Origin: Octopus vulgaris
Lineage: Eukaryota
Length of the DNA stretch: 64,000 nt
Reading direction: 5' to 3'
Assembly: GCA_951406725.2 (NCBI GenBank)
Contig: OX597820.1
Coordinates: 126,108,001-126,172,000 of the forward strand
The position numbers were made by a program, and so were the translations under genes. Numbering within the stretch: position 1 is the first letter of the stretch; the number at the start of each line of letters is the position of its first letter. Below, one piece after another: positions 1 to 64,000 of the stretch. The notes below the pieces were generated by a model that saw only the letters and a program-made list of their open reading frames with translations, made no database searches and was not told where the DNA came from.

Positions 1-590
1 TTAAAAGTCTCATCCCCATATATAAAAATTAAAAATCTCTAAAAATTTCTGATGTCATCGTTTCTAAAAAATGGACACTGAAACATGGTATGACATCATT
101 TTTAAAAATAGCCAAGTAACTACTAATTCTATCCACAGGAATGTATATGAAGGACAAAATGTAACCATTCAACAACAGTTGAAACCAATGAACACAACTG
201 TCATCACAACCATATGAACCTGAATATTGCCTAAATGCAAGAAAGTAAACTAGTTCAATAACAATGGACATTTAATATTTCATTTGTTCATTAAGAATAG
301 GCAATTAATACTTCATTTCATTTCTTTTTACTCTATTATTTTTGACATTTCTGTCATACACGAACTCTATTGATCACCCCCGCTTTTTTTTTTCTTCTTT
401 CTCGATCCCTTTTGATTGGAATTCGAACCATTTTTCTTTCTCTTCTTCCCAAAAAGAAAAGCTCTACTTTGTATTTTGTCCCTTCTGTGGGACTAATAAA
501 GAAATCTATTTTATATCTCATATTAATAATATAAGAGTTGGAATTCCTTTGAGTAATATATTCTTCTATACACAATCATACAAACCACTT

Positions 591-595
<5 letters not shown>
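1..595 (+). mobile_element. Possible degraded PLE 3' end (GIY-YIG C-terminus-like)
   Basis: Translation DTETWYDIIFKNSQVTTNSIHRNVYEG...QLKPMN weakly resembles PLE endonuclease C-termini; the segment ends in (TA)n. Confidence 0.25.
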
Positions 596-647
<52 letters not shown>

Positions 648-881
648 AATCCGAAAATGGAGATAACCTCAGATCAACAAATACATCAATTGGACCACAT
701 TTGTAGCTAATCATCTAATACAAAACATGAGATAACATTTTCTTCGTTATTCTGTTGTTATCTGTACTCTACGAGCATAGTGTGCCCGCATACCCACGCC
801 CAGAGGTAATATGAGTAGCGGATACCGATAGCATATACATATATTTTATCCCTTAGTCTGTTATTATAACCGCTAACTCTG

Positions 882-954
<73 letters not shown>

Positions 955-1029
955 ATATATATATATATATATATATATACATAATATATATATACATACA
1001 CATACACACACGTATATATATATACATAT

Positions 1030-1081
<52 letters not shown>

Positions 1082-1226
1082 AAAGCAATTAAGATTCAAG
1101 TGAGTTCTGTTGAATTCACATGAATTCGGTACTTAACTTAGATGCACCAGAAATCTATATGCTATTAACCATAAGATAATGCGGGGTGATTATAAACAAG
1201 AAAAAAGCAACAAAAATGGATCAATA

Positions 1227-1316
1227 TTTCGGTACAATTGTTTCGTACGAAGACCAGCTTTATTAAGGCTGCAAATATTGCAGTAAATATAAGTGACCCG
1301 TACTCATCAGCCGAAA
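1227..1316 (-). ncRNA. Type I hammerhead ribozyme (Penelope/retrozyme-like), copy 1
   Basis: Reverse strand reads TTTCGG-CTGATGA-GTACG...CGTAC-GAAA-CAATTG-TA-CCGAAA. Catalytic core intact, stem I TTTCGG/CCGAAA, stem II GTACG/CGTAC, palindromic ACAATTGT at stem III, GUA cleavage triplet. Confidence 0.88.
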
Positions 1317-1603
1317 AAACATCTGAGTTCTCCAAACATCTAAGGGAAAATGGAAATGTAAATCCATCCATATTGAAGTAAGTTTGAAATCAAACTTATT
1401 TCAATACGGATGGATTTACATTTCCATTTTCTGGGAAACTAAAAGGTTTTTTAAAATACTTTTTTAAGACCTGTTATATGGCTGTGCAATATCAAAGAAC
1501 TTTGGAAGTCCGTTTGTTATCTAAATCTGATTTTTATAGAACTATCCCTGATGTTTCAGGAGTGTAGCCTCACCCCCTTAGATGTTTGGAGAACTCAGAT
1601 GTT

Positions 1604-1693
1604 TTTCGGCTGATGAGTACGGGTCACTTATATTTACTGCAATATTTGCAGCCTTAATAAAGCTGGTCTTCGTACGAAACAATTGTACCGAAA
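1604..1693 (+). ncRNA. Type I hammerhead ribozyme, copy 2
   Basis: TTTCGG 1604-1609, CTGATGA 1610-1616, GTACG 1617-1621, CGTAC 1671-1675, GAAA 1676-1679, CAATTGTA, CCGAAA 1688-1693. Predicted cleavage after A1687. Identical to copy 1 over these 90 nt. Confidence 0.88.
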
Positions 1694-1826
1694 TATTGAT
1701 CCATTTTTGTTGCTTTTTTCTTATATATATATATATATATATAGGTACATATGGGCAGCTGAGTGGATGTATGGTTGCGTAAGGGTATGTATGTGTTATG
1801 TGTATATGTGCATGGGTGTGTATATG

Positions 1827-1862
<36 letters not shown>

Positions 1863-2117
1863 TACACACACATATACACACCCATGCACATATATCCACT
1901 CAGCTGCCCATATGTACCTACATGAATATATACATACACAAATACACATATGCGTATATACAGACACACACTTATATATATAAAAAATAACAGCTGCAAT
2001 TTCTGTAATTTATGCATCATTTGTTTGTATATAATATTAAATTGAATCGAATTTATAATTGTTCAATTTATTTTGTTTTCCATTTCTTATGTGTGTATGA
2101 GAGAGAGAGTGTGTGTA

Positions 2118-2153
<36 letters not shown>

Positions 2154-2743
2154 TCTGGGTGTGTATGTGTGTGTGTGTGTGCGCTGTCAGGTTTCTGCTC
2201 AGTTTGCGCTTACCATATTTAATTACAGAGCCTAACGGAACCTAACAATCTTAATGTTGATGCTAATTGTATTTCACAGGCGGAATTTTCTCAGGTTTTT
2301 GTTATTTTTCAAGCGATCTAGGATTTAGCCATTCTACAGGCAGAATAGGTGCACACCATCATCTCTATAGAGGCCTCATTCTAAACAAGAACTGTTTTGT
2401 GAAACAAATGTAGAATATAAATTCCCACTGACCAAAACTCCTTTGTTCCATTCTATTTACAAATAACTACATCGACAAGACCATGTCCTTTGCATGTAAC
2501 ACAAATGAATTGTGATGGCAAAGCAATGACAAAATTCAGCTGCCTACTTTTGCACTCTTTATAAAGTTGGAGCGTGATCCCCTAATGTAGCAACTATGTC
2601 AGTAGGAATACCGTTGTGGGCTAAACTCCTTTTCTGCTCGATAAAACCACGATGCCAAATTTTGCCCATTTTCAAGAGAAGTGGCAACTAATTATTACAT
2701 TTCAAGTCTTCTTTGGACAGGTAGATGTCATTTTATCTGAATG

Positions 2744-2797
<54 letters not shown>

Positions 2798-4489
2798 TGT
2801 ATGTATGTATGTATGTATGTACACGCACGCACACAAACAAAAGTGTTGGTTGAAAAATTCATAAGCTGTCCATGAAGGAGCGAAGAAGTGATAGTAAAGC
2901 TGTGAAGTATTGTATGCATTAATTATATAATATATATGTGTATGTGTGTGTGTAAGAGAGAAAGAGGGAGAGAGTACTCCGAAATATTAGCTAAATATTT
3001 CCCCTCCTTCTACATTTTCGTAAATAAAAAAGCGAAATATAATTTCCATCCTTAATACACATTCTTCGCCATAGTTTTGGACAAGTTTCAAATGTTCAAT
3101 TCGACGCTAACCACCAACATAAAAATATCTTTTAAACTTCAGATCAGAACTGTAATTTAATGCAAATTTATAAAATTTAAGATTATTTTTGTCAATGGAT
3201 GCGTCCACACCGATTCATAGAGACTTCCAATGAACACCTGTTTAAGGCGAAAACCGTTCTCAACCACATGGCTTCTGTCTTAGTCTTACTCATATCCAGG
3301 ACACATTATCGCAATGTTTTGTGTAGGAAGAAAACGGACCCCTCCCCCCCTCCACCGATTGTTGCGTGAAATGGGGACGAGCAAATCACTGAGTTTAATC
3401 AAGATTAAGATCATTTGAAATATTTAAAACTTACGCGACGAACGCCATAGCAACGAAGAGACTTGCAGAGTGCTCGAGTTTTTTCTCAAGAATGCACATA
3501 TAATCAAACCCTCTTTTTGTTGCAAACTGGGCAACTCCTATTGGCTATATTCCATTCATTAATCGATTTAGTTCAGCTTTTGTATTTTTCCCGTTGTTTC
3601 GGGTTCTGCATTGCTATTTCTACATAATATTCAGTTTACCAATTTATAAAATTTACGTTTTCACTACAGCATAAACGTTTTGAAAAAGTATCAGTTTTTT
3701 TCTATCTCAATAAAAATTAATTTTTGGTTGTAAAAAACGGTTGCTGTGAAAAAGAATGGACAAGTCGGAAAGATGTGGGCTTAGAAGTAATAATAGGTTT
3801 AACTGAACTTGGAAAATTACAGGACTAGAAGTAGAAGCTTTAAGAAATTACAGATGAAGTTGAAATTTTTAAAAATATATTTATATAAAATTCATTGAAA
3901 TATAGATTTTTAACTTCCTCTTTGAAGAAAACTCTCTGTAGGTGCTCCTATTTAATAAAAGATACTCGATGATGTGAGGGTGTTGATGTCTTGTATATAA
4001 AGAAATGTGGCTTGTCTGTCACAATTTTAAAAAGTTCGACTACCTTTTTCTCGAGTTTTTTCGGATTGTAGCTGACTTGTTATTTATATGTAGAGAAATA
4101 TGAGCTCATGTAGGGGAAGAGAATGCCTTTATATATATTCAACTTGCCTAATAAAACGGACAGCCATATCCTGTTACCTTCGAAATAAGAATATATTGCG
4201 CCGTGGCTTTATTGAGGTCTACCTTTCCCCCGCTAAAATATATGATAATTTACCCCTCTATGGACAAAGAAATCGCAGTCTGTCCCCATGAAACTCTGGA
4301 AATCCAACGATCTTGGGACTGCGATACTCTGAAACTCTCATCGCCACCATCACTCATCTATGAAAGTCTTCAAACAATCCTTACTTGTTTCTAATCCGAA
4401 CCACCCAAAACGAATATTATATAAAATCAAATTCCAACTTCAAATAAAGATATTTTTAAGCTTTGACATCTTGTCTCGATCAATGGAAA

Positions 4490-4750
4490 TGTCTGCTCAT
4501 CAAATTTACGTGCGGATGCTCTACAGCTATGCGTATCCTTAACGTAGTTCACAAATTGATTTAGCGTGACACGCAATGGGACGTGGCTGGCCACTTCAGT
4601 TACAGGTACAACTCATTTTTATCACCTGAGTGGACTGGGACAACGTAAAATAAAGAGTGTCTTGCTCAAGGGTACAACCCACCGCCAGGAATGAAACTTA
4701 CGAATTTACAATCGTGAGCTGGGTACCCTAACCATTTAACACCATGCTTT
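4490..4750 (-). mobile_element. Degenerate tRNA-derived SINE
   Basis: Head with CCTTGAGCAAGACAC; the 3' tail (ccttaacgtagtt...gcgtgacac) is shared with the SINE at 44696-45080. Confidence 0.75.
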
Positions 4751-5235
4751 CACACATACACACACGTTCATATATAGAAAGAGATACATACACACACACA
4801 CACACATACACACACACACACACATACACACACACACATACATACGTTTATGAATTGTGTTATAAGATTCCTGATGTGAAAGCGTGTGTTGAAACAGATA
4901 TTCTTTTATTTCGGGATGGTCATTTTCTATTTTTGGTAAACAAATACACACACTGTGTACTTGCTCTTCAGACGTTTATTACTATGTCTATTGTCCGGCC
5001 GATAAGAACAGTAACAAACGAGTGGAGAACGAATGTATGGTGCGTGTGATTATTTGGCAAAAAAAATGACCTTCCCGAAATACAACAATATGCATGTGTG
5101 TGTGTGTCTGTGTGTGTGTGTGCGTGTGTGTGTGCGCGTGTGTGTGTGCGTGCGTGTGTGTATCTATGACACTTATGTATAGGGAGACAGATAGCTATAT
5201 GTGGATAAATATATATATATATATATATATATTTT

Positions 5236-5277
<42 letters not shown>

Positions 5278-6239
5278 CGTAGCTTATCGTTCAGTTATTA
5301 ACATTCATTTTATGATTGATGCAAATCGTAAAGGCCTAAAAACTCTGCAATACATTCAGTATTCTGGTATTTCGCTATTACATAGTAATGCACTCGGTTC
5401 TTCTCAGCATGAAACTATAATTTTGTTTTTGTACCTCCTTTAGAAATAGAAATTGCTATCTAACGATGAATATAAAATACTGGCTTTGTTGGTATCATTA
5501 AAATTAGATTCAATCAAATGTATCTCCTTTTCCTATTAAATCTCACATCCACGAAGTGTTTAGCTAACGAAAGGATGTTAAAGAAATTGTCAAGGGTAGG
5601 ATATTGTCAATACCAGAACAGTGAAGAGAAATGTGCTGCTACTGTAAGAGGAGTGAGAGTTCAGAATTACAGCTGTTTAACTGCAGGGCGTCAGCAACAC
5701 AATTGTATCAAATTAGCCAGTGGACACAAGGCGCATCTATAACTGTTCAAGGGTCATTTATTGCCAATTTACTTTCTATTACAGTTCTAATTGAACAGCA
5801 TTTCATAGTTGGAAACTACTATTTGCTGTTCTGTACAAAATTTTTCAATGATCAAACTGGAATACGATTAGTTGCTGAGGTTTTCTTTTTATCTTGTTGT
5901 TACTATTATGCTTCGTCGATAAGTTATTTAAAAATAATGCATGATAATTAGTTTATGATAATACTTTCTTCTCTGCATTAAAAAATAATTTTTTGTACCG
6001 ATACTTAAATAACAGAATGAAAGTAGTAAAGTGCATTCAAAATATACTTAAAAGTTATACTCTTTGACTTTATTTCTGTTACGTGTACAGTTAGGAGAGA
6101 CGACATATGTACATGACATGTTAGTCCTCACCACCAGAGCAATAAATGTAATATCAGTTTTATAAACGTGTATATTCCTAATTATAATGGAAAGGCTTAA
6201 GGTAAAATAATTAGTTCGAATATAGTCACAAGAACTGAA

Positions 6240-6771
6240 ATTTTGGTTTGAAGGGGCGAGTGATAGATTACATGGACGCCAGTCTTTGACTAGTACTTAT
6301 TTTATCGACTTCGAAGAATAAAAGGCAAAATCGACCGCGGCAAGATTTGAACTCAGAACGTTAAGTTCGAAGAAATACCTATTTCTTTACTGCCCAGAAG
6401 GGGCTACACACAGAGGGGACAAACAAGGACAGAAAACGGATTAAGTCGATTTTATCGACCCCATTGCGTAACTGGTACTTCATTTATCGACCCCGAAAGG
6501 ATGAAAGGCAAAGTCGACCTCGGCGGAATTTGAACTCAGAACGTAGCGGCAGACGAACTACCTATTTCTTTACTACCCACAAGGGGCTAAACAAAGAGGG
6601 GACAAACAAGGACAGACATAGGTATTAAGTCGATTACATCGACCCCAGTGCGTAACTGGTTCTTAATTTATCGACCCCGAAAGGATGAAAGGCAAAGTCG
6701 ACCTCGGCGGAATTTGAACTCACAACGTAACGCAGACGAAATACCGCTAAGCACTTCACCAGCTCGCCACC
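6240..6771 (-). mobile_element. Trimeric tRNA-SINE array (Meta-domain-like core)
   Basis: Three units with B box GAGTTCAAAT and core GTCGACTTTGCCTTTCATCCTTTCGGGGTCGATAAA. Two young ~183-bp units followed by one diverged unit. Confidence 0.9.
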
Positions 6772-8657
6772 TTTGAAATTTTACTCCGTTTCATTTTCAC
6801 ACATCTTCAACGATGTTAATAAATAACACTTTTAAACAAATTGCTTTAATAAAAGTACAATAGTGAGTCCAGAAATGCAAGATACCGTTTCATACAGAGA
6901 CAGAAATTTGAAGTTCAAGAGGTACAATAGAATATGTTCATCCTGCTACAATTATTTGCTTTAGCTTGTCGCTCTTGCAGTGATCTGTTGTAAAAGCTAT
7001 CCCAGCTCGATTAGAACTGCATAATATGCAACTTAAGCTTTGTAAACACAGCAGAGCATTTTTTCTGTTGCTTTAATTCTGATAATCCACAACTGTGCAA
7101 AGAGGCCGAGATATTATCATTGTCCTGCGGCCATGCTGGAGTGTTTCCTTGAAGGATTTAACCGATCAGATCGCTGCACTGAAGAACCCAACGTTGAATG
7201 TCAAACGATGGCAGAAAAGTACAAAAGTACCTTTACACATATACATACTCACAAACACACACATACACACACACGCATGCACACACACACGCGCGCGCGC
7301 GCATGCACACACACACAAACGCACACACACACACACACATATGTATACATACATGCGTACGTCAGTGCGTACAAAGACACCAGAAGTTTCGGTCTCCGTA
7401 CTGTTTCTCACGATTAAATTAAATCCCAACTGCTCGGCCCGAGACCTTAGCAGAACGTACTTGACCAAAATACGCCGCTCTGGGGCTAAACCTTAAATCA
7501 CGTGGTCTTGAAGTGAATATCTTGACAGACAACAGACAAGTATGAGTTAGCTGGTGTTAAAAAAAACATAAGCGGTCTAATTTTGAATCTTCCAATTTCG
7601 ACACGCATCAGTAACACCATTGATAAGACTTAACTGTGCTGCCAGTTGCATCTAATGAACATTATAGAAAAACACATGATGTAGCAATTATTCATGAGGC
7701 ATACAGATGTCAGAGAGCGTAATTAGATGGGATGAGGAGAAATGCAAAAGAATCTTAAATATAAACTCGATATTATCTTTCCATTATCTGCACACACCTA
7801 CATACATCGCAGAATAAATTAAATACTATCAAATATTTTCAGAGCCTGTGAAAATTTTGCGATCACGTGGAAGTCATGGTTACATGAACATAATTAAATT
7901 TATAAACATATTTTATTGAATTATTGATAAATGCAGTAAAGAGCAGTAGTAATAGATCGGTTGATGAAATGCCTGGCAGTGTTTAGTAACGTCCCTTTTA
8001 TAGTGTATCTTCAAAACCCTGCGTAGCTCGACTTCGATGCAACCATGAAATAAGTACCTGTTAAAATAATTACCGAGTGTTATAAAAGCAAGTGTTCCCA
8101 TTCCAACTGTACGTGTAGCATTCACCTTATATTATAAATCAATAATATATTATTGGAGAGTTGAATTTGTGCAATATTCACACAACCCTATAGCGATTAT
8201 ATATTTTTAAAAGTAAATTTTTAGCAAATTAGAGAATCCTTTTAGAATGCCGTTATTGTTGTTGTAGTTATTATTACTGATGTTTGTCATACTTCTTGTT
8301 ATTACACAGTGCTATTATCAGTGAAGGCGAGCTGGCAGAATCGTTAATGTCGAGGAATTCTTTTTCTGTATTTCTATCGACTCCTTACGTTCTGAGTTCA
8401 AATTCTTCCGAAGTTTATTTTGCAGTTGATAAAATAAAACCCCGCTCAACATTTCTAAAAGAATTCTTATTATTGCTATTGTCGTGGTGACTGCTATTTG
8501 TTTTTGAGAGGTGTCTTTTTCTCCCAACCCTGTCATACATTTTCTTTTGTTAACAATTGGATATTTTCTTTTTGTTCTTCGTTGTCTTTCATATATATTG
8601 ATTGATTGATTGATTCTAGTTTCAGCTCATGAGCTGTGGCCATGCTGGGGCACCGCC

Positions 8658-8715
<58 letters not shown>

Positions 8716-8903
8716 AGGGAGAGTTTACGAAAAAGACAAAAGACGAAGACAGGTGGTGTACAAAACAAACAGATGTATTAGTATAGCGCTCATGAGTAGA
8801 AAAAGTCTTTTACGTTTCGAGCCTACGCTCTTTTACAGAAAGAGACACAGAAAAAACAAGGAGAGAAAAAAATGTGTGTAGTGGCTTACGATCTATCTTG
8901 GCG

Positions 8904-8905
<2 letters not shown>
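8716..8905 (-). mobile_element. Short PLE-like element in (TA)n with variant minimal hammerhead motif
   Basis: Flanked by (TA)n on both sides. Reverse strand 8843-8806 reads TCTTT-CTGTAAA-A-GAGCgtagGCTC-GAAA-CG-TA-AAAGA. Homologous copies at 55385-55685. Confidence 0.6.
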
Positions 8906-8965
<60 letters not shown>

Positions 8966-11127
8966 GTCGTAAAACAAGCCAACGAAGAAATTGTTAAACC
9001 AATGACCGGAATTAGATTTGTTTTGTTGGAGTAGTAAACATAACAATGATTATAAAGTTAATATTACACTGTTGCGTTTTTCAAAACATACAAGATAAAT
9101 AAAATTACATTAATGCTGGTCCAGTAAATAAGTGTAGGTCAGTCTTAACGTGAGAAGTGGAGTTCATATTTTACCTCATGTATTGGGAAAGGCTGAGCTG
9201 CTGAGTTCATACAGTGCACTTGAAACTTTTCTGTGCATAAATAATAAAAGAAGTTCTTGAAGTTTGAGTGGAGAAGCTCTCAGAAGAATTGGATTGTATG
9301 TTAACATTACTACTAAAATAAACGACATGGCTTACAAAGCAACTGATCTGTAATGGTTCGAGATGTATTGATGCGGATCTACTTAGATCTGAATGAATCT
9401 GATCATGAAATTTTGGTAGGGGAATGACATTTTCATAGCGTACACATTGTAAATTAATGTCCCTACATCTATATACTGTTAGATTTTTTTCTTTTCCTTT
9501 GACTGTTCTATGTATGAGTAGGTATACAAAAGTTGCATATAAATGTTTCTTATAATATTTACTTTTGATCTATATATGAAAATATCTAAACAAAAACAAC
9601 AATATTACAGCGTACAAATACAGTTTTGTTATATTCTCCATCGATCGTACTTTCTCAATTATGTTATACTTTTGTCGTTTAATATTTGAAGAATTAAAAG
9701 TGGTGGGTTGACAGAGCCATTAGCCTGTATTTCTACGTCTCCTTACGTTCTGGGTTAAATATTCCGAAATCAAATTTGCCTTTCATCTTTGCAGTGTCCA
9801 TAAGATAGAGTACCAGGGTGCTTGTAGAGTTTATATAGTCAGCTAACGCCCTACTCTCAAATTACTTACCCGCTCGCTTCAATTAGAAACACTATTTATC
9901 CATTAAAACCAGAGATGGATGGTTAGAACGACGGGTAAAAGTCTTAGCATTTTTTTTTCATATTTTCGTTATACCTTTAGTATAAGATCGAATCCAGCTG
10001 AGATTGGCTTTTCCCCCTTCCTCCTCATGAAGTCGATAAAGTGAATTTCCTGCGAAACATTGGAGTCTACTTAAGCAACTGTCATCCACCTCACTAAAAA
10101 AATCTGCAACCTCTGCCAATATTAGAAATAAATATCTCAAACATTTACAAAAGTATTCTCTCATATCTATTCTTTATCAGGCATTAAAATTGCTTAACGT
10201 TTAAACAATTCTCTCCCATACCAACAAATATTCAATTCTACATATTTACTTAGTTTATTCAATTGCTAAGGCTTCGGCACGTACAAGAGATTATACAACC
10301 GCTAAAGCTTTCATAAGAGGGAGAATATTGCAATTATCTCTCGAAACTGCCGATGAGAAAATATTTCTTAACTTAATAATGTTTCTATTTTTTCACTGGT
10401 TATTCCATCTTAATTGAGCTTCTATTTTTTCCAAACGCTGAAGGCGTCCACCATATCCCCAGTATAATGACTAGAAAGTAGCAAAGGAAAGATAAAAGCA
10501 GCAACATTAAGATGCTTTCGCCTACTTCTATATATATTACTGATATATATTTCTTTTTATAGAAAGAGATTTAGTTGAACCAATTGAAGAATTTGGAGCT
10601 TCTGTTTATTTTAGATTAGCAGGAATTTACTTGATTACTTTCGCGCGTTATTAACGAGGCATTGAATACCGGAATATATTAAGCTGCTTCATAGAAAAAG
10701 AAATATTCATCTTTTTTTAGTAGAAGACGAATCTTCTTTGGGAGGATTCCTACGTTTGATTTATGCAATTCTTATGTAATTTAGTAAAACCAAATTTAGA
10801 AATGAAATTATATGACAGAGATTCTCGATGTGATATTAATACTGAATAAATAATAATACAGAAGCACCATCCGTATTAAAAGCATTAGTTGAATTTTAAT
10901 AAATTTAATGAATGATCGTTGAAAAAAAAATCACTAGAAATAAATAATTATGCAGAAAGAAAAGCTTTCGCCGTAGATACTTCAAAGCGGTTCAGGAAAA
11001 CAAACTGGAATCAGTTCCCAGTTTAAATCACACTCAGTCACACCGACGCATAGTCAGATACAAAAACACGCATATATATTACACAAATGCATATACGTAT
11101 ATACATCACTCTTACTGTCTCTCGCTG

Positions 11128-11163
<36 letters not shown>

Positions 11164-11184
11164 ACTATATATATATATATATAA

Positions 11185-11286
11185 CTCTCCTTCTTCCCTT
11201 CCTTCCTGAGCGTCCAATAATACTATATTTGTTCCACGTCCTCGCGTTGTTATGTTTTCTCTTTGTGTTTTCATGTTTGGATTAAC

Positions 11287-11328
<42 letters not shown>

Positions 11329-11340
11329 ATCCAAAACATG

Positions 11341-11342
<2 letters not shown>
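11185..11342. mobile_element. PLE-like 3' end fragment plus short inverted copy around (TA)n
   Basis: ttcctgagcgt...aatac motif as in the 8.7-kb and 55-kb family. ttcatgtttggattaac (11270-11286) is mirrored by gttaatccaaaacatgaa (11325-11342). Confidence 0.45.
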
Positions 11343-11397
<55 letters not shown>

Positions 11398-11401
<4 letters not shown>

Positions 11402-12166
11402 CAGAAATACTCGGCGTTGCCCGGGTTAAAGAGAATAATGAAATTTTAAAATGTCGTCTAGATCACGCACGTCTCAGTTAATAGTAGCTGAGATACTAAT
11501 GTTCTACATTAGTAACTCTGTAACACATGCCAACAGGGAACATAGACGTTAAGTGAAATGATAAACGAAAATTTTCAACTCATTTGTGTATATAAATTAA
11601 ATACACGTAATTCAAAAACACGTTTTGTGTAGCTTATTTTGTAACCAAAAAACAGGTACAGATTATAAACAACGAAAAGCTGATTTTGGTGATTCCTTTG
11701 ACAGCCAATCCGATGACAAATCTGACTCTGGATCTTGAAAGTTTGCATGAATCCTGGCTAACAAATATCTTTGTGGCTCCAAATGATGTCATCTGTAGTG
11801 CACCGTTGTATTGCCTAATTTTGTTTTGAAAGTGCTTGGTCCGTTGATGACAACACTTTCTTCAGTGGCTCTGGCGGTTGGGAGATTGCAGGGAGTTTAA
11901 CCTTTCCACCGCTGCAGCATAGTGCAGGTGTTTCTCCAGGCAACCTCCTTGCTTTACAATGTAGGCACCCAGTTGTTATTGCACCAATGCAAACTTTAGT
12001 GTCAACTGCATAATGAACTGCTGGATCATAACTGAAAGTTGCTTCATAAAAGTTGCTTCTCTTAGCTTTTGCAACTGGTCTTTGTTCCGCAGTGGAGATC
12101 CTATTCCTTGTCAGCCGTGCATACCTCTGTTCATCCCCTCACGAAAGCCACGTGTATATTATAAGA
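11398..12166 (-). mobile_element. Internally deleted, non-autonomous Helitron
   Basis: Minus-strand 5' end TCTTATAATATA; 3' end with GC-rich hairpin CCCGGGCAACGCCGAG followed by CTAA (CTAG variant). Internal translation FSYDPAVHYAVDTKVCIGAITTGCLHCKARRLPGETPALCCSGGKVKLPAISQPPEPL...FMQTFKIQSQICHRIG matches the N-terminal Zn-binding region of Helitron RepHel. Confidence 0.85.
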
Positions 12167-12344
12167 ATAACAAGCAGTAAATGCTATTCCGGTCAGGAGT
12201 AAAAATAATTAAATTATTTTATTTTATTATATTTATTAATTCATAATAGAATATAAGGATAAAAATCACGTGAATGATTTTTATCAGGTAGTCAGCATGC
12301 TATAAAATTTTATAGACAATTTTTACATTATATTAGTAACAATG

Positions 12345-12390
<46 letters not shown>

Positions 12391-12789
12391 TATTAAAGGA
12401 GCAAGGGCGAAAAGAACGAACTATCTCCGGCATGCTTGAAGTGCGAATACCTTCAAAATACTACTAAAAACTCCAGATAAATATACATATGGCTGAAAGC
12501 GGACTATTGAAACAATATTAAAATGACATCTCGTTAATTGTGAACTGTTTCCGAATTCTGTCGTGAAGGGATTTAAAATTGAATCATCTTGGAGCTATAC
12601 GTGCAAATATTTGTACGTAGACGTGTGAACCTGCCTTCCACGGCATGTACAGTTATTTGGATTTATATTTCCTGTGTACTGTGTTGACGAATTTATATTT
12701 CCCGTGTATTGTGTTGGTTAGCCTGATCAAAAGTAGTTATCTCAGCTCGAAAAAATTAAGATTGAAGTAGTTGATACCTTAGAACCAAA

Positions 12790-13522
12790 TAGCATGCAAC
12801 AACTTCAGTATCATGCATGGGCAAAATCCTTGACTGGAAAGTGAAACCACCCATCCTACGCACGCCTGAAAATTTTCGTGCCAGTAGGCCGCGTCAGTTC
12901 CTTCCCAGGACACAAGCATGTAGTGTGCGTTTGCCGGATTTTCATTATCACGCAAGACGACTGAATGCGTCGAGTAGAAACCATAAAGCCATGACTCATC
13001 ATCAATGAAGTCGCTCTTCGTGAAGCTTGAGACTTAGTTTGCACAGTCCAGTATGTCCTGAGCGATTTAGCAACTTGGCCGATACTCTTTGCATGCACAA
13101 ATCCTCCGTTAAAATGAAATGCACAGATCTTTTACTTATTCCCGTTTCGAGACCAATTTCCAGGAGTGTTAAACGACTGTCCTACGTGACTATTTGCCAA
13201 ACTTTCTCAATCGGCTACGCGTTTCGGCTTGTGGATGGCCTGTCTGAACTTGCCTCGCTCTCCATTGATGTGTGGTCACGTTTGAAGCGGTTCTACCACT
13301 CCTTTGTCTAAGTTTTGCCCAAGGCCTACTGAATCTTCTACATGGTCTGAGCTTCAATGTCACCAAGTTTCTGGCAAAACCTGACGCAATATCTCAGCTC
13401 GATGCATTCGGTCAACTTGCGTGAAAGCAAAAATCTGATAAGCGCACATCACACGGATTTTGCCTACGCGGCATTAGTTTTGGCTGGAGAAATAAAGTCG
13501 GATACTTTTTGAACACAATTCG
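12790..13522 (-). mobile_element. Degraded, rearranged mariner transposon
   Basis: TIR TA|CGAATTGTGTTCAAAAAGTATCCGAC on the minus strand. Pseudo-ORF ELRYCVRFCQKLG...NRFKRDHTSMESEASSDRPSTSRN...ILTEDLCMQRVSAKL and DDESWLYG (first catalytic motif), with many stops. Confidence 0.85.
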
Positions 13523-13783
13523 TATACCTCTCTGCTGAATAAGAGATTTGTGAAAGTTGAGATGATACATAAAATCCGAATAAACAATTATAAAAGGCGA
13601 CACTCTCTAGTAATGAAGCTCGTAAACACGACAGACACAAAATGTTACTTTCAATAAATGGGGAATCACAGAAATATTTATCAAAAATAGGTCTTCCGCT
13701 CTCAAATTCCACCAAAGCACCGTACAATGCACACAGGTTGTATTAAACCAAAAACAAATTTAATAAATAAAAGTACAGATTAA

Positions 13784-13948
13784 GGCACAGGAGTGGCTGT
13801 GTGGTAAGTAGCTTGTTTACCAACCACATGGTTCCGGGTTCTGTCCCACTGCGTAGCACCTTGGGCAAGTGTCTTCTACTATAGCCTCGGGCCGACCAAA
13901 ACCTTGTGAGTGGATTTGGTAGACGGAAGTTGAAAGAAGCCCGTCGTA

Positions 13949-14006
<58 letters not shown>

Positions 14007-14237
14007 TGTGTGTGTTTGTGTGAGTGTGTTTGTCCCCCTAGCATTGCTTGGCAACCGATGATGGTGTGTTTATGTCCCCGTTACTTAGCGGTTCGGCAAA
14101 AGAGACCGATAGAATAAGTACTGGGCTTACAAAAAGAATAAGACCCGGGGTCGAGTTGCTCGATTAAAGGCGGTGCTCCAGCATGGCCACAGTCAAATGA
14201 CTGAAACAAGTAACATAGTAAAATAGTAAAAAGAGTA
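13784..14237 (+). mobile_element. tRNA-derived SINE with CORE-like ccttgggcaagt and internal (TA)/(TG) microsatellite
   Basis: A box TGGCTGTGTGG, B-box-like GGTTCTGTCCC, tail ending in gagtaaaa-like repeats. Homologous to 43720-44121. Confidence 0.9.
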
Positions 14238-16189
14238 TTAAACACCTAATAATTACAGAAAGACAAATATGTTCCTGAAACAGAATAACAATCTTCATGT
14301 GTGGGAGGTTTCATGTGAAGCGATTTCTCAAGCACACCACTTGCATACTTGCAGCAGAGTTTGAAAGACGAAGATAGATACAAAAGCAGTAGTTTCCGAT
14401 ACTATATGGATTTCATTTACTCCAGTATTTGCATGGTACTCTATTTTATCGACTGCCAATGAGATGGAAGGTACAGTCAACCAAGGTGGGATTTGAACCG
14501 AGAATGTAAAACGTTGGAACAAATACTTCAATGCATTTTTACAACGATGTAACGATTCGGTGTTTGACCGTATGCAGTTTCTATCCTATCAACATCAAGA
14601 CAGATTATCCATGACCAAGTTAAAAGCGAATTGACACAATTAATTTGAAAATAGGTTGTATATTTGTGTTACAGAGATCTTGCACGTGTTTGTCTCTAAA
14701 AGATTTACATTGTTACCCGACAGTTTCTTAGATATAGAACTGTAAGACGAAGTAGCACACCGTTCTAATTTCTATTACACACATATCGCATAAGATTAAC
14801 CAGAACCAGAAGTAAAACGATAGTTTAAATATTACTTTCCAGAAAAAAAGATGAAAGTATTATCTCAGAAATATCTATTCTTTATCGGTAAATTTGGATT
14901 TCAAACCTGACTGCTTCGTTTAGCTAAGATAGATTCAAACTGAAATAAATCGATACAGTGACTTACAAAATTAACTAATATAGGATATTGATATGCAGGT
15001 TAGAACTATCCAACCAAACAGGAGCTAACACGACCGATATCTGTGGCAAACGAACCATAATAAACTATGAATCGAAGAACTTAGATATACACATTGGAGT
15101 CGATATATATCAACTAATGAAATTTAATTCCAAATCATTCATCAAAATTGAATATTCTATGCAAATTTTCTCCTTTTCCTTTCATAACTACTAATCATAT
15201 TTGTTTTTTTTCTCCGAGTTTTAGATTCAATGAAAGGTTTCTGAATTCCAGTGCAACCTAGATGGGTTTCATTTTCCCCTCGTATCGATTTATAAAATTT
15301 GATACTAAAAATCAGCACCTAAAATTAAAAAACAAATCAAATTTATTTCTCCGAGGCAGTGAATCGAAGACTGGTTTTATATTGATTCAAAGACAACGTA
15401 TTGGAGATATGCTCCGTGCTCCTGAAAGTATCAAATTCATTAAAATACAACTTGTAGTCCTTAAATTAGAAAGAAAGCCATTTGAGTGGATCAAATTGAA
15501 TAACATGATATATTATAAACTGTAGACTAGGTTTCTATATCAATTGATTTAATTTCTAGTTTTAGGTACTTATATATCTGTGTATGTGTATGGACGTATA
15601 TCTTTATGTGTGTGTGTCCATATTATATAGATGTATGTATACACATGCACACACATACAAGAATATGTGTGTTTGTATATAGGCGCATGCGTGTATGTAT
15701 ATGAAAATATGTATATTTATATTTATGCATCTATGGATAAGCGTATATATATATATACATATATATATATATGCATGCATAATGTATGTGTGTATGCACG
15801 TGTATGCTATAATTTAAATGTACCCACTTACACATACATACTTATATACATGTATGTGTGTTAATTTAACGCCTGTGTACATAAAATATATATACATGAA
15901 CTTGAACAATAAAAGCACAATTTGTTTCAGATTTAGGCACAAGGCCCGCAAATTTGACAGACTGGGTTCGTCGATTATATTGTCCTCTCATCGACCTGAG
16001 AATGATAAAAAGCAAAAGTGACATCGGAGAAATTTGAGTCCAGCTCAAAATAGTCGGAAGGATTACCGCTAAGCATTTTTACGATGTTGTAATTATTCTG
16101 TCACTCCTCTGCTGGAGCAAAATAAATTACTATTACCGACATTTCCGATGTTGTAAGCATTATGTTACCAGTAGTAGGAAGAAAACTGA

Positions 16190-16535
16190 CACCCCAAGGC
16201 ATTGTCAGTCACTTGACCCAAAATTATCGACCAGCTGTGCACCAGAATCTCAGGTATGAAATGTATACAGACTGGTTGAATTTGATCCTTCATGATCTTT
16301 CTAACAAGAATATCTTTATAGCTGATCAAACAGCTGGAAAGAATGAAGTTTGGGTATGTGTTGTACAACTATTGATCAACAAAAGAATTCACGACAAAGG
16401 TTTGGCGGCAGAGGAAGAACATGGCCACATTCTGTTTGGATTACAAGAAATCATTCAACTTTTCCATTCGTGGATGCTAGAGACCCTTCTACGTGCTAAA
16501 GCTCCAGATAGCCTTATCAAAGCCATAAACAATCT
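16190..16535 (+). pseudogene. R4/Dong-clade reverse transcriptase fragment
   Basis: QNYRP...MYTDWLNL...DQTAGKNEVWVCVVQLLINK...HSWMLETL matches RT motifs NYRPI, EQAGG..G..EQLLINK and PHSW. Confidence 0.8.
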
Positions 16536-16680
16536 GCCTTCATACAGGGAAAACCAGGACGAGATTAATAAGGTCAATAACCTCAGCCCTGCTGGACTAG
16601 TCTCCATTTTAAATTCATTCATTCATTCATTCGAATGACGTAGCTCTAATAAGAACCTTGTACAATATACGCAAGATTTA

Positions 16681-16890
16681 AGGCGGCGAACTGGCATAAA
16701 CGTTAGCACGCCGGGCGAAATGCTGAGCAGTATTTCGTCTGTTTTTGCGTTCTGAGTTCAAATTCCGCCGAGGTCATCTTTCCCTTTCTTCCTTTCAGGG
16801 TGAACAAATTAAGTACAAGTTGCGTACTGGGATCGATTTAATCGACTGACCCCTCCCCAAAAATTTCAGGCCTTGTGCCAAGCGTATAAA
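16681..16890 (+). mobile_element. tRNA-SINE monomer (Meta-like core, tail B)
   Basis: ggcggcgaactggc head, B box gagttcaaattcc, tail ccctcccc...ggccttgtgcc. Confidence 0.9.
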
Positions 16891-17019
16891 ATAATATACG
16901 CAAGGTATATTCAATCCAAGAATGGATGGAAAAGAAAATGTGATTGCTTTTCAAATAGCATAAAAAAGACAGAAAAATAGTTCACATATCAGACTATTAT
17001 ATTTCAGCGACCCCGAAGA

Positions 17020-17440
17020 TGTGGTTCTTTGCTTCTCCAGTGTAACACGTGAGTTTCGATGAAACAATGAGTGGGTGTTGTTAAGCTTCCCGATTCACGT
17101 AAGAGGCAAGAGTCGATGGTGCCTCACTATGTGTCGACCTGTGAGTCGGAGAGGAGGAATTGGAGAGGGCATTTGCTCTTGGTGTTCATGGTAATCTCGG
17201 ACAGTGGGGTTCCTCGATTATACCTAGAGGTTATCCTGTATCAGGTGGGCTACATCTCTATCACCCTCTCCCCATCTTTTCAACTTTTATATACGATGTA
17301 TATCTTCCTTCTTTTTCATTGTATACCGTGTATACTTACGTTTTTTCTATCATTTCATTTATGTAAACATCCACACTTTATGTCTGTCTTTGTTTTGGCC
17401 CCTCATCCTTCGCCTTGGTAGCAAATAAATGAAATCATTA
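17020..17440 (+). mobile_element. Probable L1/Tx1-like LINE 3' end
   Basis: G-rich then pyrimidine-rich 3' UTR ending AATAAATGAAAT before a trinucleotide repeat. Confidence 0.35.
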
Positions 17441-18695
17441 TTGTTGTTGTTGTTGCTGCTGCTGCTACTGCTACTGCTGTTCTTGTTTACTACTAATGCG
17501 TCAGACATGTTTTACAAGTCGCTCTCGGAAATAAAACATTTTTCTAGAGGAAACAGAGTTTTACTAAAGAGACTCACGTGGACATAACTTCGTGTAGTTG
17601 GAAGTTTCTTTTTACAGGAGTTGAGAAAGAAAAAAACGAGGTTTGCGTTTTATTTTGCAAGTAAATTATATTTTTCCTCTCATAAACCCGACAAAAATTG
17701 ACCATAAATATTTCACTTGAGGCTCCAACATACCATACTAAGTTTGTAACAACCAATACAAATAATACACAATAAGATAGACTGCTAATTTAATTGAAAG
17801 GCAAAATAATAATATACTCGAAATAAAAAAAAATTGCCTACACAGACTCTTTAACTATGCCAAAAAGATATTTAGTCAACAACTGCAACAGCGACGAAAA
17901 CAGCAGCATTCATGCACCATCACTGCGGTTATTAGCATGAACAACGATAAATTTATTTTGTTTCTGTTCTCTCGGATAGGAAATTCACGATACGAAACAT
18001 TTTTTCAAAAAAAAAAAAATCGAAAACTTGGAAACATGTTTTGTCCCAGATTGAGGCTATCGTTCTAGAGTAAATACAATAAATTGCAGAAACTGTGAGA
18101 GGAAAAATATAGAATAAGTCGTGGGGTGTCTGTTTCCATTCAAATATCAATTCAACAGTGGTTTTGGAGGCAGCTATTTTAAGTAAAATTCTCTTCAAGC
18201 TGAGCAGAGAAACGAGGATTAAATAAAACAACCCTACTTAGAGAAATAACAACATTGACATTAATAGCTTGTATAACGGCAACATCGCGGTTAGCAAATC
18301 AATTAGTAAAAGTTTTATTAACGAGCGTCGAGCACAAAGTTAAATTTCTTTATCGTTGTAAGGGTTGAAGATTGCCAGAAACTTCCTAAATAAGTTTGAA
18401 AACTAATGTTCTGAACCGTGCCTCGGCAAATCCAAGCCACCTGAGAGGAAAAAATTCACGATATTATATAAATGTATAGGGTTCATGTCCTATACAGTGA
18501 AATAGAATACCAGATGTGTACTGTGCTCGATAGAATCGAATAAAACCCTTCACATCGAAATCGTTGGTCTGGGCCTAAATCAGAAGCTATTACTTTTACA
18601 ACACAGATGCTTTTTTGTTCCATATTTATTATTTTCTCACTCACTCTCTCTCCCTCCCTCTCTCTATATATATACATATACATATGTAATAATAT

Positions 18696-18981
18696 GTGGA
18701 GGCACAATGACCCAGTGGTTAGGGCAGCGGACTCGCGGTTTCGATTCCCAGACCGGGCATTGTGAGAGTTTATTGAGCGAAAACATCTAAAAGCTCCACG
18801 AGGCTCCGGCAGGGGGTGGTGATCCCTGCTGTACTCTTTCACCATTCTTTCTCCTACTCTTTCTTCTGTTGGCCTGCTCGCTTAGTCAGCGGTGTGTCGT
18901 CATTCGAAGGCTAAAACAATGCGAACGCATTGTGACCAGCGATGTGTAACTACATCTGATGGACTGGTCGGTCACGTGATA
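18696..18981 (+). mobile_element. tRNA(Arg)-like SINE, tail 2
   Basis: A box TGACCCAGTGG, B box GTTTCGATTCC. Near-identical to 55950-56222. Confidence 0.9.
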
Positions 18982-19262
18982 TAATAATATGGGGTAAAAT
19001 TAATTAATTGATAGTTAATATTTTTACCAAATAGTCAGTACGTTAAAAAATCCTTTTTTGGTGAATTATACAAAATATTCTGTAATTATATACAAAATTA
19101 TAATCAGAGGTCAGCTAGGTGCCTCACCACGTACTGAATTAGAAATAGAAGCTAATATCTATTCGACTACCATAAAAATCTCCCAGATAATTACTCACTT
19201 TTTTATATAGGTAAAAAGAAAAATGATGAATCCACAAAACACGACTTTATAAATATATATAT

Positions 19263-19312
<50 letters not shown>

Positions 19313-19878
19313 TATATATTGTATATTATATATACATATATATACGAGTGTGTATGGAGTGTGTATGTATATGATATATGTGTGTGTTGATTCTACCTCT
19401 TGTATATACTGTTATATATTGTTAATATTCTTCTTGTTATTGTTGCGATTTTAACTGATGTTGTTGCTATTTTTGTTGGTTTCCTTATAGTTGTTTACAT
19501 CGCTAAATAGTTAACGGAGACTGGAGGTAAATTTGTGGAAAAATAATTACTTTTATTAATGAGTACGAATCGTATTTTCGGTTAGATTGATTCCACCGTA
19601 GCTTTATTGCTTATTTTTCATGTTTTCGTTGTTATTTCTGTTGCCTTTATAGTATTTTTTTCTATTTTGTTTTATTTTTTCGTCTGTTTTCGATCATTTT
19701 TAGATGAAATTTTCAAGTAGAAACTCTGCTATTAGTAATGCTCAAATATTAGCTAAAAATGCTATAAGCCACGAGAGAAACAGAGAGAGAGAGAGACAGG
19801 GACAGAGACAGAGACGGACAGACCGACAGACAGACAGACAGGCAGACGGAGACAGAGAGTAAAGTGAGGGTGTTTGTG

Positions 19879-19914
<36 letters not shown>

Positions 19915-20051
19915 TAACGGAGAAGTTGATATTTTTATTGCGTTTCGGGTTTTGAAGCGTTTATGTGTTTGGTATTTGTGTATAATCTGTGTGCGTATTT
20001 GAGTGCATATACATAACCACACATATAAATATATATATTTATATATATATA

Positions 20052-20116
<65 letters not shown>

Positions 20117-20135
20117 TATATACTATTTTTATATA

Positions 20136-20204
<69 letters not shown>

Positions 20205-21639
20205 TGCATACATACGTATATGTTTTTGCATATGTGCGTGTATGCATATATATTTATGCACCGAGAAATGGAGGATAGATAGATAGATAGATATGTATGT
20301 ACGTATGTATGTATGTATAAGTGTGAATGAGTGTGTTTATGGGGTGTATACACTCACACGCACACTCACAAACACAGATACATGTAGACATATGCATATA
20401 CATACGTGTGCATATACATGCTTACATACATTCATACTTATGTACATGTAAATGTGTGGAAAATGTTTGTGTGTGTTTGCATGCCGCTATATATTTTGCA
20501 TACATGCGTATATTTGAGTATGTTTTTATTCGTGTGCATGCGTTTATGTATGTGTGTGAGCGTGCGCGCACCTATGTGTTAGCATTTCTTCAGAAAATAA
20601 AAATGAAAAACAATCTCTACATGAAAATATTTGCTGTTATAATTGCAAGGCTATAAATACTGTTTTCTATTAACCTTTCTCCAGCGGACAATTACGAATT
20701 GCGAAGCTAGCTACCGAGAGATGCCTACCATTTGGTTTTGTTTTCGATTCCAGCGTTTAAATTTCTTCTTCCCATCACCTTTGATTCTTAGCGATTCTAA
20801 GTGAAATCTAAACGACAGAATCTTTGATGAGATGCCAGTACACACCGCTTGTTTTAACATCATTACGGGATTGTATGGCTACTTGACTAAGTAGATATCG
20901 CAACTAAATTCTCTAAATTGATCTTTTATAGTATAGGCACAGCATTGTCTTTTCGGATACTTATGATCCGGAACTTCTTACAATCCGCTCTAATTTACGA
21001 GCTGGAACTTCAATATCCTGTGGCCCCGGATTGTTTTATTAGCACCTTTCACAAACAAGTACCTTTCACAGTACAGTATTATTTTGTCACTTTCACTACT
21101 GTACAGGTACCTGTATTACATTTAATTATTTAAGTAAATTTAATATTTCATTAATTTAGAGGGTATTGACCAAGATCTCTGATTCGTAATCAGAGAATGA
21201 GTAATCCGAAAAGGGTGCGGGACCAAAGGTTCCGGGAGTCTTTATTGTATGTGTATTAGAAAACGATTTTCTGGTTAATGTGATCGTGTGAGTTCCGTGC
21301 ACATAAGTTATAGACAAGAGTGTCACATTGGGGATGCATTTGATAGTTGTTCTTTCACGTCAGATCTGAAATAAACCTTTACAACATCAACAAAGAAGCG
21401 CAGTTTCTTTCCTTTTACTAGTTAAATCTTCATCAAATCGCACTATCGTTTGCTTATTGTTATCCATAGTATTGGATGGTCATATTGATCGTCCTTGTGT
21501 ATGGATATTTTCGACCCTCACCTACATTGTAAATGTCACAATAGAGACGCCGCTGAACGAGCCGCCACACATTCCGTGCTTCATCGCCTACTCTTTACCT
21601 ACCGGATGCCTTCACGATCGAGGAACCTTGTATCGCTAT

Positions 21640-21830
21640 TTCAATATCGCAGATGTGCATGATACCATTCACGGCACAGCAATGACATAGATCACTTCTA
21701 ACGAAATGAAATTGTCTGTCTCTTCTCAGAACATAGATGGCTGCCAATCTGAAAATGATGCTTCCCTAGCTATTGCTCGTCTACAACAACTGACCTACTC
21801 TTTGGGTCTAGGAAGACTGCACTTACCTCT
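21640..21830 (-). pseudogene. L1/Tx1-like APE endonuclease remnant
   Basis: EVSAVFLDPKSRSVVVD...FRLAAIYV (frameshifted) resembles the APE motif DPEGRLVVLD...FRLVAVYAP. Confidence 0.55.
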
Positions 21831-22362
21831 AAGTCAGTGCCTTTCTACTACATCACTGTCGCGCCACCTGATCCACGTTGCAGAAGATACCTGCAAAATT
21901 AGATCTATTGGCAAGAGTGACCTAACAGAGCTGGTACCTCTTTCAAAAATAATTTTGAAAAGTGTAATGCACGAACGAAACTTTGGCCTCTTGAATCATT
22001 TACATGAGTTTACAGCTGATTAATATTCCCATATGCTGACACGCAGATGCATTATAAACTTCCGCATAATTTTCTCTCAAATTCTTCTCAAAAGATAGGA
22101 TAAACTTGTTCAAGATTCTGCGCAGTGGAGACGGCACCAGGAAACACTTTTCTGACGAAGCAAACATATTTACAATGAAACCATGTATGCGATATTTACT
22201 TAGTGCTTTATCCATTAATTACATTTAACTACTACTTGTTGTCTTGTGAATGTGGGAAAGAAATTGCGGTCCGACTAGTAAGGTGTAAACAACTCCAATG
22301 CATTTCACTGAATATGACACGAAAATTATTGAATAACTAGCTATTTCAATATTAAGAAACAT

Positions 22363-22620
22363 TTGTGGCTGTGTGGTAAGAAGTTTGCTTCCCAACTAAA
22401 TGGCTTTGAGTTCAGTCCACTGTGTGGCACCTAGGGTAAGTGCCTTCTACTATATCCCCGGGCCGACCAAAGCTTTAAGAGTGTATTTCGCAGAGAGAAA
22501 CTGAAAGAATCCCTCATATATACACGTATGTATATATGTATACATGTATATATCTAAGAATCTTTGCGTTTGTGTCTGTCCCATGCCAACGTTTGACAAC
22601 CAGTACTGGATGGATTCCAG
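22363..22620 (+). mobile_element. Degenerate copy of the 13784-type SINE
   Basis: gtggctgtgtggtaagaagtttgcttcccaac...gggccgaccaaagc...gaaactgaaagaa, followed by a TA-rich spacer. Confidence 0.85.
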
Positions 22621-23359
22621 TAGTCACCTGGAAGTAAAAAGAAGTGAAAAGAAAGTAAAACCTAGCAGAACCCGTGAAAATACCTCGTTTTAAAAATTTG
22701 TTCCTTTATACCATAAATTTATAGACTTCCTTATCTATGTAACTATTATTTCATTATGGAAGATTTCATAAGTGGTGAGCTGGCAGAATATACACAGCGC
22801 CGTCTTCCACAGTCACAAACTCAGCCCCATAATGATTCTATTTCATGACAGAAATGAATGATTAAGAATGGGATTAGAATTTTCTTCCTTACATTAGAGT
22901 TCCTTAATTGCTACAAGACGAATGTAAACAAAGCTAATACGATTCTTATGACATCGTGCGTTTCAGCAGAGTGCATTTGTGTCTTACAGGAAGTTCAGGT
23001 TTTAATAAATATCAGCCAAACGCTGGGCTTGATTTCATCGGCGGTTCATCATAAATAACCTGCAAAACAATTACACAGATCACACACTGTCTATATACTG
23101 TACTCCTCGACTGTAGAAGCTATTGTCCGTCTCTACTTTTTCATACAATGAATCGGAAAGATTTAAGAAACGATAGCCAAGGATTCAGCAATTCAGCACG
23201 TGTGTATGCATAGAACGTGTTGCGTGTAGTTGTATGCGTTGTGCTGTGACGAGAAACGAAACAAGATCAGTTGGCTTTTTGCTTCTTCTCTTATCTCCTG
23301 AAATTCTTTATCTGTAATTTCTCTTCACTCTTTCTCCCTTTCAGTTTTTGGTTCCCCTA

Positions 23360-23402
23360 TTTCTTTCTTTCTATCTTTCTCTCTTTCTCTCTCTCTCTCT
23401 CT

Positions 23403-23433
<31 letters not shown>

Positions 23434-24099
23434 CTCACACACACACGCACATGCACAAGCACATGCGCTTTCTCTCTTTTCTCTCAATTTCTTTATCTCT
23501 CTCTCCCTCTCTCTTTCTTTCCCTCTTTCTCTTTCTCTCCTTTCTCTTTCTCTCTTTCCCTCTTTCCTTCTCTTTCTTTTCTCTCTCTGTCTCCCTCTCT
23601 TTCTCTCACTTTCTCTTTCTCTCTCTTCCCCTCTCTTTCTCCCGATCTCTCTCTCTTTCTCTCTCTCTTTCTATCTTTCTCTCTCTCTTTCTATCTTTCC
23701 CTCGCTTTTTCGCTCTCTCTCTCTCTTTCTATCTTTCTCTCTCTCTCTCTTTCTCTTTAACACGCACACACTTGTATGAATGTATGTAACTCTCTGTCTC
23801 TCTCCACTTCGGTCGTTCATTCAGCTTTTATATGGCAGCCAAACCCTTTTCTTTTCATCTTCTTTAAACTTCATCGCTTCACTCCCTCAGCTTCGTCTTC
23901 TTCTCTCACATTCTCTTTATTATCACTCACTTTCTCTCTCATTCTTACACCCTCTTTCTTACTCTCTCTTCCACTCACTCTCGTTCCTTCGATTTTTCTC
24001 TTCTTTTTTCCTCATCCATTGATACACATCCGTCTTATCTTACCATTAGTAACACTAGCGGCAGTAAATGAAGAAGAAGAAGAAGAAGAAGAAGAAGAG

Positions 24100-24132
<33 letters not shown>

Positions 24133-24180
24133 AGAAGAAGAAGAAGAAGAAGAAGAAGAAGAAGAAGAAGAAGAAGAGAC
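23360..24180. repeat. (CT)n-rich low-complexity tract and (GAA)n microsatellite
   Basis: Polypyrimidine tract ~23360-24010 followed by (GAA)n at 24070-24177. Confidence 0.95.
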
Positions 24181-26124
24181 GATAGTGGAAAAGTGTGTGA
24201 GTGAAATAACAAAGACAGAGAAAGAGAAAGAGAAAAGGAGAGAGCGAGAAAGAGAGAGAGAGAGAGGAGAATTGGCGCAAAAAGAAGAGGAAGATAGAGC
24301 TTGGTGAAGGTAGGGGGAAATGGCGTGGAAACTAAGTAATAATCTAAGCAAAGAATGTAAGAGTGTAAGATGAATGACACAAGAGACGTGGACAGAGAGT
24401 GGCAAAGAAGGTTCTAGTGAATGCATCAATTATGATCGGCAGAATCAGCAAAACAGTGCAATTTCAATAACTACAACTTGTGTTTCCTACAACTTGTCTA
24501 GTCATTGGAGACCATAAAACCATTAACGTTGCATATGAACTTAGCAGAAACCTGTAGGCGACAGAGTCTTGTTGCTCTAGTATAAATTCTCCATCTTGTT
24601 TCTGCTGCTGTATGGTTTCTTCTTGTTACTGTGGTTATTACTGCTGGTGTTGTTGTTGTTGTTGTTGTTGTTCTTCTTCTTCTTCTTCTTCTTCTTGTTT
24701 TTGCTGTTGTTGTTGTTGTTGTTGTTGTTGCTTATGTCGTTCTGGTTGATGTTGTTATTGTTCCCGAAGTCGTAGCTGTTTGCTTTTGCTACGTTTTGTT
24801 GCTGATGTGATTGTGTTGCTGGTGCTGCTGTTGTTGACGATCATGATGATGGTGATACTATTATTGTAGCTGTTGTTGTTAGACTGGTGAAATGTACAAT
24901 ATTAAGTTACCGGTGTAACTGGGCCGTCAAATATGACGGCATTTTATAAGAACTAAGCTAAACAGAGTATATGATATATACCTCGACATAACACGCTTTC
25001 CTTATATTTGACATAGACTTGCTACGTGAGAATAATTAAATTTTTTAGAGAAAATACTTTGAAAGATTGGATCTGAAGGAAACTAAATATGCGGTAATGT
25101 TTTATGCATGTGGATTTACCATTTTACTGAGGTTAAAACAATCAAATCTTTCCCTACATTATTTTATTAGTTCAATGGTGAACTTGCGCCGTCAAACTTG
25201 ACAGCGATTCCCATATACATATTAGTTTCAAGTTATGGGACAAGGGCAGCTATTTCAGGGAAGGAATAATCGGATTACATCGATCCCAGTGCTCAATAGG
25301 CATTTAAGCTTTTAGCTGCGTGATTATAAAGTCTCTGTTGGTTTACTCCGGAAATGTTGTATACCATTATATAAACGTGACGTGCTTTAACTGCCAGAAA
25401 TAATACAAGAAGCAAGCTTCAAAATAACAACGCGACTTTATTTCTCTGCTAAATTATACAGTGGACCCATTAAACACTTCACGGATTCTGGAGGTTGTAT
25501 AGTTCATCCATCTTTTGGACAATTCAGCTCTGGCCGTCGTTGGTTACAATATCTTCGTTATAACAGCAGGAAAATATCATGATTCGTCCTCCTGGAATCC
25601 TCTCATCTCTCTATCATAGAGGTTTTTTAAGGCTATATAGGGAGAGACGTGGGCTCTCAGTGACGGTTTAGGTTAGTTATTTAGAAAGTATTACCCACAA
25701 TGTAATTGGATCCGAGATCTACATCCCGCGCAATATTTGACTAAACCAAAGCACAGGACTCAACCATGATATGTGAAACGACCAATCATTAAAGATTAAC
25801 GTGAGGAGCCTATAAAAGGCTAATCGACTCCAAAATGTCATAATAGAAAAGAGTCGTGCTATAATTTTATCGACTCAAGGAAGATGAAAGTCGAACCCGG
25901 TGGCATTTGCACTCATAACGTAAAGATGGGAGTATCGGCTGAGCTCTGGGGTCGATCTAATTGATGAACCCTCTCCTTCGAATTTTTTTGCTTTCTGCCA
26001 GACTTTGAAACTATTATTTTAAGAGGCGTAGGGCGTAATTTGAGGAATATTCCGCTGCTACTGTTAACATCGAAATCTTCATCATTCACTGAAAGGATTT
26101 TACTGTTATTGCTGCTGCTGCTGC

Positions 26125-26156
<32 letters not shown>

Positions 26157-26742
26157 GTCCTTCGGCTCACTGCTGAAAGAGCAAACTTATAGTCATATTC
26201 CAGTCAACACCATCCTCACAAAATATACAGGGTATCTACGGTCATACCGTCCACTGAGACCATGCTTAAGAGAAGGTGAGATGTGATTTGAGAGAAATAT
26301 TTGGCTGTTGTTTCTAAGATTTACAGCGAACACATATAAGTACCATGTTGTCTCATGTAGTACAAGCAACACAGGAAAATGTGTAAAAACTGTAAAACAG
26401 CGTTTTGAGAAAGGCCTGAGAGAGCGAAGATTGTCTTTTTCCTTTGTATTTTATAAAGTAATGCGTAAATATTCGTATCTCTGTTAAAATCTTAATTTCT
26501 GCACCTATAAGACATTCACGTTATTATATCATTCTTCATTCTGCGATAGTTTGGTTTCTCTGTCAGGCATCCAATGAAAGTATCAGACTTGTCAAACTGT
26601 CATGTTGTGGCTGTTATTATCGTTGCTTTAGCTGTCTTTGTGCTTTTCTATTTTTACTATAAATGTTATTATTTATTTTACAACCTGTCTCTCTAAAGTT
26701 TCCTCAACCGTTGCCTTTGTTCCAATGATAAAGGGAGGTTTA

Positions 26743-26788
<46 letters not shown>

Positions 26789-26988
26789 CAACATCATCAT
26801 CGTCGTTGTAGTCGTAGTCGTCACCATAGTCATCGTCTTCATCGTCGTCACCATCATCATCATCATTGTCAACATCATCATCATCATCATCATCATCACC
26901 ATCATCATCATCATTATTGTCGGCATCATCTTCATCGATACTATTATTATTCTCATCATTATCAACAATATTATTATTATTATTATTG

Positions 26989-27056
<68 letters not shown>

Positions 27057-27641
27057 GAGTGATAGAGCATTGCATGCCATCAAAGTGATACAAGGGTACC
27101 AATATACAAAGTCTAGTATACTCATCATGACTACCAATCTGATAAGGCTACACTAGGCACATGCATCACAACCATATATGCATGGCATGGTGATCTCATA
27201 TCAAGATAAACAGCACATGACCTTGCAGGTGGGGCCCAATTACAATTTTCTTCATGTCGAGTAGCTCATGCCATTCAAAAGGTTTTCAGCGGCATAAGGG
27301 TTGCTTTATTTTAGTGGAATGAGGGTTCTTTAAGATGTTGAAAGAAACACCCTTGTCTCCAAAGGTAAATTATCCAAACCCCAAGGAATTCCTTTCAACA
27401 CATGACTATGATGCCCCCCCCCACTACTTCTGCTCATGACCGGAGATGCACATATTGTCAGCCACTAAGGGACATGCTCAGCAAGTTAAGGACAAACAAC
27501 TGACAATCAAATCTGTGATACTGAGCAGAATATTTGCTCTAGCCCATCTTTTATATCAAGACAAAACAATGTACATGATGACACTTCCAGTCAGTTAAGA
27601 CCAGATGTCACGAGAGCCACTGTCTGGTACTGCAACAAGGC
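27057..27641 (-). mobile_element. Non-coding ~580-bp element in (TAA)n, copy 1
   Basis: Homologous to 29080-29607 and 49762-50313. (TTA)n on both flanks; no sustained ORF. Confidence 0.85.
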
Positions 27642-27678
27642 AATTATTATTATTGATAATATTATTATTATTATTATT

Positions 27679-27970
27679 CAGTAGTTTTATTTTTATAGCG
27701 TGCTTTCACTTCACTACTGAGCGCAGCTCTGTGTGCCTTGGGTATGTCTTGTGGTTTGCTGTGATGCTCTGATGGTTACTGTATTGAAAGTGTTTTCCGT
27801 AGGATGTGTGCAGTGCCCAGCAGTGCAATTTTCTGTATGTTATATATACTTGTTAGCCCTGGTGTTAGCCTGAATATTTTTTTTATCATACCTAATGCGC
27901 CAACTATGATAGGAATTATTTCTGTTTTTAGATTCCATATTCGAGTTGCCTCAATTTCCAGGTCTTTGTA
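27679..27970 (-). mobile_element. 5'-truncated R4/Dong retrotransposon 3' end
   Basis: KDLEIEATRIWNLKTEIIPIIVGALGMIKK...QKIALLGTAHILRKTLSIQ* plus 3' UTR; (TTA)n on both flanks. Confidence 0.9.
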
Positions 27971-28054
27971 TTATTATTATTGTTGTTATTGTTGTTGTTA
28001 TTGTTGTTGCTGTTTCTGGTGTTGTTGTTATTGCTGTTGTTGTTATTAATATAA

Positions 28055-29025
28055 TGCATTACTCTTACTTTCATCACGTGCTTTCACTGCAATACCGAGC
28101 GCATCTCTGTGTGCCTTAGGTATGTGCTGTGGTTTGTTGTGATGCTCTTATTTGCACTGTATTGAAAGTGTTCAACATAGGATGTGCGCCGTGCCTAGCA
28201 GTGCTATTTTGTGTATGTTATATATACTTGTTAGTCCTAGTGTTTTTGTTATGTATTTATCTGAATATTTTTTCATCATACCTAATGCGCCTACTATGAC
28301 GGGAATTGTTTCTGTTTTTAGCCTCCACATTCGAGTTACCTCTATTTCCAGGTCTTTGTATTTTTAAAGTTTCTCCATTTCTTTTAGAGATACATTGTGA
28401 TTTGTTGTTATTTATGCACCGAGTAGAATTTTTTCCTGATGATCTCTGACACTATCTCCGGCCTATTGGCCTTAATTTCTCTACCTGTGTGTATTGGCAT
28501 ATCCCAGAGTATGGTTGCTTTCTCATTATCTGTGACATTTTCTAGCGTGTGCCTATACCATCTTTTTTCTATTTTTATTCCATAGTGTTGGCACAGCTTC
28601 CAGTGTATATAGATCCCAACTCTGTCGTGCCGCTGAATATGCTCCTTCTTAGCAGGACTTGGTAACCAGAGATAATATGATTTATTGTTTCTTGTCCATC
28701 TCCCCATATTCTGCAGTTACTTGTCATGCTTCTTTTCATTATATGTTTTTGGTAATTTCTGATGGGGAGGCTTTGGTCTTGTACTGCAATTAAAAAATCA
28801 TCGATCTCTGCTTTGAATCCTGCGCTTCTCAGCCATTCTTGGAATTTTGCTTTGTCCATGTCTTCTTTGTTTAGTTTGATCCAGTATTTGCCATGAAGGG
28901 GCGTTTCTTGCCATCGTTTTATCATGATCAGTTGCCGTTCCAGTTTTAGTTTGGATTTCACTTGTTTTACAGGTTTTGTTCTTTCTTCTTTTTCTTCATA
29001 GTTGTTAGGTACTATGACTTCTTTT
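28055..29025 (-). mobile_element. 5'-truncated R4/Dong retrotransposon (CCHC knuckle and restriction-like endonuclease)
   Basis: WQETPLHGKY, AVQDQSLPIRNY, CRIWGDGQETINHIISG, RHDRVGIYIHWKLC, ILWDMPIHTGREIKANRPEI; frameshifted. Confidence 0.93.
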
Positions 29026-29079
29026 ATTATTACCATTATTATTGTTGTTGTTGTTGTTGTTGTTATTATTATTATCACT

Positions 29080-29607
29080 AAGTGAGAGAGCAGCGCAATG
29101 CATCAAAGTGACACTGGGGTACAAATATACGAAGCCTAATATATCCATCATGACTACCCGTCTGATAAGAGTACACCAGGCACATGCATCACAACCATAT
29201 GTGCACGACGTAGTGATCTCATATGAGGATAAACAGCGCATGACCTTGCTGCTAGAATTTTATTCAGATCGAGTTGCGCATCTCACTGGAGAGATCTCTG
29301 AATATGGGTTGCTTAAAGATGTTGCACGACAAACCCATGTTTCCAGAGGTGAATTATCCATTATCCAAACCCCAAAGAATTCCTTTCAACACATGGCTAG
29401 TTGTGCTCGCCTTGAGAAGTTCACATATAGTCAGCCACTAAGGGACAGGCTCAATTGCTTAAGGTCAAACATTTGACAAGCAAATCTATGGTATGGAGCA
29501 GAATATTTGCTGTAGCCCATCTTTTATACCAAGACAAAACAATTTGCATAACACTTCCAATCAGCTAAAATCAAAAGCTATGAGAGCCACTGCCTGATAC
29601 TGCAACA
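29080..29607 (-). mobile_element. Non-coding (TAA)n-associated element, copy 2
   Basis: Same termini as copy 1, with small internal deletions. Confidence 0.85.
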
Positions 29608-30089
29608 TCATCATTATTATTATTATTTTTATATTTTTTTATTATTACTACTTTATTATGGAAGATGTCGAGTTCTTGACATTGTCTTATTTTTATAGCG
29701 CTCTCTTTGCAATTTTATTTTAAAATATGTCATGCAATACGGTGCTTTCGTTTTATAACGTGTACACGTGCTCGCAACTGATAAATTGCCCTTCTTAAAG
29801 TACCTATCTTTGTTAAGCATCGCGCGTCATTCATTTTCCAGGATGCCTATGGACCAGCTGTGTTCTGTCTATGACCATCCTGTCATTCAATGTATCACGA
29901 ATCGATTTATTCATACACTGTGTCACGAACCATATTTTCAAATGCAACCAAATTTTCTTCTTTTTAAAACATGATGTGCTTCATATTGGGAGAATTTTGC
30001 TCCTATATTTAGGAGTTCCAACAGCCACAACAAATCTCTTATTGCTGGCCTCTCCAACAGTACAGCCGTATTTAAAATTATATTTCTAT

Positions 30090-31598
30090 AAGGCGGCAGA
30101 AATGTTAGGACGCCGGGCGAAATGCTTAACGGTATTTCGTCTGTCTGTACGTACTCAGTTCAAATTCCACCGAGGTCGACTTTGCCTTTCATCCTTTCGG
30201 GATCGATAAATCAAGAACCAGTTGCATACTGGGGTCTATCTAATTGACTGGCACCCTCCCCAAAAATTTCGAGCCTTATGCTTAGAATAGAAAAGAATAT
30301 TACAACACTATATAGAGAGCTGTGAACTGCCAGAATCTTGAGCAGGCTGGGCAAAATGTTTAATGACATTTCGTCCGTCTTTATGTTCTGAGTTCAAATC
30401 CTGCCGAGGTTGATTTTGCCTTTCATCCTTTCGGGGTCGACAAAATAAATACCCGTTGAACACTAGTGTCGATGTAATCGACTTCACATCTCTCCCGAAC
30501 ATGCTGACCTTGTGCCAAAATTTGAAACGAATATCGTATCATTATATAATCATTTCTACTACAGACACAAGGCCTGAAAAATGGGGCGGGGGGGGACTAG
30601 TTGATTTCATCGACCCCCGTGTTTCACTAGCATTTAATTTATCGATCCCGATAGGATGAAAGGCAAAGTCGACCTCGACGGAATTTGAACGCAACGACAG
30701 GCGAAATACCTATTTCTTTACTACCCACAAGGGGCTAAACACAGAGAGGACAAGCAAGAACAGACAAACAGATTAAGTCAATTATATCGACCCCAGTGCG
30801 TAACTGGTACTTATTTAATCGACCCCGAAAGGATGAAAGGCAAAGTCGACCTCGGCGGAATTTGAACTCAGAACGTAACAGCAGACGAAATACTGCTAAG
30901 CATTTCACCCGGCGTGCTAACGTTTCTGCCAGCTCGCCGCCTTACGTATTGCTATATAAAACTGTAATTCGAGGATGCTGTGCACTGCCAGACTCTTGAG
31001 CAGGCTGGGCAAAATGTTTAATGACATTTCGTCCGTCTCTACGTTCTGAGTTCAAATCCTGCCGAGGTTGATTTTGCCTTTCATCCTTTCGGGGTCGACA
31101 AAATAAATACCCGTTGAACACTAGTGTCGATGTAATCGACTTCACATCTCTCCCGAACATGCTGACCTTGTGCCAAAATTTGAAACGAATATCGTATTAT
31201 TATATAATCATTTCTACTACAGGCACAAGGCCTGAAAAATGGGGCGGGGGGGACTAGTTGATTTCATCGACCCCCGTGTTTCACTGGCATTTAATTTATC
31301 GATCCCGATAGGATGAAAGGCAAAGTCGGCCTCGACGGAATTTGAACGCAACGACAGGCGAAATACCTATTTCTTTACTACCCACAAGGGGCTAAACACA
31401 GAGAGGACAAACAAGGAAAGACAAACAGATTAAGTCAATTATATCGACCCCAGTGCGTAACTGGTACTTATTTAATCGACTCCTAAAGGATGAAAGGCAA
31501 AGTCGACCTCGGCGGAATTTGAACTCAGAACGTAACAGCAGACGAAATACTGCTAAGCATTTCACCCGGCGTCCTAACATTTCTGCCAGCTCGCCACC
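30090..31598. mobile_element. Cluster of Meta-like tRNA-SINEs in both orientations
   Basis: Plus-strand copies at ~30090-30298, 30322-30530 and 30980-31190; minus-strand dimers at ~30550-30941 and 31210-31598. Confidence 0.9.
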
Positions 31599-31638
31599 TT
31601 ACGTATTGCTATATAAAACTGTAATTCGAGGATGCTGT
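30319..31638 (+). repeat. ~658-bp tandem duplication
   Basis: 30319-30976 is repeated at 30977-31633 with few differences; GCTGT sits at all three boundaries. Confidence 0.93.
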
Positions 31639-31821
31639 AGCAACGGAAATTACGAAGTTTAGGAACAAATATCGAGCAATATTGGCTTCTGTTGTTTTAC
31701 ATTTTGAGTTCAAATCCTTACTTTTCTTTTCACTGGGGTCATTAAGATACATATCAATACAAGTCTGTGGAACTATTAACTCGAATCTCTTCCACTGATG
31801 CGAAGACGCGTGAGCTAATTT

Positions 31822-31835
31822 TGGTGGTGGTGGTT

Positions 31836-31891
<56 letters not shown>

Positions 31892-31940
31892 GGTGGTGGT
31901 GGTGGTGGTGGTGGTGGTGGTAGTAGTAGTAGTGGTGGTG

Positions 31941-32005
<65 letters not shown>
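31822..32005. repeat. (GTA)n/(GTG)n compound microsatellite
   Basis: Visible directly in the sequence. Confidence 0.97.
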
Positions 32006-32249
32006 TATATTACTGAAGCTGCTTGTTCCCGTATTGTCGTCAACATGGTACTTTCCTAAACTTATTGGTCTATTTCACCCTTCGGATGTTACATCGACGA
32101 TCATCATAGCTTTGGATTAATTGTCATACCAGAAACTTTTCTAGTATACATTTTTTTTTTTACCTTCAGTCTGTTCTAAAATTTGCTCCAATCAATTTTC
32201 ATTATTATAAATCATCATCTCAAACTTTTGTCTTGTAACTCTGCGCACT

Positions 32250-32640
32250 TATATTCGATCTCGTTGGCTGTATCTGGAGAATTGGTTCCGATTGATGAAA
32301 TTTGATACACATTTTCTCAGTTCACAGGATGAATACTTAAACTTCACATTTCTCCTGATCCTTACTCTGTCTACTATCAAGAATATCATTTTAGCTCTTT
32401 TTTTTAGCATGGCAGCGTTCAAGATGCATAGGTACTTAGTGACCGTAGGTTTCATATAATATGAATGGTATTCTTTTTTACCATCTACAGTTTCTTTCCA
32501 CTTTCCAAACCTTGAAGTACAATTTTTTGTTTTTGCGTTGAAATGTTTCAATGAATACTTAATGGTCGCCTTCATGTTTTGATGGTTGGAATTTACCATA
32601 ATGTTGGATCTTTTCCATAGTTATTTCTTGTGTTTCTAAA
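32250..32640 (-). pseudogene. Degraded LINE (RTE-like) endonuclease remnant
   Basis: GKWKETVDG...LCILNAAMLKKRAK...FLIVDRVRIRRNVK resembles APE motifs L.I.NT.F and IDFI.V. Confidence 0.4.
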
Positions 32641-33197
32641 TATTGGAATAGTATGACGAAAGATTTCTTTTGAAATTTAACCAAAAGCATGAGATAATAA
32701 CTGGTGTGTGTGTGTGTGTATGTATGTATGTGTGTGTGTGTATGTATGTATGTGTGTGTGTGTGTGTTTATATAAAGAATCTGACTCTTCTTCTTAATAA
32801 CAACATTGGTGAGAACAGATAGTTCCAGATCAAAACAATTGCAAAATAAATATAAAAATGAATCTACGCGTGTGCATATGTGTATGCATGCACACACATA
32901 CGTTAATGTTTGTTTTATGTCAAGTTATGTATGAAACAATCTGACATTAAACTAAGGGTTACTAAATATCTTTTAGTACAGTACTTGTTTGTTAAACATT
33001 TTCAAAAGTTGGCAAAAGACATCGGGGTTCCGGCTTCGTTAGTCTAGGCATACATACATAAATACATACATACATGCATATATATATATATATGTGTGTG
33101 TGTGTGTATGAATGTGTGTATATATATATGTGTGTGTGTGTGTGTGTGGTGTATATATATATGTATATATGCATATATATGTGTATATACATATGTG

Positions 33198-33249
<52 letters not shown>

Positions 33250-33259
33250 CATATGTGTA

Positions 33260-33304
<45 letters not shown>

Positions 33305-34193
33305 CACTTTTCGAGATGGAATATGTCGTTTCAAGATTTGGTTGCTTTTTGTATCAGATTGTCAACGTAATTTCTACTCCTTTTTGTTGTATGGCTTGTG
33401 TGATTCAACGACCCTCACATCTACGCCAACGGAGAGCAAGCTTCTGATAGGTTCTTCCATCCCATACTGGACGGATAAAAGAATAAAGGCCAGACTAATA
33501 TGGACCACATCCTCTCGGACTTGAAAATGGGTTTGTGTAAGACCAACCCCCTCCCTAGAAAAATACCAAGTTCCAAAGCATCGAGGACAGTTAAAATTCA
33601 ACAAGGTCTGTGAAACTAAGGCCTTACACGGTACAACAACATCCGAAAGAATCCTGCAACATTAAATTCCTTTCTGACTACCAGGAGACAACCTGGACTT
33701 GAGAACAGGCGACGGCCTACATTCCATAGGGAACGAAGGGTTTAAATTGAGTGAAGTTCAAACTGACTGAATGATATTATACTGTTGATATTGAAAACAT
33801 TGTTATCATTGCTTTCATACTTTTAACAAAGTTTCAATCCAAACTGCACAAGCAGTTTGGATATTGACGTAAACTAAGATACCGACGTCTCTTTCTCGCT
33901 AGTTGTGAAGCTATGTCAACTTTGGAAAGATTCAGAGGTGGGAAGAGTAAATATACAGAAACGCCAGTTCATTTCAGATATTTAAATGTGCTAATTGAAG
34001 ACAAATAATAAAAGGGATGCGTATGGAGAAATTTCAGATGATCGATTATTCGATGGACTTAATACATGCAAAGTTATATTTGTTGAAAGAGCTTCAGAAG
34101 ACGAGAGAAAATCGCTTTAATGAAGTTAGAGACATGTATGCTGTAAATATCTCTCTTCGTTTCCATGGGAAATGCTTGAACGTCATAGCGCTT

Positions 34194-34365
34194 TCTTCTT
34201 CTTCTTCTTCTTCTTCTTCTCCTCTTCCTTCTCCTTCTTCTTCTTCTTCTTCTTCTCCTCCTCTTCCTTCTTCTTCTTCTTCTTCTTCTTCTTCTTCTTC
34301 TCCTCCTTCTTCTTCTTCTTCTTCTTCTTCTCCTTCTTCTACTTCTTCTTCTTCTTCTTCTTCTT

Positions 34366-34409
<44 letters not shown>

Positions 34410-34503
34410 GCTGCTGCTACTAGAACTTATTCTACCTCGCCTCCTTCACATTATTTTTCTACTACTACTATTTCCTTTTCTTCTCCTCCTTGACCTTGCC
34501 TTT

Positions 34504-34539
<36 letters not shown>

Positions 34540-34671
34540 GTCATCGTCATCGTCGTCGTTATCTTCTTGTTTTGTTCATTATCATTATTGTTGTTGAAAT
34601 CGTTATTAATAAATGAATTCCTCATTACTATTATTATTAATATTGTTGCTGCTGTTCTTGTTATCATTATT

Positions 34672-34722
<51 letters not shown>
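34194..34722. repeat. (TTC)n/(CTA)n/(ATC)n microsatellite cluster
   Basis: Visible directly in the sequence. Confidence 0.95.
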
Positions 34723-34959
34723 TTCTTTATTCCATTTACATCTAAAATTATAGGTATATAAATGTCTCCCAGGACGTAATTTCTTATTTTTCGATACAGA
34801 AGTGAAAAAGGGAAAATTAAAACTATAAAATGTCATAAGTGTAAACGCTATGCATTTCTTTCTTCCTCTAACGACTTTAACAATTCATCAACTATTCTTC
34901 CGAGTGATCCTTTTTTTCCCCATAGAATAATATTTAAACTTTCTTAACTATCATCACTT

Positions 34960-35210
34960 CTTTCTTTCAGTAACACTCTTCACATAATTCGCTAAATGCA
35001 CCAGAATTTTCTGACGATAGTTTAATCACCATCAAAAGATTATTTCCACGTAGGTCATTCATTTTATTAGTGTGATATAGAACATGAAAATATGTATCCT
35101 CTTTTATATTCCTACATATTTCGCATACAGAATAAAAATTTAAAATAAGTTTGAAAGTTAATGCAATTAAAAGATCCACATATCACTTCCTTTCTTGTCC
35201 CCTTTGTCCC
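34960..35210 (-). pseudogene. hAT (Charlie/SCAND3-like) transposase remnant
   Basis: EICRNIKEDTYFHVLYHTNKMNDLRGNNL resembles LCEEM...LLYHTEVRWLSRGKVL. Confidence 0.4.
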
Positions 35211-35719
35211 CAGTCCGCTGCATATGATTTTCCAAAATTGCTGATGATGAAGGGAAGAATTCATTCGCTTTGAGAGGCATTGTACGAAAATACAGAACCA
35301 TTGTCGTTCATAAAAGAAACCGATATCATGATGATTGACTCCCTTAAAACGAGCAGCATTATTAACATGGTTAACACTTTTAAAACGATTAACGCCATTG
35401 AACCGATTCAACCGTTTACAAAAATGAAAAAATACCGGATTATGGAATGGAACTTTTTAACCAATGCAACCTGAATGCCTATCACTGTTTCATCCATCAC
35501 GCTCTTTGGTTTGCTAAAGCAATCATCTTAGTATGTTAGATGAGAAGGGATAGTCACCATCATGCCTAACATTCTTCCATTTCTTGAAGAAGGTGGGTGA
35601 AATTTGTAATGAGGGGGTGGTGTATGAGGGAGGGATAACGAAAGTGGAGAAAAAGAGATGTCCATTTACAAGTACGACTAACTTCAACTATCTTCGGTTG
35701 TGAATTTGTTAGTGAATGA

Positions 35720-36232
35720 AGGCGGTGAGCTGGCAGAAACGTTAGCACGCTGGGCGAAATGCTTAGCGGTATTTTGTCGGCCGCTACGTTCTAAGTTCAA
35801 ATTCCGCCGAGGTCGACTTTGCCTTTCATCCTTTCGGGGTCGATTAAATAAGTACCAGTTACGCACTGGTGTCGATATAATCGACTTAATCCGTTTGTCT
35901 GTCCTTGTTTGTTCTTTCTGTGTTTAGCCCCTTGTGGGTAGTAAAGAAATAGATATTTCGTCTGTCTTTACATTCTGAGTTCAAATTCCGCCGAAGTCGA
36001 CTTTGCCTTTCATCCTTTCAGGATCGATAAAATAAGTACCAGTTGCGTACTGGGATCGATCTAATCGACTGCCCCCACCTCCTCAAAGATTTCGGGCCGC
36101 GTGCCTAGAGTAGAAAAGATTTTCTTTAAAAAGGCGGTGAGCTGGCAGAAACGTTAGCACGCCGGGCGAAATGCTTAGCGGTATTTCGTCTGGTGTTATA
36201 TTTTGAGTTCAAATTCCGCCAAAGTCGACTTT
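35720..36232 (+). mobile_element. Dimeric Meta-like SINE followed by a second SINE head
   Basis: Full head, core and tail A, then a unit restarting at atatttcgtct with tail B; a new head begins at 36132. Confidence 0.92.
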
Positions 36233-36329
36233 CTCACTTTTCTGAGCATCAAACTAATACACCTTCTTGTTGTTCATACACCTGTCTTCGTCTTTCGTTT
36301 TTCAGTAAATTCCAACTATATATATACAT

Positions 36330-36501
36330 ATATACGACGGGCTTCTTTCAGCTTCCGCCTACCAAATCCGCTCACAAGGCATTGGTAGACCCATGGTTAT
36401 AGTAGAAGACTCTTGCCCAAGGTGCCACGCAGTAGGACTGAACTCGGGATCATGTAGTTGTTAGTAAGAAAGCTACTTACCACACAGCCACTCCTGCGCC
36501 T
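36330..36501 (-). mobile_element. 5' half of the 13784-type SINE
   Basis: Reverse strand ggcgcaggagtggctgtgtggtaagtagc...gaaagaagcccgtcg. Confidence 0.88.
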
Positions 36502-36799
36502 AGTTGCTAGTTTCAGTTCCACGAAACGTGTTACTCTCAGCACCCAGTTGTATAAGCTAACAAAATATTATTATTTCCTAAAACCTATTGATTTATTGTT
36601 ATTGACATTTTCAACCTTGACCATTTGGTCTTTCCAAATTTAAGTCTACTTGGTCCATTTCATCGCTCGCTTTAAAGACTGTCTCGGGTAGTCCTGGAAG
36701 TTGGAAGCATGAACAACAGGACAGCAGATTACTGTTCTAGAATTCCTAAGCCGTGGTCATCAACTAGAGGATTAATATCGGTAATGTTAGTGAAGGCCG

Positions 36800-37030
36800 T
36801 GAGGTGTATGGCAGAATCGTTAGCACGCCGGGCGAAATGCTCAGCGGTATTTTCTCTACCGCTACGTTCTGACTTCAAATTCCGCCGAGGTCGACTTTGC
36901 CTTTCATCCTTTCGGGGTCGATTAGATAAGTACCAGTTACGCATTGGGGTCGATATAATCGACTTAAACCGTTTGTCTGTCCTTGTTTGTCCCTTCTGTG
37001 TTTAGCCCCTTGTGGGCAGTAAAGAAATAG
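36800..37030 (+). mobile_element. Meta-like SINE monomer, tail A
   Basis: Head and core present; tail ends gtaaagaaatag. Confidence 0.9.
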
Positions 37031-37349
37031 GAGGAGGTGTATGAAGAGTAAGTGTGAAGGGAGAAGTATAGGAGAGAATTAGAGCCAAAGAGAAGCGAGA
37101 TGTTCGTTTAGAAGGTGTAATTTAAGGACATTTGCCTGCTATTTCTAGCAGTTCCATCGGCGATCTAGAGTTTTGTTGTGCAGTTGTTGATGTAGTTGCT
37201 ACAACAGCAACTCTTAATGTTTTTTTTCTTTTTTTTTTTTCTTTGTTACCACCGATATAACTTCTCCTTGTTAACCATCTCGTTGTTATCGTCTCTTGGG
37301 AGATGTTCCATGGCTGCTCTTGCACAAGATGTCGTTGAAGGTAACGTCG

Positions 37350-37351
37350 AA

Positions 37352-37382
<31 letters not shown>

Positions 37383-37393
37383 GTGATGATGAA

Positions 37394-37455
<62 letters not shown>

Positions 37456-37475
37456 CGATGATGATGGTGATGATG

Positions 37476-37507
<32 letters not shown>

Positions 37508-37536
37508 GGTGATGATGGTGATGACGATGATGATGG

Positions 37537-37570
<34 letters not shown>

Positions 37571-37776
37571 CATGAGGAGGAGGAGGAGGAGGAGGAGGAT
37601 GACGACGACGACGTTCATGAACAACAATCAAGCAAGGTTGAATTTCATATTACCAATTCACCTTCACATAATGATAGTAGTAACAAACAACAATAACAAC
37701 GATGATCATAATGGTGGTGGTGGTGGTGGTGGTGATTATGCTGATGGTAATAATAATAACAAATAATAATAACAAC

Positions 37777-37826
<50 letters not shown>

Positions 37827-37851
37827 TAATAACAATAATAATAACAACAAC

Positions 37852-37928
<77 letters not shown>

Positions 37929-37947
37929 TAATAACAATAATAATAAC
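37350..37947. repeat. (GAT)n and (AAT)n microsatellites
   Basis: Visible directly; these explain the poly-D, poly-H and poly-N ORFs. Confidence 0.97.
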
Positions 37948-38406
37948 AAACCATCGTTAATTTTGCGAGTGTGAGCAGCAGCAAGAAGCACTTATTGGAT
38001 TCCGCCTGCAGCAATATAAAGAAGGTTCGAGAGAGGTTTAAGAATAGGTTTAACTGTGTGTATATGCATCTATATGTGTGTGGATGTGTGTACGAGAGTA
38101 TGTGTGCGCGTATGTGTGTGTGCATGTGTGTGTGTGTGTGTGCGCGTGTGTGCGTGTGTGTGTGCATAGACTAAGGTCGTCGCTTAAACACCATTGTCTG
38201 CGCAACAATCATTTCCCCCCAAACACGTTCCAACACCAACATCAGAACCACCGGCAGCAACAACAATACACGTCAACCAACACCAACACCACTAACAAAG
38301 TACAAATTATAATATAATGATGATTATTATGATGATGGTGATGATGGTAGTGACGGGGATGACGGTGGTGCTAGTGGTGATAATGAAAATGGCAATAACA
38401 ATAGTA

Positions 38407-38466
<60 letters not shown>

Positions 38467-39009
38467 TCATTGTTATTATTATTATTATTATTATTATTAC
38501 ATTATTATTATTATTATTTTATTATTATTATTATCATTATTATTTTATTATTATGTTAATAATAACAGCACGAAATGACGCCGTCGGGGTTAATGATGAT
38601 ATTGATAATGATGATGATGATCATGATGATGATCGCGATGACGATGATAATGATGATGGTAATGATGATTTGCCCTATCACAACTGCTGCTAGGAGCGAG
38701 TAATTTTCTCACAAACAACTGTTACGCTGCATTGCTAATACAATCAACACTGCTACTATTACTATCACTAAAACACCACCACCACCACCACCATCACCCA
38801 CCTGATATAAATTGCTGTTTCCAACAACTTCCGACTTCACAGTTTCATTAACATGACGATGATGGTTGATTTTGTTGTTGTTTGTGGTAGAGGTTGAGGT
38901 ATTGTTGGCGGTGGTGTTCACAGAGGTCGTGGTGATGGCGATGATGATGACGAACAAATACTATGACAAACACAGCGACCAACGATCCTAATAGCACCAC
39001 TGCCTCTAA

Positions 39010-39783
39010 CTATTCTCGTGCTTCTTTTCGCTAATGACTTACTTGCTACCATTTCCGGCAACACCCACATTTACGTAGGCCATACTACACTTCAGTTTTA
39101 CCTAGCCTTGTCTAACTCGGTATCATCCGCTCCACTCGCAACTTCGACACCAAACGCCAGGCTCGTACTGATTTTATGCACAGTGATTCCAGGGACTCCA
39201 AACGCTTCTTCAAATATGGATTTGCCAATCTTGAAGCTTAGCTTTTTGTCCAGCAGTAAGAAAACACAAACGCTACTCAGGAAAATAAATATCACAGTCT
39301 CTATACTTCTTTAATCGTGAGTAAAATATAACTAGAGCCTCGCAATACTTGGTCTTACAAGCCACGAACATGGTGCTGATGGTAGTAGTGGTGATGGTGG
39401 TGATGGTGCTGCTGCTGGTGCTGATGGTAGTAGTGGTGATGGTGGTGAAGCTGTTGCTGCATGCACGTTCATAATAGATCACATCCTTCTGCATCTGGTC
39501 CACAGACGCGCTGATGCTTCTATGTCCCTTTTCTACTGCTGCCAAACTAGTCTTTTCTCTTCAGAGCTAACTCGGTTCATTCCGGCTCCACTCGGGTATA
39601 TCCGTCCCACTCGTCTCTCATCTTTCCGTCATGTTTGTTATGTCCAATCTTTTCCGAGGCCGCACATTGATCATTATGCCCAGTCCTTCCTTCACAGAAC
39701 GTCCTCCTTCTGGAGCTCATTTCCTGCATATTCATCCATCTCATATATATTAATCTGCAATGGTTCAAGAGGACCATTAATAT
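39010..39783 (+). pseudogene. CR1/Jockey-like LINE RT C-terminal remnant
   Basis: LLFANDLL...THIYVGHTTL (degenerate LFINDL...YADD), KKTQTLL, and SLFY...SSEL...YAQSFLHRTSSFWSSFPA (SF..RT..LWN.LP motif). Confidence 0.75.
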
Positions 39784-40001
39784 CTGTTTCTTTATTACCC
39801 ACAAGGGGCTAAACATAGAGGGAACAAACAGATTAAGTCGATTACATCGACCCCAGTGCGTAACTGGTACTTAATTTATCGACCCTGAAAGAATGAAAGG
39901 TAAAGTCGACCTCAGCGGAATTTGAACTCAGAACGTAACGGCAGACGAAATACGGCAACGCATTTCGCTCGGTGTGCTAACGGTTCTGCCAGCTCGCCAC
40001 C
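39784..40001 (-). mobile_element. Meta-like SINE inserted at the LINE end with a target-site duplication
   Basis: Flanked by gaccattaatatc / gaccattaatgtc. Confidence 0.9.
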
Positions 40002-40599
40002 TTGAAGACCATTAATGTCATCAGTCTAAACCTATCATGCGTGAGATCCTTCTCCTCACGCGTAAAAGCAATGTTCTCTTTATATCATCACCATCATTAT
40101 GATTTCCAATACTACGACGATCTCGACCACCACACGGTCTTTGTCTACATGAATACATTTATCTGGCCGAAACTATCATTATTACCACCAATGACATCAT
40201 CAGTGTGGCTATATTTTTCTTTACTTTTCAATATTTATCTGAATTATCAATTTTCAGTCTTATATTGAGCCTTCGACAAAAATAATGCAAGAGAGAACGA
40301 GACATCTTTCGGGTTCACTTGGAGGACGCACATCTCAAAAATAATGTTTTAAGGCTCAAATGGACATTAAATCTTCATTTAAGTGTTGCACAATATGAAT
40401 TTGTTAATGTTCTAGTTTTTCTTTCTTTTGATAAAATAAAGTTAAGACGAAATATGAACATTGCTGGCTTTTGGTGTTTGATTATGAACGTACGATTAAA
40501 AAGAGAATGATTCCGAGCCAACTTTCACTGATCCTTTATTTTCTCTGGGCCAAAATGCCTGAATAAAAATTTACGTTATACAAAGGAACACTAAGTTAA

Positions 40600-41350
40600 T
40601 AAACTTGCCTGAGTTTTCATCTAACTCTATTAGAATCAATGTCCCTAATAATATTCAGTTTTGCCAAATGATCAAGTTCTGCTTCAGACTTGCTACGCCT
40701 TCAGTATGTTTTTCTTTTTTTTTTATCTGTATGGATTTTATAAATGACCTTTCTTCTCGTGCCACTATATCCAGAATTATTAACAATATTCTTAAACTAA
40801 CACAAACACCAGGAAATATCTTATAACATTTTGTAGTTAGTTAATAAATTAATCAATTCTAAAGGCTTCATAGTTTGTCTTATATCCTGGTGGTAAATGC
40901 TGCTTCAAAATTCTGTTTCAAAATCACCCTTAAATGATATTAAGAATTCCTTTTTATTTCTAATTCCCTTTCAAAGATACGAGGATATTTTCATAAGATA
41001 TCAAACTTTTCAACCAACTTCTTAACAATATTAAAACAATAATATTATCAATCAGTAATTTCGCTTCTTTTGGCGAATCCTCATTGTCAGTCTGTTCCAC
41101 CAAGTTTAGTAACAGATGTTATGCCCCCGCGCACCCTTTCTCTTGGTAGTTCTGCATCCACATCCACAAGAGATTTTAATTTCTCTCTCAAGATCTTACG
41201 ACATTTCTTTAGTTTTTTTCCCGGGTGTTTTGTTTTTTCCAGATGATCCGTAATACTTCTAAAGAATATTTTACACATTTCATGTTCATAGATCCATATC
41301 CATTTTCATTTCTATCATCGATCTCTTTTATATTTCCCATCAAATTTCCA
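40600..41350 (-). pseudogene. hAT (ZMYM1-like) transposase C-terminal remnant
   Basis: FPGVCVSLRILLIILDIVAREERSF resembles the hAT dimerization motif FPN..IALRI.LTLPVTVASAERSFS. Confidence 0.65.
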
Positions 41351-42329
41351 AGGTAGTGTCCTTTGATTACTCTCTTTTCCTCCCCCTCCCTCACTTTCTC
41401 TCTCTTTCCCTCTCTTTAATTTACCCCCGAGTAATATCGATGCATTTCTCTGATTTTGGCACCGCAGAAAAGATCTAAGGAATCTTTTCTTTAATAAAAT
41501 ATGGTTTCTTTTTGAGAGGGATGCTTTTTTTTTCTACTTTCGACTTTGTTTTTATAGTGCAAAGTTTCAAAACTCTTCTAGGTTTTCAAATACTTTACTA
41601 CGGTTGAAATTGGAAGCTTGAAAACATGCATTTACAGACGAAAAATATATTCAACAAAGATTATATTCAACAAGGAAAAGGAAAATACAATTTAATCATC
41701 TTGAAGCATATCATCTAGAACACGTTCCATATAATTATTTTCCTTTTCAATAATTGACATAAAGTACGCTTTCAGATCCTCCCATCGCTGCAGGATTATC
41801 TTTATGCGTTTCGCGAGTGTGCCTGCGCTGACAATGTTTAGTAGCATGTATTTCCATCAATCATTACTGAATAAATTATCTTGCAATAATTTCTACGAAG
41901 GGCGCTAAGGCTAAGCCAATTTGCAGTTTCTGATGTCAAGCAAGTTGAATTAGAAACCAAGCAAGTTAACACCTTTTGGCAGCATAAAGCTAAACGCTAG
42001 CCTCTACATTTAACAGATGTAATATTTATTTGTGTTCATGTTCCTGAATCTCAAAGACACTGAATTATGTAATCCATCAAAGTTACTTTCGCTATCTATC
42101 CCAAATTTAATGCAAGAAACTTAATCTGAGACAGTATTGAAACTCAAACTACATCGTGAAAGAGTTATTTAATAACACCAAAGACTTTAAATTCATTTCA
42201 GGTGTCAAAATTTTCGTCGCACAAAGGCGACCTGGTCACTTACACAGTTTTACTGCAACTACTATAAAAATGCTGTTTAATTGTTTAAAGGAAACATCAG
42301 TTGTATCATATTTTTACCACATTATAACG

Positions 42330-42660
42330 ATTTTTACGACACACTCGTAAATGTTTGTGCTTATCGGAAAACTGCCTCAGTTCCAAAGATATTTGTTTTA
42401 TGATGCTTACGGCCCACTTCTGAGGCAAAACTTGAGCAATTACGTTCTTGAATTGGCTCATGCATTTTGTTCGAGCTCATTAACTTTTTAATGTACACTC
42501 CACTAAGTGTAACTTGTGATTGGAGCAATTTGGTAATCTACTGATGGCATACTTCGGTGACATGCTCCATCAATTATATTTAATTTTAAAATGCTAACTT
42601 CTCAATTTTGTGCGTTAGCCTTCGGAAATATATTCAAAATTTGATTTGAATTTACACGCC
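42330..42660 (-). pseudogene. Possible hAT (ZNF862-like) transposase remnant
   Basis: IDGA...CSNHKLHL resembles DGA...HC.NHRLEL. Confidence 0.3.
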
Positions 42661-43195
42661 TAGAGGCATTCCTTTAACGCTATATTGATTTCTTGTGATC
42701 AATTAGAGCTGATTTATGCATATTTGTTATTACACAATTACATCAGTTGCATATCACATTATTATTCTTCCCTATAGCCACATGAAGAAAGTCTTCTAAT
42801 CATTCTTATAATACATTCCATCATTATTAATCCATTTTCCTATTATGTCGGGATTTTAATAAGATTAGGTAAAAGCTTCAATGAGAGAACTCAATTTACT
42901 GAACACCAATAAGTTAGGTTTTTTCTAGAAATCCAAATAAATACAATATATCCTTTTCAAATTTTTAACTTAATTAGGACGCAATTTAAAGATGGTAGAA
43001 CTAATTTTATGTCAAAGTATAAATGAAGGTAGTGTATTTTGTTAATTAAAACCTTCAACATTAAGTACAGTGGATTATCGCTAAAATTAGTACAAATATT
43101 GTTGCATCGATAAAAATAGTAAAAACAACTATGAAATGCTTTAATTTGATAATAAAATAAAAACTAAGTCTTCCGAGAGACGTTCAAAATGCATA

Positions 43196-43489
43196 TGTAG
43201 CGAGTATGTGCCAGCAAACGGTTACGTCCCTTGACAGAGACAAGTGGGTTGGCTCTTCTTGTCGGCCAGATGGTGCTATAAATTGAGAGGTTGACCGACA
43301 ACTTTAGTCAGTCAGTCCTCGACGAAGACCTCGACGCCACGACCGTCAGCGAACAAATCTGTACGACCATCGGTGAATAAAACTGTTCCAGTCAGTTGCA
43401 CACACCTGTCAGTAAATATGTTAACGCTCACTTCGCCATCTTGTATCTCGTATGTATTTACGTAACTCACTTTTCTGTGAGGAACTATA
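43196..43489 (+). mobile_element. Probable solo LTR
   Basis: Starts TGTAG and ends CTATA (CTACA variant), with internal TATAAAT, CAGTCAGTC and AATAAA in LTR order. No clean target-site duplication. Confidence 0.45.
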
Positions 43490-43719
43490 ATATGCGGAGT
43501 TTGCAATAAGTCTATACATTCTGGAACGCAGTTACAATACGGTTTACCAAGATAAGGGCAACCAACTACAGCAAATGAATTATGGACACTTTTTATTACT
43601 GACCTTCTACCACAAGAACTTTTCTTGTTCACGAAAAGTTTGAGAAGTTCCCCTTCAAATAAATGCTATTCTTCTGTTAAAATTAATGAGTTCTGATTTT
43701 ACATTACATCCATGGCCTC

Positions 43720-44121
43720 TACTCTTTTACTTGTTTCAAGTCATTTGACTGCGGCCATGCTGGAGCAACGCCTTTAGTCGAGCAAATCGACTCCAGGACT
43801 TATTCTTTCTAAGCCTAGTACTTATTCTATCGGTCTCTTTTGCCGAACCGCTAGCTTACGGGGACGTAAACACACCAGCATCGGTTGTCAAGCGATGTTG
43901 GCGAGGACAAACACAGGCACACAAAGATATACACACACATACATATATATACATATATGCGACGGGCTTCTTTCAGTTTCCGTCTACCAAATCCGCTCAG
44001 AAGGCTTTGGTCGGCCCAAGGCTATAGTAGAAGACACTTGCCCAAGATGCCACGCAGTGGAACTGAACCCGGAACCATGTGGTTGGTGAACAAGCTACCT
44101 ACCACACAGCCACGCCTGCGC
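43720..44121 (-). mobile_element. Full-length 13784-type SINE with internal microsatellite
   Basis: Both halves present around a short (TA)/(TG) spacer. Confidence 0.9.
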
Positions 44122-44695
44122 TTCTGTTGACAATGTTACATATTATTTTGTGTATGTTTTGTAAGTAAACAACTCTTACTTTACCAAGTTGTTAGATGAT
44201 AGGTTAGATCAGTTTATTTATGAAAATATACAAACTATATACAAACTATTGATAAAACAATTACATTTCCCTATATTAGTAGTTTTAGTGGTTATAGCTT
44301 ACATCTGAGCGTATGGTGTGCCGAACGCACTAATTCCTACTCTGATATATTTTATCCTACTTATTTCTGTTTAATAGAGTCTAAGCTATAATTAGGTAGC
44401 AAACAAATTCTCTAATTATAGTAGTAGCGGGACACGTAATGTAAATCTAAGAGAAATTTGACTAGTAATATTATCACGTTGTTTAACGAATCATACAAAC
44501 TGACTAACGGTGTGTTAAAACAGTCCATCTCATTCTTTAGTCATAATGAAAAATTTACTTTCTTCAGCAAATAGAAAATACAGCTTTTAGAAATTGAAAA
44601 ATCTTGCATCGAAATTAAATGATCTAATTCTGCGTCTTAAACAATGCAGAGACTTGTTAAGAAAATTCCGGCTGTTTTTATCATAAAACGCTTCT

Positions 44696-45080
44696 GGAAG
44701 CACTCCGTCGGTTACGACGACGAGGGTTCCGGTTGATCCGAATCAACGGAACAGCCTGCTCGTGAAATTAACGTGCAAGTGGCTGAGCACTCCACAGACA
44801 CGTGTACCCTTAACGTAGTTCTCGGGGATATTCAGCGTGACACAGAGTGTGACAAGGTCGGCCCTTTGAAACACAGGTACAACAGAAACAGGAAGTAAGA
44901 GTGAGAGAAAGTTGTGGTGAAGGAGTACAGCAGGGATCACCACCATCCCCTGCCGGAGCCTCGTGGAGCTTTAGGTGTTTTCGTTCAACAAACACTCACA
45001 ACGCCCGGTCTGGGAATCGAAACCGCGATCCTATAATCGCGAGTCCGCTGCCCTAACCACTGGGCCATTGCGCCTCCACT
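44696..45080 (-). mobile_element. Full-length tRNA(Arg)-like SINE, tail 1, with 12-bp TSD
   Basis: A box TGGCCCAGTGG, B box GTTTCGATTCC; TSD taaaacgcttct at 44684-44695 and 45081-45092. Confidence 0.93.
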
Positions 45081-45349
45081 TAAAACGCTTCTATAATTAG
45101 ATCATAGTCTATATTATGATTTGAAGGTATAGTTTTACCTTGAGCCGAGAGTAAACGAATAAATAAAAAATAAATACAAAAAAAAACTAAAGTATAGTTT
45201 TCTGAATAGTGATCATATACATAGCATTTTCTTTTCGATACATCATTCAGAAGCAGTAGAGCGAGTCTTAAACGGGACATAATGTGAACAATTTTGGATG
45301 CCCAACTGGTTAATATTTTAATCAAGAAATAGTGTTAAATGTAGACAGA

Positions 45350-45926
45350 ATGTCCCAGATTGCCACCTGTTTCGATCTCTTCAAAATGCACTGAATGCAC
45401 GGGTCTTCAACCCCGAAGGAGATGTAAAAATTCACCTGGAAGAATTTTCGTCAATAACATGTTCGGTACGTTCCCCGTCATCAATTCACTGCAAAGCAAG
45501 TTCATTGTCATCAATTCACCGCAGGAAAAGTTCAACATTTCTGTGTTTTTTTTTATCGTTTTCTTTGGTTTTTCTTTGTTTTTGTCCCTAAAATAGTTTT
45601 TTAACTATTAATGGTGAGATACTATCGATATATTTTTTTCGGTAAAGTTTCCTCGCGGTGTGCTTTCCCCACGGTGAATTGATGGCGGTGGACTTACCCA
45701 GCAGTGAACTTTCCCTGTGGTGAATTGGTGGCGATGAACTTACCTGTAATCCCCCGGTAAAGACGGGAAATACTTTGAGCGGGAATTAATTGATCTGTTC
45801 ACAAGATGGCAAAAGATGCTGGAACAAACGTCAATGATATCACTGATTGGCTGAAACGCTTTGTGATTAAAACTTGTGTCATGTTTTCGCTTAAAAAAAT
45901 AAACGGACTTTTTGGCCAGTCTAATA
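45350..45926 (+). mobile_element. Mariner 3' remnant interrupted by a MITE
   Basis: PDCHLFRSLQNALNARVFNPEGDVKIHLEEF, then the insertion, then KYFERELIDLFTRWQKMLEQ; 3' TIR-like ggactttttggccagtctaata. Confidence 0.8.
45460..45755. mobile_element. Foldback-type MITE with repeated subterminal motifs
   Basis: Left-side repeats catcaattcacc and aagttca are mirrored by right-side ggtgaattgatg and tgaactt; AT-rich centre. Confidence 0.65.
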
Positions 45927-46039
45927 ATAGCGATGTTATCAAATTACATTTGACTATCTCTGCCAAAATGACTGTCACACATACACAAATACAGGCGCGC
46001 GCACACACACATACACATATACATACACATTCAAAAATA

Positions 46040-46319
46040 TAAAGAGGGTAAAGATCCCCTTCGGTCATGAATGACAGTGGTATTGCACCTCCGAGGCAAG
46101 GTTGTTTATTGAAGACCAGCAGTTGCCCATGCATACCAGCCTGCCCTCTCTCTACACCACTGATGTTGCCCAAGGGAAAGGCAAAGGGGCCGATGCAGAT
46201 TGGCACCAGTGACGTCACATCTCATTTCTACAGCTGAGTGAATGGTGCAACTTGAATCGAACTCACTAACTCATGATTGTGAGCTCGACGCTCTAACCAC
46301 TGAGCCATGCGCCTTCACA
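46040..46319 (-). mobile_element. tRNA-SINE with a third tail type
   Basis: Head gaaggcgcatggctcagtggttagagcgtcgagctcacaatcatg; tail unlike the other SINEs in the window. Confidence 0.8.
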
Positions 46320-46483
46320 TTTAAAATCATACATTCACGCAGTTGCACATCTCATCGGTGCACAGAAAAGAACCACTGCAAATACAAGCACTTCCACCAC
46401 TATCGATAACGCAAATACCACCAACAATACGATGAAAGATTCATTTTTAGTATCGCCGCCATTATAAGCATAAGCAACGGTAC

Positions 46484-46516
<33 letters not shown>

Positions 46517-46573
46517 TACCATCATCATCATCATCATTATCATTACCATCATCATCATCATCATCACCACCAC

Positions 46574-46638
<65 letters not shown>

Positions 46639-46645
46639 TCATCAT

Positions 46646-46696
<51 letters not shown>

Positions 46697-46950
46697 ACGT
46701 CATCCTCTCCTATAACTAAACTTACCATCAAAGAACCGAAAAAACAACAAGTAAACATTAATACAATTAAAATAACTTGAATTTAAGGAAAAAAAAATTT
46801 TAAATAAACACAAAAAAAGCAACTACCAAAAATTTTAAAAAATCAAACTACCGAAAATTCCCTCTCTATCCGTAAATCAATAAGCAAAAACTTTATTTCG
46901 GTTTTTCGTCAATTCCTGTGTGCATGTGTGTATATGTGTGTATGTGTGTA

Positions 46951-46982
<32 letters not shown>

Positions 46983-47052
46983 TGCGCGCGTGTGTGTATG
47001 TGTATTTATATATATATTTATATGTGTGTGTACATATACAGATAGATTTATA

Positions 47053-47088
<36 letters not shown>

Positions 47089-47244
47089 TGTATGTATGTA
47101 TGTATGTATATACACACGCATTTGGGTGTGTAGATACGTGTGTGCATATATATATGTAGATATATAGATTTGTGTATGTGTGTGTATAATTCATTCATAT
47201 ATAGTAAATACATATGAGCATGTGAGTATGTACCAACGTATATA

Positions 47245-47356
47245 TGTGTGTGTGTCTGCCTGTCGGTGTATGTGTGTGTGTGTGTGTCTGCCTGTCGGTG
47301 TATGTGTGTGTGTGTGTGTGTCTGCCTGTCGGTGTATGTGTGTGTGTGTGTGTGTG
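47245..47356 (+). repeat. Minisatellite of three TCTGCCTGTCGGTGTA+(TG)n units
   Basis: Three copies visible directly. Confidence 0.9.
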
Positions 47357-47681
47357 AGTGCAAACTTTTACTTTCTTTTTCCTTGCATATTGTCTATTTT
47401 GTCATCTTTTTCTTTAAATGTAGCAATTAGCGACTATTTGATGTGGTCTGTTATTTCTGTTTTATACGGGTGTTAGAAGTTTTCGCAATGTCGTTGTTGT
47501 TGTTGGTGTCGTTGTTGGTGGTGGTGGTGGTGGAGTGGCGATGTCAGTAGCAGTGGTGGTGGTAGTGGTGCCGGCTGCGGTTTTAATTTCTGTTCTATTT
47601 TCGTTTTGATCGTATTTCCATGGCTATGTTTAACCTTTGTTAATCACATGACTTAACTACTACTACTACTACTACTACTAC

Positions 47682-47735
<54 letters not shown>

Positions 47736-47785
47736 TAATAATACTATTACTACTACTACTACTATTTCTACTATTTCTACTACTA

Positions 47786-47824
<39 letters not shown>

Positions 47825-48071
47825 GAACTACTACTACTACTACTACCAACATTATAATTACTACTGCTGATACTGCTACTCTTACTGCTGTCGATTCTGC
47901 TACCACTGCTGCTACGATTGTTGTTGCTGTTGCTGTCATTGTATTGGTGAAGTCCGTCAAGTGTCGGACAAAATACATAGCAGTATACAGTTACACTTAC
48001 AGCCCACTTTCGTTTTCTTCCGAGATCAATAAAATATAGTACCAGTCATTTCCTGCTGTCAATATAATCAG

Positions 48072-48122
<51 letters not shown>

Positions 48123-48524
48123 TCACGCGTTAGAGGACTCGTACAATTCAAAATAATAAATAACATTGATTTATTTTAGCCTACTTTCACTGTACACAGA
48201 GTGCAACGCTGAGCGCCGAATTATGAACAGTGTTTCATACATTTGTATTTTCTAACATATTAAATTGTATACTACGTACAGCACTTAGTAGTTTAGTACT
48301 TAGAGATTTGGTTATATATTTGTCTGTTAGGAATGTGAAAGCACGGATGTACTCTTCTACAGCATCTTTGTCAAAAGATGGGTGATTGTGGAAAAAACGA
48401 ATAGAGTAAATGAACTTGCACAAAGCATACGCTTATAGACTGTACAGTAACAGGTCGCCTATGGTTTATGCTCTTGGAAGTCTTATGTCTATAGCAGGAA
48501 GGATTATTATTATCATCATCATCA

Positions 48525-48556
<32 letters not shown>

Positions 48557-48557
<1 letters not shown>

Positions 48558-49571
48558 TATGTTTGACTTTTGCTTTATGTCTGTACAAGTTGGCTCCAAG
48601 TCTCACCCAGAGACCTCAAGAGATAACAGGTTGGAAGTTCTGTGCCATATATTTGGGTTTTTTTTTTTTTTTTTTGGTATTGTACTAGTGAATGTCTAAT
48701 ACATAAAAAAAAAATAAATAAATAAAAATAAATAAATAAAAAAGTTTGTTTTAAACCTTGGGATTACATAGAGAGTATTTTGCGTAGGATATGAGCAGTT
48801 CCCATGAGCACTATCTTTTGAATTTCTGCCATTTTGGGGTTTCCTGGTATCTGAGTTAGGTAGCAATCAGTCCCTTTCGCTATCATTCCCAGGGCACCTA
48901 TGACAACAGGTATTGTTTTAGTCTTCAGCTTCCACATTTTGCTGATTTCTATTTCAAGATCTTTATATTTGCTCAGTCTTTGGTAGGTCTTGACAGATAC
49001 GTTTATATCGATTGGGACAGTCATATCAATGAGGAGGCATGTTCTTTGTCTGAAGTCTTTCAATATAATGTCTGGCCTATTTGCATCTAGTTTGAATGGT
49101 GAAGTTCCAGAGGAGTGAGATGTGGTCATTTTCAAGCACAGGAGGTGGATTGTGTTCCTACCAGTTTTTTTCATGGGACAAATCCAGGTTTTTGCAAATT
49201 ACCCAGTGAATATATTGTGCAGCTCTATCATGCCTACTGAGGTACTCTGTAGGCGCTAGAAGACTGCATTTGGAGACATGGTCAATGGTTTCATTTTGTT
49301 GTCGGCATACACGACATGTTGGGCTACTACTGTTCTTTAATATGTTGGCCTGGTAGTTTCTTGTTGGTAGGCATTGATCTTGAGCTGCTAGGATAAACCC
49401 CTCTGTTTCAGATTTTAAGCCAGAGGCCATTAGCCATGGATGGGTCAGGGCTTTGTCGATATCTGCATTATTCGCTCTCTTTGGGTATTTGCCATAGAGA
49501 GGTTTTTCTTGCCATTTATTATTCAGAATATCTAAGGCCGCAGTTTTGGCACGGGTTCTCATGCGCCTAGC

Positions 49572-49572
<1 letters not shown>
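48557..49572 (-). mobile_element. 5'-truncated R4/Dong retrotransposon, second family, well preserved
   Basis: WQEKPLYGKY, AAQDQCLPTRNY, CRVCRQQNETIDH..C (CCHC), RHDRAAQYIHW, NRPDIILKD...LLIDMTVP...KYKDL (PD-D/ExK nuclease), GTAHILRKILSM*; (TTA)n on both flanks. Confidence 0.95.
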
Positions 49573-49637
<65 letters not shown>

Positions 49638-49714
49638 GTTGTTGTTGTTGTTGTTGTTATTATTATTATTATTATTATTATTGTTATCAATTAACATTAT
49701 TATTATTATTGTTG

Positions 49715-49760
<46 letters not shown>

Positions 49761-49761
49761 C

Positions 49762-50313
49762 GAGCTAGAGTGCAGTGCATACCATCAAAGTGACACTGGG
49801 GTAAAATATATGAAGCCCAGTATACTCATTATGACTACACGTCTGATAAGGGTACACCAGGCACATGCATCACAACCATATGTGCGCGACATGGTGATCT
49901 CATATCAAGATAAACAGCACATGACCTTACAGGTGGGGCCCAGTTAGAATTTTCTTCGGGCGAGTAACCCATCCCGCTCAACAAGTCCCTGAATAAGGGT
50001 TGTTTAAGGCAGTTAAACGCAACTTCCATATTTCCAGAGGTGAATTATCCAAACCCCAAAGAATTCCTCTCAAAACATGGCTATGATGCTCCCCACTACT
50101 TCTGCTCGTGATCAGAGATGCACATATCGTCAGCCACTAAGGGACATGCTCAACTGGTTAAGGTCGAACGACTGACAAGCAAATCTGTGGTATTGAGCAG
50201 AATATTTGCTGTAGCTCATCTTTTATGCCAAGACAAAACAATATACATGATAGCGCTTCCAATCAGTTAAGATGAGAACCCATGAAAGGCACTACATGGT
50301 ACTGCAGTTTGGC
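49762..50313 (-). mobile_element. Non-coding (TAA)n-associated element, copy 3
   Basis: Homologous to 27057-27641; its 3' end abuts (TAA)n. Confidence 0.85.
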
Positions 50314-50315
50314 AT

Positions 50316-50690
50316 TTTACTGCAAGAACATCGCAGAGAATGAGTAAACATCTGGAAGAAAACAACCTGTTTCCAGAAGAACAGAAGGGATGCTGTAAGG
50401 TCTCATACTGCTGCGAAGATCAACTAATAATCAATAAAGCCATAACTGAAGACAGCCGCACAGTGAAGAAGGTTCTACTTATGGCTTGGATCGATTACCG
50501 AAAGGCTTTTGATAGTATTTCCCACACATAAATCCTAGAAACACTAGCCATGAACAAGGTAGCGCCAATAATCAAAATATATAACACATTTCATGAATAA
50601 ATAGCAGACAGTGCTACAGCTCCAGACAAAAGAGGGACTCAAAAAACCAAAGCCATTCCCATTAGAAGAGGAATATTCCAGGGAGACACA
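50316..50690 (+). pseudogene. R4/Dong reverse transcriptase fragment
   Basis: HLEENNLFPEEQKGC...DQLIINKAI...AWIDYRKAFDSISHT...IRRGIFQGD. Confidence 0.92.
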
Positions 50691-50809
50691 TTTCACTGAA
50701 GTAGTCTTTGCCTTTCATCCTTTCGCTGTCGAGTTGAGAACTGGATTCGATGTAATCGATTAGCAACCTCACCCGATGGTGGCTATAATAGAAAGTTGTA
50801 GTAGTAGTG

Positions 50810-50894
<85 letters not shown>

Positions 50895-50895
<1 letters not shown>

Positions 50896-51110
50896 TATTT
50901 GTATTCTGTGTTCTTACCTCACATTCTAGTTATCTCTATTTCAAGAAATTTATATTTTTATATTTTTATCGTTTCTCTATTTCCCTAGATATTGTCATTA
51001 TTTGGAAGTAATGACTCCATCAACACACATTTCATTTCTTCGTGGTCTTTGATGTTAATATCCGGTAAATTTCTTACCATCTCTATGTGAATTGGTGTAT
51101 TACAGAGTGG
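50895..51110 (-). pseudogene. Old Dong endonuclease remnant
   Basis: PDINIKDHEEMKCVLM resembles RPDIV.KD.....C.LID. Confidence 0.6.
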
Positions 51111-51659
51111 AATCACGCTGTCGTTCTGTGAGGCCTGCTTTCATATATCTCAATCAAGACCGCCACAATCGCTCCTAATCGACTGTGAGTTTCAATAGTT
51201 TGTGGTTCAACCATCAGAAGTTGTGGTAATCTTACGTTAATCAAGTCTGCTAAACTTACTTCTCTTCTCCGTCAAATATAACCTGGATTACCCACTCCAA
51301 TTCGACCTGTGGTCCTCAACCGATGTGCATATGACCCTTGGCGGTCCATGTCAGATCTTGTTAAAATTTATGTGCAATAACTTGGTCATGTTTTTACAAT
51401 ACACAGAATATTTTAGAAAATTATTTTATAGAATTCCTAGCAATATTTTTTAAAAAATACAATAGGATTTTTTCAACATCGCATAGCTATGAGGGTCCAC
51501 CCGAGTAAAACAGAAATCAAAGGGGTCCACTGGTGAAAAAACTTTTCGGGAAATCAAAGCAAACCCTATGGAACAGTTTAAAATGCCTCAAAATGTTAGT
51601 GAGGGTTTTGCACTGCATATACACAAAAGCACACGCACACCCACACACACACACACATA

Positions 51660-51925
51660 CATAATCTCTGCTTGCATCCAAATCACCATTCCCATTGCCC
51701 ACTAGCAGCATTGATCAACTTCTACTTAGAAATGACTCTAAAAGTCTGAAGACATATTGCCTGCCTACGCCAACCGAGGCGTAAACGGCCACTGTCCCCC
51801 CTGCATTATCCTTATTACTATCTCTGACATCCGGCTCTCGGGTAATCGTATTTATCTCTACGTTCAGATCTTTCCGAAACAGCACCGCTACGCCATTCGA
51901 TACAGGTCAATCGTTGGAGACTTAG
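51660..51925 (-). pseudogene. L1/Tx1-like APE endonuclease remnant
   Basis: GVAVLFRKDL...VAVYAS...FRLLESFL...LLVGNGNGDLD matches APE motifs GVAIL, VYAP and GDWN. Confidence 0.7.
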
Positions 51926-52630
51926 TATATAATCTTCCAGAATGATATTGAGCGATTTCATACAAGAAAATCCTAGTCTCACTAATGTCTAACCACATCA
52001 AAGTACATAGAAACCGGCATTTGATCATTTGTTACTGTTTTCGTGCATCGCAGAACATTTTGGCATTAAGGATCAAATTAGGTGATTCGTCTGTCACACC
52101 TGTCTTCTTTGATATGCCAGGGTATCATTTGAGTCTTCCAAATCTAAGGACTTGGTTTTGTTTCGTCATTAGTATTTGTAGTTATATATTGTCAGTGTCG
52201 ATGCTGTAGTTCTTGCTAATTGTGGTTCCGGAAAGATTCACCACTGAATTCCACTGCGTATGGTTCCACAAGCCATTTCAGTTGTTTTTGTTTGTTTTGT
52301 TTTCTTTTTTTTTTTTGTCTGTTTGCTTTTGTTTTTTCTTCCAACCACCTCCACCACTACATGTTATCACTACTTCTGTTGTTGCAGAAGTTTGAGTGTT
52401 AGTAACGGCAATAAACAGAGGCGCTCTGCTCTTTCTCGGACGCCAAAAGTCTTGAGATGGTATGTTTTGCTATATATAATGAAAATAGTAATGCAATACG
52501 AGAGTATTACTTTCCAGTAAAGGATAGCCCGTGAGGGTAAAATTATACATAAAAGTAAATAAATGGCACAATATCGGTACTTCGTTGTGCCATTTATTTA
52601 CTTTTATGTATATATATATATATATATATA

Positions 52631-52717
<87 letters not shown>

Positions 52718-52730
52718 CATTATTATTATT

Positions 52731-53134
52731 AGCTCAGCTAAAGATCTACAATGTCTTGTACAGAATTGGCAACTAAAACCTTTACCGGAAATAGCCGGCT
52801 GTAATTGTAACTGGGCTTCATGTACCTTTGCGTGTAGTTTAAGTCCTCCTGCCGAATTACACTCTCTTCCACATGCCTGACAGATATGATTAGTATGGTG
52901 TGTAACACCACCACCAGTGGCCAGGTTGTCACTCATCTGTCTTGCTTTATGACTACCAAGATGACTCTTGAGTCCAGCTTTACTGAGAAAGGGTCTTGCA
53001 CAGATACTGCATGTCAGCATCATAGGAAGACACTTCCCATCTGGAAATGTAACAGAGATGCTCTTCCTGACATCTCTCCTTACTTTCTCATGTGCAACTG
53101 GAGATTTCTCAAAAGTTGCTGTCCCCTCGTGCAC
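52731..53134 (-). mobile_element. RTE-like LINE C-terminus with tandem C2H2 zinc fingers
   Basis: EGTATFEKSPVAHEKVRRDVRK (RTE C-terminal pattern), then CSICARPFLSKAGLKSHLGSH, CQACGRECNSAGGLKLHAKVH and a truncated CQFCTRHCRSLAEL; reading frame open. Confidence 0.7.
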
Positions 53135-53165
53135 ATATATATATATATACATACATACATAAATG

Positions 53166-53219
<54 letters not shown>

Positions 53220-53824
53220 TATATATATGCATATATATATGCATATATATATATGTCTATAATATTATCGGTCGCAGATACATAATCTATGTATTTTATT
53301 TATATGCCCATTTGTTGCGGGATAACATCCAGTGGGGAAGCTCCCTACATGACGCCAATTCTTAAAAAATACCGAACGAAAAACCAGTCATAAAGAAGCA
53401 TGTCCGTTCCTCCGAACATTCTCGGCTCGTAATTTATCTTAGAAGCCCAGAAGAAATAGCAAAAATGTTGACATCACCGTGATTTGAACTCTGAAATTAC
53501 AAAGCTGGAACAATCACCGTAAAGTTTTTTCACCCAAAGCTCTAACAATTCATTTTATCCAACGCCTTATAGATGCATCTTTGGCACCGTATAAATAAAT
53601 AGGAGTGTCTACTTGCATTTAGTCTGAATACAGATCGATAAACTAACGAATACCATTGCATTGATTTTACACTTCCAAGGTGATCAGAAGCAGGTCGTAT
53701 GTGTTTCTTTTAATTGTTTTCGCTTTTTACATTCATTTGTTTGAGGAGTGTGAGTTCGTTTTTTGTTTGTCTTTCTTTCAATCTTTGTATGTGAGTGTGT
53801 GTATATGGAAGTTTGTGTGTGTGT

Positions 53825-53858
<34 letters not shown>

Positions 53859-54388
53859 CTATGTGTGTGTGTCTTTATGCGTCTCTCTTGTTTGATTGGT
53901 CTACTTCTTTCGGCATGTGTATTACAATTTTTTTTATTGCTCTCCTATTTGTTTTCACTTTTTCCCTCCTCCACCTTCTCCTTGTTCTTCTCCAACTCTC
54001 CTTCTCCTTCTTCTTCTTATTTTTCTTCTTCTTCTTCTTCTTCTACTCTTCTTCTTCTTCTTCTTCTTCTTCTTCTTCTTCTCCTACTCTTCTTCTTCTT
54101 CTTCTTCTTCTTCTTCTTCTTCTTCTTCTTCTTCTTCTTCTTCTTCTTCTTCTTCCTCTCCGGCTGCTGCTGCTGCAGCCGGCGCGCTTCTTATATTCAA
54201 ATATTGATTATCTTACTCCAAATTTGTTATTCTTAAGTTTATATTCATATTCTCTCTTCCATCCCTTATCACCTCTTCTTTCTTTATTTCTTCATTTCGA
54301 TCTCTCTCTCCCTCTCTCCTACGCTCCCTTTCTGCACCTGTATATACATATACGTATGCATATGTGTGGTATGCATAAATATAAGTAA

Positions 54389-54430
<42 letters not shown>

Positions 54431-54449
54431 GTGTATGTATATATATATA

Positions 54450-54496
<47 letters not shown>

Positions 54497-55060
54497 TGTA
54501 TACATAGATACGTGTATATGTGTGCATGTTTGTATGTATAAAGATTTGTATGTGTTTCTGTGTATGTATATTCACCAAATATGTCTCCTTTGTCGCTCGA
54601 TCTCTACCTCTCTCTCTCCCTCGCTCTGGCTGTCTCTCTCCCCTTCTCTCTCTCTCTCTCTTTCTATTTCTCTTACTCCACACTTTGCACCTACAATTAT
54701 GTCACTGTGTTACAACTTTCACTTAGTTTCACTCCTACCCATTCCAAATATCCAACGTTCTCTCATTCCTTCCTATTATATAATTCCAACCATCCACAAA
54801 AACTAAATGCGTACACACACACATAAACACTCATGCAAGTGCACACATATACTCGTAGAAACATACATACATACATACATACATACATACATACATACAT
54901 ACATACATACATACATACATACATACACACTTACATACATACTAGAAGGAGAGTATGAACAAGCAAAACATGGTCTCACTTTAGAGTATGCAATTTATAA
55001 TTCAAACATAATCGCAGGGTTGTTAGAGTAAATAAGCGATTAAGAAAGACTGCCCAAAAT

Positions 55061-55117
55061 CCCTTACAGCTGTTTCTAGACTAGCTGTTTATATGACGCA
55101 TAGTCCATCAAACAAAG
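55061..55117 (-). other. Degenerate type I hammerhead-like motif
   Basis: Reverse strand ctttgtttga-TGGACTA...TAGTCTA-GAAA-CAGCTG-TA-AGG; palindromic ACAGCTGT at stem III; the CUGANGA core is mutated. Confidence 0.5.
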
Positions 55118-55384
55118 ATTTCCATTTTTACAAAGGATATTCCTTAATTCTTCGACGATGTAACTGGTAACTACTAATACCCATTATTATTAAGTGTATT
55201 CCTTAATTCTTCCTCTCACACAACGGAATAGTTGGTTTGTATGGAAATATTTGTTTGATGATCTATGCACCATATGCACAGCTATTCTAGAAATAACTGT
55301 AAGAGACTCTATGCATTATTTCTTAATATCTTGTTTACACTAATAATGCAATTATGTTCTGCTTGCTCATCCCTTCTTCCTAAT

Positions 55385-55685
55385 AGGGAGAGTTTGCGAA
55401 AAAAAACAAACAAAATACGAAGATAGTGGTGTACAAAACAAACAAATGTATTAGTATAACGCTCAGAAATAGAAAAAGTCTTTTACGCTATTCTACAGAA
55501 AGGGACACAGAAAAAAATTAGGAGAGAAACAAGGAGAGGAAAAATGTGTGTCATGGCGACTGATTGATCGTAGGTTCGAAACGTAAAAGATTTTTCTATT
55601 CCTGAGCGTTATACTAATACATCTGTTTGTTTCGTACACCACCTGTCTTCTTTTGGGTTTTTTTTTTTTTCGTAAACTCTCCCGA
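55385..55685. mobile_element. Inverted pair of the 8716-type PLE-like element
   Basis: 55385-55565 has the same orientation as 8716-8905; 55569-55685 is an inverted partial copy starting cgtaggttcgaaacgtaaaag. Confidence 0.7.
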
Positions 55686-55841
55686 TATATCACACGCTCC
55701 CGTAGTCGCACCTGTTGATCCTGTCATTTCTTACCACTACGAACTTCTCCACTGGATTCTTTATCTACCACTTACGGATTTTCTCGTTTGGATATTTACC
55801 CTCCGGCTGCACCTCTCCTACATACGGATCACTGTGGACTC

Positions 55842-56262
<421 letters not shown>

Positions 56263-57528
56263 CCACTCAATGATGAACCACTTATAGCCAGTCTTTGCTA
56301 CAGACCACTACACCACCACTTTTGTTTTAGTTGCAGCTCAAGTCGGTTATTTAGAAGTAAATCAACAAGAGTGCTTCTCATGCGTGCTTATTACCTTTTG
56401 TCATTGTATGAAATTTTTATATGTACATGCATGCATACATTTACAAGTATGCGAATACTACCTAATGCAACTGATACATCAACGAACTGACCTGGGAATA
56501 TTCATGCTATCAATCAACTAGCAAGAAAGAACAGGCAAATTCTTTCCATCCATCCGCCGATGCTCTCGGTGTCGGGGGTTGACCTGCTTTCTCTTCTGTG
56601 GGAACTTACGAATAGCAAAGGACCACGCTTCGGACTTCTCCCATCTTGCGAGCCCTGGGACGAAGACCGTTCGCTCAACAACATACCAACACCACTATTG
56701 CTACCATCACCATATTGCCACCAAGTAACGCCACCAATTTTAATATCACCACTACTACCACTACAGCCACCATCACCCCCTTTTCCCATCAACACATATG
56801 CTTAAACACGAACACATACACCCATACATAAACACACGCAACCTTCGCCACCATTGCCGCTACGATGTCAACCACACGCACTTTTATTACGAACCAACAT
56901 CAGCCGAACGCACATACAAACACACACACACACACGTACAAACACACACACACACGTACACGCACGCACACGCGCACACACACACACACACACACACATA
57001 CACATACGTACACGCGTACACACACGCGTACACGCGCATGCACACACAAACACTGCCTCCACAACCACCGATAACATCAACAGTGCCAGCATCAGTACTA
57101 CTAACACCGCTACTACCACCACCACCACCTTTGTTCCTTGCCTCCTACCATGTCGCCACTCCTCCTCCTCCTTCCCTCTTCTCTGTTCCTCCCTAGTTGA
57201 TGCCTTCAGTGGCCTCATTAGCCAATCATTCACAGGTCTATTAACAGCAGCTATAAATCACATGCAATGAATGCAGGTGCTAGTCGTGTAACGGTGCATG
57301 TGCAGCTACACACTGCATGCAGCATATGCAATAAAGATACGCATGGGGGATGTGTGTATGTGCATGTATGTGTCTCAGCGTGCCTGTCAGTGAGTGTGTG
57401 AGTGTGTGAGTGTGTGTGTGTGTGTGTGTGTGTATGAGATTGTAAGTGCATGTGTGTTAAATAATGTACAAGCTTTTATGGAATGATTCTGTGGGTACGT
57501 GTGCGTATATGTGCCTATATGTATATGT

Positions 57529-57588
<60 letters not shown>

Positions 57589-57673
57589 TGCGTGTAGCTA
57601 ATTACAAGTAATGCATTCTGAAGCTGATTCATATACGTTTGCTATGAATATATATGGATGTAATTATATACAA

Positions 57674-57755
<82 letters not shown>

Positions 57756-59886
57756 ATATATATATATACATAAATGTATGTGTGCATCAATGCATATATC
57801 GGTATGTACGAGCGTATGTATGAATGTGAGTACGTATGTATTACGTATGTATGTATGTATGTATGTATAAATGCATGTATGTATTTATGGTGTCTTTATT
57901 GATGTACGCCATATGTACACTTGTGCATTTATATATGTATGTGCGTATGTATGCGTGTCTTTATATATATATATATATATATATGCAATAACACAGATAT
58001 TGCCTGCTGAAATTTACGTTTTTTGACTTATGTAACAGGTATACATATATATATATGTTTTTTAATGGGTGTTTATATGTTGTTACATGCTACACTTCTA
58101 TAAATTCTTACACATTTTCACAGTTCTATTAATAGAAACATAGCGAAGCATGAATGGCTAACTGGCTGGTTGACTGGCTGGTTGGTTGGATGGATGGATC
58201 GATGGATCGATGGATCGATGGATCGATGGATCGATGAATGGATGAATGGATGGATGGATGGATGGATGGATGGATGGGAGGCAGGGAAGGAGCGAAGGGG
58301 TTGAGGAGAGGAATGAGGTGAGTGGAGTAAGTGGGAGTGAGGGGCAGGGGAGTGAGAGGAGATAGGGAGGAAAAATGGATGAGTGGATCTGCATATTCAA
58401 TTATATGCACACAGATAATTATCTGCATATACAAGAATGGAATTCATTGCATATATATCTCTTTTGTTAGGTTTTTCTTTTACTTCTCTGTGTAGACATA
58501 CCTAAGTTTACATGTCTAATATGTTTAAATGAGCATGCCATAGTCCTAGAATGTTTCGCGTATTCCCACACAACCATTAACGACCCATGTGTCTCTGCTT
58601 TCTAGTGTGGCAGTATGTTTTCTGATTCTTGGAAGCATAATTTCTCAAGATTGGTACTGGGGTAATCACATACCTCAGGACTCCAACATTTATACGTGTA
58701 AATCTAAAACAAGTCTGAGTGAAATACTCACAACTTTCTAATTAGATTGTTTTATTAGATTTAAGTTCATCATAGACATTATCTTAACATCTGCTACGCA
58801 AGAGATTTCCACTATTCAGCTTAACTATTCTTCCTCTGATCCAGTTCACTGTGTCTGGAGCATTGGTGCTTAAGTTAACTTAGGTTTGGGCCGGAATATT
58901 CCAGTATTATTCTTCCATATTACTGATGAATTTGCCCACCACTTCAATGTAAATTGCTTATACTTTTATCAACAGGAATTTTTTTCTGCAGGTTGCATCA
59001 CATTCTTTTGGCTACAAAATGTAGATAGCATCGTAATGACATTTTCGAATGGCTACTTAAGTGGCATCATTGGTGTTAATTCTGAAAAATTTGCATCTTG
59101 GAGCTTTAGCTGCATTCGTATTCCATTTCTTCATCTGATATTTTGTTATTATTTCCTGTTTCTAGATAGCAAAACCATACTCTTAAAAACAAGAACTAAC
59201 AAACGGCTGTTATCTCAAAGTCATCAAGATGGCTATTTTGGTCATCTTTGTTTTCTGTCTGACACATTAGTACGGTAAATTCATTCACCAAAGCTAATTT
59301 TACCTGTCCTTTAAATGCCGGGAGCTAGAGATTACTTTCAACAGTAAGACATCTATAGAAGAACCAATAGTTTCTAAGACTTTCAAACCATATCAGTTTT
59401 TTCCAGTCATACAATGGAATAGTTTCCACCAATTCATTTCTCTTTTGGTCATGATTTTGTTTGGCAGCATCACAATGGTATACTGACACATTATTTTTAC
59501 TGTACTTGAGTCTGTGATTTTAGATTAAGTTCCTTTTACATTATATCGACCTTAGTGTTAGCATACCATGATTATATAGCAAGCTGTTATTTTATTTTAG
59601 TGAGATTTGTATTAAAATCACAGATATAGAAGGATAATTTGTTTCATTATTAATAGAAGCAATTCGAGACATTCCAGTATTAGTAAGAACTCCTGCGAGG
59701 CTGGGATACTGAAACGGCCCTGTGCGACTTCACCTTCAAATGACACATCAGTCAAAGTCTCAAACAAGTACTCGAGCATTTTGTGATGAGTGATCCGATC
59801 CTCAAATGTTTCTGTTACAACGGTTTGAAAATTTTAAGTTACATGTAAATGGTGGTACTTATGGAGTGTGATTTTAGACTACATTG

Positions 59887-59984
<98 letters not shown>

Positions 59985-61275
59985 CATTTCATCATATTGC
60001 TGCGTAAAGTTGGAATATTGTGATTTTAGATTGAATTGTTACTTCCGCATTTGTGATAACTTTCGGTAAATGTAAAGGTGAATTTAATACAGGTATTGAT
60101 TAATTGCAATGTGTGCATTTTGGGATCATCCATTGAAACTATTTCATTTCACTTTGCCATGACTGTGAAATCGTTCCCTTTTTATTTTATTTTGTTTTAT
60201 GATAAATAAACTTAGACTTAGATATGTTTCGACCAAAGATTGGTCCAGGCCATGTCTAACTTAATAGCACCACCTGATACTTGTCAACACTTGTTAGAGC
60301 GTTAAATAACCGCTGTTTAGTTGTATACAAAAATCCTCAATGTGGCTTTCTCAGTTGGCAGTTAATATCAATGCAGCCATGTATCATAAAATGTTCCTCA
60401 CCACTGTTTTAAGCGATGATGACAACAGTATCGGGATACGATGATTTTATATTTATTTATTTGTACATTTTTTTTTATTTGATTTGCAAGATTTTTTATG
60501 TGAACTCGTGTGTTGAAGCAGATTTTGTTGTATCTCAAGAAGGTCGTTGTGTCAACAGCGAGTGTGTGTAATTATTATTCGTATTATGACCCTCCCGAGA
60601 TACCCCAAAAATGTGGTTTTAGCTTAACGTTGATGTGACATTAAATGACAATGATGCTGATGTCACGAGACCATGATTTTATATCAATTTGTTAGATTTA
60701 CATCATTAGAAATATCATTATTCAGAAATAAATTTATATAATATGTAGATTAATAATCGGTATGTGTGCTGCATTCATATTAATTTATTTTATTTCATTT
60801 TTTTTTTATTTATTTCATTTCAGATTCCACAAAGTAATTTTTTAAGACACCCAGCATGCAAACTGATTTATCTAAAGAAAATTATATAAATGCTTAATTT
60901 CATGATATTCAAAGCCAAACTGTTCTCCGCACTGAGGAAATCATTTTCATCTCCACTATACAATATCGACGCCATTTTAATGCTGTTCTGAATACAGATT
61001 CTTGATAGTTTCAATACTATAATAGTAAAATTAGATTTAGTAAAATTAACTACGATACATTTAATCCACTTTGTACTAATTGAACTGGAGAAAAACCTAT
61101 AATTGTGATTTAAATTACTAGAAAAAAAACTTAGGTTAATAAGAAATATACGTAATGATGACTCCACAATGCATACTGCCATAGTTCGAAGTATGAGATT
61201 TGCTCGTCTGTTATACATCTTATGTTTATTCAGATTATCTCTACTTGTTACTATTATATCTGTCTGAGACCAGGT

Positions 61276-61391
<116 letters not shown>

Positions 61392-62237
61392 TTCACCTTA
61401 TTGTAAATCATTTGGCAGAACTACTTAATTCTGTAAACATGTCATACATATATACAAACATACGAATATACACACATACATGTTCATATACGTATATACA
61501 TACGCACATATACTTGCGGAAACATGCGTACGGGCATACATTCATACATAGATGCATACATACATATATAATATATATGTGTGTGTGTGTGTGTGTGTAT
61601 ACACACAAACACACATGTATATAAATATATATGCATATGTATATATATGACTATGTGTGTTTGAAAGATAAAGAGATGTAAGGAGGAAAGGAGAGAAGCA
61701 GAAAGAGGGAGAGGGAGAAAGACTAAGGAGACAAGCTTACGCACAGAAAGACAGGCAGTTGAGACTGTTCACAGTTAGACAGTAAAGAAAGCTGTCGACT
61801 TAATCACAGATGGAGAAACGGTTGGAAATGAAAGACGGTTAACAATAAAGAAAATGAAAGATGAGAGTTTAAAGAACGAGAATGCATGAGAAAGTATTGG
61901 AGTATTGGCATACATGCACATAGTGAAGCATACGAAATTGTATTGGTATGCATACACGTTAGTATACACAACTTAAGAACAAAAAGGAAAAATGATAATC
62001 AATAATAAAATAATTTCTTCCGTTTCATTCCATTCCAACGAGTATAGATTTTTCAGAAATTATATTCTCTTCAACAGTTCCAGACCGACAACAGCTGAGA
62101 GCATTAGTACTGTATTATTTAGGAACATGAGTACCTTCTGTATGAATGCGCATGTACACACACACATGCACGCACACACGCACACGCACACACATACACC
62201 TACTTCTGTTTGTTTGAAGTGTGCATGCATGTATATC

Positions 62238-62637
<400 letters not shown>

Positions 62638-62850
62638 TGGATATGCATAATGTATGCGTAATATTTGCGTGCATTTATTGTAGTATATCTGAAAAATCCT
62701 TAAGCAAATATCCAAGCATTTCAGCGGATAATTCTCTGTGTTAGCACACCAGCTGATAGGAAAAACAGCAAGTTATGTGCTGTACTGTACTGTAAGATAT
62801 TACATATATATGCAAATGTGTGTGTGTAGGTATGTATGTATGTATATGTA

Positions 62851-62912
<62 letters not shown>

Positions 62913-62939
62913 TATATATACATATATGTATATATATAC

Positions 62940-62989
<50 letters not shown>

Positions 62990-63030
62990 CCATGTATGCA
63001 TGCATGTATGTATGTATGTATGTATGTATA

Positions 63031-64000
63031 CAGGATGCGTAATATATTTGAGGACAGATTTATGGTTGTAAAAAACAAATATATAATAACAGATAATAAA
63101 TTTATCTCTCAAAACATACTAAACGGATAAAAATAAACCTTCTTTTCTATAATTTTATTCAATAAAGCCACCTTCAGCTTCAACGGCTGCTTCGGTATAA
63201 TATCCAAATCATCTACATGCTCAGATCACGTGGTCCTGATTCACTTTAGACATTACTATGGCAGCTCTCAAAGAATCTTTAGTGTTATGGCGTGTTCATT
63301 GACCTCTCTCTCATTAGGAGCCAAATGTTAGGGGTTATGTGATCATGAAAATGTTCAGCCATCCATTCCTGTGTTACTAAAGCCATGTGTTATAGTGCAG
63401 AGTCTCACTGAAACACATATGACTTTCCATTGCATACACTGTCTATCCAGGGTTTAACAATTATTTACAGGACCTCAGTGTAGGCAGCAGAGTAAATTCC
63501 AAGGTCTTGTGGAAAGAAGTAAGCACGCATCACATGTCCTTCATTCCTGACAACCCCTAAAACCATGACAGTTGCAGGAAATTTTGTATGCATAACACTT
63601 GGAACTTCAGAAGGGTTTGCACATAACCATTTGTCATTTCCTCTGTTAACTTTTTGATCTTGGTCGAAGTTTTTCTCGTTTGAGGAAATCCAAATCAAAT
63701 CTTCTGCTGGGTTTTTCAGTTGGTTTAAAAGCCTTTTAGATTTGATGTAGTGATTTTCTTTTACTTTTTCTGACACATTGCCATTTCCTCATCTTATAAG
63801 ACTTATATCTGATGTATTATTGGACATTTCTGACTGTTCCTTCTGACACACGGAGATTTTTTGCAATTGACCTCACGAACTTCCTGGGTTTGTAATCAAT
63901 GGTCTGTTGAAGTTGCTGGATGAATTCAGGTGTTCTGATGATTTCAGAGTGTCTGGAATGCTTTTTATACTTTGATACTGGTGATACATTTCCATCTTCA
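63031..64000 (-). mobile_element. Degraded Tc1/mariner-superfamily transposon (maT/DD37D-like), running off the window
   Basis: SNEKNFDQDQKVNRGNDKWL...HTKFPATVMVLGVV..EG...; VKPWI...YVFQ*DSA..H....TQEWM; terminal TA|CAGGATG at 63029-63037. Confidence 0.88.

What the first reader, a model, noticed from the sequence alone, without database searches (positions are those of the whole stretch)
1198..1722. Two identical, intact hammerhead ribozymes in a fold-back element inside (TA)n
Seen: 90-nt type I hammerheads at 1227-1316 (-) and 1604-1693 (+), with perfect CUGAUGA/GAAA cores and a GUA cleavage site. Stem II carries an unusually large (~50 nt) insertion with its own hairpin (CTGCAA-TAT-TTGCAG). 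Stem III is the palindrome ACAATTGT. Established: Penelope-like pLTRs and retrozymes carry type I hammerheads whose palindromic stem III permits dimeric cleavage. Inference: a very young, possibly non-coding ribozyme-bearing retroelement. Either strand of a read-through transcript would contain one sense ribozyme and its antisense copy.
Basis: partly seen in the sequence, partly recalled or inferred. Interest (0 to 1): 0.78.

Follow-up and report, generated by a model that had tools for sequence, protein, structure and literature searches.

The report
Penelope retrotransposon end with paired hammerheads
This is the cut-short, head-to-head doubled end of a Penelope-like jumping gene of a known group, and its two hammerhead ribozyme motifs likely cut only as pairs; the layout is ordinary, but it is one case of about 25,000 long-stemmed hammerhead motifs in this genome.

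Summary
The two identical type I hammerhead motifs are real (1227-1316 minus, 1604-1693 plus). They are not a stand-alone non-coding element. The element spans 1079-1722 and is a 5'-truncated insertion of a Hydra-clade Penelope-like retrotransposon: a 337-nt 3' end, a 42-nt fold-back, and an inverted second 3' end with a 119-nt tail, with (TA)n at both outer ends. Longer relatives encode RT plus a C-terminal GIY-YIG; sister subfamilies have intact 957-1072 aa ORFs at about 99% identity. Inverted copies, tails and (TA)n targeting are published. Stems covary across subfamilies and loop III stays self-complementary, supporting dimeric cleavage (untested). Not found in print: stem II of 30-60 nt is the majority form here (24,790 pattern hits, 495 in controls) and Rfam misses it; 31 of 36 inverted pairs have exactly one tailed arm, none two or zero; both 3' ends fall at TATA-like template stretches, suggesting two-site priming. 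This copy is roughly 1-4 million years old, not very young. Read-through transcripts would meet the antisense arm first and likely silence the ribozyme. Verdict: new variant of a known kind, modest interest.

The parts
884..1078 (.). (TA)n/(TG)n microsatellite, left part of the target
1079..1197 (-). 119-nt tail: the 5' UTR that follows the pLTR and runs into the ORF start in full-length copies
1198..1345 (-). tailed arm: last 148 nt of the pLTR, inverted
1227..1316 (-). type I hammerhead motif, copy 1; predicted cut after position 1233
1346..1388 (-). 42-nt inverted copy of the 5' end of the right arm (fold-back junction); 2 differences from the right arm
1386..1722 (+). untailed arm: last 337 nt of the element's 3' UTR/pLTR, 5'-truncated
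1604..1693 (+). type I hammerhead motif, copy 2; predicted cut after A1687
1617..1675 (+). long stem II (59 nt) with inner hairpin at 1637-1651
1679..1686 (+). self-complementary stem III/loop III; predicted 8-bp intermolecular helix in a double hammerhead
1723..1743 (.). (TA)n, right part of the target

Best explanation
The stretch 1079-1722 is a 5'-truncated, inverted double insertion of the 3' end of a Hydra-clade Penelope-like retrotransposon into (TA)n, and each arm carries the element's pLTR hammerhead motif, which likely cuts only as a dimer. Shown: family identity, anatomy, two fixed 3' ends (pLTR end and +119), one of each per inverted pair, (TA)n targets, covarying stems. Inferred: the RT-endonuclease, likely as a dimer, nicks both strands of (TA)n; each nick primes reverse transcription on uncleaved or circular RNA at one of two UA-rich sites about 119 nt apart, probably helped by pairing with the (TA)n primer; the two abortive cDNAs meet head to head and are joined through 1-2 nt microhomologies, here with a short fold-back. 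In full tandem transcripts the two same-strand hammerheads would pair through loop III and release a unit-length RNA. At this locus both ribozymes face outward, so a read-through transcript of either strand makes the antisense arm first and is predicted to trap the ribozyme in a 148-bp duplex: the copy is likely an inert relic.
For: Same arms flank 1.4-4 kb internals with RT (YxDD) and C-terminal GIY-YIG fragments. Sister subfamilies with 77-81% similar pLTRs have intact ORFs in pLTR-tail-ORF-pLTR order and carry the Hydra motifs RW[KR], DKT, CxCx5C, CxxC, CxH, no CCHH. 101 distinct arms: 51 untailed, 45 tailed, 5 other; of 36 inverted pairs 31 are tailed+untailed, 0 both or neither, 5 have an odd end; all 36 face outward; 84 of 96 regular ends are followed by (TA)n. 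Template after each end is TATA-like; contigs of a public run break into (TA)n at the same two places in subfamily C (16 and 15 contigs). Structure count on 35 copies: 95.2% of cells paired, 20 cells with two-sided change, slid controls 29-45%. Loop III AATT, GATT, GATC, ATAT in five subfamilies; outer loop pair kept in 29 of 30 sampled motifs; inner R-R loops are 1,157 of 24,790. Unconstrained cofold of two window copies gives the double hammerhead, -47.4 against -38.6 kcal/mol. Whole element folds into the long duplex on either strand. Precedents.
Against: No cleavage assay. Rfam finds no hammerhead. Monomer fold is not exceptional (z -0.27) and RNAalifold prefers a competing hairpin over stems I and II. 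Only 5 pairs change on both sides (226 of 500 shuffles reach that) and the copies are related. The double-hammerhead cofold was the best structure for subfamilies A and B but not C, D, E, and for 8 of 30 sampled motifs. No intact ORF was seen for the window's own subfamily (longest open frame 696 aa among the top hits of 150 scored of 18,569 candidates). Full ORFs match no Pfam family or PDB chain; GIY-YIG hits are below cut-off. No tree with labelled clades was built. 28 sampled arms are solo, 25 of 27 examined without a detected inverted partner, so double priming is not obligatory. Similarity between the two priming sites is significant in C (p 0.007) but not B (p 0.25). The 143-nt gap in the left side could be a later deletion.
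Confidence: 0.9

Rival explanations
1. A non-autonomous, non-coding retrozyme that spreads through small circular RNAs.
For: Type I hammerhead with palindromic loop III; no ORF in this copy; many short copies; another family in this genome does form 546-bp tandem arrays.
Against: Copies are nested 5' truncations of a 4-5 kb coding element with variable 5' ends and fixed 3' ends; 1 of 37 neighbouring pairs is direct; the two ribozymes are on opposite strands and cannot excise a monomer.
Confidence: 0.04
2. A MITE or fold-back DNA transposon whose terminal inverted repeats happen to contain a hammerhead.
For: 148-nt near-perfect inverted arms, TA-rich target, copies with long inverted ends.
Against: Arms vary from about 50 to over 750 nt and are usually cut at different points; spans 287-4035 nt; one end always differs by a tail; internals encode RT and GIY-YIG, not a transposase.
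Confidence: 0.02
3. Same element, but the inversion arose after insertion or from one cDNA folding back (hairpin-primed second strand, later deletion), not from two priming events.
For: The centre at 1386-1389 is a hairpin-like junction; a few pairs are cut at nearly the same point (L126, L129).
Against: A fold-back copy of one cDNA cannot add 119 nt that the template arm lacks; tail asymmetry is strict and most pairs are cut at different points.
Confidence: 0.12
4. The locus has been co-opted as a functional ribozyme or dsRNA switch in a host transcript.
For: Both motifs are unmutated; the arms hold no private substitution while the unpaired parts hold 5-8.
Against: Private substitution rate is the same in paired arms (37 of 7,882 nt) and solo arms (20 of 3,864 nt), so 0 in 280 nt is unremarkable; no host gene was identified around it.
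Confidence: 0.03

Closest known systems
Hydra-clade Penelope-like elements, including Hydra-1_Obim and Penelope-13_HM (Craig et al. 2021, PMC8557442)
   Same: C-terminal GIY-YIG, RWK, DKT, CxCx5C, no CCHH, 3' hammerhead, (TA)n target; Penelope-13_HM has an inverted 5'-truncated copy and the same hammerhead on both strands.
   Different: Stem II span 57-60 nt against about 26 nt or less in the 26 Hydra rows of File S2; unit about 4.6 kb against under 3 kb; two Asn-rich inserts (109-178 and 192-237 aa); tail 119 nt against 30-40 nt. Hydra-1_Obim is a different family (other hammerhead sequence, loop 2 of 8 nt).
PLE minimal hammerheads (Cervera and de la Pena 2014, PMC4209133)
   Same: In pLTRs, palindromic loop III, proposed dimers; opposite-strand pairs 100-700 bp apart ascribed to truncated PLEs.
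   Different: 6-bp stem I, 2-bp stem III and a ~50-nt structured loop II; far more copies than the 4,000-9,000 reported for coelacanth and Xenopus.
PAc Poseidon element (Frangieh et al. 2024, PMC11167929)
   Same: Two internal RT start sites bounding the tail; both strands cut and extended; uncleaved RNA as template; predicted dimer.
   Different: Other clade; there priming is at a site not homologous to the cut DNA, here both ends sit at TATA-like stretches matching the (TA)n target (inferred from junctions).
Animal non-LTR retrozymes (PMC7229834; bioRxiv 10.64898/2026.07.22.740005)
   Same: Type I hammerheads of likely PLE origin.
   Different: Those are same-strand tandem arrays of 150-450 nt units; this family is dispersed, inverted and tied to an ORF.
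PLE-X1_sMoe hammerhead (File S2 of PMC8557442)
   Same: PLE hammerhead with a 35-nt loop 2: precedent for a long stem II.
   Different: Single spike-moss, endonuclease-less Chlamys-type family.

Membership tests
Type I hammerhead ribozyme | CUGANGA and GAAA core, UH cut site, open stem I | tested here: met
Type I hammerhead ribozyme | Three helices kept by compensatory change | tested here: met
   two-sided changes in stem I (2 pairs), base of stem II, loop III; few independent lineages; prefers another fold
Type I hammerhead ribozyme | Match to an Rfam hammerhead model | tested here: not met
   likely because of the 49-nt insert (inference)
Type I hammerhead ribozyme | Self-cleavage 3' of GUA | not testable with these tools
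   only contigs were served
EN+ Penelope-like element | Single ORF with RT and GIY-YIG between pLTRs | tested here: met
   in relatives, not in this truncated copy; Pfam GIY-YIG only below cut-off
EN+ Penelope-like element | Tandem/inverted insertions, tail at one end, hammerhead in pLTR | tested here: met
Hydra clade | RWK and DKT motifs | tested here: met
   RWK in P0002, RWR in P0001, RWA in P0003; ADKT in all
Hydra clade | CxCx5C linker, C-terminal EN without CCHH, CxxC and CxH around E/N | tested here: met
Hydra clade | No insertion in fingers | tested here: met
   RT3-RT4 spacing 64 aa in P0002 against 65 in Hydra-1_Obim, counted by eye
Hydra clade | Insertion into (TA)n | tested here: met
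   84 of 96 regular ends
Hydra clade | Generally under 3 kb (typical, not defining) | tested here: not met
   hammerhead-to-hammerhead 4,650 nt in L084
Hydra clade | Placement in an RT tree with labelled clades | not tested
   no labelled reference proteins were held as tool sequences
Non-LTR retrozyme | Same-strand tandem units each with a hammerhead, no coding parent | tested here: not met
Non-LTR retrozyme | Small circular RNA | not testable with these tools
MITE / fold-back DNA transposon | Fixed symmetric terminal inverted repeats, uniform size, transposase parent | tested here: not met
DIRS-type retrotransposon | Tyrosine recombinase and internal complementary region (features recalled) | tested here: not met
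   the ORF ends in GIY-YIG and no second ORF was seen

The most novel reading that the evidence does not exclude
This octopus genome holds about 25,000 dimer-type hammerheads of a long-stem-II class that Rfam and the published short-spacer descriptors miss, spread by dozens of Penelope-like families of which some are still active; the insert is a selected RNA module (protein-binding or folding switch), and these elements insert by a two-primer reaction in which each nicked (TA)n strand pairs with its own UA-rich site on the RNA, one per protomer.
Probability: 0.3. Interest if true: 0.65.

Novelty: new variant of a known kind. Interest (0 to 1): 0.42.

Why it matters
How Penelope-like elements make inverted repeats and tails, and what their hammerheads do, are open questions (PMC8557442 section 15; PMC11167929). 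Here one genome offers a strict one-tail-per-inverted-pair rule, junctions that point to primer-template pairing, near-identical intact elements of the Hydra clade for biochemistry, and a natural covariation set of thousands of hammerheads with 13 of the 16 palindromic loop III tetramers (my reading). It also warns that ribozyme censuses with short loop II limits undercount. The single locus is likely an inert fossil.

Tried and rejected
Rfam at two thresholds: no hammerhead, only miRNA-hairpin noise on the 1346-1431 palindrome. Pfam on 10 fragments, 3 full ORFs and 9 further proteins, and PDB: nothing above cut-off. Sequencing runs: no RNA holder listed; all 24 are contigs. Laying contigs on 1085-1388 and on a subfamily C pLTR showed no place where many molecules begin or end and no contig across the locus-specific junction at 1345/1346, so expression, cleavage, editing and orthology stay open; a few contigs start 2 nt either side of the predicted cut, which I do not count as evidence. 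Gene conversion as the cause of arm identity: no support. Inverted partner for every insertion: 2 of 27 examined solo arms had a tail-only inverted piece. Idea that long-stem hammerheads belong to Naiads: of 20 loci fetched, 3 had an upstream ORF match on the hammerhead's strand (L181, L183, L193), all Hydra-like; the rest gave no PLE ORF, and only Hydra-like proteins were used as queries, so this is unresolved. Earlier scan findings: none. Second fold-back at 1742-1920: no family found. No covariance model, structure prediction or tree was run.

Full report
Observation. The motifs are in the sequence as described. My scan for a type I hammerhead (core, stems I-III) found two hits in the 64-kb window, at 1610 (+) and 1310 (-), and none in 50 block shuffles. 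The arms are identical over 1198-1318/1602-1722 and differ by one indel over 148 nt. Rfam gave no hammerhead hit at gathering score or at E<=5. The monomer does not fold unusually well (z -0.27), but the hammerhead fold lies within 1.2 kcal/mol of the minimum.

Genome context. The window lies in a 2.8-Gb assembly. I infer an octopus: the one named homolog is labelled Octopus sinensis, and the 183-nt repeat at 6266-6745 resembles an octopus SINE (recalled, not tested). A search with 1079-1722 gave 2,902 candidates, 40 scored, 132 matches. An exact 24-mer from the ribozyme occurs 236 times, control 0; among the first 100 listed I count 21 outward-facing pairs. Contigs at least 90% alike were laid from runs of three organism labels.

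What it is. Other loci carry the same arms around 1.4-4 kb internals with frameshifted RT and GIY-YIG coding fragments. A protein search of the genome (150 scored of 6,149 candidates) led to intact ORFs of 1072 aa (subfamily B, two copies 99.2% identical), 957 aa (C; five copies 98.7-99.9%, a sixth at 94-95%) and 836 aa (E). An RT fragment of the window's subfamily A is 84% identical to C. These proteins carry the Hydra-clade motifs listed by Craig et al. (PMC8557442 section 11): RW[KR], DKT, CxCx5C, C-terminal GIY-YIG without CCHH, CxxC and CxH. Of 41 database homologs 40 have DK[TS], 33 the CxC linker, 0 ADKG. In full copies the order is pLTR with hammerhead, tail, ORF, long 3' UTR, pLTR. 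So 1079-1197 is the PLE tail, 1198-1345 and 1386-1722 are two 5'-truncated 3' ends head to head, and 1346-1388 is a 42-nt inverted copy of the right arm's 5' end joined by 1-2 nt overlaps. Clade membership rests on motifs and a by-eye comparison with the published Hydra-1_Obim alignment; no tree was built.

Insertion rule. In 100 loci chosen by similarity or pattern (biased toward pairs) I mapped 101 distinct arms: 51 end at the pLTR end, 45 at about +119, 5 elsewhere; 84 of the 96 regular ends run into (TA)n. Of 37 neighbouring pairs 36 are inverted, all facing outward; 31 have one tailed and one untailed arm, none two or zero, 5 have an odd end. The sister subfamilies show the same (L086, L096, L100). 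28 arms are solo; 2 of 27 examined had an inverted tail-only piece. In full-length templates both ends lie at TATA-like stretches, and contigs of a public run break into (TA)n at these two places. The two sites resemble each other in C (p 0.007, 2,000 shuffles) but not in B (p 0.25).

Mechanism. Frangieh et al. (PMC11167929, parts 1-2 of 4 read) showed that a Poseidon protein cuts and extends both strands, starts reverse transcription at two internal sites that bound the tail, uses uncleaved RNA, and assists its ribozyme. I infer the same here with two nicks in (TA)n, one cDNA from each site, likely aided by primer-template pairing, aborted early and joined head to head. Both start sites lie downstream of the cut site (35 nt before the pLTR end), so the template must be uncleaved or religated RNA; 5' pLTRs of full copies reach upstream of the cut site, which fits more-than-unit or circular templates.

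The ribozyme. On 35 distinct copies from six sequence groups (19 of subfamily A) 95.2% of 840 cells pair, 20 cells change on both sides, slid controls give 29-45%; only 5 pairs change on both sides, which 226 of 500 shuffles reach, and the copies are related. RNAalifold prefers a competing hairpin. Loop III reads AATT (A, D), GATT (C), GATC (B), ATAT (E): always self-pairing, with the wobble intermediate present. Cofolding two window copies without constraint returns the double hammerhead; this also held for B but not C, D, E, and for 8 of 30 sampled motifs, 15 of 30 forming the 8-bp intermolecular helix. At this locus the copies are on opposite strands and face outward, so a read-through transcript of either strand makes the antisense arm first; the element folds into the long duplex at about -365 kcal/mol. 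Activity here is therefore unlikely unless a pLTR promoter fires outward from within an arm (inference).

Long stem II is the norm in this genome. Pattern counts with a 30-60 nt spacer: 15,324, 8,309 and 1,157 for the three loop classes (controls 137, 215, 143); with an 8-29 nt spacer 6,350 for the first class (control 173). These are pattern hits, not verified ribozymes: of 30 inspected, 13 had a contiguous stem I of 4 bp or more. The outer loop III positions, free in the pattern, pair in 29 of 30 and by my hand count in 93 of the first 100. The purine-purine class is dominated by one family with a CGAG loop. Three of 20 further loci tied other long-stem families to Hydra-like ORFs.

Age. The copy has 5 substitutions seen in none of 40-50 sampled copies and 3 more seen in 2-3, about 0.8-1.2% of 646 nt. 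With the calibration quoted in PMC13282606 (0.09 = 25 My; passages) that is roughly 1-4 My, an order-of-magnitude inference. Identical arms are not exceptional: 4 of 24 pairs have none, and paired and solo arms mutate alike. Subfamily A copies are 91-96% alike and no open frame above 696 aa was seen for it; B and C are younger.

Literature. Read: PMC8557442 abstract, sections 6, 11, 15, passages, supplement part 2 and search hits; PMC4209133 parts 1-2 of 4; PMC11167929 parts 1-2 of 4; bioRxiv 10.64898/2026.07.22.740005 part 1 of 5 and passages (its supplements not seen); passages of PMC13282606, PMC3088659, PMC7229834, PMC6962438. Published already: inverted 5'-truncated copies, a 30-40 nt tail at one end, (TA)n bias, hammerheads in all Hydra families, an octopus Hydra family, opposite-strand hammerhead pairs 100-700 bp apart, palindromic loop III dimers, one PLE hammerhead with a 35-nt loop 2. 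Not found in searches: the long-stem majority class and its count in octopus, the strict one-tail rule, priming homology to (TA)n. That library lacks most subscription papers, and Repbase and Dfam could not be searched, so these families may be catalogued. The giant squid annotation lists 235 Rfam hammerheads.

Verdict. Observation confirmed; interpretation partly supported. A known kind of element in a known arrangement, with a variant ribozyme and useful mechanistic statistics. New variant of a known kind; interest 0.42.

Noticed in passing
window 1742-1920: A second fold-back directly beside the element: 27-nt outer arms plus inner arms around (TA)n. A genome search found only weak low-complexity matches.
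   Followed up: partly
G000, genome-wide: About 31,000 hammerhead-pattern hits in all, in dozens of families, many as outward-facing pairs; most have a 30-60 nt stem II.
   Followed up: partly
G000:C2:8129421-8131542 and C1:176514342-176515118: A long-stem family with CGAG loop III forms same-strand tandem copies about 546 bp apart, retrozyme-like; its dimer would hold tandem G-A pairs.
   Followed up: no
L081, L082, L084-L089, L091-L093: Near-identical Hydra-clade copies with intact ORFs, likely recently active; two Asn-rich inserts absent from about 700-aa homologs.
   Followed up: partly
L182 (4.4 kb) and L184 (8.8 kb): Long outward-facing hammerhead pairs with no detectable PLE ORF between them; possibly non-autonomous long elements.
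   Followed up: no
L034:2236-3501: A subfamily A tail runs straight into the RT of a more distant Hydra-like family, not into (TA)n: a template switch or nested insertion.
   Followed up: no
L126 (G000:C2:78458445-78458731): Inverted pair with both arms cut at -67 and (TA)n between them.
   Followed up: no
PMC8557442 supplement, 3' end of the Naiad entry printed before Naiad_Ovul: Hammerhead core halves appear in swapped order with pairing partners, by eye like a permuted hammerhead; eight Naiads are flagged 'half core'. 'Naiads lack hammerheads' may partly reflect the descriptor.
   Followed up: no
window 6266-6745: 2.6 tandem copies of a 183-nt unit resembling an octopus tRNA-derived SINE (name recalled).
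   Followed up: no
window 28578-29102 and 48767-49198 (-): ORF fragments like the C-terminus of a non-LTR retrotransposon, similar by eye to an ORF in L186; no Pfam hit.
   Followed up: partly
P0018: A database protein named as an ankyrin repeat protein of Octopus sinensis is 70% identical to the Hydra RT over 42% of the query: likely a chimeric gene model.
   Followed up: no
G000:C2:127497063 and C2:127873296: Two identical inverted insertions 376 kb apart, likely a segmental duplication; counted as two pairs.
   Followed up: no
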